From the IMG/VR virus record IMGVR_UViG_3300027793_000052, positions 1 to 64,000 of that record: a stretch of 64,000 bases of DNA; one strand, written 5' to 3'. Below are positions 1 to 64,000 of this stretch, in pieces (the stretch's first letter is position 1; each line of letters begins with the position of its first letter). The notes beneath the pieces were generated by a model that was given only the letters and a program-made list of their open reading frames with translations, was not told where the DNA came from and searched no databases. Position numbers and translations under genes: made by a program.

Positions 1-884
1 CTTATAGAAACCCATCCGAAGATGCCACAACCAAGATACAAGAAATAAATGAAGCCTATGAAATTTTAATAGGTAAAAAACAACCACCAAGAGAAGAAAT
101 ACCTAATAAAGGTGGTTTTGGTGGTAACCCATTTAATAATCCTTTTAATAACCCTTTTGCTGGGTTTAGAATGAAATCTAGACCCATTAGTATACTGGTT
201 AATGTAACATTAGAAGATATTTTTCACGGTGTTAACAAAAATATAAAATTTAATGTTAATAAAACTTGTAAAACATGTCAGGGTAATGGTGGTAACACCA
301 CAACATGTACACATTGTAATGGAAGAGGTGGTAAAATAGAATACCACCAAGCTATGGGTATGCAAACAATGATAATGTGTAGTCATTGTGGTGGTTCTGG
401 ACAAATGAGGGTTGATACTTGTGGTACATGTCACGGTGCTGGCATTATAAACCATATAGAAAGTTTTGATTTAAAAATACCCAAAGGACTAACCGAAGGT
501 GGTAGATTAATTATACAAGGTTTGGGGGCTGAAGGTCCTAACTTGGAAAGGGGCGACGTAGTTGTCAATTTTAATATACAACCCCACCCAAAATTCCAAT
601 TGGAAGGTTTAAATTTACATAAAACAGAAGAATTACCTTTTGTTGATATGATATTAGGTAAAGAAATTGAAATAGAAAGTTTTAGTGGTAAGTTTAAAGT
701 TAATATACCTGAATATTGTGAAAGTAACAAAGTCATAAGATTAAAAGGCCAGGGTTTAATTGACGAGGATACAGGTATTACAGGAGACTTATATGTTAAA
801 TTAACACCAAAAGTACCAAAAAATATAACAGATAGAGAAAAAGAATTGTTACAAGAACTTAGGAGCTCAATCAATTTTTCGTGA
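1..884 (+). CDS. dnaJ: DnaJ-type co-chaperone, 5'-truncated by the window edge
   Basis: Frame open from nt 3: YRNPSEDATTKIQEINEAYEIL (end of J-domain), G/F-rich linker, four CxxCxGxG zinc-finger repeats, C-terminal substrate-binding domain. Confidence 0.92.
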   Translation, partial: YRNPSEDATTKIQEINEAYEILIGKKQPPREEIPNKGGFGGNPFNNPFNNPFAGFRMKSRPISILVNVTLEDIFHGVNKNIKFNVNKTCKTCQGNGGNTTTCTHCNGRGGKIEYHQAMGMQTMIMCSHCGGSGQMRVDTCGTCHGAGIINHIESFDLKIPKGLTEGGRLIIQGLGAEGPNLERGDVVVNFNIQPHPKFQLEGLNLHKTEELPFVDMILGKEIEIESFSGKFKVNIPEYCESNKVIRLKGQGLIDEDTGITGDLYVKLTPKVPKNITDREKELLQELRSSINFS

Positions 885-896
885 TATTTATAAAAT

Positions 897-2036
897 ATGA
901 AAAAGAAAGAGTTACTTAAAGAAATCATGGGTGTACCCAAAGCTTTAAATTTTTGGGTTGATTATTTTAGTATTATATTAGCTGGTATGGCCAAATCAAT
1001 TTCACAATCAGATGAGATGGAAGAAGCTGAAGTAACCTATAAAAATCCAAATAACCCTGAAGAAATTGTTGAGGATTTAGCAAATCGTGGTTATAAAACC
1101 ATGGATGGTAAAACAGTGATGGATTGGGTACAAAAAATAGGTGGTTATTCAGACTTAGGGCAATTAATAAAAAATCCAACATATAAAGAATTTCCATTAT
1201 ACAAACCAACAATTGGTTTGATGGTAACATTTGTACCTGATGAATTATATGAAAGTGAAATTAGTGGTGATTATACAAAATCGATTCATGCCTATCATAT
1301 TTGGGATCCAAATACAATAAAACTGTCTAAAATGGGTGGTGACAATTTTGTTTTTCTTGGACAAAGTTTTAATTTTGAAGTTATGGTACCATTTTCATGG
1401 ATTGAGAATTTTGATACGGATCAGTTTAGAAAAATGTTAAAACCTGTTATTGGTCATGAGTTGACACATGCTTATGAAACATATAAAAGATTTCTTGGAA
1501 CAGGTGATCCTCTAAAAGGTCGTGAAACTTTTTTAAATGTCGCTTCTGAAACGGCTAAAAAATCCGATAACCCTTATTGGGGAAAATTTTTGTATTTGAT
1601 ATATCTATCATTATCCTATGAAATAAATGCCAGAATAGTAGAATTATATTCTTTTATTAAAAACAATGACATTAAAAACCAAGAGGAATTTATGAATGTT
1701 TTACAAAAAAGTTCTATATGGGATAAGATTAAAAAATTACAATCTTTTAATGCTGAAAACTATATTAATAATTTTAGTGACGATGAAATTAAATCTTTAA
1801 TAGATAATTGGGACCGAACATTACAGGATTTAAACATAGAAATGACAAATAAATTAGGTCACATATATAAGGGAAAATTAATGGACAAGGTACCACAATC
1901 GGCCAAAGAAAACCCAATTAAATTTTTTAAATTTTTTGAAAAAATATTCCATAAAAAAGGTGAAGATTTTAGAAGAAAGGCATTAAGATTATCTTCTTTA
2001 TTAATAAATGGTGAACAAGAAAAAATAGTGAAATGA
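897..2036 (+). CDS. HExxH (zincin-like) putative metallopeptidase, late-type gene
   Basis: GHELTHAYE motif with downstream EINAR; ATATTTAT motif at 884-891. Confidence 0.6.
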   Translation: MKKKELLKEIMGVPKALNFWVDYFSIILAGMAKSISQSDEMEEAEVTYKNPNNPEEIVEDLANRGYKTMDGKTVMDWVQKIGGYSDLGQLIKNPTYKEFPLYKPTIGLMVTFVPDELYESEISGDYTKSIHAYHIWDPNTIKLSKMGGDNFVFLGQSFNFEVMVPFSWIENFDTDQFRKMLKPVIGHELTHAYETYKRFLGTGDPLKGRETFLNVASETAKKSDNPYWGKFLYLIYLSLSYEINARIVELYSFIKNNDIKNQEEFMNVLQKSSIWDKIKKLQSFNAENYINNFSDDEIKSLIDNWDRTLQDLNIEMTNKLGHIYKGKLMDKVPQSAKENPIKFFKFFEKIFHKKGEDFRRKALRLSSLLINGEQEKIVK

Positions 2037-2139
2037 TGGAAAATTATAAAATTAATAGTGATTTAATTTCACAAGAAGAGATGGCAAAAAGGTGGGAAGA
2101 AAAAATAATTGGGTTACTACCTAAATTAAAAAAAATAAT

Positions 2140-2181
2140 TTGACATTTAAATAAACTTTTGTATATTTGTATCATATTTAT
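2140..2181 (+). promoter_or_regulatory. Composite promoter of tRNA operon 1 (TTGACA / TAnnTTTG / ATATTTAT)
   Basis: TTGACA 2140, TATATTTG 2162, ATATTTAT 2174; near-identical blocks precede tRNA operons 2 and 3. Confidence 0.7.
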
Positions 2182-2212
2182 TAAACACAAAAAATTATAT
2201 AGTAAACTCACC

Positions 2213-2302
2213 ATGACAAAGGCGACAACATACATTGTTTTAACTCACAGAGAGGAGAGAGAACGTTATCTGACTAACAGTCGGAGTGGATGTCGTATAT
2301 AG
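2213..2302 (+). CDS. Leader peptide 1 (MTKATTYIVLTHREERERYLTNSRSGCRI), putative attenuator uORF
   Basis: ATG..TAG between promoter and terminator; AGA GAG GAG AGA GAA CGT run matches downstream tRNA-Glu and tRNA-Arg. Confidence 0.7.
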   Translation: MTKATTYIVLTHREERERYLTNSRSGCRI

Positions 2303-2326
2303 TCATGTCTCTATATATCAAGATAT

Positions 2327-2358
2327 AAACCCCGATTAAGAGTCGGGGTTTTTTATTT
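2327..2358 (+). terminator. Attenuator-type intrinsic terminator, tRNA operon 1
   Basis: AAACCCCGAT/GTCGGGGTTT hairpin plus T run. Confidence 0.8.
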
Positions 2359-2409
2359 TGGCCAATAAATAAAAAATTTATACTTTTGTAAAAGTTCTTT
2401 GATAAACAA

Positions 2410-2481
2410 GCTCCCGTCGTCTAAAGGCAAGGACACATCTCTTTCACAGATGAAATACGGTTTCAAGATCCGTCGGGAGTA
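2410..2481 (+). tRNA. tRNA-Glu(UUC)
   Basis: GCTCCCG/CGGGAGT acceptor; CATCT-CTTTCAC-AGATG anticodon arm. Confidence 0.85.
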
Positions 2482-2486
2482 CAAAT

Positions 2487-2560
2487 GGTTCCGTAACTCA
2501 ATAGGATAGAGTAACTACCTTCTAAGTAGTAAGTTACAGGTTCGATCCCTGTCGGAATCA
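2487..2560 (+). tRNA. tRNA-Arg(UCU)
   Basis: GGTTCCG/CGGAATC acceptor; ACTAC-CTTCTAA-GTAGT; GGTTCGA T-loop. Confidence 0.9.
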
Positions 2561-2650
2561 CAAAAAAAGTGATAAAAAATTTATAAAGCGTATTGACAGA
2601 AGAGGTTTTTATCACTAGTATTAACAAACAAAAACGATATAGTTCTTTAA

Positions 2651-2972
2651 AATACTGATACTTGAATATTTGAAGCGGTTGGAATGATTACATCAAACAA
2701 CTATGATTCAGAAAAAGGACATTTTACCTAAGTATTGTCCAAGGTTTAATTAAAAGATGGGTATTAAGTTATCGTCCTGTTAAACTTAAAAAAACAATGG
2801 GAGTTTGTTAGCAACTCTAAAATCTAACAAGTTAGGAAGGGACTTTAAAACCCCCGAGTTTATTAGTGTCTGTAAAACCTAGTCAGGGTCACTCCTGGTC
2901 TTCCCCGAGATGGGGAACACGAAAAGTAACCATTATTCTGAAACATTCTCAGATATCAAGTTATCTAGTATT
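2651..2972 (+). ncRNA. Candidate Ro60-associated (Y-like) RNA, long form
   Basis: Ends pair (AATACT-GATA-CTTGA with TCAAG-T-TATC-T-AGTATT); carries GAAGCGGT-N8-TTACATC motif; lies upstream of Ro60. Confidence 0.5.
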
Positions 2973-2974
2973 TA

Positions 2975-3063
2975 AAAATATTCTATTGAAGCGGTGAAGA
3001 AAGTTACATCATTATTATTGAAAACGAAAAACACTTTCATCTAAAATACTCAATAGGTACTTT
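2975..3063 (+). ncRNA. Candidate Ro60-associated (Y-like) RNA, short form
   Basis: TATTCTATTGA/TCAATAGGTA closing stem, GAAAG/CTTTC inner stem, same GAAGCGGT-N8-TTACATC motif. Confidence 0.5.
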
Positions 3064-3105
3064 ATTTGTCCACGTTAACTGTAAGAGTTAATTGTGAGAC
3101 CTTAC

Positions 3106-3139
3106 AGTCCCTACGAGTAAAATTGTGGGGACTTTTTTT
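3106..3139 (+). terminator. Terminator hairpin immediately upstream of the Ro60 start
   Basis: AGTCCCTAC/GTGGGGACT plus T run; overlaps alternative hairpin CTGTAAG/CTTACAG. Confidence 0.6.
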
Positions 3140-3169
3140 ATTTTATTAAACAATATTAAATTTTAAGTT

Positions 3170-4780
3170 ATGACAAAGTTCAAATCAAAAGCAGTGGAAA
3201 ATTTTGACGGTGGTATTTCTTATACCTTAAACCCATTGGATACATTACGTATCGTGGCAGCATCATCTATCTTTGGTGAACCATCTTATTACAGAGGTTC
3301 TCACGACAAACCATCTAACTTATCTACGTTAAAGACGTATGACGTGTTAGGTTTGTACAAAGACCCAAGTGATACAACTACTGATGTTTTCACTAAGGCT
3401 ATCGACGAGGCTTTAGACTATGACTTCAAGGCAACCCTTGAGTTAGCTAAGACTCTTCGTCACGAACACTTCATGAGGTTAAACCCAGCGGTTATCTTCA
3501 TTAGAGCGTCTCAACACCCAAAGAGGGTTGAATTTAACGAAGCAAACCCAGGTTTGATGAAACAATACGGTTTGGACATTGTTGGTCGTCCTGATGACAT
3601 CACCAACCAATTTGATTACTACATGTTCTTAAACGGTTCTAAGAATGGTTTACCATCTATCGTTAAGAGGACATGGGCTGAGAAGTTGGCGTCTTTCACC
3701 AAGTACCAAATCAAGAAATATAAGTCAAAGTCATTAATTGACTTGGTTCGTATTTCTCACGCACACTCTGAAGTTATCGATGAGTTAATGAAGACTGGTG
3801 ACGTGGCTGTTTCTGAAACTGAAACAACTTGGGAATCACTTAGGTCTCAAGGTAAGACTTGGAAGGAAATTCTTAACACAATTAAGGTTTCACACATGGC
3901 TTTACTTAGGAACTTAAGGGGTATTTTCACTGAGGTGAATGATACTGAAGTGGCTAAGAAGGTTTTAACTGACCTTAAGGCAGGTGTTAAGTTTGGTAAG
4001 CAATTCCCATTCCGTTACTACACAGCTTACAAGGAAATCGATAAGGTTTCTATAAACCACAAGGGTATGATACTTGACGCTTTACAAGAGTGTCTTGACA
4101 TCTCTATCGAAAACTTCCCTAAGTTAAAGGGTAAGGTGGCTTGTTTATCAGATAACTCTGGTTCAGCTTGGGGTACAATGACCTCTGAGTATGGTACAAC
4201 CCATATTGCTGAAATTGCTAACTTATCATCTATCATCACAGCTTTATGTTCTGATGAAGGATATGTCGGTGTCTTTGGTGAAAGATTGAGTTTAAAACCT
4301 GTTTCTAAAAGAGACGGTATTATTACTCAGTTGGAAGAAACTTGTAAGAGAGGTAAGTCTCAAGGACAATCTTGTGAACACGGTATTTGGTTATTCTTAC
4401 GTGAAGCAATCGACACTAAAACTCACTATGATACTATCTTTATTTATAGTGACATGCAGGCAGGACACGGTGGTCTTTACGGTACAAGTGTAAGCCGTGG
4501 TGACGTTCACTCTAGAGGTGGAAGTTATGTAGACGTACTTAAAATGGTACAAGAATACCGTAAGAAGGTTAACCCAAAGGTTAACGTATTCACAGTCCAA
4601 GTGGCTGGATACAACAACTCTGTTGTACCTGAAAACCTTTACAGGGGTTCAGTACTTGGGGGTTGGACTGGTAAGGAAGCCTTATACGCTAGTGAGGTAA
4701 TCAAGACTTGGGATGAAATTGAGTCTAACGACAAGGTTACATCTGAGGTTGAAGTTACTGAACAAGTAGTACAATCTTAA
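3170..4780 (+). CDS. Ro60/TROVE-domain RNA-binding protein (Rsr-like) with vWA domain
   Basis: MALLRNLR, KQFPFRYYTAY, vWA DNSGS and YSDMQ motifs; 536 aa; codon usage (AAC, TTC, CGT) suggests high expression. Confidence 0.9.
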   Translation: MTKFKSKAVENFDGGISYTLNPLDTLRIVAASSIFGEPSYYRGSHDKPSNLSTLKTYDVLGLYKDPSDTTTDVFTKAIDEALDYDFKATLELAKTLRHEHFMRLNPAVIFIRASQHPKRVEFNEANPGLMKQYGLDIVGRPDDITNQFDYYMFLNGSKNGLPSIVKRTWAEKLASFTKYQIKKYKSKSLIDLVRISHAHSEVIDELMKTGDVAVSETETTWESLRSQGKTWKEILNTIKVSHMALLRNLRGIFTEVNDTEVAKKVLTDLKAGVKFGKQFPFRYYTAYKEIDKVSINHKGMILDALQECLDISIENFPKLKGKVACLSDNSGSAWGTMTSEYGTTHIAEIANLSSIITALCSDEGYVGVFGERLSLKPVSKRDGIITQLEETCKRGKSQGQSCEHGIWLFLREAIDTKTHYDTIFIYSDMQAGHGGLYGTSVSRGDVHSRGGSYVDVLKMVQEYRKKVNPKVNVFTVQVAGYNNSVVPENLYRGSVLGGWTGKEALYASEVIKTWDEIESNDKVTSEVEVTEQVVQS

Positions 4781-4785
4781 AAAAT

Positions 4786-5256
4786 ATGGGGGACTTAATG
4801 TCCCCCTATTTATTTTATAGTGATATTATATTATTATTATATTCCGTGGTAAAGACGGAATATTTTTCATTTCTCAAGTACAACCGATTCAAATTTGGTA
4901 AACAGGAGGTTTCACAATTTGTAATTTTTGAGTTTAAGTGGTTGTTTTCAATAATAATTTTTTATTTTCATAAGTGTGATGATTCACAAGATAGGTTTCA
5001 TACTCACGCTTTTAATGCCCTATCATTTAAACTATTTGGTCAATATGATGAACATATATTAGATGATGAATCTAATGGTTCCTATCATACAGAACGTAGA
5101 ACACAAGTGGTAAAATATTTCCCTAGGGATTCTTATCATCGTATAGCAAACAGTAATGGTTGTTGTACTTTGTTGTTATCAGGCCCATGGAAAAAACATT
5201 GGAAGGAGTATGTTGACGGTAATGTAATACATTATACTTGGGGTAGAAAGAAATAG
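4786..5256 (+). CDS. Cupin-like hypothetical protein
   Basis: RFHTHAFNALSF ... YHRI ... TLLLSGPW pattern. Confidence 0.45.
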   Translation: MGDLMSPYLFYSDIILLLYSVVKTEYFSFLKYNRFKFGKQEVSQFVIFEFKWLFSIIIFYFHKCDDSQDRFHTHAFNALSFKLFGQYDEHILDDESNGSYHTERRTQVVKYFPRDSYHRIANSNGCCTLLLSGPWKKHWKEYVDGNVIHYTWGRKK

Positions 5257-5309
5257 TTTGATTTTAATTTTTTATACACTATATTTGTGGTTAATAAAAA
5301 CAAACAGTC

Positions 5310-5993
5310 ATGGAAAAAGTAACATTAGAAATTCGAGCCGCTGAGGGTGGTGAAGATTCGAAACTCCTTGTGGAGGACATGGCTGCAGTCTATCTGAAAG
5401 CAGCCAAGAATAAAGGTTTTACCGTAGAGTCCGAACATTGAAGAGACGGACTTGTTAGTATTTAGCTGACAGGTAAAGGGGTTAAGAAATACTTCCAAAA
5501 CGAAGTTGGTTGTCATAGATGGCAAAGAATTCCACCCACTGAAAAACGTGGTAGAGTACATACAAGTACAATTACAGTAGCTTTATTAGATTCCCAAAAT
5601 TATCAGGAGATAGACATCAATATGGATGAATTACGTATTGAAACAACTCGTGGTACAGGTAATGGTGGTCAACATAAGAACACAACAGATTCTTGTGTGG
5701 TTATAACCCATATACCAACAGGGATAAAAGTGGTTAGAGATGGTAGAAGTCAACATAAGAATAAGGACGAGGCTTTAAACGAAATAAAACAACGTCTAAA
5801 TGATTTATACCAACAAAACCATATGGATAAAGTTTCTAAAGAAAGAAAGGGTCAAATCGGTAGTGGTAATAGGGGTTCTGAAAAGAAACGTACCTACAAC
5901 CAAAAAATGGATTTGGTTATCGATCATGAAAGTGATAAGTCTACAAGTCTTAAACAATTCATGAAAGGTAAATTAGAACTATTAATGTGTTAA
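5310..5993 (+). CDS. Class I peptide release factor homolog (RF1/PrfH-like, no N-terminal domain) with in-frame UGA and UAG
   Basis: EIRAAEGGED, HRWQRIPPTEKRGRVHTS (PxT) and GGQ all in one frame; stops at 5439 (TGA) and 5463 (TAG). Confidence 0.8.
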
Positions 5994-6068
5994 TATTAAA
6001 GGTGGGAATTACCCACCTTTTTTGTTTTAAAGAATATTTATAAGTGTGAGACATTTAGTAGGTGAAAT

Positions 6069-6260
6069 ATGGAAACTTATGAAAGAGAAAAAATAGATAA
6101 AATATTAGAACTAATTAAGGAGTTAAACATTAAACACAATGATAAGGATTTTGTTATTAGAGAGGTTTTAAATAACGAATTAAGGGCTAACTTAACAATT
6201 AATGGACTATTTGTTTCAGACGAATTCATATCAAATTATATAAAATATGTTATCGATTGA
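6069..6260 (+). CDS. Hypothetical protein
   Basis: ORF track; co-directional in gene run. Confidence 0.5.
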   Translation: METYEREKIDKILELIKELNIKHNDKDFVIREVLNNELRANLTINGLFVSDEFISNYIKYVID

Positions 6261-6263
6261 AAT

Positions 6264-8063
6264 ATGAGACATTTAATCAAGAAAATATTAAAAGAAGACA
6301 TCTTTCAAATGGATAGATTAAGGCAATTGGAAGAAGGTGACTTGTTCATCATCACAAAAGTTAATCAAAATCTAGAAGATTGTGATCCAGATGCTCTTAG
6401 TGTTCTAAACCCACTTATCGGTAAAGTTTGTAAAGTTATAACCACAGATTGGGATGTTAATTTATATGACGGTATGTGTGAAGAACATTATGGTTGGGGT
6501 GCTTATATAATGTCAGAAGATATGGTTGGTGGCCACGATTTATACGAAAAGAATGGTGAATGTAAAAAGGATAAATGTTATTGGGTTAATGACTACTATA
6601 TAGATTATGATATAATAGATGATGTAAATACTGATGAATTTTTTACACAACTAGACGAACAAGAAGAAGATTTTGGATGGATGGATGATATTATAGATAT
6701 ATCTATAAAAATAGGTGATGTTTTTTATATAGTAGATTATAATTACGGTTATGACATGCAACCTATAAATTATAGACCAAATGTAGTAAGATATATTTTT
6801 TATGTTACAGATATTTTTGAAGAAGGCGGTAAACTTCATTTAAATTACAAATATTGTGAACCTGTAAATGTCACATATAACCCAAAAGACTATATTAAAT
6901 CCAAATGTCGTTCCACGCAAGATGAGGTTATTGAATATGAAAGAGCTTTAGAGTTGGTAGATAAACAATATTGGCGATTTATGGGTAATAACAATATGAG
7001 TAATAATATAAACGAACAAGAAGAAGATTTTGGTTGGGCTGAAGAATCCATCTCAGGTGATTTAAATTTGGGTAAATATTTTGAAAATTCTGATATTTGT
7101 TTTGATGATGAAGTTAATGTTGATAACAACTGTAAAATTACCGTAACAAAAGATAGTTTTGTTTTTAAACTAAATTATAGTTGGTGGTTGAATAAATTTG
7201 GTGAAGACAATTGGATGTTGGATAGACTTATCAGATATGGAAGTATGGGATATGACAGTTATTATGTTGATTATGAGTTGGATGATGAGGAGTTTAATTA
7301 TATTTATTATATGATTAATGAAGAAAATAGATATAAACTAGCTGATTGTTTAAGTGTATTAAATGAAGATGTAAGTGAAAATGATTTAAAAAATAATCTA
7401 TATGATGTTTTTGAAAATTTTAATGGTATCTTACCGGTAGAAGGAATGGCCTCAGATGTTGTTTATGAACTATCAAGAGCTTTAGAAAAAAATCGAAATC
7501 AACAAATAAATTTGGAGTTTGAAGATTTAATGTCAAAGACTGTCGCTAAATTTGAACATGTTGGAGGTTGGAAAGAAGACTACATTTTAATAAAAATACC
7601 AAAAGAATTGGTTTTAGAAGCTTTAGAGCAAAATAAGGATGAAAATTTAACTGATATTGTGAAAAAATACAGTTACGTTTTTGATATAAATTGGGATGAT
7701 TTTTATTATGGTACTTTTGATTTAAGTGGTTCTGAGGATCAAATTAACGATATTATGGCCGATTATTTGGATAAATTAATTGATATATTAAATAATGATG
7801 ATACGATACAGACATTAAATAATTTTACATCTTCATTAAAAAAATTAGGTTTTAAAAAAGAAAATAATAAATGGTATAAAACAATTAAAAAAGATAATTT
7901 AGATTATGTTTTTATTGTTAGTGATATAAATGGTGAAGACATGAATTTAATTCTAACTATAACCGTTTTTTATGATACACAAACCAAATATAAAAATTAT
8001 AAATATAAAATAAGTTTTGACGAGTTGGGTTATTACATTAATAATTATATTTTAGACATATAA
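6264..8063 (+). CDS. Modular protein with MRHLIKKILKE leader and two EQEEDFGW junctions
   Basis: Leader plus repeated junction motif. Confidence 0.7.
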   Translation: MRHLIKKILKEDIFQMDRLRQLEEGDLFIITKVNQNLEDCDPDALSVLNPLIGKVCKVITTDWDVNLYDGMCEEHYGWGAYIMSEDMVGGHDLYEKNGECKKDKCYWVNDYYIDYDIIDDVNTDEFFTQLDEQEEDFGWMDDIIDISIKIGDVFYIVDYNYGYDMQPINYRPNVVRYIFYVTDIFEEGGKLHLNYKYCEPVNVTYNPKDYIKSKCRSTQDEVIEYERALELVDKQYWRFMGNNNMSNNINEQEEDFGWAEESISGDLNLGKYFENSDICFDDEVNVDNNCKITVTKDSFVFKLNYSWWLNKFGEDNWMLDRLIRYGSMGYDSYYVDYELDDEEFNYIYYMINEENRYKLADCLSVLNEDVSENDLKNNLYDVFENFNGILPVEGMASDVVYELSRALEKNRNQQINLEFEDLMSKTVAKFEHVGGWKEDYILIKIPKELVLEALEQNKDENLTDIVKKYSYVFDINWDDFYYGTFDLSGSEDQINDIMADYLDKLIDILNNDDTIQTLNNFTSSLKKLGFKKENNKWYKTIKKDNLDYVFIVSDINGEDMNLILTITVFYDTQTKYKNYKYKISFDELGYYINNYILDI

Positions 8064-8488
8064 TGAAAAATTTAATTAAAAAGATATTAAAAGAAAACGA
8101 AGAAGATTTTGGTTGGGCCGAAAATATTATAAGTTCTGATGATTTATTTATAAAAAGAGGGGATAATTATATTATAGATATGTGTAAAGATATGGTTGAT
8201 CCCAATTTGTTTAAAAAAAAATTTTACGAATTTTATGGTGAAAAAATAGTTGATGATTTAACTTCAAGAATGGATATTAACATCTTTAACAACCCCAACA
8301 TTGATGGTTATCTCAGAGAAAAAAAACCATTTCAAATATTAGTCGAATATGATGGAATAAAAATAAGTAGGACAGGATGGAATCCTTGTTATAGTGACTA
8401 TCAAGGTGAAAAATCCAAATTTACCAAAAAATTTCCTAAATTAAAATCTTTTACACCTTCAGACTTTCTATCGCTTATAATGGTTTAA
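8063..8488 (+). CDS. Single-module protein with MKNLIKKILKENEEDFGW leader
   Basis: Same motif family. Confidence 0.7.
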   Translation: MKNLIKKILKENEEDFGWAENIISSDDLFIKRGDNYIIDMCKDMVDPNLFKKKFYEFYGEKIVDDLTSRMDINIFNNPNIDGYLREKKPFQILVEYDGIKISRTGWNPCYSDYQGEKSKFTKKFPKLKSFTPSDFLSLIMV

Positions 8489-8614
8489 ATTTTTTAACAA
8501 ACTATTGATACTAATTTACTGTTTGTTTTTTATTGGTTATATTTTAATTGTAGGTAACAAAAAATAATACATTACGTATTAAAATGTAGATATTTATTAT
8601 GAAAGGGTGTATCA

Positions 8615-10249
8615 GTGAAAATAAAATTATCCATATTATTTTTTTTATTCAGTTTAATCAATTCGGTTAAGTCACAAGTATCTACATGGTATACATTTTC
8701 TGAAACGGTTGGTACTTATACGGCCATAACAGGTGGTACTCAATTAGTTACCACAACTGCCGGTGCTATAACATATGATACTGACGGTAATAATATCGTT
8801 CTTCCTACCACATCAAGATTTGTCGTAAATGGTATTATCATTACAAATGTAAATATGACTGCGGATGGTTCACTATGGTGTAATCCAGTTACACCGACAT
8901 CTGGTTTTGGTACTACGGGTCCATTACAATCAGGTCAAGATGCGGCTGGTATAATATCAGTTATGGGAATGGATTTACGTAGTACTGCATTAGCTACACA
9001 AGTTTATGAAAGAAGATGGCAAGATGTGGGGACTGAAGTTGTATTTCAATGGCAGAATTGTGCGAGATATCTACAAAGTGGTACGGAAAGATTTTCATTT
9101 CAAATTAGAATAAACAAAACAAATAATCAGATTAGAATGGTATATGGTAATATGACAACCATAGCCAACAGTACCACTTATCAACCACAAGTTGGAATAC
9201 GAGGTCTTACCAATGCTGATTACATAGCCAGACGATTAACTAATTCAGTACCCGATGCATCTCCTAATTGGGGCGCACCTAATGGGACGACTAACGCCAC
9301 TACAAACGCACATACAGTTAGGTTTACATCTAATGGTTCTTGTTTTCCTGTTTCAGGATTAACATTTATATGGTCATATAGCGGTCCTTTATTCAATAAC
9401 GATTTGTGTGAGAATGCAACTCTTGTTACATTACCATATAATAGTGGAGTTGTAACAACGATAGGTTCAAGTACAGATGTTCCGAATGTCGCATCACCCT
9501 GTGACGATTATATTACTCAATCAAATAACTTATGGTATAGAGTAGTTGGTACGGGTAATGATATGACTTTTAATACATGTAACGCCTCTACTAATTTTGA
9601 TTCTGAAATAAGAGTTTATACAGGTGATTGTTCTTCATTAAATAGTATGGTTGAAGTTGTATGTAGTGATGATGATCCAAATTGTACTTCAGGTGGTGTG
9701 TTAGATCCTTCCGTTACGTGGTGTTCATCATTAGGTGTTAATTATTTTATATCTGTCGGATATTACACAGTTACAAGTACATTAAGTACTGGTAATTACG
9801 TATTAAGTGGTGTAGAAGGAGGTTCTTGTTCATCACTACCAGTAGAACTAATTCATTTTTCCGGTAAAGGATTTGAACATTATAATTTATTAAGGTGGAA
9901 AACCGCCACAGAAATAAATAATGACCATTTCACACTTGAAAGAAGTTTAGATGGAATTAGATTTCAAGAAATACAACAAATTGATGGTATGGGTAATTCT
10001 AATGTAATTCAAGAATACTCGACACGTGATTTTGAACTAAATACAGGGTTAATATATTACAGACTTATACAAACAGATTATGATGGTACACGTACCTATT
10101 CAGATATAATTGTAATTAATAGAGACCCTTACAAATCACTTAAGGTTGTTAGAATTACAAATGTATTAGGTCAAGACATAAATGAATGGAGTCCAGGTAT
10201 TAAACTCTATCATTATAGTGATGGTAGTATTGAAAAGAGAATAGAATAA
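8615..10249 (+). CDS. Secreted beta-rich protein with T9SS-type C-terminal region
   Basis: GTG start, signal peptide, LPVELIHF...WKTATEINNDHFTLERS...YYRLIQTDYDG and terminal NVLGQ..G..YSDG..EK typical of Bacteroidota T9SS cargo. Confidence 0.7.
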   Translation: MKIKLSILFFLFSLINSVKSQVSTWYTFSETVGTYTAITGGTQLVTTTAGAITYDTDGNNIVLPTTSRFVVNGIIITNVNMTADGSLWCNPVTPTSGFGTTGPLQSGQDAAGIISVMGMDLRSTALATQVYERRWQDVGTEVVFQWQNCARYLQSGTERFSFQIRINKTNNQIRMVYGNMTTIANSTTYQPQVGIRGLTNADYIARRLTNSVPDASPNWGAPNGTTNATTNAHTVRFTSNGSCFPVSGLTFIWSYSGPLFNNDLCENATLVTLPYNSGVVTTIGSSTDVPNVASPCDDYITQSNNLWYRVVGTGNDMTFNTCNASTNFDSEIRVYTGDCSSLNSMVEVVCSDDDPNCTSGGVLDPSVTWCSSLGVNYFISVGYYTVTSTLSTGNYVLSGVEGGSCSSLPVELIHFSGKGFEHYNLLRWKTATEINNDHFTLERSLDGIRFQEIQQIDGMGNSNVIQEYSTRDFELNTGLIYYRLIQTDYDGTRTYSDIIVINRDPYKSLKVVRITNVLGQDINEWSPGIKLYHYSDGSIEKRIE

Positions 10250-10289
10250 TTATGTTTACGTTGTTGTTTTTATTCTTTATATTTTAACT

Positions 10290-11033
10290 ATGGAAAATAG
10301 TGAGGATATACGTAAGTTTATAAACAGAGAAATTAAGGCAAATTCAATTTTTATCATCAAACAAATAGATAAAAAAGTTGCTTATGAATTTGTTAGGGTT
10401 TACCATTATTTGGGTGATGCTAAGTTCTTTGCTAAGTTTTCCTTTGGTTTATACCATAAAGAAACCGATGAATTATTAGGGATTACCGCCTTCTCAAACC
10501 CACAAGGTAATGTGGCTTTAAAAGGTTGGTTCGGATTACCTAATACAGACCAAACAGTATTAGAACTTAGTAGACTATGTGTTAAACCATACTTAAACGG
10601 AACCAACGCAACATCTTATTTATTGGGTAACAGTATAAAACTTCTTAAGAAAGAAGGGGTTAGAGCTGTTATAACATTAGCAGATGACAGTAGACACAAT
10701 GGTAGTATATACCAAGTATGTAATTTCAAATACTACGGTCTAACAGATAAAAAATCAGACTTCTTTCATTTGAACGATAAAGGCGAATGGAAAGTCAATC
10801 CAAGAGGACCCACAAAAGATAAAAACGGTGTATGGATTAATAGAACACAAAAACACAGATATGCCTACATCATAGACGAAAACCTAAAATGTCTATACGA
10901 ACAACTTTCATATCCTAAAAAAGACGATACAAAACAATATGATTGTTGTGCTGGTACTAAAATTGTAAAAGATAAACGCTTCAATATTGACTATCCGTGC
11001 CCCAAATGTACACTTTCTGTATTGGTCGAGTGA
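10290..11033 (+). CDS. Mom-like (GNAT-fold) DNA-modification protein
   Basis: HYLG, ELSRLC, LGNSIKLL, AVITLADD, HNGSIYQVCNFKYYG pattern. Confidence 0.65.
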   Translation: MENSEDIRKFINREIKANSIFIIKQIDKKVAYEFVRVYHYLGDAKFFAKFSFGLYHKETDELLGITAFSNPQGNVALKGWFGLPNTDQTVLELSRLCVKPYLNGTNATSYLLGNSIKLLKKEGVRAVITLADDSRHNGSIYQVCNFKYYGLTDKKSDFFHLNDKGEWKVNPRGPTKDKNGVWINRTQKHRYAYIIDENLKCLYEQLSYPKKDDTKQYDCCAGTKIVKDKRFNIDYPCPKCTLSVLVE

Positions 11034-11046
11034 TATTTATTAATAT

Positions 11047-11262
11047 ATGAATATCCATAAATTTATAAGAAGACATGATTTCATAAGTGGTAAACCATTT
11101 TATTCATTGTCAATGATTGAGGTTGTACCGAGAATTATATTTGATTTTGTACCAAACCGAATACCAACAAGATATTCAACAACAATGATTGATAGTAGGT
11201 ATTATTCTACGATAACATATAATAACCCAATGCCAATGGTCAACGGTACGGTACTATTTTAA
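11047..11262 (+). CDS. Hypothetical protein
   Basis: ORF track; ATATTTAT upstream. Confidence 0.45.
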   Translation: MNIHKFIRRHDFISGKPFYSLSMIEVVPRIIFDFVPNRIPTRYSTTMIDSRYYSTITYNNPMPMVNGTVLF

Positions 11263-11816
11263 TGATAACCAAATCTTTACCAATATTTTCTTTTATCAAT
11301 CCATCATTTAAATGGAGTTGTGTTCAATCTCGTATTGTAGTTGGTGAAACTAGGGCTATAAGAGCTATATGGACACCAGAACTCGCTCAAGATTTACAGG
11401 CTTTCCACAATATAGATGCTGAAGCTGAATTAACAGCTTTATTGACGGAAAATCTTAGACAAGAAATTGATACACAAATATTAAACGATTTACGTGTACG
11501 TGGTTGGGATAATTTATTTGATGTTAACAGAGGTTTAATTAATAACAGACCTGTAAATGATTTTGATAATATACAGTTACCTTTAATTAGACAAGTATCT
11601 GCAAGAACATTAGGTATGGATTTAGTAGGGGTACAATCATTGGAACTACCTGATGGGTTAATGAATTACCTAGATTATAATTATAGAACTTTACCTAATG
11701 AGGAAGGTTGGTACACAAACGATACTTGGGAATCTATATTCATTAATATGTATTTAAAACCACATAAATTTTTACCACCGAAACGTAGAAGTAGAAGGGA
11801 TATAAGAAATTTTTAA
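11262..11816 (+). CDS. Short protein built from T4 gp23-like major capsid segments
   Basis: WTPELAQDLQAFHNIDAEAELTALL..EID and LPLIRQV..DLVGVQSLELPDGLMNYLDY. Confidence 0.7.
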   Translation: MITKSLPIFSFINPSFKWSCVQSRIVVGETRAIRAIWTPELAQDLQAFHNIDAEAELTALLTENLRQEIDTQILNDLRVRGWDNLFDVNRGLINNRPVNDFDNIQLPLIRQVSARTLGMDLVGVQSLELPDGLMNYLDYNYRTLPNEEGWYTNDTWESIFINMYLKPHKFLPPKRRSRRDIRNF

Positions 11817-11852
11817 AATTTCATGGATAAATATTTATATGAAACATAGATT

Positions 11853-12524
11853 ATGAGAAACTTAATTAAAAAAATCATAAAAGAAGAAATAATTAATGAA
11901 TTTAATTTAAAAGAAACATTTACAAGACCATTGAAAAATATTTCTAAATTAGATGATTTCACCTACATTGGTTATGAAGACAATGTTAAGGCCATATATA
12001 ATTTCAGATTAGAAACTGTGGATGATAATATACCGAAAAGGTATTTTGGGGATTTGATTGATTATTTTTATGAATTTTCATGGAAATTCGACATGGAAAT
12101 GGATGTAGAATTAAAAAACGATTGGTCTTGGGTTAAAGCCACAACAACATCTATAAAAATAATAGATGATTTTATTAGAACAATAAACCCAAAACTTATA
12201 AAATTTAGTGGTAGAAGTGAAGGTACCAAATCTATGTATAATAACGACATTTTTGTTGATAAATTAAGATCAATATTTGGTCAAACACATAATATTATAT
12301 TAGATGATGACGATCCTGAAAATAGAAAAATCTACATATCAAAAAGAGAATACAATATTTTAAGTGAAGATACCATCCGTAAAAACATGGATTGTATGAC
12401 TTATGAAGAGGCTTATAGAATTGTGAAATTCCCTAAAAAAAACCAATTTAAAGGTATAGTAAGGAATAAATTTAAAAAAGAACAAATACAAAGAATATTA
12501 AACAAAGAAAAATATTTATTTTAA
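11853..12524 (+). CDS. Hypothetical protein with MRNLIKKIIKE leader
   Basis: Leader motif; ATATTTAT at 11832. Confidence 0.65.
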   Translation: MRNLIKKIIKEEIINEFNLKETFTRPLKNISKLDDFTYIGYEDNVKAIYNFRLETVDDNIPKRYFGDLIDYFYEFSWKFDMEMDVELKNDWSWVKATTTSIKIIDDFIRTINPKLIKFSGRSEGTKSMYNNDIFVDKLRSIFGQTHNIILDDDDPENRKIYISKREYNILSEDTIRKNMDCMTYEEAYRIVKFPKKNQFKGIVRNKFKKEQIQRILNKEKYLF

Positions 12525-12531
12525 AAAAAAC

Positions 12532-12578
12532 TTGACAAGTAATAAACTTTTACTATCTTTGTATCATATTTATTAACA
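12532..12578 (+). promoter_or_regulatory. Composite promoter of tRNA operon 2
   Basis: 47 nt identical to 17274-17320; TTGACA, TATCTTTG, ATATTTAT. Confidence 0.75.
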
Positions 12579-12595
12579 GTAACAGAATTAAACAA

Positions 12596-12688
12596 ATGAA
12601 GACTTTAACAAACATATTATTCGTGATGACACTAACGGTGTTATTTCAGTTTACACAAACTGAACTCGGGTTCTTATGTCTAAGTTAA
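12596..12688 (+). CDS. Leader peptide 2 (MKTLTNILFVMTLTVLFQFTQTELGFLCLS)
   Basis: 22 of 29 non-start codons are Q/F/M/T/V/L, the amino acids of the downstream tRNAs. Confidence 0.8.
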   Translation: MKTLTNILFVMTLTVLFQFTQTELGFLCLS

Positions 12689-12713
12689 TCATTTAATATA
12701 TTAACAAATTTAG

Positions 12714-12748
12714 AAGAACCCGAGAAAAACTCTCGGGTTTTTTTATTT
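12714..12748 (+). terminator. Attenuator terminator, tRNA operon 2
   Basis: AACCCGAGA/TCTCGGGTT plus T run; left arm also pairs perfectly (11 bp) with 12665-12675. Confidence 0.85.
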
Positions 12749-12753
12749 TATAT

Positions 12754-12827
12754 TATCCCGTCGCCTAATTGGCATGGCACTAGATTTTGACTCTAGCATA
12801 GTACAGGTTCGAACCCTGTCGGGATAA
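12754..12827 (+). tRNA. tRNA-Gln(UUG)
   Basis: CTAGA-TTTTGAC-TCTAG; TATCCCG/CGGGATA. Confidence 0.88.
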
Positions 12828-12857
12828 CCGAAGAAGTTATTTGACATATTATATTTT

Positions 12858-12930
12858 GTGGAAGTTACCAAGTTGGTCAAGGTGTTGGTCTGAAAAACCA
12901 ATTATATGAGTTCGATTCTCATCTTCCACA
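12858..12930 (+). tRNA. tRNA-Phe(GAA)
   Basis: TTGGT-CTGAAAA-ACCAA; GTGGAAG/CTTCCAC. Confidence 0.88.
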
Positions 12931-13061
12931 CAACAAGCCGTAGGTATGAATAAGTATATATATATATATATAATATTATTTTAATAACTTATTTAATCAT
13001 TAATTAAAATAATCATCTAAAGTTCGATAATTTTTATCGATATATAATGATATTTATTACT

Positions 13062-13895
13062 ATGAAATGGTATAAAAAAGATATTGAAACATTGATTGAA
13101 TTAATTCGTCAAGGTAACACCTATGATGAAATAGGTGTTATAATGAAAAGAAGTAGATCTTCTATTAAAGCTAAATTATTAAAATTGGGTGAGACATATA
13201 GAAAGTATTCTGAAAACAATTATTATGAAAAGGTTAATTGTAAAAATTGTGGTATAGAATTTAAATCTTTAATGTCTAATAAACAAAAATTTTGTAACCA
13301 TACATGTGCTGCAAGTTATAATAATGTAATTAGAGGTAAAAGAAGTCAAGAAACAAAAAATAAAATAAGTAAATCATTAAAAAGTAAAAAAAAGGAGAAA
13401 TATGATTTAAATCCTAAAAAATGTATGAAATGTGGTGAACATATACCATATAGTAAATGGTGTAATTATAGAAAAAATTGTGACGAATGTAACATTATTA
13501 TTCGTAAAAATATGGGTAGGATTTTAGGTCAAAAAACCTCACAAACCAAAATAAAAAGATCGAAAGACGAGATAAATTTATATGAGTTATGTAAGATGAG
13601 TTTTAACGATGTTGAACATAATAAAATAATAAGTTCTGGATGGGATGCTGATATTGTTATAAATGATTATAAAATACTTATACTATGGAATGGTCCTTGG
13701 CATTATAAACAGTTACCATTAAAAAACCATAGTTTAAATCAAGTACAAACTAGAGATAAAATAAAACAAAAATTGTTTGAAAGTTTAGGTTGGAGAGTTA
13801 TAATATTTGAAGATAGATATTACACACCATATACAGCTTTTGATTATTTAAAAAATATAATTCGGGATATATCTCCCCACTCTCATAAGGTGTAG
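13062..13895 (+). mobile_element. Putative free-standing homing endonuclease (Cys-rich DNA-binding repeats plus Vsr/PD-(D/E)xK-like C-terminus)
   Basis: CKNC...FCNHTC, WDADIV..ILILWNGPWHY, RDKIK..GWRV; inserted inside a tRNA cluster. Confidence 0.6.
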
Positions 13896-13941
13896 AAAGA
13901 GTAATTGGCAACATGTGAGTTCAACTCTCACTATCCCGACA
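13862..13941 (+). ncRNA. Atypical tRNA-like RNA with CAU anticodon loop and no normal D-arm
   Basis: 8-bp TCGGGATA/TATCCCGA stem, CTCATAA loop, GTGAG-TTCAACT-CTCAC T-arm; only ~7 nt between acceptor and anticodon arm. Confidence 0.55.
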
Positions 13942-13985
13942 AAATAATGGTTCGATCTGTTCAAATCAGATATACGGTACTATAT

Positions 13986-14059
13986 TCCGGTGATACTCTG
14001 AAGGTAAGGGTGCTCGCCTTGTAAGCGAGATTTAGTCGGTTCGATCCCGACCACCGGAT
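13986..14059 (+). tRNA. tRNA-Thr(UGU)
   Basis: CTCGC-CTTGTAA-GCGAG; TCCGGTG/CACCGGA. Confidence 0.88.
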
Positions 14060-14064
14060 CAAAA

Positions 14065-14135
14065 GCCCTGATGACGTAATGGTAGCGTACTAATTTTACA
14101 TGTTAGCAGCAAAGGTTCAATTCCTTTTCAGGGCA
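14065..14135 (+). tRNA. tRNA-Val(UAC)
   Basis: CTAAT-TTTACAT-GTTAG; GCCCTGA/TCAGGGC. Confidence 0.8.
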
Positions 14136-14141
14136 CAAAAA

Positions 14142-14218
14142 GCCTTCGTGACGTAATTGGTAACCGTGTTAGTTTTAGAAACTAAATTTTGTGAGTTCAA
14201 ATCTCACCGAAGGCACCA
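14142..14218 (+). tRNA. tRNA-Leu(UAG), short variable loop, CCA encoded
   Basis: TTAGT-TTTAGAA-ACTAA; GCCTTCG/CGAAGGC. Confidence 0.85.
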
Positions 14219-14266
14219 AAAATTTTGATAATAAATAAACTTTTACTATATTTGTATCAACAAAAT

Positions 14267-14340
14267 GTTCCCATGGCGAAATTGGTAAACGCAACGAGTT
14301 TAAGCCTCGTATGTTCTCGGTTCAAATCCGGGTGGGAATA
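14267..14340 (+). tRNA. tRNA-Leu(UAA), short variable loop
   Basis: ACGAG-TTTAAGC-CTCGT; has its own TATATTTG promoter just upstream. Confidence 0.82.
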
Positions 14341-14556
14341 CAAAACATTGACGATATGGCGTGTAGGTGTAACTCGTTATAACACCGAGGGGAACATATG
14401 GTATACGAGAAACCATTGTGGTGTGTCTGAAGGGTCAATGTTGATATGGGGTGAGAATCTTAGTTGGCCACTAAGAAAATATGGAAGGGTGTCGCGTTAC
14501 CCAATCGGCTCAAATCCGATCCACTCCACTTTGGGTTATTTTTTGACCAAAAAATA

Positions 14557-14830
14557 ATGAGTAAGAGATACTCAAGAGTTGGGCTACTGGTCTATATCGC
14601 GTGGCAGTCTAGATGAGTGATGAGACTTTAAACTTCACCCCTTGGGTTAAAGGAGAAACATCGAACTCCTCCATTGTACGGTTGACAGGTTTTTATGTGG
14701 TAAGACACTAATGTAAACTCATAGAATTACCGATTAGAGACAAAGGGCTCTTCTGCAGGTGTTATGAGATGGTTCTCGAAACAGTCAGAGAAACCCGTTA
14801 AAATCTAATCCTCAAAGTAATCTCATTTGG
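14557..14830 (+). ncRNA. Unidentified structured RNA
   Basis: Non-coding and GC-enriched; nested stems AATGAG/CTCATT, GATTAGA/TCTAATC, GGG-CTCT/AGAG-CCC. Confidence 0.4.
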
Positions 14831-14839
14831 GGTAAAAAT

Positions 14840-14941
14840 AGTCAGGTGGCGTAATTGGTAACCGCTATAGGGTTGAGGCGTGCTAACTACCTATATAAAT
14901 TGTTTTTAAACAATGCAGGTTCGAGTCCTGTCCTGACTACA
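14840..14941 (+). ncRNA. tRNA-like RNA, AGTCAGG family copy 1 (aberrant anticodon arm)
   Basis: AGTCAGG/CCTGACT acceptor, CAGGTTCGAGTCCTG T-arm, no 7-nt anticodon loop. Confidence 0.65.
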
Positions 14942-15057
14942 AAAATAAAGACATATGGAATATATATTAGGATTTTTAATTGGTATAAGTATTTTTATTA
15001 TTTTTCATAAACCTATTATTAGAGCTTTAGAAAAATTAATCGACATTATCCAAGAAT

Positions 15058-15160
15058 AGTCAGGTGGTGAAATTGGTAGCCACAGCATATAAGACCATGG
15101 GCGTTGTGTTGAAACCTACTGGGGATTAGATTTACAGGTTCGAGTCCTGTCCTGACTACA
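15058..15160 (+). ncRNA. tRNA-like RNA, AGTCAGG family copy 2
   Basis: Same acceptor and T-arm, unrelated central region. Confidence 0.65.
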
Positions 15161-15384
15161 CGAGTCGAGTTGTGTTCGACTAATGTGCTCCCGCATGATG
15201 GAAGTGGTGTCACACCCACAGGGACCTGAGCCGATTACTTGAATCTAAGTCGGTTGGTTGGTGTACCAGTAACAGGAGGAAGTTAACACACAAGTCCTAA
15301 CCCCTCACGTAAGTGGGTTGCCGCTGAAGCCTCGAGAAGCTATTCGGTATTGGGGACAGTCAGAAATGATTGGGCGAAAATTAT

Positions 15385-15461
15385 AGTCAGGTGGTAGAAT
15401 TGTGATTACACCTTGGGACGAATGTCTAGGAGATACAGGTTCGAATCCTGTCCTGACTACA
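15385..15461 (+). ncRNA. tRNA-like RNA, AGTCAGG family copy 3
   Basis: Same acceptor and T-arm; central hairpin with 4-nt loop. Confidence 0.6.
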
Positions 15462-15492
15462 AGATATTTATAAAAGAGATAGGAGGGATTAC

Positions 15493-15975
15493 ATGGTACT
15501 AATACTTAACGCTGACTACACACCATTAACTGTGGCTAACTTTAAAAGAGCCTACAGATTAGTGTATAAAGGTAAGGCAGAAATAGTGGTTTCTCATGGT
15601 AAAGTTGATGCTGGTATAATATTGGATAAGCCTTCCATAATTAGATTAATTAAATATGTTTACTTTCCATATAAAAAAGTAACCTTATCAAGGTATAACA
15701 TTTATAGAAGGGATGAACATAAGTGTTTATATTGTGGATCCAAAGATAATTTAACGTTAGACCATGTTATACCAAGAAGTAAGGGTGGGCCAAACAGTTG
15801 GACAAACTTGGTGACATGTTGTATGAGATGTAATATGTTAAAGGGTGATAGAACACCTGATGAGGCAGGAATGGTATTATCACATAAACCATTTACACCT
15901 AATTATTTATATTTTATAAACAAAATGCATAAAATACATGAAGAATGGAAACCTTATTTAATGGATGATAAATAA
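15493..15975 (+). CDS. HNH endonuclease (McrA-like)
   Basis: CLYCG..LTLDHVIPRSKGG..WTNLVTCCMRCN; AGGAGG upstream. Confidence 0.85.
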   Translation: MVLILNADYTPLTVANFKRAYRLVYKGKAEIVVSHGKVDAGIILDKPSIIRLIKYVYFPYKKVTLSRYNIYRRDEHKCLYCGSKDNLTLDHVIPRSKGGPNSWTNLVTCCMRCNMLKGDRTPDEAGMVLSHKPFTPNYLYFINKMHKIHEEWKPYLMDDK

Positions 15976-16163
15976 TGGAAGGAAAAGAATTTAAATTTGT
16001 TGAGGGTATAGATTATTACCTAGATAAAGGTAGTATTGTACTTACTGAAGAATATTTAACACGTAGAAAAAAATGCTGTGGCTCTGGTTGCCGACATTGT
16101 CCATTTTGGCCTAGACATACTAAAGGTAATACAGAGTTAAGAGAAAAACCTAAAGAAAATTAA
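15975..16163 (+). CDS. Small Cys-rich protein
   Basis: CCGSGCRHCPF motif. Confidence 0.6.
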   Translation: MEGKEFKFVEGIDYYLDKGSIVLTEEYLTRRKKCCGSGCRHCPFWPRHTKGNTELREKPKEN

Positions 16164-16213
16164 AAAATACTTGACAGGAGATAAAAATTAATATATAATT
16201 GTATCATTAATAT

Positions 16214-16285
16214 CGCGATGAGGGTGTTGGTTCCCCACCGGTCTCATAAACCAGGTCCACGGCCGTTCGATTCGGCCCGTCGCCA
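16214..16285 (+). tRNA. tRNA-Met(CAU), possibly initiator type
   Basis: CTCATAA loop; C1:C72 mismatch in acceptor stem; anticodon stem lacks the usual three G-C pairs. Confidence 0.75.
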
Positions 16286-16382
16286 CTAAGTCCCCTATAG
16301 TATTATAGGGGATTTTTTTTAACATTAAAGACAACTTGACAAATTTAACAATCATAACGATATTTATATAAAAAGATATACC

Positions 16383-16961
16383 ATGAGAAATTTTAACGAA
16401 GACGATTTTAACAATGAATTTGGTGATGACTTTTTTGGTCGTTGGGAACGATTTAATGAACGTATGAAAAACGATAGAGATTTTAGACGTGAAATTAATA
16501 GATTCCAAAAAGATTTTGAAGAAATGATGCGTATGATGTCTAAAAATAAAAAAAATGGCATAAATTTATTTGGTTTAAATGATGATATGAGGTTTATACC
16601 TTTAAACGATTTTAGGACAAATAATTTTGATGGAATGGATATTCCTGAAGATGAAATGGATATTGAAAAAGGTGAGGATGAAAATGGTGAATGGGAAAAA
16701 AGAAATTGGGCATCACCTGACGGTTCTGTTTCTTATACTTCTTTCACACGTTCATCAGGTATTGAGGATTTTGGTGATAAAATATTTGATAGAGATAAAA
16801 ACAGAAATATTTTTGACCCTGAAAAAGAAAAATATTTAAAGTTGGCTAAATTAAAAAAGGCTTTGGATTATTGTGTTGAACAAGAAAAGTATGAAAAAGC
16901 CGCTGAACTTAAAAAAGAAATTGATAAAATAACAGCTTCTTTAAAAAAGAAAGAGGAATAA
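16383..16961 (+). CDS. Hypothetical protein with C-terminal UvrB/UvrC (UVR) motif
   Basis: LKKALDYCVEQEKYEKAAELKKEI. Confidence 0.6.
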   Translation: MRNFNEDDFNNEFGDDFFGRWERFNERMKNDRDFRREINRFQKDFEEMMRMMSKNKKNGINLFGLNDDMRFIPLNDFRTNNFDGMDIPEDEMDIEKGEDENGEWEKRNWASPDGSVSYTSFTRSSGIEDFGDKIFDRDKNRNIFDPEKEKYLKLAKLKKALDYCVEQEKYEKAAELKKEIDKITASLKKKEE

Positions 16962-17030
16962 AAACTATAAGTAATATTTTTTTACTGTTTTTTCTTATAG
17001 TTAATTTTAAATAATCATACATGGACAGTA

Positions 17031-17261
17031 GTGATGAACCGTATAAACAAAGAAAGACTCGCAACCATAAGCTTAATTTTGGCAATGTTCTTCAACCCTC
17101 TAGGGTTCGACGCACTATTCAACGCTGTAATGACATTGACAGGTTCTTATTGGATTACGGATATAATATTTTACCTTATATCACTATCGTTTCTTGGGTT
17201 ATATTTCTTATTACAAGGTATTAACCCAATAAAACACGTAAAAGAAAAAATAAAAAAATAA
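17031..17261 (+). CDS. Small membrane protein
   Basis: Two hydrophobic segments. Confidence 0.5.
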   Translation: MMNRINKERLATISLILAMFFNPLGFDALFNAVMTLTGSYWITDIIFYLISLSFLGLYFLLQGINPIKHVKEKIKK

Positions 17262-17273
17262 TTTAAAAAATAG

Positions 17274-17320
17274 TTGACAAGTAATAAACTTTTACTATCT
17301 TTGTATCATATTTATTAACA
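17274..17320 (+). promoter_or_regulatory. Composite promoter of tRNA operon 3
   Basis: 47 nt identical to 12532-12578. Confidence 0.75.
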
Positions 17321-17338
17321 AACAAAACAATTAAAGAA

Positions 17339-17434
17339 ATGAAAAATTGGCATAACATATCGAGTATACATAGTAATCGAATTAATAGTTCGGTGTACAC
17401 ATGGTGTGTTTTGTCCAATCAAGATAATACTTAA
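17339..17434 (+). CDS. Leader peptide 3 (MKNWHNISSIHSNRINSSVYTWCVLSNQDNT)
   Basis: Codons 3-18 are 16 consecutive N/W/H/I/S/R, the amino acids of the downstream tRNAs. Confidence 0.82.
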   Translation: MKNWHNISSIHSNRINSSVYTWCVLSNQDNT

Positions 17435-17459
17435 TGGGAATTAAGTTTTTTGTACAAGG

Positions 17460-17496
17460 AAAACCCACCACATGAAAATGTCGGTGGGTTTTTTGT
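17460..17496 (+). terminator. Attenuator terminator, tRNA operon 3
   Basis: AAAACCCACC/GGTGGGTTTT plus T run; competing strand at 17401-17412. Confidence 0.8.
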
Positions 17497-17522
17497 TATT
17501 TGACATATTGGTAAATTAAAAT

Positions 17523-17611
17523 GGAGAGTTAAGCAGATGCATTGGAGCGTCGACCAGCTTTGAAACCTGGGTCTCGTTAAGTCGGGTGGGGGTCGGGTCC
17601 TCAGCTCTCCG
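17523..17611 (+). tRNA. tRNA-Ser(UGA)
   Basis: TTTGAAA loop, long variable arm, GGAGAGT/GCTCTCC. Confidence 0.75.
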
Positions 17612-17617
17612 CAAAAT

Positions 17618-17706
17618 GGTGTTAGAGTCGGATATTGGTTAGCCGAGCTTGTCTGTGAAACAAGTGTTCTTTAGTGAACGTGCGGGTTCAATCCCCGTCT
17701 ATCACC
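17618..17706 (+). tRNA. tRNA-His(GUG)
   Basis: CTTGT-CTGTGAA-ACAAG; G-1:C73 pair; enlarged variable region. Confidence 0.8.
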
Positions 17707-17713
17707 CAAATAC

Positions 17714-17788
17714 GGGTCTGTAGTACTAATTGGATAAAACTTTCGGCTGTTAACCGAGATGATGTGAGTTCGAGTCTCACTGGACCCG
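17714..17788 (+). tRNA. tRNA-Asn(GUU) copy 1
   Basis: TTCGG-CTGTTAA-CCGAG. Confidence 0.85.
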
Positions 17789-17795
17789 CTGATTT

Positions 17796-17871
17796 GGACT
17801 GTAAGCTGACAAGGGGTAGCTGTGGCCTGTTAAGCCAAGGGTGGTGGGTTCGATTCCCACACAGTCCGCCA
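17796..17871 (+). tRNA. tRNA-Asn(GUU) copy 2, CCA encoded
   Basis: TGGC-CTGTTAA-GCCA; GGACTGT/ACAGTCC. Confidence 0.85.
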
Positions 17872-17874
17872 AAC

Positions 17875-17946
17875 GGGGGTATAGCTCAGTGGTAGAGCAG
17901 AGAGCTGTTAACTCTAAGGTCGTAGGTTCAATCCCTTCTACCCCCG
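17875..17946 (+). tRNA. tRNA-Asn(GUU) copy 3
   Basis: AGAG-CTGTTAA-CTCT; canonical D-arm. Confidence 0.9.
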
Positions 17947-17953
17947 CAAATAT

Positions 17954-18026
17954 AGTATCGTGTCTGAACGGTTTAGGAACTATCCTGATAAGATAGGAAA
18001 AGTGGGTTCAACTCCCACCGATACTA
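17954..18026 (+). tRNA. tRNA-Ile(GAU)
   Basis: CTATC-CTGATAA-GATAG. Confidence 0.85.
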
Positions 18027-18033
18027 CTAAAAT

Positions 18034-18107
18034 ACATCTGAGACCATATAGGAATTGGTACTGGCTTCCAAACCCAGTTGTTGCAGGTTCGAATCCTGTC
18101 AGATGTG
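18034..18107 (+). tRNA. tRNA-Trp(CCA)
   Basis: TTCCAAA loop; ACATCTG/CAGATGT. Confidence 0.8.
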
Positions 18108-18112
18108 CAAAA

Positions 18113-18202
18113 GGAAGATAGGTAAATATTGGTTTGTTACAGCATCCTGCTAAGATGTCCCGGGTAATACCGGTGAGGGTTCAATTCCCTTGTCTTCCGC
18201 CA
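18113..18202 (+). tRNA. tRNA-Ser(GCU), CCA encoded
   Basis: GCATC-CTGCTAA-GATGT; long variable arm. Confidence 0.88.
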
Positions 18203-18205
18203 AAT

Positions 18206-18293
18206 GGAGAGTTAAGGAAGGGAGTGGTTCCCTCGCTTGTTTGGAAAACAAGAACCCATTAAGTTGGGCACAGTTCGACTCTGTATCTCTCCG
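18206..18293 (+). tRNA. tRNA-Ser(GGA)
   Basis: CTTGT-TTGGAAA-ACAAG; long variable arm. Confidence 0.85.
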
Positions 18294-18303
18294 CTAATAA
18301 CAT

Positions 18304-18375
18304 GGGCGTGTCATATAAGGGTTATTATGCGAAGCTTATACCTTCGTCAAGGTGGCTCAACTCCACCCACGCCTA
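18304..18375 (+). tRNA. tRNA-Ile(UAU)
   Basis: CGAAG-CTTATAC-CTTCG; GGGCGTG/CACGCCT. Confidence 0.78.
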
Positions 18376-18380
18376 CAAAT

Positions 18381-18455
18381 GGTTCCATAGTGTAATTGGA
18401 TAACACGCAAAGCTACGAACTTTGAGACTTGAGGGTTCAAATCCTTCTGGAACTA
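18381..18455 (+). tRNA. tRNA-Arg(ACG)
   Basis: CAAAG-CTACGAA-CTTTG. Confidence 0.88.
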
Positions 18456-18460
18456 CTAAC

Positions 18461-18487
18461 AAACCCACCCCATGGTGGGTTTTTTTA
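18461..18487 (+). terminator. Terminator ending tRNA operon 3
   Basis: AAACCCACC/GGTGGGTTT plus T run. Confidence 0.8.
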
Positions 18488-18522
18488 TTTACATATGCCC
18501 CTAGTTTAAGTATAATTTATAT

Positions 18523-19041
18523 ATGATTAAAAATAGTATTCCTGAACATAGAATGGGTGTACATGTTTCTGTACCGATAGAAGATATTAGACAGAACATG
18601 GATTTTGGTAATATAATCCAACCTAGATGGTTATTAACAATACCACACAATCATGGTTTATATCAGTATTTAGTAAAAACAGATGGTCCATCAGTGGTAA
18701 CAGTTGGTAATATTGATTTTGGTGTACCAAGATTGGAATGGCAACCATTAAAATTAACCGTTGTAAGATGTGATGATTATGACACCACAAATACTATAAC
18801 TTATACCAGTGGTACAATTACATTAGGTGATAGTCCTTTAGATGTAATCAGAAATTGGATGATGAGTTATGAAAAGAAAAATATTAGGTTGGAAAAAATA
18901 AACCATAATGGTTTATGGCATGAAAGGTTTGATATAAGAGGTTCATTTATAACAGAAATGAATCATGAGGTAATTATGGATAGGGAGATCAGTCAAATGG
19001 AGATAACAATAAATTTTGACCATTTACAGTATATATTATGA
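18523..19041 (+). CDS. Divergent T4 gp19-like tail tube paralog
   Basis: EWQPLKLT..VIRNWM..KKNIRLEKINHNG..ERFDIRGSFITE..EITINFD resembles the gp19-type pattern. Confidence 0.45.
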   Translation: MIKNSIPEHRMGVHVSVPIEDIRQNMDFGNIIQPRWLLTIPHNHGLYQYLVKTDGPSVVTVGNIDFGVPRLEWQPLKLTVVRCDDYDTTNTITYTSGTITLGDSPLDVIRNWMMSYEKKNIRLEKINHNGLWHERFDIRGSFITEMNHEVIMDREISQMEITINFDHLQYIL

Positions 19042-19508
19042 AAGAAAAAATTATGAGCAAGGTGTTGAAAAAGATAATAAAAGAATCGTTATTGTTAGAA
19101 TCTATAGATATTTTTGATATAAATAACATACCTTGTGAGTTTAATATACATACTGAAAATAATAATAACATAACAGTAATATTCACACCAAATTCAGAAG
19201 ACTTTTACCAATTAAGTATTGAAATAAAAGATGACGGTTGTTATTATGTTATATTCGGTGTTATTATTGATGATGTAGTTAGAACATCTTTGACTTTAAA
19301 TAGTGATTACAGACTTAAAGTTTTATCTACTGTGTTCTCTTTAATTAAATACTATACAGATAAGTATAACGTTGAATGTTTGGAAATGGATATAGATGAT
19401 GAAATGAGATTAAAATTATATAATCTTTATTTTAGTAAACATTTTAAAAATTTCCAAGTAGATAAGTTAGGTAACAAAGTGAGATTAGTAAAAAATGATA
19501 AACTTTAA
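19038..19508 (+). CDS. Hypothetical protein with KVLKKIIKE leader
   Basis: ORF track; leader motif. Confidence 0.55.
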   Translation: MKEKIMSKVLKKIIKESLLLESIDIFDINNIPCEFNIHTENNNNITVIFTPNSEDFYQLSIEIKDDGCYYVIFGVIIDDVVRTSLTLNSDYRLKVLSTVFSLIKYYTDKYNVECLEMDIDDEMRLKLYNLYFSKHFKNFQVDKLGNKVRLVKNDKL

Positions 19509-19812
19509 TCAATATTTTAAAGAAATTGTTAGACCAATAATTGGTGGGGATATGATAAAGGATGTTATATTGGTTAATAACGCTAAAATTAAAAATATAA
19601 CAATAACGGAAGAAATTGAGTTACAAAAAAATAGTGTAGGTATTGATTTAATTGAGGATTGGACTTTTGATTTTATAGACCTTATTCAAAAAATAGAAAA
19701 AGATTATGGAATCACAATAAAAGATGATGAATATTGTTGTGATAATAACGGTTATTTCACTGTTAAAACTTTTGATGAATTAAATGATATTATAAAAAAT
19801 AAAACATTATGA
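19495..19812 (+). CDS. Acyl-carrier-protein-like protein lacking the DSL serine
   Basis: WTFDFIDLIQKIEKDYGITIKDDE...TFDELNDII aligns to the ACP helix II-IV pattern. Confidence 0.4.
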   Translation: MINFNQYFKEIVRPIIGGDMIKDVILVNNAKIKNITITEEIELQKNSVGIDLIEDWTFDFIDLIQKIEKDYGITIKDDEYCCDNNGYFTVKTFDELNDIIKNKTL

Positions 19813-20081
19813 AAGAAAAAATTATGAGCAAGGTTTTTATAACCTTATTGGTTGTATGGGTGTTTTCGGCAGTTTATTTGTCGATTAATTCAATTTTTGG
19901 TATCTTTATGGATACAAATCCAAATATATCTAAAGCCATATTAGGTTTTAGTTTTTTAGGTATGGTTGGTTCTGGTATCGTTAACAAATTTATTGGTAAC
20001 GATTTAAATAAAATCGGTGAAGATTTAAAACAAAAAGGTTGTAAAACTTGTAAACAAAAGAATAAGAATGGGAATGTTTGA
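19809..20081 (+). CDS. Membrane protein
   Basis: Two TM segments; C-terminal CKTC. Confidence 0.55.
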   Translation: MKEKIMSKVFITLLVVWVFSAVYLSINSIFGIFMDTNPNISKAILGFSFLGMVGSGIVNKFIGNDLNKIGEDLKQKGCKTCKQKNKNGNV

Positions 20082-20541
20082 TTATCTTAATGTTGACATC
20101 AATATTCTACCTGATTTAACAGAAGAAGAAAGGGTTAAATTAGGTGGTAATAATATTGATTGGCAAACAAAACATTTTGAATGTGAAATGACCCATGTTT
20201 ATATTGTTGAGGATACAGAAAATAAATTTAGACATTCATTCTTAAAAAACAGAACACCTTATAAATTACAAATAAAAAGATTTGATTGGGAAGAGGTACC
20301 AAAAGAAGAAAGACCGTACCCAAATGCTGATGAAAATTCTTTTGAACACCTTCTAGGTTCTTTTAGGGAAATTAATGTAAGAGTTGAAGATTTAGATTAT
20401 ACAGGAACTTTTACTTTCTATACTTATATAAAACCAGAAGATGAGGGGATTGGTGATGTTAAAAAGTTAAAATGGGTTGAGTTTATTTGTGAAGTTGAAA
20501 ATGGTAAAATAATTTCAATAAAGCGGTTGACAGATGAATAA
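20068..20541 (+). CDS. Hypothetical phage protein
   Basis: ORF track. Confidence 0.55.
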   Translation: MGMFDYLNVDINILPDLTEEERVKLGGNNIDWQTKHFECEMTHVYIVEDTENKFRHSFLKNRTPYKLQIKRFDWEEVPKEERPYPNADENSFEHLLGSFREINVRVEDLDYTGTFTFYTYIKPEDEGIGDVKKLKWVEFICEVENGKIISIKRLTDE

Positions 20542-20760
20542 TAATCCTTATATTTGTATAAGAAATAAAAATACATAACATAAATTTAACATAAGCGTTG
20601 ACAAATAAATAAAACTTTATTAATTTTGTCCATATTTATTTATAGAAGTTGTGGTTCTGATGGGTTTCAGGAACCACCCCAAAAAAGACAGATACAGAAC
20701 GGGGACTGTTTACAACGAAAACCCCACAAAAAAAACTATAAACAAATTAAAACTAAAAAA

Positions 20761-20868
20761 ATGAGAAAGAATTACACATATCAACCGAGTACACCGAAAG
20801 CAGGGAAAGTAGCCGATAAAGGCTGTGATACCTTGAATGGTTGTGGTATGTACAATTCTGTCTCATAA
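20761..20868 (+). CDS. Leader peptide 4 (MRKNYTYQPSTPKAGKVADKGCDTLNGCGMYNSVS)
   Basis: 11 of 12 codons in PKAGKVADKGCD are from the Y/P/D/G/A/C/K set of downstream tRNAs. Confidence 0.78.
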   Translation: MRKNYTYQPSTPKAGKVADKGCDTLNGCGMYNSVS

Positions 20869-20892
20869 GAATATATAGAGAAGAGTTTAAAT

Positions 20893-20930
20893 AACCCCCA
20901 CAACCGATAAAAAAGTTGTGGGGGTTTTTG
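20893..20930 (+). terminator. Attenuator terminator, tRNA operon 4
   Basis: AACCCCCACAAC/GTTGTGGGGGTT plus T run; competing GGTTGTGG at 20839-20846. Confidence 0.85.
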
Positions 20931-20943
20931 TTTATAGTTATAC

Positions 20944-21025
20944 CCGTAAGTTGAACAGGTGGTGAGTTCCGTTGACTGTAGATCAACCGTTTTAAACTGT
21001 GGGGGTTCGATTCCCTCCTTACGGA
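20944..21025 (+). tRNA. tRNA-Tyr(GUA)
   Basis: GTTGA-CTGTAGA-TCAAC; variable arm. Confidence 0.85.
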
Positions 21026-21045
21026 CAAAAACGTTCATTGAAAAT

Positions 21046-21169
21046 AAAAAGAATAGAAGCGGTGGTATTGGTTACATCGATAATGGATATCAATTTGACA
21101 GCAAATCAAACGTTGTGGGTTCGAGTCCCATGATAAAAAACACCGATATTTTTATTCTCTGTTCTTTTT
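21046..21169 (+). ncRNA. tRNA-Cys-like body closed by a Y-like stem
   Basis: GAAGCGGT-N8-TTACATC motif, D-like hairpin, TTTGA-CAGCAAA-TCAAA, GTGGG-TTCGAGT-CCCAT; no normal acceptor stem. Confidence 0.55.
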
Positions 21170-21175
21170 AAATAT

Positions 21176-21254
21176 ATGGGGTTGGAGGAGTCAGGTTTTC
21201 CTCGCTTGGTTTGGGACCAAGAGACTTGCGTGGGTTCAAATCCCACACCCCATA
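21176..21254 (+). tRNA. tRNA-Pro(UGG)
   Basis: CTTGG-TTTGGGA-CCAAG. Confidence 0.82.
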
Positions 21255-21260
21255 CAAAAC

Positions 21261-21338
21261 GGATACGGCGCATAACGGCTGGTGTACCTGACTGTCTATC
21301 AGGTTTTAAGAGGGTTCGACTCCCTTCGTATCCGCCAA
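21261..21338 (+). tRNA. tRNA-Asp(GUC), CCA encoded
   Basis: CCTGA-CTGTCTA-TCAGG. Confidence 0.88.
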
Positions 21339-21340
21339 TG

Positions 21341-21410
21341 CGGGATTAGCATAAAGTTAATGTACTAGTCTTCCAAACTAGTGAAGTCGGATAGTTACCG
21401 GCATCCCGCT
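21341..21410 (+). tRNA. tRNA-Gly(UCC)
   Basis: CTAGT-CTTCCAA-ACTAG; GCGGGAT/ATCCCGC, U73; non-canonical T-loop. Confidence 0.78.
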
Positions 21411-21420
21411 CTAAAATTAT

Positions 21421-21495
21421 GGGCTACATCCCGAAGGCAGGGCACTTGATTTGCACTCAAGTGAAAACGGTAGGGTTCGATTCCCTCGTGGTCCA
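21421..21495 (+). tRNA. tRNA-Ala(UGC)
   Basis: CTTGA-TTTGCAC-TCAAG; G3-U70. Confidence 0.85.
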
Positions 21496-21509
21496 CAAAT
21501 ATAATAAAA

Positions 21510-21600
21510 GGGTCTGTGGTGTGAGTGGTTTAAACCACCTGTCTGCAAAACAGGGATGACAATTAATTTTGTTACGTCAGTTCGAATCTGACCAGACCCT
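21510..21600 (+). tRNA. tRNA-Cys(GCA) with long variable arm
   Basis: CCTGT-CTGCAAA-ACAGG; U73. Confidence 0.82.
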
Positions 21601-21612
21601 CTAAAAAATAAA

Positions 21613-21687
21613 GACCTCGTAACTTAGTTGGTTTAAAGTGCTAATCTTTTAAATTAGAAATCGTGAGTTCGAATCTCACCGGGGTCA
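21613..21687 (+). tRNA. tRNA-Lys(UUU)
   Basis: CTAAT-CTTTTAA-ATTAG. Confidence 0.88.
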
Positions 21688-21688
21688 C

Positions 21689-22141
21689 TTAACCACCATA
21701 ACAATCAATACCTTTTATGGTTATTGTTGTATCGTTTTTAATTGTAATTTCTGTTTTTTCAGGGAAATATTCCTCATGGGTTAAATCATTACTACACTCA
21801 ACCCTAGGATTGTCCAATTTTATAATAAGTTTATCATCTGATATCACACCTCTAATTGGTGTGTCTAACTTATAATAAACATTACCACCATCATAATCTT
21901 TATGTACTGTTCTTTCGTAAAATATTGAACCAAATATTGAATCTGAAAATACTGATTTTGTGTAATCTATAGTACAATAATAAGAAGTGTTACCACTCAT
22001 AGTACTACGAATTTGACCTTCATATCTATAACTCGAACTAAACAATCCACAAATCAAGGCAATTATAATCACCAAAAATACTAATCCACCGCCTCCACCA
22101 CTAGGTGTTGATGGTACCCATACCCAAAAACCTTTTGACAT
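21689..22141 (-). CDS. Membrane-anchored hypothetical protein
   Basis: N-terminal hydrophobic segment. Confidence 0.5.
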   Translation of the reverse strand: MSKGFWVWVPSTPSGGGGGLVFLVIIIALICGLFSSSYRYEGQIRSTMSGNTSYYCTIDYTKSVFSDSIFGSIFYERTVHKDYDGGNVYYKLDTPIRGVISDDKLIIKLDNPRVECSNDLTHEEYFPEKTEITIKNDTTITIKGIDCYGG

Positions 22142-22152
22142 AATCTTTATTT

Positions 22153-22341
22153 TTAATTAAAAACCTCACTACTTAATTTTAAATATTTAATATGTTTTAT
22201 TGGTAATAAATTACCCTCGTAACGTAATTCCAAACAAAGTTCACCTTTGTTATTTGTTACAACAATCCCTGTTGAAAATACATCCATTGGTACATCCAGT
22301 TCATCACCAATTTTAATTTCGTTACCGTTTAAATCTTTCAT
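22153..22341 (-). CDS. Small hypothetical protein
   Basis: MKDLNGNEIKIGD start pattern. Confidence 0.5.
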   Translation of the reverse strand: MKDLNGNEIKIGDELDVPMDVFSTGIVVTNNKGELCLELRYEGNLLPIKHIKYLKLSSEVFN

Positions 22342-22342
22342 T

Positions 22343-23311
22343 TTAAGTTGTTTTTGGAAAATAAAAATTTGAGTTTGTTATTCTAACACCTTCTAACATT
22401 AATTTTATATTTAAATCATTAATGATAGCCTGTGCTTCTTTTTCATCATACAAGTCTAAATCTACGGTAAAAGAATTATATTTTCCACCGCCACCTTTAA
22501 CTGAATTGTATTTTACGTTCATGGAATCTAGTCTATCCATTAGTCTAAATTTATTGTAAGTTGGTTCCGAAACCTCAAAACTCATAATACAATTTACGTC
22601 TGGTTTTTTATACCTAAAACCCATAACTCTTTGACTATCTTCGTTTAAATTTTCAATCACGTTATTATCTACAATATAACCCCATTTTCTATATGGTGTT
22701 TGTATTAAATGTCTTTTAGCATAATCTCGCCAAGTATTTAAAACAGTTTTAATTTCATCAGGGTGTATGTTAATACTTTCCAAATAATTACCAAACTCAT
22801 CAATTAAAATATTTAATGGTTCTTTCATAGTTTTAGCCTTTTTATATAAACCTCTAACATACGCTTCAACCTCATAAGGTTCCGTAAGGTATTCATAATA
22901 TTCTAAATCCTCTGGATATCTTCTTTTTGTTGAAAAAAAGCTTCCACGTTCTTTTACTTTAAATCTATCTTGTGCTATGTGTTCAATTTCGTGCCTAATT
23001 ATATTTTTTAGTTCAGCAACCAATTTATTTAAATCGGTATAAAAATCTTGTTCATTACTAGATACGGTTATATCTAATATCATTTTTTTATATTTACCTC
23101 TATTTGGAGACAATTCCATATGGCCACCAACCAAAGGTTCTTTTAAATTATCCATTTCTTTTATCTTAACGATTACGTCAATAAAAGTTCTACTAAATAA
23201 CCTTATTCTTGTTCTATATTTTTTTACACCTTTTTTAACAGCATAGATAATTTCTTTTGTTAATTCATTAGTTACATTATCGTACCTACCTTCGTTTAAT
23301 AAATTACTCAT
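22343..23311 (-). CDS. HExxH putative metallopeptidase
   Basis: IRHEIEHIAQ...EVEAYVRG; paralog of the C-terminal module of 40204-42819. Confidence 0.6.
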   Translation of the reverse strand: MSNLLNEGRYDNVTNELTKEIIYAVKKGVKKYRTRIRLFSRTFIDVIVKIKEMDNLKEPLVGGHMELSPNRGKYKKMILDITVSSNEQDFYTDLNKLVAELKNIIRHEIEHIAQDRFKVKERGSFFSTKRRYPEDLEYYEYLTEPYEVEAYVRGLYKKAKTMKEPLNILIDEFGNYLESINIHPDEIKTVLNTWRDYAKRHLIQTPYRKWGYIVDNNVIENLNEDSQRVMGFRYKKPDVNCIMSFEVSEPTYNKFRLMDRLDSMNVKYNSVKGGGGKYNSFTVDLDLYDEKEAQAIINDLNIKLMLEGVRITNSNFYFPKTT

Positions 23312-23381
23312 TGATTTTGCTATATGATATAAATATCATATATTTGGTGTTATGAATATATTATTTTATAAAAATTGATGT

Positions 23382-24170
23382 ATGCCAGAAATTAGTGAAG
23401 TTAGAATAATGTCAGAATACATTAATGAAGTTAGTCAGGATAAAACTTTTATTAACATTAAAAAATCTGAGGTAAGTAAGATAAAAACTAACTTGGATTA
23501 TGACTGGTCTGTTGGTTTTAAGTTAAAATCAGAAAGCAGGGGTAAAGAATTAATTTTAAAGTTAGAAAGTTTAAATAAATCTTTATTAACCAACATGGGA
23601 ATGTCTGGTAATTGGGTTTTTATTAAAAATAAAATAACCCCAAAACACGCACATTTGATATTTGAAACCACAGATGGTGGGTTATTGTGTTTGGTTGATG
23701 TTAGAAGGTTTGCCAAATGGAAATGGTCAGAAACTTGGTCTGAAAATAGGGGACCTGATCCTATAAAAGAACATTTAAAATTTAAAGAAAATATTCTTGA
23801 TAACTTAAATAAAAAAGATTTTCAAAAACCAATTTATGAACTGATGATGAACCAAAAATATTTTAATGGTATTGGGAATTATTTAAGGTCGGAAATAATC
23901 AACAGAATAAACGATAACCCTTTTTTAACTTCAAAAGAATTTATCACAAAAAACCCAAATTTTTTTGATGTTTGTAAAGACGTTATATTGGAATCTTATG
24001 TTTTAGGTGGGGGTCAACTTAAAGAATGGGTAAATCCTTTTAATGAGGATAAAATAACATTTTCAGAATGGTTAAAATGTTATGGCAAAAAAAATATGTC
24101 CACAATTATAGATAAAAATGGTAGAAAGTTTTGGTATAACCCAAAATTTGATTTATCTTTGGTTAGTTAA
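23382..24170 (+). CDS. Fpg/Nei-family DNA glycosylase
   Basis: N-terminal MPE, GMSG, H2TH GIGNYLRSEI. Confidence 0.85.
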   Translation: MPEISEVRIMSEYINEVSQDKTFINIKKSEVSKIKTNLDYDWSVGFKLKSESRGKELILKLESLNKSLLTNMGMSGNWVFIKNKITPKHAHLIFETTDGGLLCLVDVRRFAKWKWSETWSENRGPDPIKEHLKFKENILDNLNKKDFQKPIYELMMNQKYFNGIGNYLRSEIINRINDNPFLTSKEFITKNPNFFDVCKDVILESYVLGGGQLKEWVNPFNEDKITFSEWLKCYGKKNMSTIIDKNGRKFWYNPKFDLSLVS

Positions 24171-24186
24171 TTTTAAAAGAAAAAAT

Positions 24187-24384
24187 ATGAGTAAGATTAA
24201 AGATGAAAATTTTGACGAAATAATTTTTCGTAAAGAATTACTTAAAGTTTATAAAGAATTGGAAAATCATCCAACATTTGAAGAATTTAGTCCTATAGTT
24301 TTGGCTAAAAGTCTTTATGGTAAGTTTCATTTAAATGATGAAGATGTTTTGATGGCTGTTAAAATGTATTATAATTTTGAGTAA
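24187..24384 (+). CDS. Hypothetical protein
   Basis: ORF track (ATG at 24187). Confidence 0.45.
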   Translation: MSKIKDENFDEIIFRKELLKVYKELENHPTFEEFSPIVLAKSLYGKFHLNDEDVLMAVKMYYNFE

Positions 24385-24661
24385 GTTTAGTAAATATAGG
24401 GAAAAACCTAATTGGAAACCTAAGGAAGGTAACCTTATTCTAATAAATACTAATGGTTGTTTGATGGAGGTTGGTGGTACTGAAGATATTGACGGGGAAA
24501 GAAAAGTTTCTTTAAATATGGATTGTGGTGATTATAACTTAGGGGTTGAAATGGTGCCTATCAGAGATTTAATTCAAAAAGTTAGAAATGGTGAATGGAA
24601 AATTGTTAAAGATGGACCGATAGAACCCGAAAAAATATTAAAGCAATATAAATTTATTTGA
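24377..24661 (+). CDS. Hypothetical protein
   Basis: ORF track. Confidence 0.45.
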   Translation: MSKFSKYREKPNWKPKEGNLILINTNGCLMEVGGTEDIDGERKVSLNMDCGDYNLGVEMVPIRDLIQKVRNGEWKIVKDGPIEPEKILKQYKFI

Positions 24662-24704
24662 TATTTTCTTGACTGTTAATAATTTTTTTTGTAATTTTAC
24701 TTTG

Positions 24705-24836
24705 TGACGAGTGGCGGAGGGTATACGCGGTTCATCGACGGATGGATTGGTTCAAAACACTAAGGTTACATATTGGTACCTTTAAATATTTGACACGAAA
24801 TAGAACATCGAAAGGTTTAAATCCTTTCCTCGTCAA
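24705..24836 (+). ncRNA. tRNA-like RNA with expanded anticodon region
   Basis: TGACGAG/CTCGTCA acceptor, GTGGCGGA-type D-arm, GAAAGG-TTTAAAT-CCTTTC T-arm; followed by a terminator. Confidence 0.5.
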
Positions 24837-25068
24837 AAAATTCCCCCGATTGATTGAGATTTATCTCTCTCGGGGGGTTTTTAATTTAAAAACTTTTTAC
24901 TATATTTGTAATAAACCTTAGAATAATGAAAGAATATAAATTAGTGTCTAAAGGGGGTGAAAAAATTTCTAAATACTCCACATATAGTTTAGAATTAGCT
25001 ATTGAGTATTTTGCTAAAGTCAAAAAGTTAAAAGTTTCACAATTATTAAAAATTTATAACGTAGAAGA

Positions 25069-25842
25069 ATGTTAATCACACTGGGCGATATACACGGTAA
25101 TTTTAACTACGTTAAGTGGTATATAAAGGCACACAAGATTAAAGATTGTACTATATATCAGGTAGGTGACTTTGGTATTGGGTTTACCAATGAATTCAAC
25201 GATATGAATACATTGGGTGATTTGAATAAGTTTTTAAACGAATATAACATTCAAATGTATGCTATACGTGGTAACCACGATAACCCAAAATACTTTGACG
25301 GGCATTTAAGAAACTACTTTACCAACTTACATTTACTACCTGATTATACAGTAATAAACGTAGATGGTGTTAACATATTAGGTGTTGGTGGTGCTGTGAG
25401 TGTTGACCGTAGACCACATATGAGAGAACAACTTCAATATGCCAGAAATGGTGTTGAGAGAGAGTTATATTGGTACGATGAGGTTTTCGTGTTGGATGAG
25501 GAAAAACTAAAAGGTTTTAGGGATATAGATATTGTTGTAACACATACAGCACCTGATTTCTGTCACCCTGTAAATACAAACGGGTTTGGATATTTGGTTA
25601 ATCAATTTGCCATGGATGATGAAAAACTAAAAGATGACCTTTTAGAAGAGAGAAAATTGGTTACTAAGATGTGGGAGATATTAAAAGAGAATAATAAACC
25701 TTTTATGTATTTTTATGGCCATTTTCACAATGTATGGCTTGAAGATATTGATGGATGTGAATTCAGATTATTAGGTATTAACGAATTCTACGACCCAAAA
25801 ATCGATTACATGAATTATTTAAACAAAAAATATGGGGATTAA
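25069..25842 (+). CDS. Calcineurin-like metallophosphoesterase
   Basis: GDIHG, GDFG, RGNHD, THTAP, GHFH. Confidence 0.88.
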   Translation: MLITLGDIHGNFNYVKWYIKAHKIKDCTIYQVGDFGIGFTNEFNDMNTLGDLNKFLNEYNIQMYAIRGNHDNPKYFDGHLRNYFTNLHLLPDYTVINVDGVNILGVGGAVSVDRRPHMREQLQYARNGVERELYWYDEVFVLDEEKLKGFRDIDIVVTHTAPDFCHPVNTNGFGYLVNQFAMDDEKLKDDLLEERKLVTKMWEILKENNKPFMYFYGHFHNVWLEDIDGCEFRLLGINEFYDPKIDYMNYLNKKYGD

Positions 25843-25887
25843 TGGTTTTCAGTCCCTTTACATATATTTATATGTAAAGGGGTTTTT

Positions 25888-26697
25888 ATGCAAAAATGGT
25901 CAACATATGAAATAAATTATTTAAAAGAAAATTATGAAAATAAAGGTAGTGAATATTGTTCAAAACAATTAAATAGAAGTTTAAACTCTGTTAGGAATAA
26001 AGTTAGAAAACTTAAACTATCCATTAATAAAGAACTTAAATCTGAAATACAATCTAAAAACGGGTCAAAATATGAAAAAATGGTATTCTCCTTTGAAAAC
26101 CCCCAAGATTTATATATAATGGGATTTTTATGGGCGGACGGTTATCTTCACGATACATTTAATAGATTGGAGTTATATACCACTACTGAAGATTTTAAAA
26201 CCATAGAATGGTTATTTGATGATAATAAATGGTCTATTTCACATAGAGAAAGGGTGAATAAAAAACCATCAACAACATTAGGATTGTATCAAAAAAATGT
26301 TTGTGAAAATTTTAGAGAGTATGGTTATACAGGGAAAAGTTTATATTCCCCTAATTTTTTACACAAAATACCAGAAAACATAATACATTATTTTTTTAGG
26401 GGTTTTTTTGACGGTGATGGATGTTTTTATGTTAGTAAAGATAATAAACAAAAACAATGTTATTTGGCCGGTAGTTATGAACAAGATTGGTCATGGGTTG
26501 AAGATAGGCTTAAAAAATTGAATATTGATTATACCATAAAAAGAAAAACACAAAAAGGTGGTAAGGAAAAATATTCTATTGTTTACATTAAAAAATCATA
26601 TATAAAGAATTTCGGTTTTTTTATATATGAAAATTATGATATAGATAATATTGGTTTACCTAGAAAATATAATAAATTTTTACAAATAATAAATTAA
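25888..26697 (+). mobile_element. Free-standing LAGLIDADG homing endonuclease
   Basis: YIMGFLWADG and FFRGFFDGDG motifs. Confidence 0.85.
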
Positions 26698-26701
26698 TTT
26701 T

Positions 26702-26797
26702 GAAGGTACTAACTTTAGATTGTTAGGGATAAACGAACATTATATGTATCAAAACCATAATGATTATACACCTGAATGGGAGAAGGAATTAAAATAA
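26702..26797 (+). pseudogene. Orphan alternative 3' end of the phosphoesterase gene
   Basis: EGTNFRLLGINEHY... versus DGCEFRLLGINEFY at the end of 25069-25842. Confidence 0.7.
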
Positions 26798-26842
26798 AAA
26801 AGGGACAATTAAGTCCCTTTTTTTATTATTTGTTATTTTAAT

Positions 26843-27751
26843 TTATTTTAAAGCTGGTACGGCATCCTTAGTATAACCCAAGAACTCACAAATAACTTGA
26901 CCGCCTTGTCCTTGTCGGTTAGTTTGTGATGTATTTATTTGACCATATTTTGTAGAACACTCCACTGGGTAAGATGGGTCAGAACATGGTGTAGGTGGCT
27001 CAAACTGTTTATAACCCCAATCACAACCGTAAGGAAAAACACCTGGAATATCTACACAACTTTTAAATGATACACCATTAGTTGCTGTAGTAAATTTGGC
27101 TAATTGACCAGTACTGTCAGTATATCCAAAATCCCAAAACGCACCGAAGTTAGGGTTTAATCCGTTAGTGTTTCTAGGCCCAAAAGAAGTAACACTTTCT
27201 CTAAGTACGGAATGTAAACCATCAACACAAGAAATATCGAAAGATTCGACATCACCTAATACTTTACCGTTTTGCCACCAAGTATTTACTGAAAATTCAA
27301 ATATATTTAAACCATACGGATAAACTTGTTTTTCATTTGAATCCAATATACTTTGAGCTGCAGTGCAAGCTTGATTATCAATACCCCAAGTAATAACAAC
27401 TGAATTTATAGCTAAAGTATCACCCAAATGATATTGTACACCTTTTTTTGCCCAAAATATACCTTTACATTTTACTGGTGTACCATCAGGGTTTTTAGCT
27501 TCAGGGTTAAAGTTAGTAGAATCCATACCAAACTTACCTACAATTGATTGTGTACTTGGTAATGTAACAAATACTTGTACGGAATCCAAATTTGAATTAT
27601 TTATTAATACAACATCAGTGTATTTAGTTGTATCTACCGTGTTAGTTGATGGTGGAGTTACGGGTTTAGAATTTTTCCAATTCCAAAGAACACCACCCGC
27701 AATTATAGAACCTATTCCTATTGCGATTAAAATTTTAGCGATTTTTTTCAT
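26843..27751 (-). CDS. Membrane-anchored Cys-rich protein, possibly thaumatin/GH64-like
   Basis: N-terminal TM; IFEFSVN...ESFDISCVDG resembles thaumatin DFYDVSLVDG. Confidence 0.4.
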   Translation of the reverse strand: MKKIAKILIAIGIGSIIAGGVLWNWKNSKPVTPPSTNTVDTTKYTDVVLINNSNLDSVQVFVTLPSTQSIVGKFGMDSTNFNPEAKNPDGTPVKCKGIFWAKKGVQYHLGDTLAINSVVITWGIDNQACTAAQSILDSNEKQVYPYGLNIFEFSVNTWWQNGKVLGDVESFDISCVDGLHSVLRESVTSFGPRNTNGLNPNFGAFWDFGYTDSTGQLAKFTTATNGVSFKSCVDIPGVFPYGCDWGYKQFEPPTPCSDPSYPVECSTKYGQINTSQTNRQGQGGQVICEFLGYTKDAVPALK

Positions 27752-27860
27752 TTTGTTTATTGTTTATTACTAAATATCTCTTAATAATAAAAAAATGTCA
27801 CATTAAAAAAAGCGTTAACTATTTAAATATTTTTCTTATTTTTATATTAAATAATTAATT

Positions 27861-28328
27861 ATGTACTTTTCAGCAATAGTAGCTCACGATAAAAACAAAT
27901 TAATAGGTGGTAACAATAAACTTTTGTGGCACATACCTGAAGATTTAAAAAGGTTTAAGAAAATAACCACCAATTCGGTTGTGGTTATGGGTAGAAAAAC
28001 TTATGAAAGTATAGGAAAACCATTGTCAAATAGGATAAATGTTATATTGACTAAAAATAAAAACTATAAGGTAGATGGTTGTATTGTGTTAAATTCTGTT
28101 GATGAGATTATTATGGAATTTAAAAACACACCAGAAGTTTTTATCATAGGCGGTGGTGAAATTTATAAACAATTTTTATCATATATTGATAGAATTTATG
28201 TAACTTTGGTGGAAGGAAATTATGAAGGTGATTCTTATTTCCCTGAATATTCAGAATATGATTGGAAATGTTTTTATGAAGAAAAGGGCGAAGGTTTTAC
28301 GTATAAAACTTATATTAGAAAAAAATGA
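27861..28328 (+). CDS. folA: Dihydrofolate reductase
   Basis: LLWHIPEDLKRFK, VVMGRKTYESIGKPL, FIIGGGEIY. Confidence 0.95.
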   Translation: MYFSAIVAHDKNKLIGGNNKLLWHIPEDLKRFKKITTNSVVVMGRKTYESIGKPLSNRINVILTKNKNYKVDGCIVLNSVDEIIMEFKNTPEVFIIGGGEIYKQFLSYIDRIYVTLVEGNYEGDSYFPEYSEYDWKCFYEEKGEGFTYKTYIRKK

Positions 28329-28705
28329 AACTATTCTTAGATGATGTACGTACTTTAGATATGATATACCCTAAGGAAAACCATAAAGATTGGGTTATCG
28401 TTAGAAGTTACCATGAATTTGTTAACTACATTAAAAAATTTGGGTTGCCAACTTTTATTAGTTTCGACCATGATTTAGGTTTTGAACATACTAGATGGTA
28501 TTTTGAAAACGGTGGTCATGAAAATCCACCCGATCCTTTTGATACTGATTTTAAAGAAAAAACTGGTTATGATTGTGCAAAATTTTTAGTTGATTATTGT
28601 CTTAGTAATAAAAAATCATTACCTATTTGGCAAGTACATTCACATAACCCTGTAGGGTCAAAAAACATTAGAAGTTACTTAAAAAATTTTGAAAAATTTT
28701 ATTAA
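28325..28705 (+). CDS. Cyclic-phosphate-processing receiver-like domain protein
   Basis: LFLDDVR, ISFDHDLG, TGYDCAKFL, VHSHNPVG. Confidence 0.7.
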   Translation: MKLFLDDVRTLDMIYPKENHKDWVIVRSYHEFVNYIKKFGLPTFISFDHDLGFEHTRWYFENGGHENPPDPFDTDFKEKTGYDCAKFLVDYCLSNKKSLPIWQVHSHNPVGSKNIRSYLKNFEKFY

Positions 28706-28724
28706 ACAATATAAATTTATAAAC

Positions 28725-28955
28725 ATGAGAATTAATATCCAAAACCTATTGGTACAACAAGACTTATTTGAAATACTAAACTCTAATTCTATGGAGTTGG
28801 GGGTTCAGGAAGATGACAACAAAGTATATTTAATCAAAACAATTACAGACGGAGAATATTGGTTGGGTGAATCCAGATATATTTACGACAACAAAGAAGA
28901 AGCTTTAAAAGATTTAGAAACCTTAAAAAACATCATGAAAAGTATTGATGTCTAA
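28725..28955 (+). CDS. Hypothetical protein
   Basis: ORF track. Confidence 0.45.
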   Translation: MRINIQNLLVQQDLFEILNSNSMELGVQEDDNKVYLIKTITDGEYWLGESRYIYDNKEEALKDLETLKNIMKSIDV

Positions 28956-28957
28956 AT

Positions 28958-29557
28958 ATGAAATACGAAAAACAAAATATATTTTTTATTAGTGATTTAC
29001 ACATAGGACACACCAACGTAATAAGATACGATGGTAGACCTTTTGCGGATGTAAATGAAATGCATATAGAATTAATTAAACGATGGAACAATGTTGTGGG
29101 TGAAAACGATATTGTCTATTATTTAGGTGATTTGTCTTTTACTAGAGATGATATCACTAAATGGTTTATAAACTCTATTAAGGGTAAAATACATTTTATT
29201 ATGGGTAATCACGATAAAATGAAACATATTATAAAATTTAATAGATGGGAAAATATCTATGAATATGGTACTGAAATTTTTGTTAAAGATGAAAATAACA
29301 ATAAAACAAGAGGTTCAAACGGTTACCAACAAATTATTCTATCACATTACCCCATATTAAGTTGGAATAAAGCACATTACGGGAGTGTACATTTGCATGG
29401 CCATTGCCACGGTAGTTTGTTAAAATCAAACCAAGAATATTACAAAAGGAGAGTAATGGATGTAGGTGCTAATTGTATTGACTATACACCTATATCGTAC
29501 CCACAAGTTATGGATGTTATGAGTAAAAAAATTATATCTAGTGTTGACCATCATTGA
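28958..29557 (+). CDS. Calcineurin-like metallophosphoesterase
   Basis: SDLHIGH, YYLGD, GNHD, LSHYP, LHGHCH. Confidence 0.88.
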   Translation: MKYEKQNIFFISDLHIGHTNVIRYDGRPFADVNEMHIELIKRWNNVVGENDIVYYLGDLSFTRDDITKWFINSIKGKIHFIMGNHDKMKHIIKFNRWENIYEYGTEIFVKDENNNKTRGSNGYQQIILSHYPILSWNKAHYGSVHLHGHCHGSLLKSNQEYYKRRVMDVGANCIDYTPISYPQVMDVMSKKIISSVDHH

Positions 29558-29563
29558 TAGTGA

Positions 29564-30199
29564 TTATTTAAAAAACATTTTATTATTATATTTTTTTAAT
29601 ATTTCATTTAAGTAAATAATATTAATGTTTATAACACTCCCATTTAAATTAGAACCTAACCAAACAAAGGTTTTATTTTTTATTGAAACTATCTTATAAT
29701 AATAAATCGGTATTTTTATCCTAGATTTACCTAAGTAAGTTTTTTTATTGTTATCATAAACAACACCAGTTATTATTCTAACATCAGACTTGTATTTTGA
29801 TATGGTGTCTTCAACACCCAACTCCATCATTTTCCATTTACCTCTGTTAAAATCTGCCAACTGTGGTGCTTGGTTAAACATTGAGAACGAATGATATTGT
29901 AATGTGTCATCATATGATGTTATGTGTGCCGGAGTTAAATGACCCAAATCATAACCTGAATTATGATAATATTCTTTTTTGTAAGGCCCATTCGGTTTTT
30001 CATTATGCCACCTATCTTTCCTATCAGAATCCAATTTCTGAAAATCAGCCCATTTTATATTATGTTCTGATATAAAAGTACACGTATCATTATCTAGTGA
30101 TAGTTTTATATCACCATGATTTATAGTAAATTTAGTTTTTTGATATGTAATTGGTTTAACTAATAAAACAATTAAAATAATGTAAGATATGATTTTCAT
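29564..30199 (-). CDS. DNA/RNA non-specific endonuclease (NucA/EndA-like), signal peptide
   Basis: YDLGHLTPA, FNQAPQLADFNRGKW, IPIYYYKI. Confidence 0.85.
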   Translation of the reverse strand: MKIISYIILIVLLVKPITYQKTKFTINHGDIKLSLDNDTCTFISEHNIKWADFQKLDSDRKDRWHNEKPNGPYKKEYYHNSGYDLGHLTPAHITSYDDTLQYHSFSMFNQAPQLADFNRGKWKMMELGVEDTISKYKSDVRIITGVVYDNNKKTYLGKSRIKIPIYYYKIVSIKNKTFVWLGSNLNGSVININIIYLNEILKKYNNKMFFK

Positions 30200-30585
30200 T
30201 TTTTTCTTTTGATTTTTCTTAAAACTTTATGTGATTCCGTTGTTAACTTATGACCCTTCCTCATGTTAATTGTGGACCTAATAAATCTTAAATTAGATAT
30301 ATGCCCTATTTTTTCTGGTGGTATGTTGTTATAAAATCCGTAAGAAATAGGTACGATGTGGTCTAAATGCCAGCAATTAACCCCTCTAAAACAACGGCGT
30401 TCGTGATTTTTTAATAAATGTAATGGTTGAGATTCGGTAATAGACCACACCTTTAAGTAGAAAAGGCGCCTATCCAAATCCTTTATTGTATTTAACTTAC
30501 GTTTTTTAAGGTTTGGGTGTTCTTTTAATATCTTCTTACACTCTGTTATTAATAATTTTTCTCTTTCTGTTAAAACTTTCTTCAT
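30196..30585 (-). CDS. Small HNH-like protein
   Basis: WHLDHIVPI...NLRFI...N. Confidence 0.55.
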   Translation of the reverse strand: MKKVLTEREKLLITECKKILKEHPNLKKRKLNTIKDLDRRLFYLKVWSITESQPLHLLKNHERRCFRGVNCWHLDHIVPISYGFYNNIPPEKIGHISNLRFIRSTINMRKGHKLTTESHKVLRKIKRKK

Positions 30586-30624
30586 TTCTATAAATATTAG
30601 ATTATATTTATAAAAAATAAAATT

Positions 30625-30810
30625 ATGACAAGAGAAGAAAAAGCTAAAAAATTTGATGCATTATTACTTGAACACGATAAACTAAGTCGTGAAGTTAGTG
30701 TAATACAATCTAAATTTGATTTAACAGTTGAGGATAATAAAAAAATCAAGGAGTTAAAGATAAAAATGGATGATTTACAAAGACAGGCAACAAGTTTAGG
30801 TAGTTATTAA
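30625..30810 (+). CDS. Small coiled-coil protein
   Basis: ORF track. Confidence 0.45.
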   Translation: MTREEKAKKFDALLLEHDKLSREVSVIQSKFDLTVEDNKKIKELKIKMDDLQRQATSLGSY

Positions 30811-30868
30811 TTTTTATATTGACAGAATACTAATTATTACCTATCTTTATATTGTTCTTTGAAATTAT

Positions 30869-31259
30869 GGGGGTGACTTGGAATTGATTGGCTACATTAG
30901 TTATTGTAAAAGCATGTCGAGACTTGTTTGTAGGCTCGTTAAACCAACAATCAAAATTTTAAATGGCGACATTTTCGCAGACGCTACTGTAGGTCACTTT
31001 GTGACTGAAGGTGCAGAGGTTGTAGCCTAATTAGATTAGGGTACACAACGGGGTTGGATTACCTAGGAACAGAAGTCCAAAAAAGGGTGTTACCACTACC
31101 ACAAAAGGGTAAAGTCAAACATGGAATGTGTCAACTAAGTCCATGGGAGAACTAAAAGATGAAGTTGTATATTTTGGGTGGTTAGAAAACCACATCCTAA
31201 ACATGTAGAAGACTTTAATTCATTAGAACAAGACGGCGGTTCGACCCCGCTCACCTCCA
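30869..31259 (+). ncRNA. ssrA: tmRNA
   Basis: GGGGGTG/CACCTCC-A acceptor with G3-U70, GCATGTCGAG after helix 2, GACGGCGGTTCGACCCCGC T-arm; tag ORF 30965-31030. Confidence 0.92.
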
Positions 31260-31292
31260 CTTTAGAAATTTATTAACCTAAAAATCGAAAAA

Positions 31293-31586
31293 ATGGACAT
31301 TACTAAAAAGAAAGAGAAATTCTTAAAAAGACTGAGAAATGCTAAATCTGGTGAAACAGTTAAAGTTGTTGAATTTAAAAGAAAACATTTTAAATCAGAA
31401 CTTTCTACTGAGTTTGGTTTTGGAATTCAAGATATGAAAAAGAAGTCTAGAGAGTTTTATAATTGGTTAATTACCAGTGGTTATGATATTAACGTAACAC
31501 CTACAAGTATGGAACCATCTAATTTTGGTGTCTTAGTTACAGTTAAGAAGGAAAAAATTGATGAGGTTTATTTTGTTGGTGACTAA
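31293..31586 (+). CDS. Hypothetical protein
   Basis: ORF track. Confidence 0.5.
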   Translation: MDITKKKEKFLKRLRNAKSGETVKVVEFKRKHFKSELSTEFGFGIQDMKKKSREFYNWLITSGYDINVTPTSMEPSNFGVLVTVKKEKIDEVYFVGD

Positions 31587-31744
31587 ACATTTGTTTCTTG
31601 GTTCGTAAACCAAGTGGTGGATTCCGAAAAAGATAAAATCTTGTCGGCCCTAACCTCTGATTTTCAGGGGTTTTTTATTGCCTAAAAATTTGATAAATTA
31701 GTATTTACTTTTTATATTTGTACGTGGTATTAAATTTAATCACT

Positions 31745-33655
31745 ATGAAAATAACGGATTTTTTAAACTCAAAAGAAACATTAAATAAAGTTTTGGATGT
31801 ATTGGTTGAGAGAGGTTTGGATTTTGCCAAACTACCCCAAGATTGCTTTATCGCAGGTGGTTCAGTTTCTAATGTACTAATATCAATGTTACACGGTGGT
31901 GAACCTATCGTTAATGATATTGATGTGTATGTTAAAACCGACGATAAAAATGCTAAGGTTGGTAATAGTTGGTACCCTTCTATGTACACAACTGAAGACT
32001 CTATTGAGGTGTTGGATGATGATTATGGTCGTATATACATTTCAGAAGGTGGTGATAGAATGAGAGTAGTTGCACATCGTAGAGACGGTGTTTTAAATAT
32101 TATACAATATGCATACGAAAAAGGTTACCAAAGAATGAACGGTAAACCTAGTACTAAGACTGAATGTGAATTAACCATTGAGGGTTTTGATTTGAATTGT
32201 TGTATGGCAGGTATTGACCTATCCAATCGTAAGATAGTTTATAACGAAAACTTTGTGGATTTTTTGAAAACCAAACAATTAAAGGTTGTGAATCCAATGG
32301 CACCAATTCAGACAACCATCCGTATCTATAAAAAATTAAAAGATTTGGATTGTTACTGTAATGTAGAACATGAAATACGTTTTTTAACTGTTGCTTTTAG
32401 AAAGTTAACCAATAATCAGTTATGTAAGTATATAGGACCTGAAACTGAGGCTAAGTATAGAAAGTATTTTGACTTTGTTTCTAAGTATTTTACAATTCGT
32501 GAACCAAAAAATTCTGATGAAATACCCCATAATATGAAGGATAAATATTTCATCGATACTCCCATAAATCCTAACTGTAAAATTTGGTTATATGAACCTG
32601 TGATGGATTTTGATATAATAGAAGAGGTTACTTCGGCCATAAGACTAAAACGTATTTGGTATTTGAATTACACGCCAAAGAAAAAATCTGAACAAGATAA
32701 GATTAATAAAGTTTTTTATAAAAATGTATTCACAGGTAATCTTAGTGAAGATGCTTGGGAATACAAAGAGGGTTGGCCTGTATCTGTCGTAAAACCCATT
32801 TACGCGTCAAGTAGATATAGTTATATGATGGTATTAGCTAAGAAAGATTACCACAAGTGTGATTTTACTATTAAACATTTAAATGTTATAGACGAGTTTA
32901 CAAAGAAACATTACTACATTAGAAGGGTTTTATCTAAACTTGATACTGTTAGTGAACAGTATAAAATGGTTAAATTTATAAAATCTTTAGCTAAAAAAGA
33001 GGGTGAATGGATTATTGGTTTGTTGGAAAATGTTGACAATAAAGAACTACCTAATAATTTTACAAATGAACAATTAGTAAAGTTTATTGAAGAGGAAAAA
33101 TCTAAGGATAGTCAAGCACTTGTTGAACCTTTAAATTTGAATGATTTTATATTTAATAAAAACATCAAAGAGTTAATATCAAACCTTCAATTAAAAATGG
33201 AAGGTACTATGATGGGTCATTGTGTAGGTGGTTACGGTTCTCAAGTGGAAAGAGGGTACTCACGTATTTTTCACGTTGAACATAATGGCATCGGGTCTAC
33301 TTTAGAACTATCCTTACCTAATCTTGTTAAACCTAATTATAATGTTTTCATAGACCGTGGTGACGGACCAAAAATAGAGGAGATTATTAGGTCTACAAAA
33401 TATGAAGATAAATTTATTGTTAGATATAGTGATGATAGCACAGCTGTGTTATCAGAAAAGGACCTAGGTTATAAAGTTAGACAACATCAAGGAAGATACC
33501 CTGAAAAAGGTAATCTTACACCAACAGAAAGAAATACTTATGTTGCTACAGAATTAGTTAAATTTTTAAACCAAAAATACTTTTTGGAAAAGTTCAATAT
33601 TGATTTAACAGAAAATTTTGCCATCAAAAAAAATAATCTTACATTTGTTGAGTGA
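31745..33655 (+). CDS. Nucleotidyltransferase-like N-terminal domain fused to a PcfJ-like C-terminal domain
   Basis: FIAGGSV...NDIDVY, FDLNCC; EGTMMGHCVGGY. Confidence 0.55.
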   Translation: MKITDFLNSKETLNKVLDVLVERGLDFAKLPQDCFIAGGSVSNVLISMLHGGEPIVNDIDVYVKTDDKNAKVGNSWYPSMYTTEDSIEVLDDDYGRIYISEGGDRMRVVAHRRDGVLNIIQYAYEKGYQRMNGKPSTKTECELTIEGFDLNCCMAGIDLSNRKIVYNENFVDFLKTKQLKVVNPMAPIQTTIRIYKKLKDLDCYCNVEHEIRFLTVAFRKLTNNQLCKYIGPETEAKYRKYFDFVSKYFTIREPKNSDEIPHNMKDKYFIDTPINPNCKIWLYEPVMDFDIIEEVTSAIRLKRIWYLNYTPKKKSEQDKINKVFYKNVFTGNLSEDAWEYKEGWPVSVVKPIYASSRYSYMMVLAKKDYHKCDFTIKHLNVIDEFTKKHYYIRRVLSKLDTVSEQYKMVKFIKSLAKKEGEWIIGLLENVDNKELPNNFTNEQLVKFIEEEKSKDSQALVEPLNLNDFIFNKNIKELISNLQLKMEGTMMGHCVGGYGSQVERGYSRIFHVEHNGIGSTLELSLPNLVKPNYNVFIDRGDGPKIEEIIRSTKYEDKFIVRYSDDSTAVLSEKDLGYKVRQHQGRYPEKGNLTPTERNTYVATELVKFLNQKYFLEKFNIDLTENFAIKKNNLTFVE

Positions 33656-34176
33656 TGACTAAAATATTAATAAATTTTTTTCTAATTATAACTTTGTTTG
33701 TAGGTGTAACTTCTTGTAAGAAAGAAAAACCACAAGCAAAGTATAATTTTATTGTCGGTAAATGGTCATACAGTCCTTTATACCCGATACCTGGTAGACC
33801 TAAAAGTAAAGAAGAAAGTTTAGAACAATGTACATTACTTTTCAATGAAAAAGGTATTGTAACAATCACAATTGGTGACGACTATTCAAGTGATAATCCA
33901 ATCAAAAATTATAAAGCAAGGTATTACATTACAGAAAGTAAGGATACTTTTTTTACATACCAAATAAAAATTGATTTTAAATTAAATTTTGACCATAACC
34001 AAAAATACGGTGACATTATAAGAAAAGATTTTTCCCTTTTTCAAAACAAAACCATAAATTTTAAACACTATTTAAAGGGTGATTATATCGTTGATTTTGG
34101 TGAAGGACCAAAGGATAATAATGAATTGATAATATTTAATGAGGTAAGTGATAGAACTTTTGTCAGAAATTTTTAA
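33652..34176 (+). CDS. Lipoprotein
   Basis: Lipobox VTSC followed by KK. Confidence 0.65.
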   Translation: MMTKILINFFLIITLFVGVTSCKKEKPQAKYNFIVGKWSYSPLYPIPGRPKSKEESLEQCTLLFNEKGIVTITIGDDYSSDNPIKNYKARYYITESKDTFFTYQIKIDFKLNFDHNQKYGDIIRKDFSLFQNKTINFKHYLKGDYIVDFGEGPKDNNELIIFNEVSDRTFVRNF

Positions 34177-34235
34177 ATAAAAATATTTTGTAAAGTCAAG
34201 TTTATTTATTACTTTTACATAGTCAAAAAAATCAT

Positions 34236-35195
34236 ATGAAAAATATTTTATACCTTTTATTTTTATTTAACATATTTCTTACTTCTTGTGAGAAAGAAGA
34301 AAAATATATACCCAGTACACTTACTGTGGTAGAAAAAGACCCTTACGTAAATCCTATTGGGTATAAATGGGAGTTGATTGATGCTAAAGTTTTTGTTACC
34401 AAAAGTTTATCAGGTGGTAATGGACAAGTTGTGAGTAAAAAATATTACGACCATTTTGATGTGAATAAAAATACATCCAACATGGACATATTTGTACCAT
34501 CTTGGTTACCAATTGATAATGTAATTAAAAATGTAACTACCTTTCAATTAAGTACTTCAGGTTTTTTCACTCTAAATGATAATCAACAATATGATTATAC
34601 TTACACCGAAGTTAAAGGTTTAAACCCCACTATAAGGGTAAACGGTTTAGAAAATGGTAGTGCTAGGGTTTTTAGTATATTAAAAGCCACCGAAAGTTAC
34701 ATGCATGTTGAGGCTTATCTTAGTCACGCTAGTGATAGTCAATATGATTATGACTATTACTCTATTTTAGAGTTTGTTAAGGTTGGGGGTAGTGGAAATT
34801 ATGAAAATTATAAAACACCATATGATTTTGTTTATAGTGGTGTTTGGAACGTAACGCCACAACCAAATACAAACGATATGACAGGTCAGAAGTGGGTTGT
34901 AACTAGATACAATAACGGTTTAAGTGGTAACGTATACCCAAATGACACTTTAGAGTTTACCTCTCAAACTGAATATAAAATAAATAATGGTTTATTAAGA
35001 AATTATACATTAAGTAATGTTACAGGTAATAATATGAAAAGTTTAAGTTTGTATTCATTTACAACTTTGGGTGGTGATTACAGTGGTCAGGTAATATCTA
35101 CATTCATAACTGACGGTGTTATAAACAATAATAATTTTGTGGATATATTCAACGTTAATAACACTGTGACAGTTTGGATGAAACGTGTACAATAA
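34236..35195 (+). CDS. Lipoprotein with two lipocalin-like beta domains
   Basis: Lipobox LTSC-EKE; GYKWELI and GQKWVVT starts. Confidence 0.65.
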   Translation: MKNILYLLFLFNIFLTSCEKEEKYIPSTLTVVEKDPYVNPIGYKWELIDAKVFVTKSLSGGNGQVVSKKYYDHFDVNKNTSNMDIFVPSWLPIDNVIKNVTTFQLSTSGFFTLNDNQQYDYTYTEVKGLNPTIRVNGLENGSARVFSILKATESYMHVEAYLSHASDSQYDYDYYSILEFVKVGGSGNYENYKTPYDFVYSGVWNVTPQPNTNDMTGQKWVVTRYNNGLSGNVYPNDTLEFTSQTEYKINNGLLRNYTLSNVTGNNMKSLSLYSFTTLGGDYSGQVISTFITDGVINNNNFVDIFNVNNTVTVWMKRVQ

Positions 35196-35221
35196 AAAAA
35201 TGGGGGTCATGACCCCCATTT

Positions 35222-35419
35222 TTATTCGTTATTATTTTTATATTTTTTATTAACGTAAATAGCTTTCTTTTTTTGTTTTCTTCTTTTAACTGAACCTTTT
35301 TCGTATACACGACGATCGTTCAATTCAGACATTTGACGCGTCTTAATCACTTTGGAACGATAGTTTTTTAAGGCTTTTTCGATACTACCTTTACCTTCTT
35401 TTACCTTTACTTTTAACAT
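35222..35419 (-). CDS. rpsU: Ribosomal protein bS21
   Basis: SIEKALKNYRSKV..ELNDRRVYEKGSVKRRKQKKKA. Confidence 0.85.
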   Translation of the reverse strand: MLKVKVKEGKGSIEKALKNYRSKVIKTRQMSELNDRRVYEKGSVKRRKQKKKAIYVNKKYKNNNE

Positions 35420-35546
35420 ATATTAATAAATATATCTTTTTTAATTAAAATTAAAGATTATGTTAAAAAATAGTGTGGAGGATATATAGTACAGATGTTA
35501 CAAGATATTTATTGAAACAATAAGTCTCAATTAAAACTGATTGATT

Positions 35547-36149
35547 ATGGATATCGTAAAAATTATGTTACTTGGTAGCGGTTACGATGTAACGAGAGGC
35601 ATTGTCACAAAGAAGAATTACAAAAAAATTAAAAATTCTTCAACTCTCGATAATGTATGGATTAAAAAGTTAGGAAAAAAAATAGAAAAAAATTTTACAG
35701 GATTTAAAACAGAATTTAATGATTATGGAATATCAAAAGGTGATTTAATAATAGAAGTAAACGGCGAAGAATTTGTAAATATACCAATAAGTGTTTTAGA
35801 AGATTATACATTTAATAATGTTGAACTAATGGAATTGGAAGGGTATCAATATCCTTCAACAGATGGTGTTGTTGTAACGTCTGTACAAGAATTATATGGT
35901 GTTTTTATGGATGTAATATTTGTAACTTCTGAAAAATTTGATGTCACAAAGTTTAAATTTATTAAAAAAGAAATACAAGACGAAAAAGAAGAAACTTTAT
36001 TTAATTTAATTTCTGAAGTTTACTATGATGAAGAGTTAATTAAATTTGAGGGTGATAACACAGATTTACGTATGTCAAATGTTAACTTTGATATAGGTAA
36101 AAAAGAAAAAGTTTCAAAAAATGAAAAAGACGATAATAGACAACTTTAG
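35547..36149 (+). CDS. Hypothetical protein
   Basis: ORF track. Confidence 0.5.
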   Translation: MDIVKIMLLGSGYDVTRGIVTKKNYKKIKNSSTLDNVWIKKLGKKIEKNFTGFKTEFNDYGISKGDLIIEVNGEEFVNIPISVLEDYTFNNVELMELEGYQYPSTDGVVVTSVQELYGVFMDVIFVTSEKFDVTKFKFIKKEIQDEKEETLFNLISEVYYDEELIKFEGDNTDLRMSNVNFDIGKKEKVSKNEKDDNRQL

Positions 36150-36348
36150 GATTAACGATAACGTTTTAATAACAAGTTTTAACCCACCTTTGGAGGGTAG
36201 AATAGCTGACATGTATGAAATGGAACCAAATATGATTGGTGATCCTACTTTAACAAAAATGTATCCTAAAATGGTACCAATTATTGAGGTGATATTGAAA
36301 GACGGTAAGTTACGTTCTTTTGTGAAAGATGTTGTAAAAAAGGTTTAA
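36121..36348 (+). CDS. Hypothetical protein
   Basis: ORF track. Confidence 0.45.
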   Translation: MKKTIIDNFRINDNVLITSFNPPLEGRIADMYEMEPNMIGDPTLTKMYPKMVPIIEVILKDGKLRSFVKDVVKKV

Positions 36349-36350
36349 AT

Positions 36351-36442
36351 CTTTCGTTTATGGGTTTCATACAACTTCAATATATTCGTTTAGTGTTACT
36401 TTAACCGCTGTAGATACCTTTCGTTTATGGGTTTCATACAAC
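36351..36442. CRISPR. CRISPR-like mini-array A (1 full and 1 truncated 36-nt repeat, 31-nt spacer) overlapping an ORF 3' end
   Basis: GCTGTAGATACCTTTCGTTTATGGGTTTCATACAAC at 36407-36442; identical 25-nt part at 36351-36375; 32/36 identical to the array B repeat. Confidence 0.5.
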
Positions 36443-37347
36443 ATACGCACGCAGATTTTCTGAAATTCTGGGTATTCTACCCCCATTTCTTTACATTTTA
36501 ACCATATTTTATCATAATCTGCATATAAAACCGGTTTCTGATCACCAGTATCTATGTTATCTAAAAATAAAAAATCCCCATTTTTATCAATATATTTTGT
36601 CCATCCTGGTTGTTTTTCTGATTCTACCAATTCACAATCCATTAATTTTTCCATAATAAACCCCTCACATGGGGATAATTCCGGAACATCATTAACCCAA
36701 TCAAATTCTTCTTCGTTTTCTTTTAACCCTTTTTTACTTTTCATTAAGTTCTTTAAAACGTAAGAACCGGCTGATAATGATATACCCATCATAAGTTCAT
36801 CTAAGTTATCAACACTAAAACCTTTTTCTGATGCAATATCTTTTAAAGTATTTAAAATCGGAACTGACATAAAAGTAAAAGACAACACATCAATTAAAGT
36901 TGTTATAGTAACACCAATCTTCATACCTATAGTTTTAAATAAATTAATACTGGCATTCATAAATTTGACAACGCCCTTTAACTCTTCATTTAGTTTACGT
37001 TTTTTTAATTCAGAAATTAATTTTTTTAAATCTTCTTTGGACTTAGATGTCAAAATGTAAACTGCTGTCATAACCAAAAGTGTTGCATCATATTCGGTTA
37101 TGTTTATGTTTTTATTATGTAATAATTCTATAACAGGCCCAGAAAAAGCACTAATACCTAAACCATAAGTTAACATAAAGTCAGCATTGATTTTCATATC
37201 GTTAATAACTTTTTTAATTATAGGTTTACTACTTGGTATACCACCACTACCTTCATTAATTATTTTTTCATACATCATGTGAACTTGACCTTCCATGTAC
37301 ACACGTTCAGTTAATAAGTTTAACGATAATTTTGATAAGTTACTCAT
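36367..37347 (-). CDS. Two-module protein: membrane module plus array-associated module ending in repeat/spacer-coded peptide
   Basis: LKENEEEFDW junction; C-terminal module paralogous to 48217-48675. Confidence 0.65.
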   Translation of the reverse strand: MSNLSKLSLNLLTERVYMEGQVHMMYEKIINEGSGGIPSSKPIIKKVINDMKINADFMLTYGLGISAFSGPVIELLHNKNINITEYDATLLVMTAVYILTSKSKEDLKKLISELKKRKLNEELKGVVKFMNASINLFKTIGMKIGVTITTLIDVLSFTFMSVPILNTLKDIASEKGFSVDNLDELMMGISLSAGSYVLKNLMKSKKGLKENEEEFDWVNDVPELSPCEGFIMEKLMDCELVESEKQPGWTKYIDKNGDFLFLDNIDTGDQKPVLYADYDKIWLKCKEMGVEYPEFQKICVRMLYETHKRKVSTAVKVTLNEYIEVV

Positions 37348-37415
37348 ACAATAATAAATATGCTTTACCTTTCTTTAAAGATAATTTAGAATATTTATAT
37401 AATAAAATATTTAAC

Positions 37416-38078
37416 ATGAAAAAAGTCATAAGATTAAATGAAAATGATATTGAAAAATTGGTTAAAAAAATCATCAGAGAAGGTGAAACCAGTTACATGA
37501 ATGATCACGAAGCTAATACATATATGTTTTGGCAAAACCTTGAAACCATTAAACATGCCGCAGAGGAAATTTTGGAGATGGACAGGGAAAAAATAAATGA
37601 AATTTTAGCAGATGGTCATGCTTGGGCCATGGACCATATTGCGACTTCAGCTGATGATGTTGAAGAAGTATATCATTTTTTGGAAGGTCGTGAAGATGAT
37701 TATGAAAAACATGAACACAAGGAAGAAGAAGAGGAGGAGGAAGAATATGGGCAATATATGGAATCCATCAAAGGTAGAATAATTCATGCTGACGAATTTG
37801 GCTTCACAGAGTTATTACCAATAAATGAAGGTAAAGGTAAAGGGGCTTGTGCAAACAGAGATTTAAATAAACCTTGGTTAACACCTGATGGACCTAAAAA
37901 ACGTTCTGTTTGTGTTAAAAACGCTTCAGGAAATGTGGTTAAAGTTAATTTTGGTGACCCTAATATGAGAATTAAAAAATCAAACCCTGAAAGAAGAAAA
38001 TCTTTTAGAGCTAGACATAAATGTGAGAATCCAGGACCAAAGTGGCGTGCACGCTATTGGTCGTGTAAGTTTTGGTGA
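37416..38078 (+). CDS. Conserved phage protein with leader motif
   Basis: LVKKIIRE; VNFGDPNMRIKKSNPERRKSFRARHKC..RYWSC. Confidence 0.6.
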   Translation: MKKVIRLNENDIEKLVKKIIREGETSYMNDHEANTYMFWQNLETIKHAAEEILEMDREKINEILADGHAWAMDHIATSADDVEEVYHFLEGREDDYEKHEHKEEEEEEEEYGQYMESIKGRIIHADEFGFTELLPINEGKGKGACANRDLNKPWLTPDGPKKRSVCVKNASGNVVKVNFGDPNMRIKKSNPERRKSFRARHKCENPGPKWRARYWSCKFW

Positions 38079-38959
38079 TACAACCCAATACCCCTATAAG
38101 ATTTTAACTTACCCTTAATAACTTTAGTTATATTTGACCTATCTAGATTATTTTCTTTACAAAATTTAGATAGGTCATTTTTTAATATATCTATGACTAA
38201 TTTTTTACCCATATCATAAAGTTTCACCATTTCAACATTTAAAACATCGTATTCTTGACATTTTGTTAAAATTTCATCATCAGTTTGTTGGGTGTCTAAA
38301 AAACAATAATAACCATTATGTCTTTTAATATTTTTAGTATGACCTCTTAGTGTGTTAACAAAAAAATGTATTTTCAAATTATTTTGTTGACAAAAATCCC
38401 CCAAATTTTTAATCCTCAAAATATTATTTTTTCCATCAACTAAAATCCAACTTTTTGATTTGTTTTTATTTTGTTCAATTAATCTGGGCCCGTTTTTTTG
38501 ACTTATCTTATTTTTATGTTCTTCGGTAAATTTTTTACCTTTGTTGTATCCTATGAATTTGACTTTAATTTTTTCCTTATAATCATTACTGTTTAAAGTT
38601 TTTTGCCATTTTTCAGATTTTTTTAAACCTTCAGAAATTCTATTAGATAAATCTTCAGATATTATTCTATTTTTCTGACCACCTCCTAAAACATTATACC
38701 CATTAGGTGTTAGTGAGTTATGTTCATTTATCCAATAGATTTCCTTTTTATCTAACTCATCAATCGATGAAGCCTCATCAATCACTTCCCATTCAAAATT
38801 ATCTATACCATATTTTTTTATTGCATTTAAAAATGGTCTATCATTTTTATCATTTTTCGATTCTTTTAGGTGTCCACTAATTCTTTTATCTAAACCCCTT
38901 ATGGTCTGACCTATGTAAACTTTCCCATTTATTTTATTTTTAACCATATAAATTACCAT
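38054..38959 (-). mobile_element. GIY-YIG homing endonuclease with NUMOD-like repeats
   Basis: VIYMVKNKINGKVYIGQT...GYNV; KGKKFTEEHKNKIS. Confidence 0.88.
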
Positions 38960-39024
38960 AACTACTGACTATTTATTATATAAATATCTATAACTTTTAA
39001 TGGAGTTGTAAATTTTGGTAAAAT

Positions 39025-39471
39025 ATGAAACATATAATCAAAGAAGTTCTCTTACAAGAGGCTAAAAAAAAGAAATCGAATGACCGTTGTACACGTATTG
39101 CTAAACGTAAATACGACGTATGGCCATCTGCTTACGCATCAGGTGCTGTAGTTAAGTGCCGTCAAGGTAAAATTTGGAAAAATGAAGATTTGGAATATGA
39201 TTTGGATACTTTGATGGAAAATACTGAGTATGAAGATTTACTTAGTGAAGAACCTAAGAGAGATTTTTCAAAAGAAAAAGAAAAGGGGTTACACGGATGG
39301 TTTGAACGTAGAGGTGGAACAGGTAAGGCTAAAGGATGGGTAGATTGTAACACTTGTCGTGACGGTAAATGTAAACCGTGCGGTAGACAAGAGGGTGAGA
39401 AAAGAAAGAAACCTAGATGTAGGCCAACACCATCACAATGTAAGGGGTATAAAAGACCGGATCAAAGATAA
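39025..39471 (+). CDS. Cys/basic-rich phage protein
   Basis: WPSAYASGAVVKCR, GLHGWF, WVDC, PRCRP. Confidence 0.6.
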   Translation: MKHIIKEVLLQEAKKKKSNDRCTRIAKRKYDVWPSAYASGAVVKCRQGKIWKNEDLEYDLDTLMENTEYEDLLSEEPKRDFSKEKEKGLHGWFERRGGTGKAKGWVDCNTCRDGKCKPCGRQEGEKRKKPRCRPTPSQCKGYKRPDQR

Positions 39472-40197
39472 ATGAAAAATTTAATTCGTAAAATATTAAA
39501 AGAAGAATTAAAGACTAAAAAATATAAGTCTTTAAAACCTGGCGTTGCTGAACTACATGGTAAAAAGATTGTTGTGGTTTTAGATGAGAACGATAGAATA
39601 GTTGCACATGGACCTTACATAACTGACACTACAGATAAAAGGTATATATGTCATATTGCTGAAGGTTTAATAGAAGAACTATTCGATGAAGGTGAAATAC
39701 AAATGGAAAGTTTGTTAAAAGAACTAGATACAAAAGATTTTACTAATATTCAAAAAATAAACTATTGTGACAACATTAGAGAATCCGAAGAAATAGATTC
39801 TGAAAATGTTTTATTAAGTGGTCATAAAGGTCACACAGGTAAAGTGTTTGTACATAGAAATTTAAATAAACCACCTTATTGGACAATAAAGGCTAGAAGT
39901 GGTGAAAACGCTGGGATTGTTATTGGTTATGATAAAACAGTTTGTTTAACAAATGTTGTATTCTCAGTTAGTGAAAAATCACGTCAAAGGGTTTTAGTGA
40001 CAAAACAAAAAAACGTACATGCTGGGGTGGTTGGGTATTTAAAAGAAAATTGTTCTACGAACACAAGCGGTTGGATTCCTGTCACATATAATCCTTACAA
40101 ATATAGTACTTTTATTAGATTAGATAATGGTCAACCTATATATGAAGCTAGTGAGGCCATATTAAAAAATGAAAAAGAAATTTGGGTAAAAATTTAA
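39472..40197 (+). CDS. Hypothetical protein with MKNLIRKILKE leader
   Basis: Leader; C-terminal HRNLN..KNVHAGVVG..VTYNPYKY domain. Confidence 0.6.
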   Translation: MKNLIRKILKEELKTKKYKSLKPGVAELHGKKIVVVLDENDRIVAHGPYITDTTDKRYICHIAEGLIEELFDEGEIQMESLLKELDTKDFTNIQKINYCDNIRESEEIDSENVLLSGHKGHTGKVFVHRNLNKPPYWTIKARSGENAGIVIGYDKTVCLTNVVFSVSEKSRQRVLVTKQKNVHAGVVGYLKENCSTNTSGWIPVTYNPYKYSTFIRLDNGQPIYEASEAILKNEKEIWVKI

Positions 40198-40203
40198 TTT
40201 ATT

Positions 40204-42819
40204 ATGCCTTACGAAATAGATCCTAAAAATAAAAAATGTGTCAGAAAGGCCGATAGCAAAAAACGTGTCGGTTGTACAAAAGGTTCTGTAAAGAAGTACC
40301 TTACAGCATTACGTATGAATGTTAGTGAATCTGAAATGGGTGATTTTGAATGGGCGGAAGAAACTATAAGTGGTGGAGTGGATTTAAACAACCCTGAAGT
40401 TTTATTTACAGTTTTAGAAGATACATTTAAAAACAGTAATTTTAAAATAGTAAAAAACGGTGGTATCTATCATATCGAAGACCAATACGGTGATATATAT
40501 TCCTACATAAGTAAAAATGACTTCAACCTACCTTTTATTTATCATGATATTAAAGATAATATAACATTTTTAACTGGTGAAGGTGATAATGATTTATTAC
40601 CTTATTATAGGAGATTACTTAACTTAATAAGACATTTATATAAAAACAACATAAACCAATTATTCAAACCCATCAATGAAACAGAAGATGATTTTAGTTG
40701 GTTTGATTTGGATAGTGGGGTAAGATTAGGTGACTTATGGCAAAGTGGTACCTTAAAAGTTGGTGATGTTATTTTTATCTCTGGTGATGTTTATGATGGT
40801 GAAGGTAAGTTATTAACAACATTTAATAAAGAATTATTCGAAGTCACTCAAATAATCGTACATGGTGATGACCATAGAATGAAATTTAAATGGGTTGATA
40901 ACACAAAAGAAAAACCTAATGATTGGAAGGATGTTTTGAGTTATGAAAATACTATAATAGTAGACGGTTTAATTGATTCTGATTTTAAATGGATAATAGA
41001 ACCTGTAACAAAATCAATTAATGAATCTGAAGAAGGTGAATTTGGTTGGGTTGAAGATATCTTAGATAACCCAATTAATATGTTAGTAAAGGGTGGTGTT
41101 TATTTAGTTAATCACAGAGATAAGGATGAATGGGGGTTAAATGTTAAAGTTTTAGATTTTACAAGTGATACTGTGTCTTACATAAGAAGAGTAACTGATA
41201 ATGGTGATCAAACCTTAAATAATAGTGAAAACATAATAGGTAGAAGTAGGGTTGATAAGTTAATAACCCGTAATTATTGGCAATTAATACCAACCAAAAC
41301 CTCTTTATTTAGTGATACTATAAAAGAATCCGAAGATAATTTTGGATGGGCTGAAGATATAATTGAAAAACCATTTTTAGATTTTACAGGTAAGGAACTT
41401 TTAATAGATGTTAGAGGTTTTACAGAGGAAGAACGTGAAGAATTGTACCAAGTCTTAAAAGGTTATATAGATTTTGATTATGGTAGAGAACATAGAGGTG
41501 ATTGGAACCCCAAATGTATTATAGATAATTATAATCTTAAATCGGTTTGTCTTCATTGTGGTACTGAGGATTTTGATTATGAACCACAAAGAGGTCATAT
41601 ATGTTGTTTATCTAACACATATGACGAACAACCGGCTTACACCAAAGCAAATATCATACCAATTGACGGTAAAATTTTATTGGGTAAAAATAATTTAAAT
41701 GAGGCTGAAAAAATTAGTTCTGATGATTTTGGATGGGCTGAAGATATAATACACGGTGAAGCTATCGGAATTAACATACAAGGTAAAGACGATTTTATAA
41801 GAAACCTAAAACCAGGTTCCGTTTTAAAGATAAGTGGTGACCAAGACGGATTGTTTTTTTATGATGAAATGGTTGAGGTTGTGTCTAATTTTCCTAGTTC
41901 CGATGATAGAGCGACAAATTTAAAATTAATAAAATTTAGTGGTTTTTTAGCAACTGATGATGCTGATGCTGATATGGAAGGTACACATTGTGGTGGTATT
42001 TCAACTAATGATGAAATTAAATCTAAATGTGGGTGTGAAAATTATGGTGAAGGTATAAATCAAGATATGGGTATTGGTAGATGCTGGTGGGTTGATTTGA
42101 AAAACTCAGTAGACGAAATATCTTTCTATCCATCCAAAAGTAATATAATGGAAAATAAAAATAAAAAACCTTTATTAAAAGAAGGTCGTTATGACCGTAT
42201 AACAAGTAGTGTTGTAAGGGACATTATGGAATTGGTGAAAACTAATAAAGAAGGTTATTTTCATTTACCCGATGATGTTAGGGATGAATTATATTATGAA
42301 CAAGAAGGTTTATCTTTTAGTGTTGAAATAACGATAAAAAAAACAGAAGATCCTATAACATTTGAAGTTGGTACTATTACGGTTGGTGATGAAGAATATG
42401 ATGAAGAATACGATGAAAACGTGTTAGAAATGTCAATCTTATTGGGTACAAATTTTAATAGACAAAATTTTGAAAGTTTATTTTATAAACTACAAGAAGA
42501 TGTGAGACATGAAATAGAACACTTTACTCAAGAAGGTCCTGATAGAATAAAAGATAAACCTAAATCTAAAGAAAAAACATCAGAATTACCACCATTCGAA
42601 CATCATACACATATAACTGAAATACCAGCTTTGGTACATGGTTTTTATCGTCGAGCTAAATTGGAAAGAAGACCATTAGATGAAATAATGGTTGAAGATT
42701 TAGATGAAGATATATCCAAAGGTAATTTAACCAAAGAACAGGCTAGTCAAATACTCACATTATGGATTGATTACGCCAAAAAACATTTACCACATGCTCA
42801 ATATAGTGGTGAATATTAA
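40204..42819 (+). CDS. Large modular polyprotein-like protein: five E-x-DFGW-type junctions plus C-terminal HExxH module
   Basis: VSESEMGDFEW, INETEDDFSW, INESEEGEFGW, IKESEDNFGW, LNEAEKISSDDFGW; VRHEIEHFTQ. Confidence 0.7.
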   Translation: MPYEIDPKNKKCVRKADSKKRVGCTKGSVKKYLTALRMNVSESEMGDFEWAEETISGGVDLNNPEVLFTVLEDTFKNSNFKIVKNGGIYHIEDQYGDIYSYISKNDFNLPFIYHDIKDNITFLTGEGDNDLLPYYRRLLNLIRHLYKNNINQLFKPINETEDDFSWFDLDSGVRLGDLWQSGTLKVGDVIFISGDVYDGEGKLLTTFNKELFEVTQIIVHGDDHRMKFKWVDNTKEKPNDWKDVLSYENTIIVDGLIDSDFKWIIEPVTKSINESEEGEFGWVEDILDNPINMLVKGGVYLVNHRDKDEWGLNVKVLDFTSDTVSYIRRVTDNGDQTLNNSENIIGRSRVDKLITRNYWQLIPTKTSLFSDTIKESEDNFGWAEDIIEKPFLDFTGKELLIDVRGFTEEEREELYQVLKGYIDFDYGREHRGDWNPKCIIDNYNLKSVCLHCGTEDFDYEPQRGHICCLSNTYDEQPAYTKANIIPIDGKILLGKNNLNEAEKISSDDFGWAEDIIHGEAIGINIQGKDDFIRNLKPGSVLKISGDQDGLFFYDEMVEVVSNFPSSDDRATNLKLIKFSGFLATDDADADMEGTHCGGISTNDEIKSKCGCENYGEGINQDMGIGRCWWVDLKNSVDEISFYPSKSNIMENKNKKPLLKEGRYDRITSSVVRDIMELVKTNKEGYFHLPDDVRDELYYEQEGLSFSVEITIKKTEDPITFEVGTITVGDEEYDEEYDENVLEMSILLGTNFNRQNFESLFYKLQEDVRHEIEHFTQEGPDRIKDKPKSKEKTSELPPFEHHTHITEIPALVHGFYRRAKLERRPLDEIMVEDLDEDISKGNLTKEQASQILTLWIDYAKKHLPHAQYSGEY

Positions 42820-42894
42820 TTTACTGTACCAATTATTTAACCTATATTTGTAATAATAAAGAATTTAATTAAATAAATTTTAAGTTTACAAAAA

Positions 42895-43149
42895 ATGGGT
42901 AAAGCAAAAAAAGAACACAGAAAAAGAGTTGAAGCACGTAATCGTAGAATTGAACAGGCTAGAAAAAGTTTTAGAGACAAGTTCAGAGAAGAACTTTTAA
43001 AAGAAATTGAATTGGAAAAGGCAAGAAGAATTGCTGAAAACCCTGAACTAATGGCAGAATTAGAAAAGAAAGTTAGGGAAGAAGGGGAAAAAATTGTCGA
43101 GACAAACCCGAATGACACTGAAACTATTATAACAAAATCTATAGAATAA
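42895..43149 (+). CDS. Charged helical hypothetical protein
   Basis: ORF track. Confidence 0.5.
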   Translation: MGKAKKEHRKRVEARNRRIEQARKSFRDKFREELLKEIELEKARRIAENPELMAELEKKVREEGEKIVETNPNDTETIITKSIE

Positions 43150-43153
43150 CCAT

Positions 43154-43777
43154 ATGAACAGTGAAGTTTTAGAATACGAAATTATAAACCGCGAAACCAA
43201 GTACAAAGGATTTTCCAAATTAGAAGAAGTTACAGTAAAACACGGTGATACTGAATTTAAACGTGAAGTTTTTGATAGAGGTAATGCTGCGGCAGCTTTA
43301 GTTTATAACACAGAAACTAATAAATTTCTTTTTGTGGAACAGTATCGTCCAGGTGCCGACGGAGTAACAGTTGAAATTGTGGCCGGTGGTATTGATGACG
43401 GTGAAAAACCACAAGATACGGTTAAAAGAGAAATTGCTGAAGAGTTGGGGTATAAAGTTGATAAGTTGACCCATATTACAGATTGTTACGTATCACCTGG
43501 AGCTAACACAGAAGTTACCGCTATATTCTACGCTGAAGTAAGTGAAAAAATAGGTGAAGGTGGTGGTATTGATAATGAAAATATTAAAATAGTTGAAGTG
43601 GACGAGTTGGGTTTAAACGGGAATTTATTTTTTAGTATACCTGAAGATGGTAATATAGTTCCACCATATAAACTTATTGATGCTAAATCCATAATTGCGG
43701 TTAGTTGGTTTATGACTTCTAAATTGATGAAATCCCTTTGGGAAACTATTTCTGATTATAAAATGAAATCTTTATAA
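43154..43777 (+). CDS. NUDIX hydrolase (ADP-ribose pyrophosphatase/NudK-like)
   Basis: EIVAGGIDDGEKPQDTVKREIAEELG; SPGANTE. Confidence 0.88.
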   Translation: MNSEVLEYEIINRETKYKGFSKLEEVTVKHGDTEFKREVFDRGNAAAALVYNTETNKFLFVEQYRPGADGVTVEIVAGGIDDGEKPQDTVKREIAEELGYKVDKLTHITDCYVSPGANTEVTAIFYAEVSEKIGEGGGIDNENIKIVEVDELGLNGNLFFSIPEDGNIVPPYKLIDAKSIIAVSWFMTSKLMKSLWETISDYKMKSL

Positions 43778-44394
43778 TGAAAACAATATTCGTAAACGTA
43801 AACACACAAGAAGATTTCTTTGGTGAGGATAGTAAAGTTAAAGTTCCAAATGTGGAATCAATACGTCCTAAATTAAAAGCTTTAACATCATTCGCTAAAG
43901 AAAATAAAATAAAGGTGGTCAATGTTATTAGTTGGTATGATCCTAAAAATGAAATGTTTAAACCACCACATGATTTTAATAAAACATTTCCTGAACACTG
44001 TGTCGCAAACACAAATGGAACCAACTTTATCAAAGAAACTTTACCTGAAGATGATTATTTTTTAATCAAATGGGATGCACCTTATATTGTCTTTCCTGAA
44101 ATACATAAACATCGTAATTTGATTGTTTTCAAAAACAACATCAACCTTATTGAAGGTAACAAATTTGCTGACAGTGTATTAAACAATTTAGGTACCGTAT
44201 TAATGGATAGACCTTTGTATGTTGTTTACGGTGTTGGTGCGGGATTGGTCGCCAAAGATTTAACACGTAGAGGTTACAATGTTAAAGTTATAACTGATGC
44301 TACCATAGAATTTAATAACATACCTTTAAGTTACGAAGAGGTAGGTGTTGAACCAATAACTACTGAGTATTTATTTTCTTCTGAATTGGCATAA
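43777..44394 (+). CDS. Isochorismatase/nicotinamidase-fold protein, catalytic residues degenerate
   Basis: VNTQEDF, FPEHCV retained; catalytic Asp and Cys not evident. Confidence 0.6.
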   Translation: MKTIFVNVNTQEDFFGEDSKVKVPNVESIRPKLKALTSFAKENKIKVVNVISWYDPKNEMFKPPHDFNKTFPEHCVANTNGTNFIKETLPEDDYFLIKWDAPYIVFPEIHKHRNLIVFKNNINLIEGNKFADSVLNNLGTVLMDRPLYVVYGVGAGLVAKDLTRRGYNVKVITDATIEFNNIPLSYEEVGVEPITTEYLFSSELA

Positions 44395-44415
44395 TATTTA
44401 ATAAAATAATTTAAA

Positions 44416-45033
44416 ATGGAATATACTGAAGATGAAATATTAGAAGTTGTATCTCGTTGGGAAAATTCGGGATTATTATACGGTTTACCTTTATATGAAA
44501 AACAAGAGTTAGCACCAATATACGATAACGTTGCCAGACTTGCCATCTCTAAATTAGACAAAGGTTTAATAAGTCGTGAAGTATCAGACTTATTGGATAA
44601 CGTAATGTTTCCTATATGTAGAAGACTTTATCGTAGGGTTGGTTCAGACTTTGAAATAGAAAGAATGATAGAAAATCTAATCAAAGAAGTTAATGAAAAT
44701 AAAGATAAATTAAACAGTTTTGTGGTTGACAAAACTACAAATCCTATTGTTGAATTTTGTGTTACATTCGCGGACGGGTATGAAGATGAAACAATAAGTA
44801 ATAAGCAATTTAGTGATGAAGAATATATAGAAAGAGTTGATAAAGTATTAGATACACTACGTCACATACTCCTCAACAAAGATATGGTATCATTTGTGGA
44901 TAGAACAAATTCTGATTGGAAGATTATGTTATCTGACGCTAAAAAATCTTCCAAACAAGTAAGATATTGGAACCAAAAAATATGTAAAGAATTTCTTAGT
45001 CAAATTATGTCAGATACAAACAAAGCTATATAA
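44416..45033 (+). CDS. Protein whose N-terminus resembles the N-terminal region of T4-like major capsid proteins
   Basis: RWENSGLLYGL..LAPIYDN..VMFPICRRL. Confidence 0.45.
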   Translation: MEYTEDEILEVVSRWENSGLLYGLPLYEKQELAPIYDNVARLAISKLDKGLISREVSDLLDNVMFPICRRLYRRVGSDFEIERMIENLIKEVNENKDKLNSFVVDKTTNPIVEFCVTFADGYEDETISNKQFSDEEYIERVDKVLDTLRHILLNKDMVSFVDRTNSDWKIMLSDAKKSSKQVRYWNQKICKEFLSQIMSDTNKAI

Positions 45034-45089
45034 GTATATTAAACCATTTTTTCAAACTAATTAATATTTATTGTTAGTAAATAATTTTA

Positions 45090-45614
45090 ATGAGTAAATA
45101 CAACAAATCCTATCTTATTAATTATGAGATAAAAGCAAATAAAGTTCGTATTATAGGTGACAATATAGAACCAAGAATATGTAACATCAAAGAAGCTATC
45201 AGTATAGCGGAATCCATGGAAATGGATTTGGTTGAAATAAATTCAAATTCAGAACCACCAATATGTAGAATTGTCAGGTATGACAAATTTTTATATGAGG
45301 AAAAACGTAAACAAAGGGATGTAGAAAAAAGAAACCGTGAAAATCGTATAGAAGTTAAAGAAATACAATTATCACCAAACATTGATATTCATGATGTGGA
45401 ATTTAAATCAAAACATGCCATCAAATTTTTAAAAGAAAATAACAAAGTAAAGTTAGTGGTCAAGTTCGGCGGTCGTGAAATTATGTTTAAAGAGCGGGGT
45501 GAAAAACTTTTATTAGAATTTGTTCAAAATTTGGAATCCTTTGGGGTACCTGAGTATTTACCAAAATTAGAAGGTAAAAGAATGCATTTAATTTTAAAAC
45601 CTAAAAAACAATAA
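45090..45614 (+). CDS. infC: Translation initiation factor IF3
   Basis: INYEIKANKVRII, DLVEI, PPICRIVRYDKFLYE, KVKLVVKFGGRE. Confidence 0.95.
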   Translation: MSKYNKSYLINYEIKANKVRIIGDNIEPRICNIKEAISIAESMEMDLVEINSNSEPPICRIVRYDKFLYEEKRKQRDVEKRNRENRIEVKEIQLSPNIDIHDVEFKSKHAIKFLKENNKVKLVVKFGGREIMFKERGEKLLLEFVQNLESFGVPEYLPKLEGKRMHLILKPKKQ

Positions 45615-45624
45615 AAAAAGGGAC

Positions 45625-45819
45625 TTATGTCCCTTTTTCTGTATTTTGTATTTTTTTATGTGTTTCCATCAGTTCCCTCATGTCAGCATATATTTGTTCA
45701 ACAGCTAATTTGAGGTATCCGGTTTTTTCTTCATCATTAGATTTATCCATTTCAGACTTTAACCCTTTTACCTTATCAACCAAATTTTGTAATTTTATAT
45801 AATATATTTCCTTATCCAT
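45625..45819 (-). CDS. Small helical protein
   Basis: ORF track. Confidence 0.45.
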   Translation of the reverse strand: MDKEIYYIKLQNLVDKVKGLKSEMDKSNDEEKTGYLKLAVEQIYADMRELMETHKKIQNTEKGT

Positions 45820-47282
45820 CTTTGTTCTCTTATTCTATCATCCACAAGTTTTGGTGGGGGTAGTATTTTAAGCATTGTATTTTTTTCATTTCTAGCTGTT
45901 TTTTTATCGTTACTTAAAAAAACAAACTTATCTGTTAATCTTACCACTGTTACATTAGTACCTGGACCCCACTTTCTACCCCTTTCTTTATACACAACAG
46001 TATCACCAATAGATAAATTTTTGGTGGATTGATTTATTTTGGTACCTTCTTCACCCATTATTTTATAAAAATTTAAAACTAATCTATACGCAATTTCTTC
46101 TTTTGCCTCACTATTTAAATCCTTAGTTACCCCATCTTCATCTAGTGATTTAATAATTTCTGATAATTTAACAATTTGATTTTTATCTTTTAAATTATTT
46201 AAAAAATAATAACCAAAATCATCTTGACTAAAATAATCCGACATATCTTCAAAGTTAGAGGTCAAAAGTAAAGAAATATCTAATGTTAAAAAAGGTATAT
46301 CGTAACCGTTATAGTTATTAAAATAACTATTCATCGGTAAACCCCTATAATTTATTATTATATCATTTAAAAAAGGAACATCTTGAATGACACCATTTAA
46401 CATTTTAGGGAAAATATGTATGTAACCACGGTTAGTTGTAATACCTGCGACATAAGGTTTTAATTTATCAAGAAAGGTATTAATTTTATTTTTTTTATTT
46501 TTTACAATATCACCTACATATTTTTTACAAGCCTCGATACCATCTTTAGGTAAGATAGTTATCATAAAAGAAGATTCCATTCTTTGGTCCTCCATCGAAT
46601 ACCATTCCCAATCAATTGGTTTTTCAAAAAAAGGAAACTTTATATGGACGGCTATTTTGTAATTTCCAACTTCCTGACCTCTAGTTGGGTGTAATTCTTT
46701 TTTATCTAACCAAAATATCAAAGAACCTTCTTTAGAGTATCTATTCCAATAATTTGAATTAGATGTTGACACACACCAACTTGAGTGTATTCCGTATTTA
46801 CATGAAGCCTCATGTGTTAAAGGTGAAATAAGTAACCATCTATCATCCTCCCAAATTTTAACCCTATTAGCTGTGGCCGGTTTTAATTCTTCAAAGTACT
46901 CACACATTGGTTTTATCCAAAGGTGTGAAACATAAGAGTTAATATCTTTTGGTGCTTTTTTAATCCTATCAAATTCTTTTTTTTGTTCTTCACTTGGATT
47001 TTGGAAGTTTTGTTCACTATATATTGCGGCAACAGTTTTGTCATTTAAACGATTAGTATTTGTATGAAAACATTTAACCGCATCAATTATTTCATTACCA
47101 CTTTCCGGTGAAATAATAATATTTTTAACCATCCACTCAAGGTATTTGTTATTACCTGAGGGGTCGTTTCCAGATAAAGAACGTATGGTTTCTTCATCTA
47201 CATTATTATATTTTTTAATGACATCCTCTAAACGCCCTTCATTTATAATCTGCTCTAATATAATGTATTTAATATTTGTCAT
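45795..47282 (-). CDS. DPSGNNKYL-family protein
   Basis: DPSGNNKYLEW and PLTHEASCKYG..WCV shared with 50324 and 55049 ORFs. Confidence 0.6.
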   Translation of the reverse strand: MTNIKYIILEQIINEGRLEDVIKKYNNVDEETIRSLSGNDPSGNNKYLEWMVKNIIISPESGNEIIDAVKCFHTNTNRLNDKTVAAIYSEQNFQNPSEEQKKEFDRIKKAPKDINSYVSHLWIKPMCEYFEELKPATANRVKIWEDDRWLLISPLTHEASCKYGIHSSWCVSTSNSNYWNRYSKEGSLIFWLDKKELHPTRGQEVGNYKIAVHIKFPFFEKPIDWEWYSMEDQRMESSFMITILPKDGIEACKKYVGDIVKNKKNKINTFLDKLKPYVAGITTNRGYIHIFPKMLNGVIQDVPFLNDIIINYRGLPMNSYFNNYNGYDIPFLTLDISLLLTSNFEDMSDYFSQDDFGYYFLNNLKDKNQIVKLSEIIKSLDEDGVTKDLNSEAKEEIAYRLVLNFYKIMGEEGTKINQSTKNLSIGDTVVYKERGRKWGPGTNVTVVRLTDKFVFLSNDKKTARNEKNTMLKILPPPKLVDDRIREQRWIRKYII

Positions 47283-47521
47283 GGTATTAATTTAATTATT
47301 TATTCTAATAAATAAATATCAATTTATTTGTAATAATATCTTGACAGTAATATAAAAAATAAGTAATATTAACTTGTAATCGAAACGGTGAGACCGACAA
47401 CAAAACTCAGACAGTAAGGTTAAGGAAAGATTCGAGTGAATCATGGAAATAATCGAGGACTGTAATTATAAGAAAGGGTCTCTATTGATTAATAGGAGGT
47501 AACCCGAAAGTTACCACATAC

Positions 47522-47594
47522 GCGGAAGTAGTTTAACTATTAGAACACAACACATCCTGTGTTGGGGTAACAGTGAAAATCTGATTCTTCTGCT
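47522..47594 (+). ncRNA. tRNA-Gly-like RNA with non-canonical loop, copy 1
   Basis: GCGGAAG/CTTCTGC, U73; CAACA-CATCCTG-TGTTG; T-loop TGAAAAT. Confidence 0.55.
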
Positions 47595-47603
47595 CTAATA
47601 AAC

Positions 47604-47673
47604 GCGGAGGTCGTATAATGTTAATATGTCGTACATCCTGTATGAAGATTGTGGACGAACCCACACTTCCGCT
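47604..47673 (+). ncRNA. tRNA-Gly-like RNA with non-canonical loop, copy 2
   Basis: GCGGAGG/CTTCCGC, U73; TCGTA-CATCCTG-TATGA; T-loop ACGAAC. Confidence 0.55.
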
Positions 47674-47715
47674 CAACCCATAACCCGATAATAAAATATC
47701 GGGTTTTTTTATACG

Positions 47716-48138
47716 ATGGAAAAATTAAAAGTAGGTGATTTCGTTTCTTGTTTCTATAGTTTTAGAACTGGTACCGCTTACGGTAAAGTTTTAAAAATAC
47801 ATGATTTAAAAAATAATATAGATTGTGATGAATACGGTCCTATTATTACAGGTATGGGTGATGAGAATAGTAAACTTAAAGTAACCGTAAAAATATTAGG
47901 TTATGATATGGGTGAAGATTACGGTATTAACAGTTTAGGTGAAATTGTTGAAGATGTTGAAGAGACTAGGGAGTTGGATGTACATAAAATTTTCTACATT
48001 ATAGATGAGAAACTAATTCGTGAAATGAGAATTGAGTGGGAGAATTTAATGAAAAAGAAGTTAGATTTCTTATATAAAAACATTAATAGGGATGTTTTGT
48101 CAGGCAGAAAAACCATCAAAGGGTTAAATATGACTTAA
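47716..48138 (+). CDS. Hypothetical protein
   Basis: ORF track. Confidence 0.5.
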   Translation: MEKLKVGDFVSCFYSFRTGTAYGKVLKIHDLKNNIDCDEYGPIITGMGDENSKLKVTVKILGYDMGEDYGINSLGEIVEDVEETRELDVHKIFYIIDEKLIREMRIEWENLMKKKLDFLYKNINRDVLSGRKTIKGLNMT

Positions 48139-48141
48139 TAA

Positions 48142-48367
48142 ACCTTTCGTTTATGGGTCTCCCACAACCAAGGTTTAAAAAGGGATCTTAAAAAATGGAC
48201 TGTAGACACCTTTCGTTTATGGGTCTCCCACAACAAACTTGCGGTGGAGTGGGGAGTTAAATTTAGCTGTAGACACCTTTCGTTTATGGGTCTCCCACAA
48301 CAGTTCATCAACCGTACCGTCAATTGGTGAAGCTGTAGACACCTTTCGTTTATGGGTCTCCCACAAC
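48142..48367. CRISPR. CRISPR-like mini-array B: 3 full and 1 truncated 36-nt repeats, spacers of 30/31/30 nt
   Basis: GCTGTAGACACCTTTCGTTTATGGGTCTCCCACAAC at 48199, 48266, 48332 and partial at 48142; unique spacers; repeat can fold into a hairpin; no cas gene seen. Confidence 0.65.
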
Positions 48368-48675
48368 ATATTAACACATATTTTCTGAAATTCTGGGTAA
48401 GAAACCCCCATTTTTTGACATTTTTTCCAGATTTTACCATAATCAACATATAAAACCGGTTTCTGATCACCAGTATCTATATTATCTAAAAATAAAAAAT
48501 CCCCATTTTTATCAATATATTTTGTCCATCCTGGTTGTTTTTTTGATCCTACCAAGTTACATTCTGATAATTTATCATAAATAAATTTTTCTGCCTCAGA
48601 TAATTCTGGAATATCATCAAACCAATCTAAATTTTCTATGGATTCTTTTAATATTTTTTTAATTAAATTCCTCAT
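48217..48675 (-). CDS. Leader-bearing protein reading in frame into array B
   Basis: MRNLIKKILKE; LWETHKRKVSTA occurs twice, encoded by the repeats. Confidence 0.65.
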   Translation of the reverse strand: MRNLIKKILKESIENLDWFDDIPELSEAEKFIYDKLSECNLVGSKKQPGWTKYIDKNGDFLFLDNIDTGDQKPVLYVDYGKIWKKCQKMGVSYPEFQKICVNMLWETHKRKVSTASPIDGTVDELLWETHKRKVSTAKFNSPLHRKFVVGDP

Positions 48676-48732
48676 ATCATATAAATATTTTGTATATTTG
48701 TAAAAATTAAAATAAATAGACCTCTCTAAGAG

Positions 48733-49251
48733 ATGGAAAATTTAGTATTAAAAGGTAAAATAATATTTGATCCTGAAAACAGAACCAGGAAACACAACCG
48801 TCAGGCTGATTGGAAACGTATTGCCATGGTTCATTTTGATGGTGAGATGTGTGATTATTATGCTTGGTTTATTGAACGTAGATATAATATAAAACTAAAT
48901 AAACCACTTAGAGGTTCACACATTACCTTTATTAATGATAGTACTAAGGACCTGACTAAGAATTTTACAATACCCGTCAAAGTTATTAATGACAATTGGT
49001 CTAAACTTAAAGATAAGTGGGATGGTAAAGAAATAGAAGTTACTTTAAACCTAGATTTACGTTCCAACGGGGAACATTGGTGGATGAAAGTTCATTCACA
49101 ATCATTCGAGGATATTAGAACCGAAATAGAATTAGGTAGACCTTTCTTTAACTATCACATGACTATTGGTTATGCTAATGAACGTAATATAGAACATTCT
49201 GAATATATTGTTGGTCTCATAGATAAATTTGGTAATAATTATGGTATATAA
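48733..49251 (+). CDS. 2H phosphoesterase-family protein
   Basis: Two HxT motifs: SHITF and YHMTI. Confidence 0.65.
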   Translation: MENLVLKGKIIFDPENRTRKHNRQADWKRIAMVHFDGEMCDYYAWFIERRYNIKLNKPLRGSHITFINDSTKDLTKNFTIPVKVINDNWSKLKDKWDGKEIEVTLNLDLRSNGEHWWMKVHSQSFEDIRTEIELGRPFFNYHMTIGYANERNIEHSEYIVGLIDKFGNNYGI

Positions 49252-49278
49252 TACCAACAAATTGATTATAATTGTAAA

Positions 49279-49830
49279 ATGAAAATTATAGAAACTAAAA
49301 TAAAAGATTTGGTTATCATTAAACCAAAAGTTTTTAAAGATGACAGAGGTCATTTTCTTGAAACTTATAATCAAACCGTGTTTGAAAAATTGGGCATAAA
49401 TTTCGGTGACTTTCACCAAGACAATCAATCTTTATCTAAAAAAGGTGTATTAAGAGGTTTACACTTTCAAAAGGGTGAACACGCCCAAGCCAAATTGGTT
49501 AGAGTTATAAAAGGTTCAGTTTTAGATGTGGCGGTTGACCTGAGAGAAGGTTCACCAACTTACGGTGAATGGAAATCTGTTTTGTTAACTAGTGATAATA
49601 ATGTTATGTTTTTTATACCGGAAGGTTTTGCACATGGATTTATTACACTAGAAGATGATACAATATTTAGTTACAAATGTAATAAACCTTACAACAAAGA
49701 ATTTGAATCCGGTATTTTGTGGAATGATCCTGATTTAAACATAGATTGGATGTTATACGGTGATGAACCAATAATGTCAGGAAAAGACCTAACTTTACCA
49801 ACCCTTGAGGAATTAAATCAAAACTTATAA
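49279..49830 (+). CDS. rfbC: dTDP-4-dehydrorhamnose 3,5-epimerase
   Basis: VFKDDRGHF, QDNQSLS..GVLRGLHFQ, QAKLVRV, PEGFAHGF. Confidence 0.95.
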   Translation: MKIIETKIKDLVIIKPKVFKDDRGHFLETYNQTVFEKLGINFGDFHQDNQSLSKKGVLRGLHFQKGEHAQAKLVRVIKGSVLDVAVDLREGSPTYGEWKSVLLTSDNNVMFFIPEGFAHGFITLEDDTIFSYKCNKPYNKEFESGILWNDPDLNIDWMLYGDEPIMSGKDLTLPTLEELNQNL

Positions 49831-49844
49831 AATTTTAAAATTGA

Positions 49845-50249
49845 ATGGAAAAATTTAAAGTGGGTGATGTCGTTAGATTGACCAATGGTTTGACTGCAAA
49901 GGTTTTAAATAAACCTGGTACTTTTATGTCAAACGGTTCTTATGAAATAATGTTGGTGGAGTATACTATGAACGGTAGGATTTTACCTATAAAAGACAGT
50001 AAAAAATGGATTAAACCTGACGAAATTGCCTATAGTTTAACACAAACTGACACACATGAACCTCTTGAAAATTACATGGAAATTATCTATAACGGTCAAG
50101 AAATAGTCTTCATACCAAAAGATATTAGTAAAGTAGAATTGGTTAAAGATGAAAACGGTTTTCAAACAATCAGACTCCATTATGAAGGTCACATACATGG
50201 TAGTATAAACATTCTAATTGGTGATAATAAAATAGAAAATAATGGGTAA
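49845..50249 (+). CDS. Hypothetical protein
   Basis: ORF track. Confidence 0.5.
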   Translation: MEKFKVGDVVRLTNGLTAKVLNKPGTFMSNGSYEIMLVEYTMNGRILPIKDSKKWIKPDEIAYSLTQTDTHEPLENYMEIIYNGQEIVFIPKDISKVELVKDENGFQTIRLHYEGHIHGSINILIGDNKIENNG

Positions 50250-50323
50250 GATTTTGTCAAAATGACCAAACAAACATGGAAAATCTAAGTTTAATTTATT
50301 AATGTTAGATAAAAGTTTTAAAT

Positions 50324-51265
50324 ATGAATAAGAAAGAATTAAAAAACCTAAATAAAGATTTGGAAATACATTTGGTTGACATAATCAACATGTTTGACCC
50401 TTCTAAGACAAATAAATACACTAAATTCTTAGTTGATATGTTTAAAAATTATATTTCTGAAAAAAATGAAAAAATTTCAAATAGGGACATACCATTAATT
50501 GGTAAAATAACTGGGGTGAAAGATGATAATGAGTTTTTATATAAAATACCACAATCTAAAAATGAACTAGAAGAAGTATTAGTTGATTATATTCACGATG
50601 TTTTTAGTTATGAAAGATTAGAATCCTTACACAAATTTGACTACCATTTAAAGTTTGGTAGAATACCTCTTGAATATCGTGATATAAACAAATGTAATAG
50701 TTGGGACGATATTGTTCGTCTTAGTTCTTTAGCTACAATTAAAGAAAAAGAAAAATCACTAGAAAAAGAAATTTTAAAAGTTTACGAAGATAATTCTTGG
50801 CTCGCAATTAAACCATTAACTTTTAAAGCTTCATTGGCATATGGTTCTGGCACAAAATGGTGTACAGCCTCAAAAAACAACAAAGATTATTTTTATAGAT
50901 ATTCTAGAAATGGTGTTTTGATTTATGTAATTAGTAAGGAAAGTGGTAGAAAATTTGGTGTGTATTATACTGATTATGATGTGTTAACACCAGAATTTTC
51001 TGTATGGAATGAAATTGATAATAGAATTGACACTATTCAAACGGGTATACCTTCTGATGTGATGTCTGAAATTTATAAAAATTGTGTATCAGATATGAAA
51101 AACGTAAAATATTTTTCTGAAGAAGAATACCTAAAAAGTGAAAAGTATTATATACCAGAAGTAGTACCGATACAACAAATTGACGAAGAAGAAGCTAATA
51201 TCATATATAATTATGGTGTTGATTACGAGACACCAGACACACCCCCAAGAGAAACCGATTTTTAA
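50324..51265 (+). CDS. DPS-family protein (PLT..AS..YG..WC motif)
   Basis: FDPSKTNKY, KPLTFKASLAYGSGTKWCTAS. Confidence 0.6.
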   Translation: MNKKELKNLNKDLEIHLVDIINMFDPSKTNKYTKFLVDMFKNYISEKNEKISNRDIPLIGKITGVKDDNEFLYKIPQSKNELEEVLVDYIHDVFSYERLESLHKFDYHLKFGRIPLEYRDINKCNSWDDIVRLSSLATIKEKEKSLEKEILKVYEDNSWLAIKPLTFKASLAYGSGTKWCTASKNNKDYFYRYSRNGVLIYVISKESGRKFGVYYTDYDVLTPEFSVWNEIDNRIDTIQTGIPSDVMSEIYKNCVSDMKNVKYFSEEEYLKSEKYYIPEVVPIQQIDEEEANIIYNYGVDYETPDTPPRETDF

Positions 51266-51290
51266 TAATTAAAAAAATAAAAAATATAAT

Positions 51291-51527
51291 ATGTTATTTG
51301 TAATTGAAGAAAATAAAACAAAAATGGCTCCACTAAAAAGCGGAGCTTTGATTGAATTAGACACATTTGGAAATGTGTGGTATAAATCTGATATAGATGT
51401 TGTGTTAGGTAAAGTTGTCAAGGATAAGTTTATACCTTTAACCAATAAAGAATTTAATTCAGATATGTTATTAGCGATAGCTAAAGTAGTCAACCAAGAA
51501 AGTATTGTTGATGAAATAAAAAAGTAA
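51291..51527 (+). CDS. Hypothetical protein
   Basis: ORF track. Confidence 0.45.
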   Translation: MLFVIEENKTKMAPLKSGALIELDTFGNVWYKSDIDVVLGKVVKDKFIPLTNKEFNSDMLLAIAKVVNQESIVDEIKK

Positions 51528-51582
51528 TTCTTTATGAAACCCCTTTACCGAGGGGTTTTTTATTTTAAGATGATATTTATTA

Positions 51583-52779
51583 ATGATGAATACTATCCGT
51601 AAAATTATTAAAGAACAATTACTCACTGAAAAGGCTGGAATATCGGAAATTGTTAGAAAATGGGCTACAATATTAAAAAATGAAGTAGACGAAAATTTAA
51701 AAATTCATAGAGAAGAACAACACAAAAAATATTCCCAAAAAACAAAGGGTATTTCATACCCATCCATGAGTGATATTTTTGATGTAAATTTAGATAAGCC
51801 TGTAAACCCTGAAGATGATCCTTTTTATTGGGAGGATGACACTAGTAAAGGAAAAAATTATTATAAGAAAGGTTATGATGATTATATGAGAGAGGATTAT
51901 AGGTCTAGACAGAGTTACAGTCAAATGTACGAACCTTTAGCCGAGGTTGTGGTATACGGTGAGGATTACCCCAAAGAATACGAAGAATTTTCAGTAGATG
52001 TTTGGGTTCTAACAAATAGTAATCGTATTGAGTATGACCATTATGAATCTGGTTATGATGAAGATGGTTATTATATTGTTTACCTTAATATACCTTTAGC
52101 TGCCATGAGTATGTCCACTTTTATTCATGAAATTAAACATGCTTACGATGATTGGAATAGGATGCGAACCGGTGGTAAACCAATAAGAGATAGTTGGGAA
52201 ATTAAAAATATATACACAAAAGATTTTGAAAAGTTAATACTAGGTGCTTCGGTAAACTTTCCACAATTGGGTCCTATAATTCGTAATTATTATATGGGTT
52301 CTAAATTGGAAACACCTGCTTACTTGGAAAACGAATATGACAACGCAATGGTAAACTATCAAGATATTGGTAAAAAATTGATGAATTTTAAAGCATCTAC
52401 TTTTATGACCAAGGAAGGTGAACCGGCTAGAGGTTTGGGGGATGAGTTTAAAAAACTACAAAGTTACGATATACCTTTATTCAAAAAATTTGATAATGTT
52501 TTAGATTTTTTAAGGTATACAGAAAAATATTTCAACCAAAGAGGTGAAGACATTTTTAGACGAGTTAACAAAATGAGATACGTTCACGGTTTACCGGCTA
52601 AACAAGAACCTAAAAAATGGGAACCAAGTACAAAAACACAAAAAACAACAAGTACGAAGGGTACACAACAAGACCTTTTTAGTTCAAGTGAAGATTTTGA
52701 TGATTGGAAATATTCTAGAGAAAGGGGTTGGTATTATGCTGGTAAAGGTGGTGAAGATTTTAATGATTATTATTACTAA
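51583..52779 (+). CDS. HExxH putative metallopeptidase with leader motif
   Basis: MNTIRKIIKE; FIHEIKHAYDDW. Confidence 0.62.
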   Translation: MMNTIRKIIKEQLLTEKAGISEIVRKWATILKNEVDENLKIHREEQHKKYSQKTKGISYPSMSDIFDVNLDKPVNPEDDPFYWEDDTSKGKNYYKKGYDDYMREDYRSRQSYSQMYEPLAEVVVYGEDYPKEYEEFSVDVWVLTNSNRIEYDHYESGYDEDGYYIVYLNIPLAAMSMSTFIHEIKHAYDDWNRMRTGGKPIRDSWEIKNIYTKDFEKLILGASVNFPQLGPIIRNYYMGSKLETPAYLENEYDNAMVNYQDIGKKLMNFKASTFMTKEGEPARGLGDEFKKLQSYDIPLFKKFDNVLDFLRYTEKYFNQRGEDIFRRVNKMRYVHGLPAKQEPKKWEPSTKTQKTTSTKGTQQDLFSSSEDFDDWKYSRERGWYYAGKGGEDFNDYYY

Positions 52780-52789
52780 ATTAAATTAA

Positions 52790-53419
52790 ATGAACATTAG
52801 AAAAATAATAAAAGAAACTTTATTATTGGAAATAGGTGAAGCCAATGTAGAACCATTCATGTGGAAGTTGGCTAACAAGACAGACGATTTTTATATCTAT
52901 GAATTTAAAACGGCTGGAGGTTCAAACTTAAACATAAATGTTACGTTTTATAAATTAAGTCCCAAGATGATGTCTAACTTAGTTGATAGAGACAGAAGAT
53001 TACCAGAGGAGGCAATTAATTTAATTAAAAAAAATCCTACGGGTTATTGGGATGTTGAGTTTACTGTTGAAGAAGACAGAGGTAGTGCACTTGATAATCC
53101 TTATCTTACAATTAGTAAATCAGAGTTTAAATCAGATAAAATAGAGTTATTTAAAATATTATCCACCTTAAACAAAATTGTTAATGATTTTTTGTATAAA
53201 GAAAAAAATGTCAGAGGACTTACTTTTAAACCAGTAAATAGAAAAAGGGGGATGTTGTTTTTAACTTATTTTAAAAAACTTTTACCTGATGCACAAAAAA
53301 TGGTAACACATTATGGTGTTCATATTATTGTTTTGGATAAAAATTTAAATAAAGTGGATACAAGATTAAAAAAACAATCTTATCTGGATAGAAAAACGTT
53401 TGGTGATGATGAATATTAA
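52790..53419 (+). CDS. Hypothetical protein with MNIRKIIKE leader
   Basis: Leader motif. Confidence 0.6.
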   Translation: MNIRKIIKETLLLEIGEANVEPFMWKLANKTDDFYIYEFKTAGGSNLNINVTFYKLSPKMMSNLVDRDRRLPEEAINLIKKNPTGYWDVEFTVEEDRGSALDNPYLTISKSEFKSDKIELFKILSTLNKIVNDFLYKEKNVRGLTFKPVNRKRGMLFLTYFKKLLPDAQKMVTHYGVHIIVLDKNLNKVDTRLKKQSYLDRKTFGDDEY

Positions 53420-54191
53420 AAAAATAATAAAAAATATTCTAACAGAAAGTGCTGGTATCTCTTTTGAAGTAAGAGCTTGGTCTGATATTATTTATAACCT
53501 GTTGATAAATAACTCTGGTGATGAATTAATAGTTGATGGTCAAGAATATCCAGAAATATTTGAAAAATTTTCTGTTGATTATTTTGTTATTGATTTTAAT
53601 AAAAGATTAAATGGTTATTTAAATGAAACTTCTGGTTATGATAAAGACGGTAATTATGTGGTTCATATTTTAATTTTAGACAAACTTAAAGGTCACCCTT
53701 ATTTAAAAACCGTTTTAAATCACGAAATCAAACACGCATACCAAGATTGGCAAAGAATAAGTAAAGGTTATCCAAACATTAATTCAACAAAGGAATCCAT
53801 AAACATGTATACTCGTGATTTTATCAAAGTTTTAAATAATGAAACCCAAGTTAGTCAGATTTTTAAAGATGTATTAAAAGGTTATTACTTATTGTCAGAC
53901 TTAGAGTTAGACGCTTTTATGGAAAATGTTTATGACCGAGACATGATGAATGATTACAGAGGAATGGTTTCGGAGTTAAAAAATTTATATGTGTTCAAAG
54001 ACCTTCGTCATATAAGCCCAAAAATTTTAAAAAACGATTGGTCTCTTTTGATAAACATGGACATACCTTTTTTAAAAAAATATAAAAATTACAATTCATT
54101 TTTGAAAAAATCTAACGAATATTTTAAAACAAGAAGTGAGGAAATAATTCGTAAATTAAATAAAATGGAATATGTTCACAGAGGAAGATAA
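53409..54191 (+). CDS. HExxH putative metallopeptidase, paralog of 51583-52779
   Basis: LTESAGISFEVRAW versus LTEKAGISEIVRKW; LNHEIKHAYQDW. Confidence 0.62.
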   Translation: MNIKKIIKNILTESAGISFEVRAWSDIIYNLLINNSGDELIVDGQEYPEIFEKFSVDYFVIDFNKRLNGYLNETSGYDKDGNYVVHILILDKLKGHPYLKTVLNHEIKHAYQDWQRISKGYPNINSTKESINMYTRDFIKVLNNETQVSQIFKDVLKGYYLLSDLELDAFMENVYDRDMMNDYRGMVSELKNLYVFKDLRHISPKILKNDWSLLINMDIPFLKKYKNYNSFLKKSNEYFKTRSEEIIRKLNKMEYVHRGR

Positions 54192-54301
54192 ACATCCCGA
54201 TATTATTTTATTAGAAAATAAATTAATTAAAGTTGTTGGTGAAGAAGAGTATGAAAGAGCTGCTATATTGAAAAAGTGGATTGACTTGTTAGAAGAATAC
54301 C

Positions 54302-54598
54302 ATGAAAAGAAAAATATTAAGAAAAATAATAAAAGAAGAACTTCTTAGAGAACAAATTGTTTGTCACTTAGTAGCACCCAAAGGTAAAGGTAAGGGTGGT
54401 TACATGAGTAATGAAGAGGCTTTGGATTTAATAGATAAAATACAAATAGGGGGTCGAAAAGAAATTCATGACCCACAACTTTGGGCAAAATTTGTTGAGA
54501 CATTATCCGAATTTAGACAAAACATTAAAAATATTGACACCAACAACGATACTGTAGACACTTATTTACACAAATTGAGAGATTTGATTGGTTGTTAG
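54302..54598 (+). CDS. Small protein with ILRKIIKE leader
   Basis: Leader motif. Confidence 0.55.
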   Translation: MKRKILRKIIKEELLREQIVCHLVAPKGKGKGGYMSNEEALDLIDKIQIGGRKEIHDPQLWAKFVETLSEFRQNIKNIDTNNDTVDTYLHKLRDLIGC

Positions 54599-54635
54599 TC
54601 TTTTTAATTTCACAAATTTTTCATACTATTGTTTT

Positions 54636-54995
54636 ATGAAACTATTAGATAAATTTTATTACGAACCTATTTTGGGTTTATTTCACCTATCAGGTATTGA
54701 AAGAATTATTAATGTATTTGTTATTTTATCGATTGGGGCTTTTGTTGGTGCCAACAATGTAGATTTACTAAATAAAGTTAACCCCATTGAACAAATTGGT
54801 ATTTGGTATATAGTACCTTTTTTAGTTTTAAGTTATATAATAATGGAACCTATGATAAACTTAACACCAAAAACAGAAAAAAAAAGTTTTTCTTATTTTG
54901 TGATAAATGTTTTATCAATTTTGGTTACCATGTTAGTATTTGAGTTTATTTACAAATTGTTGTTAATCGTTTTTTTAGACTATTTTTTCAAATAA
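54636..54995 (+). CDS. Membrane protein
   Basis: Three hydrophobic segments. Confidence 0.5.
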   Translation: MKLLDKFYYEPILGLFHLSGIERIINVFVILSIGAFVGANNVDLLNKVNPIEQIGIWYIVPFLVLSYIIMEPMINLTPKTEKKSFSYFVINVLSILVTMLVFEFIYKLLLIVFLDYFFK

Positions 54996-55048
54996 CATGT
55001 GACTTTTTATGAATTTTTAATATTTATATAAAGATAAATTATATTAAT

Positions 55049-56590
55049 ATGAATTCATTATATAAACTACTAGAAGAAACAGTACTACTAGAAGGTCGTA
55101 AAGAACAAGTTATGGCCAAATACCCTGATGTGGATAAAGAAGTTATAGAATTTATTTCACAAAATGACCCTTCAGGTAATAATAAATATTTAGATTGGGC
55201 TGTCAAACAAGTTAAAGAAGGTGGAGACAAAGCTGATGTGGTATATTTGGTAAACAAATATCACCAAAACTTAAGTCTGATAAACACTGACCTAATAAAA
55301 GATTATCTTGAAACTTATGACACACCTATTGAAGACAAATTAAAAAAATCAGCAAAAGATATTAATATATTTCCGGATCTTGATGAATTAAGGGTTTTTG
55401 CCGAATTTTTAGGAAGATACTCTGCCAAATCCAAAGAAGAAAAAGAAATAAAAAGTGAAGGTGATAAAGTTTTTGAAAATAAAGATTTAACTGTTGTATC
55501 ACCAAGAACTCACAGAGCTTCTTGTAAATATGGTGTACACAGTGCATGGTGTGTTGCTACAGCAAACACAAGTCATTTTGCTAATTATACAAAAGACGGT
55601 ACTTTATATTTCTTCATTAGTAGAAAAGATTACCCTTATACGGAATATTGGAAGGATAAAGACGGTGGTAACCCACCTTACAAAACAGCTTTATTATTGA
55701 AAGACAATGGTCAGGCTTCATGGTGGTCCAAGGGTGATAGTAATTACGCTAATGGTTTAGACACTAATGATCCTAAATTATCACCTTTTTTCACTGAAAA
55801 AATTAAAAATGCGGTATTAGCTCACAACAGAGACGCGATAAAAAATCGTAAACAAAGACAAATAGAAGATACTTTAAAAGCTAAAGGCTTTTATAAACCA
55901 GGTTATGGAGATAATAGTTTGAAGGACAATTTTGGTGGATTTGTTCAATCTGGGATTTATTCAAAAGAACAATTGGTTTCAATAATAAAAAATGATAATT
56001 GGTTGGCTTTATATGAGAACTCAAATACTGGTAAAATCGTTCGTGAACAATTAGGTGGTGAAACTGTGTTTGGTTTGATAATTGAAATGTTAAGTTCTTT
56101 GGGTGTAGAAGATGTTCGTACAAAACTTAAAGACATGGAGGCACAAGATTTTTTCAGATCGGCAGTAACAAAACTAAGTGATGATGAAAATCGTCAAATA
56201 GCAAAACTTATTATCCAAAAACTTGGTGCAAAACCAACATCAAAAGACGTTGGTAATGATATTAAAATTTATGTTGACAAATGGACATTATCACCTGAAG
56301 GTTGGCGTACATATAACACAACTTCTAACTATTTTGTGGTAGGTGATATTGTTGGTGAAACAATAAAACCAATTCAAATGATAAAAGTTGATAGATTTAA
56401 TCCAGCAGACCACAGTCAATTACAAGTTTCTTCTTGGGTAGCTAAAAACTCTAATTCTAAAATGTACGCTGTCACAACAGAAAAAGATTTATTAGACGAT
56501 TATATTGGTAAAAACGTAGAATTACCTCCAGCAATACAAAAACTAGTATCCCAAAAAGCTAGTCAGGTGTGGCCAAAGGTAGATAAATAA
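55049..56590 (+). CDS. DPSGNNKYL-family protein
   Basis: LEGRKEQV..DPSGNNKYLDW; PRTHRASCKYGVHSAWCV. Confidence 0.6.
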   Translation: MNSLYKLLEETVLLEGRKEQVMAKYPDVDKEVIEFISQNDPSGNNKYLDWAVKQVKEGGDKADVVYLVNKYHQNLSLINTDLIKDYLETYDTPIEDKLKKSAKDINIFPDLDELRVFAEFLGRYSAKSKEEKEIKSEGDKVFENKDLTVVSPRTHRASCKYGVHSAWCVATANTSHFANYTKDGTLYFFISRKDYPYTEYWKDKDGGNPPYKTALLLKDNGQASWWSKGDSNYANGLDTNDPKLSPFFTEKIKNAVLAHNRDAIKNRKQRQIEDTLKAKGFYKPGYGDNSLKDNFGGFVQSGIYSKEQLVSIIKNDNWLALYENSNTGKIVREQLGGETVFGLIIEMLSSLGVEDVRTKLKDMEAQDFFRSAVTKLSDDENRQIAKLIIQKLGAKPTSKDVGNDIKIYVDKWTLSPEGWRTYNTTSNYFVVGDIVGETIKPIQMIKVDRFNPADHSQLQVSSWVAKNSNSKMYAVTTEKDLLDDYIGKNVELPPAIQKLVSQKASQVWPKVDK

Positions 56591-56664
56591 TTGAGGGGGG
56601 TTGTAAAACCCCTTTTTTATTTTTATATTTGTTATAATTAAAAAATTAATATAACATTGTAAAA

Positions 56665-57150
56665 ATGAAAATTGTAGAAGTCATTCTGTTATTGTCTTTA
56701 TTACACGTTTTAATTTCGATGTTTTGTTGTATATCTACAATTGAGATTGGAAAAAAATGGTATGAAAAAATATATTTGTTAATACCAGGTCTTAATTTTA
56801 TTTGGACCTTATACACCTTAGATAGTGAAATTTCATTATTAAAATTGGACAAATCTTATTTTGAATTAAAGTCTCAAATACACCAAAGACAAATAGTAGA
56901 ATTACGTAATATCAACAAATCACCTAGAAAAATAAAGATTGGTGATGGTATTGTTTACCCAAATAACGAAACTGTAAAAAATGAGGTCAGAGGTAAAATT
57001 GGTGTCATAGTGGAAATAAATGATGAAGGTGTTGTAGCTGAGATAGTTGATAGTGATACATATTGGACTACAAGTTGGGATGTTATATACGGTGATAACA
57101 TTGTAATTATAGGTAATGATGTTTTAAAACCTTTTAAATTTGTAAATTAA
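56665..57150 (+). CDS. Membrane-anchored hypothetical protein
   Basis: N-terminal hydrophobic segments. Confidence 0.5.
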   Translation: MKIVEVILLLSLLHVLISMFCCISTIEIGKKWYEKIYLLIPGLNFIWTLYTLDSEISLLKLDKSYFELKSQIHQRQIVELRNINKSPRKIKIGDGIVYPNNETVKNEVRGKIGVIVEINDEGVVAEIVDSDTYWTTSWDVIYGDNIVIIGNDVLKPFKFVN

Positions 57151-57269
57151 ATGAACCCAAAAACAACTTTAAATCTTAAATTAACTTTTAAAATCATCAA
57201 AAAATTTTTAAAATTTGTTTGTAAACCTTTTTATTCTTATATTTGTAACCGTATAGAAAAAAGGAAGTC

Positions 57270-57692
57270 ATGGTGAACAGGAAAGTTAGGTTTAATTACG
57301 ATATATTAGAAGAATATAAGGCAGGTATTGTTTTAATAGGTTCTGAGGTTAAGTCTATTAAATCGGGTGATGTCAGTGTCGACGGGTCTTATTGCTTCTT
57401 CAAGGACGGTGAGTTGTTTATTAAAAATATGTACGTCAAACCATATGAAAGTTCAAGAAATGATTTAGACCCAAGACGTGATAGAAAATTACTTCTTAAA
57501 AAAAAAGAAATTAAAAAGTTACAAATAGCTCTTAGTGAAAAAGGTTTAACTATAATACCTTTGGCTTTAAAAAATGAAGGTAGAATAAAAGTTATAATTG
57601 GTGTTGGTAGAGGTAAAAAAATATACGATAAAAAAGAAACAATAAAAGAACGTGATATAAAAAAACAATTAAAGAAAAATTATGAAATTTAA
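57270..57692 (+). CDS. smpB: SsrA-binding protein SmpB
   Basis: NRKVRFNY..AGIVLIGSEVKSI, DPRRDRKLLL, GRGKKIYDKKETIKERD. Confidence 0.95.
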   Translation: MVNRKVRFNYDILEEYKAGIVLIGSEVKSIKSGDVSVDGSYCFFKDGELFIKNMYVKPYESSRNDLDPRRDRKLLLKKKEIKKLQIALSEKGLTIIPLALKNEGRIKVIIGVGRGKKIYDKKETIKERDIKKQLKKNYEI

Positions 57693-57990
57693 CTTTACCG
57701 AAAAAAAATCAAAAGTAATACCTTTAGAAATGGTACCTAACATCACTTCAGTCTATAGTGAAGAAAATGAAAATGGTGATTTTTATGATTTTAGTGATGG
57801 TGCTTATATATCTGATAATGAAAAACAAAAATGGATTGAAGAAGTTATTGATTACTTAAATGAAAATCCTGATGAGGCATACTGTAACATATCTTGTGGT
57901 GGTTCTATGGTTATAGGTCTTAGAAGTATTGATAGTATAGAAATAATTGTTATAAATTCTTATATGACAGCAACAATTGTAGAGGATTAA
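57682..57990 (+). CDS. Hypothetical protein
   Basis: ORF track. Confidence 0.45.
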   Translation: MKFNFTEKKSKVIPLEMVPNITSVYSEENENGDFYDFSDGAYISDNEKQKWIEEVIDYLNENPDEAYCNISCGGSMVIGLRSIDSIEIIVINSYMTATIVED

Positions 57991-58000
57991 AACTATTTAT

Positions 58001-58219
58001 ATGGAAAAAAGTAAAATGGAAAATTATAAAATTAAAGTTCAAATAACTTCTTTGGGTGATGATGTTGTTGGTGAATTTGAGGTCACAACCAAAGAATATG
58101 AAATGGTCAAAGAAACCACAGGTAGGGATTTGGTTAGTCAAGGAGTGGATTTGGTTTTAAATGATTTTAGAGAAATGAGAAAATCTAATCCACATCACCA
58201 CACAAATAGGTTAGATTGA
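58001..58219 (+). CDS. Hypothetical protein
   Basis: ORF track. Confidence 0.45.
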   Translation: MEKSKMENYKIKVQITSLGDDVVGEFEVTTKEYEMVKETTGRDLVSQGVDLVLNDFREMRKSNPHHHTNRLD

Positions 58220-58256
58220 AATTTATAAAAATTTTATTTACAATTAATAATAAAAA

Positions 58257-58478
58257 ATGTATACAATAAAATATGAAAAAGGTAATTTTTATCTTTACAT
58301 TGACAACCTTAAAATGTATAGGGTAAAATACGATGAAAGATTAATAAGTATGTTGGAGGGTACATACGACAATTCTTTTCCAATTAAAAAAGATATGGTT
58401 GAGTTGAATACATTTGCTTTTGGTGATAAAAATTGGTTTGGTACGGAAAAAAGAGAAACACTTTATATATTAAAATAA
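58257..58478 (+). CDS. Hypothetical protein
   Basis: ORF track. Confidence 0.4.
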   Translation: MYTIKYEKGNFYLYIDNLKMYRVKYDERLISMLEGTYDNSFPIKKDMVELNTFAFGDKNWFGTEKRETLYILK

Positions 58479-58780
58479 TGGAAAAACAAGTTGAAATCAG
58501 GTTGAAAAAATCTACAAGAAAAAAAGCCAAATGGGTGGTTATTTTTTTAAACAGTTTATTGACCATAGTTGGTGCATTCACTGGTAGTGTAGCATTACTA
58601 GTATTACCCGCGTTATTATTTTGGGTGTACGTTTTGTTAGATAAATTTAACCCACTAACAAAAAATACTGATATCAGTAAGATAGTAAGAAAAGATGTAA
58701 AAGTTAAAAACAAAAAAACAAAGCTGGTTGAAACAAAAGAAAATAATTTTTATGATAATTCACACGAAAGTGGGTATTAA
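58478..58780 (+). CDS. Membrane protein
   Basis: Two TM segments. Confidence 0.5.
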   Translation: MEKQVEIRLKKSTRKKAKWVVIFLNSLLTIVGAFTGSVALLVLPALLFWVYVLLDKFNPLTKNTDISKIVRKDVKVKNKKTKLVETKENNFYDNSHESGY

Positions 58781-58796
58781 TTAGTATATTTGTGAT

Positions 58797-59429
58797 ATGA
58801 AATTAAGTATAACAAACAAATTTATCAAATCATTTGCTGAAATGATTAATCGTCAAACAGTTTTATGGAAAACTTGGGATTTTTTACGTTATGAAATGCC
58901 AAACTTTTTCAAAAACGTTTGGTTATTTAGAAAAGCATTATTCCAATATCGTTGGTATGGATATAATGGTGTTCTTATGTTTATGGAAACATCAATTGGT
59001 GACATGGCAAAAAACATAGACATAAAAGGTAATGAAGTTGATAGTTCCAGAAAGAAAAAAGTGGACAAAATGATTACCGCTCAATATATTTTAGATAGAT
59101 TTATCAAAGATGATTTTGTTGAGTTGGCAGAAAAAGAATTAGGGGTTTTACCTGATAGACCTTTACAATTTAAACCTTGTGAAGATAGACCTGGTTATTA
59201 CGAAATGGTTGATGATGATACTCCTGAAGAAAAAGAACTTAGAAAAAAAGTTTATGAAAGGTCACGTCAAATTGAAAAACAAATGTGGGAACAACTATGG
59301 GAAATTTTTAAAGGACAGGATTTTGATAAGTTTAAAGATGCACCCGAAAATATCACCGATTGGGATGAACAATACAAATATTGGGATGAACAATTTGATG
59401 GTTCTGGTCTAAAAGGATGGTGGGATTAA
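58797..59429 (+). CDS. Conserved phage hypothetical protein
   Basis: Ends FDGSGLKGWWD. Confidence 0.55.
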   Translation: MKLSITNKFIKSFAEMINRQTVLWKTWDFLRYEMPNFFKNVWLFRKALFQYRWYGYNGVLMFMETSIGDMAKNIDIKGNEVDSSRKKKVDKMITAQYILDRFIKDDFVELAEKELGVLPDRPLQFKPCEDRPGYYEMVDDDTPEEKELRKKVYERSRQIEKQMWEQLWEIFKGQDFDKFKDAPENITDWDEQYKYWDEQFDGSGLKGWWD

Positions 59430-59477
59430 TGGTGATTTTTATCACCATTAATTTTTTAAAATTTTTAATTTTGTGAT

Positions 59478-60020
59478 ATGAAAAAATTATTATTATCTTT
59501 ATTATTACCCCTGAATTTATTCGCCACTGATTTTGTATATTTAGTCGGACAAGAATGGCCCAATAATAATATATCCGGAAATTACAGTTCAGATACAGTT
59601 CAGATAAGTGTTACAAATTTTGACAAATTAATTGTACGTAATGTCGCCACGTATGGTATTGGGTGTAGTATAAATGGGTTTATAGTAGATGGTATGGCAC
59701 AGTCAGAGGCAAGATTATTTGATTTTACTAATGATAACCTAAGTGACACCAAACAATTTGTATTTTTTGATGGTAATAATGTATTTGTTGTAAACGTATT
59801 AATTATTGACGTTATTACAAACGTTAGATATGTAAGATTATTTAACCATCCAAACTTTAAGTCAGAACTACAAAACTCAAATGTATATGTCGTTGATATA
59901 TTTGGTAATATTATCTACATGGGTGATGGAAATAAATTAGATATCATCAACATATCTGACTATGGTATTGGTATGTATATATTGATGATTAACAATAAAA
60001 AAATTAAAATTATAAAATAA
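59478..60020 (+). CDS. Secreted protein with T9SS type-A-like CTD
   Basis: Signal peptide; VYVVDIFGNII..ISDYGIGMYILMI..KIKIIK. Confidence 0.55.
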   Translation: MKKLLLSLLLPLNLFATDFVYLVGQEWPNNNISGNYSSDTVQISVTNFDKLIVRNVATYGIGCSINGFIVDGMAQSEARLFDFTNDNLSDTKQFVFFDGNNVFVVNVLIIDVITNVRYVRLFNHPNFKSELQNSNVYVVDIFGNIIYMGDGNKLDIINISDYGIGMYILMINNKKIKIIK

Positions 60021-60102
60021 CGGTTGATGATAAACAATCGTTTTAATGTTGTTTATCATTTGTTATATTCAGTTTTTATTAGTATATTTGTAAAAAAATA
60101 AA

Positions 60103-60402
60103 ATGATTAAAGAAATTAAAAAATGGGTATTGTTTAATATTTTGAAAGGTAAAGCACATCTTTTAAGATTCAAACATTTTTTAAAAACAGGAAGAGACAT
60201 TGAAATGTTACCACCACCACAAAAAGATTATGCTAGAGCTTATTTTTTTGAAATAGAAAATGGTGATTATGTTTTAAAACATCATGAAATTCCGTCAAAT
60301 TTCATAGAAAAGTTCCACGAAGACTTCAATAACAAAAATGGTAAGTTAATGGGTTTAACAAGGGAACAAGTGGTTAGATGGGTTGTAGAAAATAAAAATT
60401 GA
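60103..60402 (+). CDS. Cassette ORF 1, hypothetical
   Basis: Bounded by GTTATATTC (60062) and GAATATAAC (60401). Confidence 0.55.
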   Translation: MIKEIKKWVLFNILKGKAHLLRFKHFLKTGRDIEMLPPPQKDYARAYFFEIENGDYVLKHHEIPSNFIEKFHEDFNNKNGKLMGLTREQVVRWVVENKN

Positions 60403-60459
60403 ATATAACGATACTCAGATATATTTCAGGTTTCTGATATTTATATATAAAACAAAATT

Positions 60460-60708
60460 ATGAGCAAAGAAATGAGAAAATACATAGACACTTTCAAACA
60501 GAGACTAACTGAATCAGAAAACTTGAATATATCTGATGTTAGTGATAGTGAGTTATTCACTTTACAAGATATAAAAGACGCTATTACAATAGCGTTCAGA
60601 TGGGGAAAACCTATTGGTTGGGGCGAAGGTCCTGAAAAATTTGATGAGGAGGAAAAGAATGTCTTTAACGAGATTATCAAGGAATTAAGAATTAGGAAAA
60701 GTGAATAA
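60460..60708 (+). CDS. Cassette ORF 2, hypothetical; start lies inside the attC-like site
   Basis: GTTAGTGATA (60538) with TATCACTAAC (60715). Confidence 0.5.
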   Translation: MSKEMRKYIDTFKQRLTESENLNISDVSDSELFTLQDIKDAITIAFRWGKPIGWGEGPEKFDEEEKNVFNEIIKELRIRKSE

Positions 60709-60962
60709 ACTAATTATCACTAACGTTTGCAAATATGAGAAGTAAATTTTTCCTCTAAGATTTGGTAATCTAAAATTTATTTCTTATATTTGTTGTTATA
60801 AGTAGTGTGTGGGTGATTAACCCCGCATCGGAAGATTAACTAATAGTGGTGAAAATCCACAGCGGGGTCAATGTCATCTACACACATTACTTATAACGGT
60901 TTCGGGCTTTGCGTTCGGCAGGGCTTATGGAAACGGATTTATCAACTTAAAAATAAATAACA

Positions 60963-61250
60963 ATGGAAAACGAAAACTTAAATTTGAACGAAACCCCTGC
61001 TGACGCAAAACCCGTGTTAGGCGATGTTTTCCCTTCGGGTGGAATTGACCTTGTTGGGTACAATGTAGAATATTGGGTAAGAAGTCCAAAAGCAACTTTT
61101 TTAGCTAAAGGCTTAATTGTGTCTTACAGCAAAAAGGGCAAACATGGGAAAGGGTCTTATTCGGGTGGTGTTTATGTAATTAGATGCGGTAAAAGGACGT
61201 TTTCAAAGAGAAGATGTGAATTTACGGTGGTGTCTAAAAATATCGCCTAA
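60963..61250 (+). CDS. Cassette ORF 4, hypothetical; start lies inside the attC-like site
   Basis: GTTAGGCGAT (61016) with ATCGCCTAAC (61242). Confidence 0.5.
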   Translation: MENENLNLNETPADAKPVLGDVFPSGGIDLVGYNVEYWVRSPKATFLAKGLIVSYSKKGKHGKGSYSGGVYVIRCGKRTFSKRRCEFTVVSKNIA

Positions 61251-61297
61251 CTATTATATATAAACAAGTATAGGTTAAACCATTTAAAATCAATTAA

Positions 61298-62099
61298 ATG
61301 AACCAAAAAATTATAAAGATTTGCGAAGAAAAGTTTATATACTTAAATTACTCTCCTCGAACAAAAGATAATTATTTAAGTCACATTAAAGACTTCCTAA
61401 AATCTCTGGGAGATAAACAAGTCATTCATTGTAATTCAAAAGATTTCCAATCTTACTTAGATAACTACAAATTTACCTCTATTTCACAACAAAACCAAGT
61501 TATTAACTCAATCAGATTTCTCTACAAATTCGGTCTAAATAAGAAATACGATAAAGTATCTTTCAAACGACCCAAGTCAGAAAAGAAGTTACCAAAAGTA
61601 ATTGATAATGATTACATTATAGAGTGTCTATCGAAGATAAATAATTTGAAGCATAAATCAATATTATCTTTGTCGTATTCGGTTGGTTTGAGGGTTTTCA
61701 GAAGTTGTTAATCTTAAGATAGAAGACATTGATTCTAAAAGAATGATAATCCATATCAAAAACGCTAAAGGTAGAAAAGATAGGGTAGTCCCCCTTTCTC
61801 AGAACATCTTAGAATTATTAAGAAGTTATTACAAAGAGTTTAGGCCAATTGATTTTTTATTTAATGGTCAAAATAACTTAAAATATAGTACTGGCAGTTG
61901 TAACCAAATTGTTAAAAAATACTTAGGTGAAAAATATCACATTCACCAATTAAGACATAGTTGTGCAACAAACCTATTGGAGAATGGTACAGACCTAAAA
62001 TTAATTCAAAAAATATTAGGTCATTATTCAGTTAAAACTACAGAAATATATACACATGTCTCAAATCAATTATTGTCAAAGGTAAATCTTCCTATTTAA
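61298..62099 (+). pseudogene. Tyrosine recombinase (IntI/XerD-like) split by a 1-nt frameshift
   Basis: YSVGLRV then, after an extra T at about 61694-61697, SEVVNLKIEDID..KGRKDR..HQLRHSCAT..LGHYSVKTTEIYTHV. Confidence 0.85.
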
Positions 62100-62135
62100 T
62101 TTTGCCACCAAATAGATAATCACTATATTTGTTAT

Positions 62136-62384
62136 ATGAAAAATACATTATTAGTTTTATTAGGTTTATTTCTGATGTCAACCACGGTTGTGACTGTAAA
62201 TAAAATGTCAGACAGAAGTAAGGAACAAAAGGTTATTCTAGGAAGAAATCTTAACCAATTAAAGGTTGAAATACAAGATAACTTTAAATTAGGTTATCGT
62301 GTTGTGGCTATGGTTAATCAAAACCAAGACACTTATAGCAATTCATCACCAAACGATGAGATAATGGTTGTAATGGAAAAATAA
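62136..62384 (+). CDS. Secreted small protein
   Basis: Signal peptide. Confidence 0.45.
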   Translation: MKNTLLVLLGLFLMSTTVVTVNKMSDRSKEQKVILGRNLNQLKVEIQDNFKLGYRVVAMVNQNQDTYSNSSPNDEIMVVMEK

Positions 62385-62389
62385 TTATC

Positions 62390-62701
62390 ATGTCAACAAA
62401 ATTCAAATTCAATAACGGTAATATGGCATTAGTATGTTCTTCTTGTGGGAGGATACTAAAAACAGGCGGTGAGTTTACAGAACAAGAATGGAGGTGTTTA
62501 AACGGTGAGGTAGATTTAGGTGATAAGTATTGTTCTGATTGTGAAGATAATGTTAAACCTGAAGATAAAACTGGTGATAACATGATGTCAAATTTAGAAC
62601 ATATAAAAAATATTTTACCACATATTAGGAATGATGAAAATTTTCAGTTAAATTTGTTAAATAGTTTAATGAAAAAAATCAAAAATGATAAACAATCGTA
62701 A
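62390..62701 (+). CDS. Zn-ribbon hypothetical protein
   Basis: CSSC...CSDC. Confidence 0.5.
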   Translation: MSTKFKFNNGNMALVCSSCGRILKTGGEFTEQEWRCLNGEVDLGDKYCSDCEDNVKPEDKTGDNMMSNLEHIKNILPHIRNDENFQLNLLNSLMKKIKNDKQS

Positions 62702-63098
62702 ATTTAAAACAAACTTATTAATAACAATTTTTAATTTCTTATTTGGAATAAGTTTGTTTGGTCAAAATAGTTATGTTGTACTAAAATATAGTAATATTAA
62801 AATAGTAACTCCTACCGATACAACAATACACAAGATACAAAATTATTTTTATTTTAACGAATGTTCTTTTGTTATATCTTCACAATCAACAAGGGTTTAT
62901 GATATTCTAATACCTTCTGTAAATGAATTTGATGTTACAGGTGTTAGGGTATTACAAGATACTGGTGTGAAGTTGGAGGATGGTGGTGTGATTTATGAGG
63001 CACCAATGCATAAGAGACAAGTTGCAGTTTATTTTAGTGAAGGTTTAACCGAATTAAAAATAATGAGAAAAGATAAAACAGGTGTTATATTTTATTAA
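62685..63098 (+). CDS. Secreted hypothetical protein
   Basis: Hydrophobic N-terminus. Confidence 0.45.
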   Translation: MINNRKFKTNLLITIFNFLFGISLFGQNSYVVLKYSNIKIVTPTDTTIHKIQNYFYFNECSFVISSQSTRVYDILIPSVNEFDVTGVRVLQDTGVKLEDGGVIYEAPMHKRQVAVYFSEGLTELKIMRKDKTGVIFY

Positions 63099-63100
63099 TT

Positions 63101-63370
63101 ATGACGTTAGAGGCACAATACAAAGAATTTAAAACAAAAAACCCAGATTCTGCTTTGACATTTGAAGAATGGTATGAAAGTAAGTTTTACAGGATTAATG
63201 AATTAATTGTTGAAAAATTAAAAGAGAAAAAACATGGTTTTAACATAGAACATATGTATCATTTTTTTTGTGGTGATTGTAAAGAATTATGGTCATTAAG
63301 TGAGTATAAACCAAGTAAAGATAAAATGTTAACTTGTCCACATTGTGGGTTTAAATCAAATATTATTTAA
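63101..63370 (+). CDS. Zn-ribbon hypothetical protein
   Basis: CGDC...CPHC. Confidence 0.5.
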   Translation: MTLEAQYKEFKTKNPDSALTFEEWYESKFYRINELIVEKLKEKKHGFNIEHMYHFFCGDCKELWSLSEYKPSKDKMLTCPHCGFKSNII

Positions 63371-63520
63371 ATTTATGAAAGAAGTTATTGGAAAATCAAA
63401 GGTTAGTACTGCCTTAATATTAATGGGACCTATAGCTAAGGGATATAATCTTAGACTTAATCGTGTCAAAGAATTTAAAAAGGTACGTGAAATTGTGGAA
63501 AGTAAGTATAAAATCATAAA

Positions 63521-63808
63521 ATGGAATTAAAAAAGAATATATTACCTATAATTTTTAAGACCAAAGTTGGTGAGTTATACAAACCAATAGATAATTCTTG
63601 GGCTTATTGTTTAGATGATGGTTATAATCACTTTTTGGCCGGTACAGGATTTCCTAATGATGAACCACCACAAACTGTTATTATAGTTAAAGGTCCTTAT
63701 TATTTAAAAAAGAAATGGATAGGCGATGTAATTTATGATTTAAAATTTGTTACAGTTAAATGTCAAAAAGGATTATTACACGAAGTATTATATCATGGAG
63801 AAGATTAG
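63521..63808 (+). CDS. Hypothetical protein
   Basis: ORF track. Confidence 0.4.
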   Translation: MELKKNILPIIFKTKVGELYKPIDNSWAYCLDDGYNHFLAGTGFPNDEPPQTVIIVKGPYYLKKKWIGDVIYDLKFVTVKCQKGLLHEVLYHGED

Positions 63809-64000
63809 AAAAGGTGATTATGTTTTTATCACAGACGGACAAACTTGGATATCAAAAAACTTATTCGATAGAAAATTTTTATGTATGAAACCCAATAAGT
63901 TTTATAGGGTTCTAGGTTTGAATGATAAATCTGTTTTTTTAACTTGTGAACCAAATGCGGGTAAATTCACTAGAATTAAACTAGAAAGTCCAATACTTGA
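63795..64000 (+). CDS. Hypothetical protein, 3'-truncated by window edge
   Basis: ATG at 63795; frame open to the end of the window. Confidence 0.35.
   Translation, partial: MEKIRKGDYVFITDGQTWISKNLFDRKFLCMKPNKFYRVLGLNDKSVFLTCEPNAGKFTRIKLESPIL

Follow-up and report, generated by a model that had tools for sequence, protein, structure and literature searches.

The window, a stretch of 64,000 nucleotides (positions 1 to 64,000 of the IMG/VR virus record IMGVR_UViG_3300027793_000052), belongs to a giant freshwater phage and carries four small gene cassettes beside a tyrosine recombinase gene, all on the plus strand. From 60018 to 61297 the sequence alternates TAAC and GTTA junctions. Four imperfect palindromes starting with TAAC and ending with GTTA, here called P0 to P3, were located at 60018-60065, 60406-60541, 60721-60798 and 60894-61019 (48, 136, 78 and 126 nt), separating four bodies whose ends are complementary. 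The elements listed in the initial annotation, which had described an integron-like cassette array, were thus confirmed, although some coordinates and match lengths had to be corrected.

When folded as single strands, all four palindromes were predicted to pair part or all of TAAC with GTTA in the minimum-energy structure. The z-scores against shuffled sequences were -3.3, -2.5, -5.9 and -1.35, so the fourth fold is not significant on its own. The end matches of the bodies turned out to be longer than initially annotated in two cases: 60062-60080 pairs with 60391-60409 over 18/19 positions (9/9 had been given) and 60538-60554 with 60708-60724 over 15/17 (10/10 had been given). The remaining pairs are 60795-60811 with 60881-60897 (16/17) and 61016-61030 with 61237-61251 (14/15). 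The whole window holds 13 inverted repeats of at least 15 nt with at most 1 mismatch within 450 nt, against about 6 in shuffles. Three of the 13 lie in this 1.2 kb, and only those three begin with GTTA and end with TAAC. All four pairs share a feature that had been missed: position 11 is G in the left arm and A in the reverse complement of the right arm. Moreover, T precedes GTTA in all four, while G follows TAAC in three, and in the fourth the attI-like T follows.

Cassettes and recombinase gene of the window

The array starts with P0, which has the loop TCGTTTTAATG and overlaps the stop codon of ORF 59478-60020. The same palindrome type recurs at 90-96% identity in several copies in relatives, and it was about 100 times deeper than the unique DNA in sequencing run X5. 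Body 1 (60062-60409) holds ORF 60103-60402, coding for 99 aa of unknown function, and a TATATTTG box at 60083; cassette 1 spans 60022-60409. Homologues of body 1 at 86-88% occur as ordinary genes without such ends in five other loci (L176-L180). P1 contains the start codon (60460) and the first 26 codons of the next gene, and it is conserved at 76-93% in the related viral contigs L004, L005 and L006 in front of different bodies. Body 2 (60538-60724) holds the rest of ORF 60460-60708 (82 aa, unknown function), cassette 2 being 60410-60724.

P2 has a near-perfect 21-bp inner stem, with a TATATTTG box at 60785. The body that follows it (60795-60897, 103 nt) contains no ORF and is itself one long predicted hairpin (z = -5.6), which makes cassette 3 (60725-60897) an “empty” cassette. 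Relatives also have bodies of 69-72 nt, and 61-nt ones were found in Polaribacter phage Freya. P3, with a G+C-rich stem, contains the start codon at 60963, and body 4 (61016-61251) holds the rest of ORF 60963-61250 (95 aa, unknown function); cassette 4 spans 60898-61251. Pfam, NCBIfam and protein atlas searches gave no function for the three cassette proteins. A nucleotide search of the region against 50,697 phage records returned one unrelated short match. Rfam searches, both at gathering threshold and at E up to 5, gave only chance microRNA-like hairpin hits, so that no known RNA family matches the palindromes or the empty cassette, and no attC match was obtained for this region.

The array is followed by a fixed attI-like site and recombinase leader (61248-61297), in which TAAC is followed by TATTATATATAAACAAG. 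The final site of the initial annotation (61245-61280) exists, but it is not a significant hairpin (z = 0.08). It is instead conserved as sequence next to the recombinase gene: the stretch following the last TAAC, TATTATATAT, is conserved in 66 distinct relatives whatever cassette precedes it.

The recombinase gene (61298-62099) lies in two frames (61298-61711 and 61743-62099), split by one extra T in the run 61695-61698. It encodes a Pfam SAM-like N-terminal domain plus a catalytic domain. Only this lineage was frameshifted among the relatives checked. The frameshift is real and present in five independent datasets, the same allele being found in runs X2, X5 and X11 and in contig L172. The array of the window is therefore probably no longer shuffled by its own enzyme and most likely represents a frozen product of the system; it was collinear in all samples seen, and nothing shows activity in this phage.

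The enzyme belongs to the Xer/IntI clade, its nearest profiles being XerA-type and IntI, and all catalytic residues were conserved in 14 diverse relatives. As initially annotated, it lacks the IntI-specific insertion. Intact relatives scored 155-162 bits on TIGR02249 (cut-off 265), in two stretches, and below the XerC, XerD and XerA cut-offs. In the comparison against IntI4 (2a3v), query residues 178-209 face chain residues 180-259, so about 48 residues are missing.

Recurrence, covariation and turnover of the units in relatives

Eighty related viral loci were analyzed. End pairs starting with GTTA and ending with TAAC numbered 275 in 278 kb upstream of the recombinase gene and 16 in 425 kb downstream. 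Two such downstream pairs, in locus L001, lack the signature and are chance. The shared form is GTTA-N6-G-T, preceded by T, at the left end and A-T-N6-TAAC, followed by G, at the right end. The stem is paired at positions 1-15 and is at background from position 16, and position 11 is a G.T wobble in 204 of 224 cassettes. The paired ends form a defined stem of about 15 bp with conserved G.T wobbles and not a 7-bp core. When end motifs were picked without regard to pairing, N6 was complementary at 6/6 positions in 147 of 228 consecutive left-right pairs, against 3.3 with shuffled partners, and 97 distinct N6 were found.

The mobile unit was found to be the palindrome plus the body to its right, running from just after one TAAC to the next TAAC. 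Contig segments L004:452-888 and L046:3309-3745 are 99.8% identical, the identity starting at the preceding TAAC and stopping at the cassette's own TAAC, although the recombinases of the two phages are only 66% identical. Similarly, cassette 4 of the window has a 75% homologue confined to exactly this unit, with an identical 15-nt end pair but different neighbours, in another phage's array (L173:2430-2789). The alternative unit, a body plus the palindrome to its right, was rejected by these unit-exact homologies. Start codons do lie inside the palindromes, as initially annotated (60460 and 60963 here, and 82 of 210 cassette ORFs in relatives), but a start codon in such a position belongs to the same cassette as the rest of its gene.

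Gene order was not fixed across relatives, and the ends behaved as cassette ends, which supports the initial interpretation of a non-canonical cassette-shuffling system. Cassettes at 100% identity stand in different orders in contigs L020, L021 and L034, and three of nine groups with at least 98% identical recombinase genes differ in the proximal cassette. Ten cultured isolates of Polaribacter phage Freya differ only by blocks of such units, joined precisely after AAC to a conserved site beside the recombinase gene. Every junction reads AAC followed by ACCCCTATAAC, and in Freya_9 the two breakpoints share only AAC. No recombination product was seen directly, in a search limited to one raw-read run with almost no coverage (X22, 15 partial reads) and to Logan contigs, which cannot show rare circles. 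The short joints listed from contigs have sides of 18-24 nt and come from other arrays sharing the palindromes, and zero depth left of 60006 in other runs proves nothing.

An integron-like platform and its alternatives

These observations are best explained by a cassette platform that works like an integron, a reading to which a probability of about 0.78 can be assigned. Each unit usually holds one small gene reading towards the recombinase gene. In the proposed mechanism, which is inferred, the two ends of a circular or single-stranded cassette form a stem that continues through an asymmetric internal loop into the palindrome hairpin, giving an attC-like folded site. Its sequence would be free but its shape fixed, together with the GTTA/TAAC core and two G.T wobbles, next to the core and at position 11. 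Accordingly, joining each cassette's own ends gave one continuous predicted hairpin of -20 to -30 kcal/mol, against -9.5 to -17.6 in array context. The wobbles exist on one strand only, which would mark the reactive strand. The strand polarity follows the site and not transcription: in bacterial relatives the mirrored ends number 63 downstream and 1 upstream, and there the wobble strand is antisense to the cargo genes, as in integrons, whose bottom strand is the reactive one. The adjacent recombinase would cut after the AAC core, excising units and inserting them at the fixed site beside its own gene. However, in integrons the IntI insertion reads the extrahelical bases of folded attC, and recognition of a folded strand by an enzyme lacking it cannot be assumed by homology.

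As in integrons, a tyrosine recombinase gene sits next to a fixed site, followed by an array of small, mostly single-gene cassettes with imperfect palindromes of variable length (about 40-200 nt, with two shorter outliers) and free sequence, although whether these qualify as attC sites remains open. The cores resemble RYYYAAC / GTTRRRY with the crossover inferred at the AAC/GTT core, the start of a cassette is complementary to the outer part of its own palindrome, the site is strand-asymmetric, turnover is concentrated next to the fixed site, and cargo such as DNA methyltransferases is carried. Read on the other strand, the layout is the classical one, with the recombinase gene pointing away, the fixed site, and then cassettes each ending in its palindrome. 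What is inverted is the cargo genes: 210 of 224 cassette ORFs read towards the recombinase side and many start inside the palindrome, so no shared Pc promoter is possible. Further differences are the missing IntI insertion and the outer stem of about 15 bp with two G.T wobbles instead of a 7-bp R box. The hosts are phages of Bacteroidota, whereas IntegronFinder surveys report almost no integrons in Bacteroidetes (PMC9024848). The arms do not fit Xer/dif recombination, including pdif modules, which requires two conserved 11-bp arms around a 6-8 bp spacer read as duplex DNA, since only GTTA/TAAC and positions 0, 11 and 12 are conserved.

Clusters of attC without integrase (CALINs) have been reported in phages (Qi et al. 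2023, PMC9892861). Their P12002L_attC1 is the same palindrome type as P0 (TAAC-GG-stem-TCGTTTTAATG-stem-TT-GTTA), the flanking genes there are DNA methyltransferases, and Polaribacter phage P12002L also has a few bodies with the position-11 signature. These sites were treated as stray integron attC sites, and no dedicated recombinase, 15-bp cognate ends or cassette turnover were reported. P12002L_attC1 was predicted by HattCI alone, and P12002L_attC2 by HattCI plus INFERNAL. P12002L_attC1, the only experimental test of this palindrome type, was the one site for which recombination was not verified, although the enzyme used was the foreign IntI1. No description of the present system was found in literature that lacked most subscription journals, so a prior description cannot be excluded.

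Alternatively, the palindromes could be promoter/terminator stem-loops repeated between small genes, like the PeSL motifs of T4-type phages, with genes shuffled by ordinary homologous recombination and the neighbouring recombinase being only a lysogeny integrase. PeSL-mediated shuffling and mini-circles are documented (PMC2839356, PMC4122927), and PeSLs likewise bound small accessory genes in a hyperplastic region and carry expression signals, and gene content differs between close relatives. The palindromes fall into a few repeated types at 90-100% identity and are 5-100 times deeper than the unique DNA. Repeated palindromes could also support homologous recombination, and some breakpoints in L020, L021 and L034 lie in 48-nt repeats that could recombine in this way. 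In addition, Bartlau et al. read the Freya integrase as a sign of a temperate lifestyle (PMC8776804). Nevertheless, this explanation is unlikely. The Freya breakpoints share only AAC with the fixed site, and PeSLs, thought to act through homologous recombination, have no dedicated recombinase, cognate end pairing or fixed insertion site. It does not explain why each body's own ends pair over 15 nt with free sequence, a fixed length and a conserved wobble, nor why arrays always abut the recombinase gene in more than 60 phage lineages and in bacteria.

It is also improbable that the pairing acts in RNA, each unit being a transcript whose ends pair for stability or processing, with the palindromes as terminators and DNA mobility as incidental. 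In the phages the wobble strand is the sense strand of the genes, Bacteroidota-type -7 boxes (TAnnTTTG) lie near two of the GTTA junctions, and a metatranscriptome run holds the region, though this does not prove transcription. However, in the bacterial relatives the mRNA would carry A.C mismatches, the -7 box was found near the junction in only 3 of 106 palindromes, and RNA pairing does not explain unit-exact transfer between phages. Finally, independently invertible segments, suggested by inverted repeats next to a tyrosine recombinase, weak profile matches to FimB/FimE-type invertases, an N6 unique to each cassette (as with incompatible lox variants) and ORFs starting outside the body that inversion would truncate, are the least likely, since all 58 pairs of homologous bodies found in different loci are in the same orientation, 210 of 224 ORFs are co-directional with the recombinase gene, isolates differ by insertions and deletions of whole units, and the left and right ends differ systematically at position 11.

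A broader possibility, somewhat more likely than not, is that a second, so far unrecognised class of integron-like gene-capture platforms exists, using short Xer/IntI-like recombinases without the IntI insertion and folded sites defined by a 15-bp cognate stem with two G.T wobbles. It would be common in phages of Bacteroidota (more than 200 viral contigs, including jumbo phages and the cultured Polaribacter phages Freya), with a mirrored form in chromosomes of Bacteroidota, Desulfitobacterium and in genome bins labelled Nitrospirae. Phages would use it to swap self-expressed accessory genes, and an “integrase” gene in such phages would not indicate lysogeny.

Integrons are regarded as a bacterial device tied to one enzyme family that carries a special insertion. 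A parallel system with a simpler enzyme would show that cassette capture through shape-defined sites arose, or persists, more broadly, and would give a natural comparison for how folded sites are recognised. The finding explains why many viral contigs stop just upstream of this gene, as several did here. For phage biology, it offers a concrete mechanism for the rapid turnover of small accessory genes, including methyltransferases, an RNA ligase and an ADP-ribosyltransferase, and would also explain the 5-kb length differences among isolates of one phage species. It also warns against reading every phage “integrase” as a lysogeny marker.

Cassette array and recombinase gene in the window

The window is part of viral contig IMGVR_UViG_3300031787_000018, and the same phage also exists as a 317,983-nt contig from another sample. 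It is A+T-rich (30% G+C) and carries 22 tRNA genes, located between 2410 and 21688, together with a tmRNA and its partner protein SmpB (Pfam E = 2e-47) at 30869-31262 and 57270-57692, which is a complete trans-translation pair in a virus. The ORF just upstream of the array (59478-60020) displayed a weak match to the type IX secretion C-terminal sorting domain (E = 0.002, below the cut-off), a hint at a Bacteroidota host. The nearest cultured relatives of the recombinase were found in phages of Polaribacter and Cellulophaga. A Bacteroidota host in fresh water is therefore likely.

Between 60018 and 61297 the sequence is a chain of alternating TAAC and GTTA junctions. Four TAAC..GTTA stretches are imperfect palindromes (60018-60065, 60406-60541, 60721-60798 and 60894-61019). 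As single strands, all four were predicted to fold with part or all of the junction tetranucleotides paired in the minimum-energy structure. Three fold far better than shuffled sequences, while the fourth (z = -1.35) does not on its own. The four GTTA..TAAC stretches between them, termed bodies, have ends that pair over 18/19, 15/17, 16/17 and 14/15 nt, which is longer than the 9/9 and 10/10 given for the first two in the initial annotation. The whole window holds 13 inverted repeats of this quality, against about 6 expected. Three of them lie within this 1.2 kb and only those begin with GTTA. Three other 15-16-nt inverted repeat pairs with one mismatch (35489-35886, 36334-36737 and 62535-62889), flanking 320-370 nt each, lack the GTTA/TAAC signature and may be due to chance. 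Notably, all four end pairs share one systematic mismatch: position 11 is G on the left and A in the reverse complement of the right arm, which gives a G.T wobble on the + strand.

The ORFs 61298-61711 and 61743-62099 are the two halves of one tyrosine recombinase, with a SAM-like N-terminal domain and a catalytic domain, split by one extra T in the run 61695-61698. In contrast, every other relative checked is intact at about 266 aa, and the catalytic Arg, Lys, His-x-x-Arg, His and Tyr are invariant. The frameshifted allele is not an assembly error. Contigs from three other sequencing runs dated 2017 to 2024 (X2, X5 and X11), one of them carrying two SNPs, show no insertion or deletion there, and the independent 318-kb contig has the same split. 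The broken allele is therefore stable in nature. No slippery motif that would argue for programmed frameshifting was found, and we read the gene as inactivated. Consistent with that, all samples seen show a cassette order consistent with that of the window.

End signature, mobile unit and turnover in related viruses

A scan of IMG/VR with the C-terminal half of the recombinase revealed 204 relatives, of which 80 were kept. The palindromes recur upstream of the recombinase gene in several copies at 75-96% identity, while the DNA between them is unrelated. The first palindrome is very abundant across the community, since in run X5 the word depth at 60006-60106 was about 2458, against 18-25 for the cassette bodies and the recombinase gene. 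End pairs of the form GTTA..TAAC numbered 275 in 278 kb upstream of the recombinase gene and 16 in 425 kb downstream. The consensus was GTTA-(T/G)-N5-G-T preceded by T at the left end, and A-T-N6-TAAC followed by G at the right. Pairing holds for positions 1-15 and stops at 16, and position 11 is G.T in 204 of 224 cassettes. The base before GTTA is T in 97% and the base after TAAC is G in 77%, giving a second wobble on the same strand. In order to avoid circularity, left and right motifs were also picked without regard to complementarity. In 228 consecutive left-right pairs, N6 was fully complementary in 147, against 3.3 with shuffled partners, and 97 distinct N6 were found. This is covariation: the two ends of a body must match each other, but their sequence is free.

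In order to identify the unit that moves, homologous stretches in different arrays were compared. A stretch is 99.8% identical in L004 and L046, two phages whose recombinases share 66% of residues; it begins at the TAAC that precedes a palindrome and ends at the TAAC closing the following body. Similarly, window cassette 4 (60894-61251) has a 75% homologue in the array of another phage (L173) that is confined to exactly that span, with an identical 15-nt end pair but different neighbours. A cassette is therefore the palindrome plus the body to its right. This resolves the unusual placement, remarked on in the initial annotation, of start codons inside the attC-like arms, since gene and palindrome travel together. 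Read on the other strand, the grammar is the classical one, with the recombinase gene pointing away, a fixed site, and then cassettes each ending in its palindrome. The cargo genes, however, face the recombinase. Among 224 distinct cassettes the median body is 261 nt. In 210 the longest ORF is co-directional with the recombinase gene, 82 ORFs start inside the palindrome, and 7 have no ORF. The 136-nt palindrome type (60406-60541, with copies in the viral relatives L004, L005 and L006) encodes a conserved N-terminal peptide of about 26 residues, starting with an MSKEMRK-like motif, fused to unrelated C-terminal parts in different cassettes. On the other hand, the gene of cassette 1 (60103-60402) has 86-88% homologues in other viral contigs (L176-L180), where it is an ordinary gene with no paired ends. 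This may show how a gene looks before capture into a cassette.

Cassette turnover was evident among close relatives. Cassettes at 100% identity stand in different orders in three viral relatives (L020, L021 and L034) whose backbones are 97-99.6% identical. In three of nine groups with at least 98% identical recombinase genes, the cassette next to the recombinase gene differs. In contrast, the sequence after the last TAAC, which reads TATTATATAT, is conserved in 66 distinct relatives whatever precedes it. Many viral contigs end 50-350 nt upstream of the recombinase gene, at or near the array boundary, as expected if arrays are heterogeneous or repetitive.

The strongest evidence was obtained from ten isolates of Polaribacter phage Freya (MT732463-MT732472), whose recombinase is 37% identical to the family of the window. 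Their genome length ranges from 43,978 to 48,920 nt. Freya has the same grammar, with a GTTR core and the position-11 wobble, and the isolates compared differ only by blocks of cassettes upstream of the recombinase gene. Every variant joins a cassette end to the same fixed site, in which AAC is followed by ACCCCTATAAC. In Freya_9 the two breakpoints share only AAC, and Freya_6 holds a different cassette at the same place. Three bases of shared sequence exclude homologous recombination for these events. An HNH endonuclease gene follows the recombinase gene directly in all the Freya isolates looked at (4969-5592 in the Freya_10 locus, L081). The paper that described these phages took the integrase as a sign of a temperate lifestyle and did not comment on this region (PMC8776804).

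The enzyme family and its bacterial relatives

Intact relatives of the recombinase scored highest on the NCBIfam model named 'site-specific tyrosine recombinase/integron integrase' (XerA type), with 146-196 bits against a cut-off of 220. The integron integrase model came next, with 96-162 bits (155-162 for the window's own clade) against a cut-off of 265. Against IntI4 of Vibrio cholerae the alignment breaks where IntI carries its specific insertion, and about 48 residues are missing. The enzyme is therefore a member of the Xer/IntI clade but not an IntI by definition. It has been noted by Smyshlyaev et al. that their 'integron-like' subgroup includes members in which this insertion is not conserved (PMC8138268).

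A scan of one genome per species revealed 558 bacterial relatives, the best at about 45% identity. They come mostly from Bacteroidota, but also from Desulfitobacterium and from genome bins labelled Nitrospirae and other phyla. The seven complete ORFs with an intact start that were read are 368-384 aa, with one of 558 aa, and the first ~95-110 residues lie upstream of the recombinase domains and match no profile. Arrays lie just downstream of these genes: 63 end pairs with the mirrored signature were found downstream and 1 upstream, in 26 of 80 loci. In those arrays the cargo genes are co-directional with the recombinase gene and precede the palindrome, as in ordinary integron cassettes, and the wobble strand is antisense to them. 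The polarity of the site therefore follows the recombinase and not transcription, which argues against a purely RNA-level role. It also matches integrons, where the bottom strand is the substrate. IntegronFinder surveys report almost no integrons in Bacteroidetes and one in Firmicutes (PMC9024848), and these arrays seem to escape current tools.

Proposed mechanism, cargo and relation to known systems

Joining each window cassette's own ends in silico gave one continuous predicted hairpin, consisting of a ~15-bp outer stem, an asymmetric internal loop (for example GGTT facing TT) and then the palindrome. The energies were -20 to -30 kcal/mol, against -9.5 to -17.6 kcal/mol in array context. This mirrors in part the R box, unpaired spacer, L box and variable loop of attC. 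We propose that the recombinase recognises this shape on one strand, cuts directly after AAC, excises circles and inserts them at the fixed site. While the sequence comparisons show the unit boundaries, the covariation, the turnover and the transfer, strand folding and catalysis by this enzyme are inferred.

Homologous recombination at repeated stem-loops, as in PeSLs, may contribute, but it fails on the Freya junctions and on the covarying ends. A purely RNA role fails on the bacterial polarity. Inversion switches are not supported, since 58 of 58 homologous bodies share orientation. Chance is excluded by the counts above.

Parts of the system have been seen before and filed as stray integron parts. 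Qi et al. 2023 searched phage genomes for attC sites and reported clusters without an integrase, including two sites flanking methyltransferase genes in the marine siphovirus Polaribacter phage P12002L (PMC9892861). Their P12002L_attC1 is the same palindrome type as the 48-nt palindrome at 60018-60065 of this freshwater jumbo phage, down to the loop TCGTTTTAATG, and it was the one site for which recombination by IntI1 was not verified. P12002L has no homologue of this recombinase at E below 1e-20, and only a few bodies with the signature. In the literature searched, no report of the dedicated enzyme, the cognate 15-bp ends, the fixed site or the turnover was found.

Among the 63 largest cassette proteins scanned, four DNA methyltransferases, an RNA ligase, a 3'-5' exoribonuclease and an ADP-ribosyltransferase were identified. 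Most small proteins, including the three of the window, have no recognisable family. A role in host takeover or counter-defence is a reasonable guess, not a finding. The array is real, and its reading in the initial annotation as a non-canonical cassette-shuffling system is essentially right: the system is an integron-like platform of a variant kind. The copy in this window is probably a fossil, but its family is widespread and, in Freya, evidently active.
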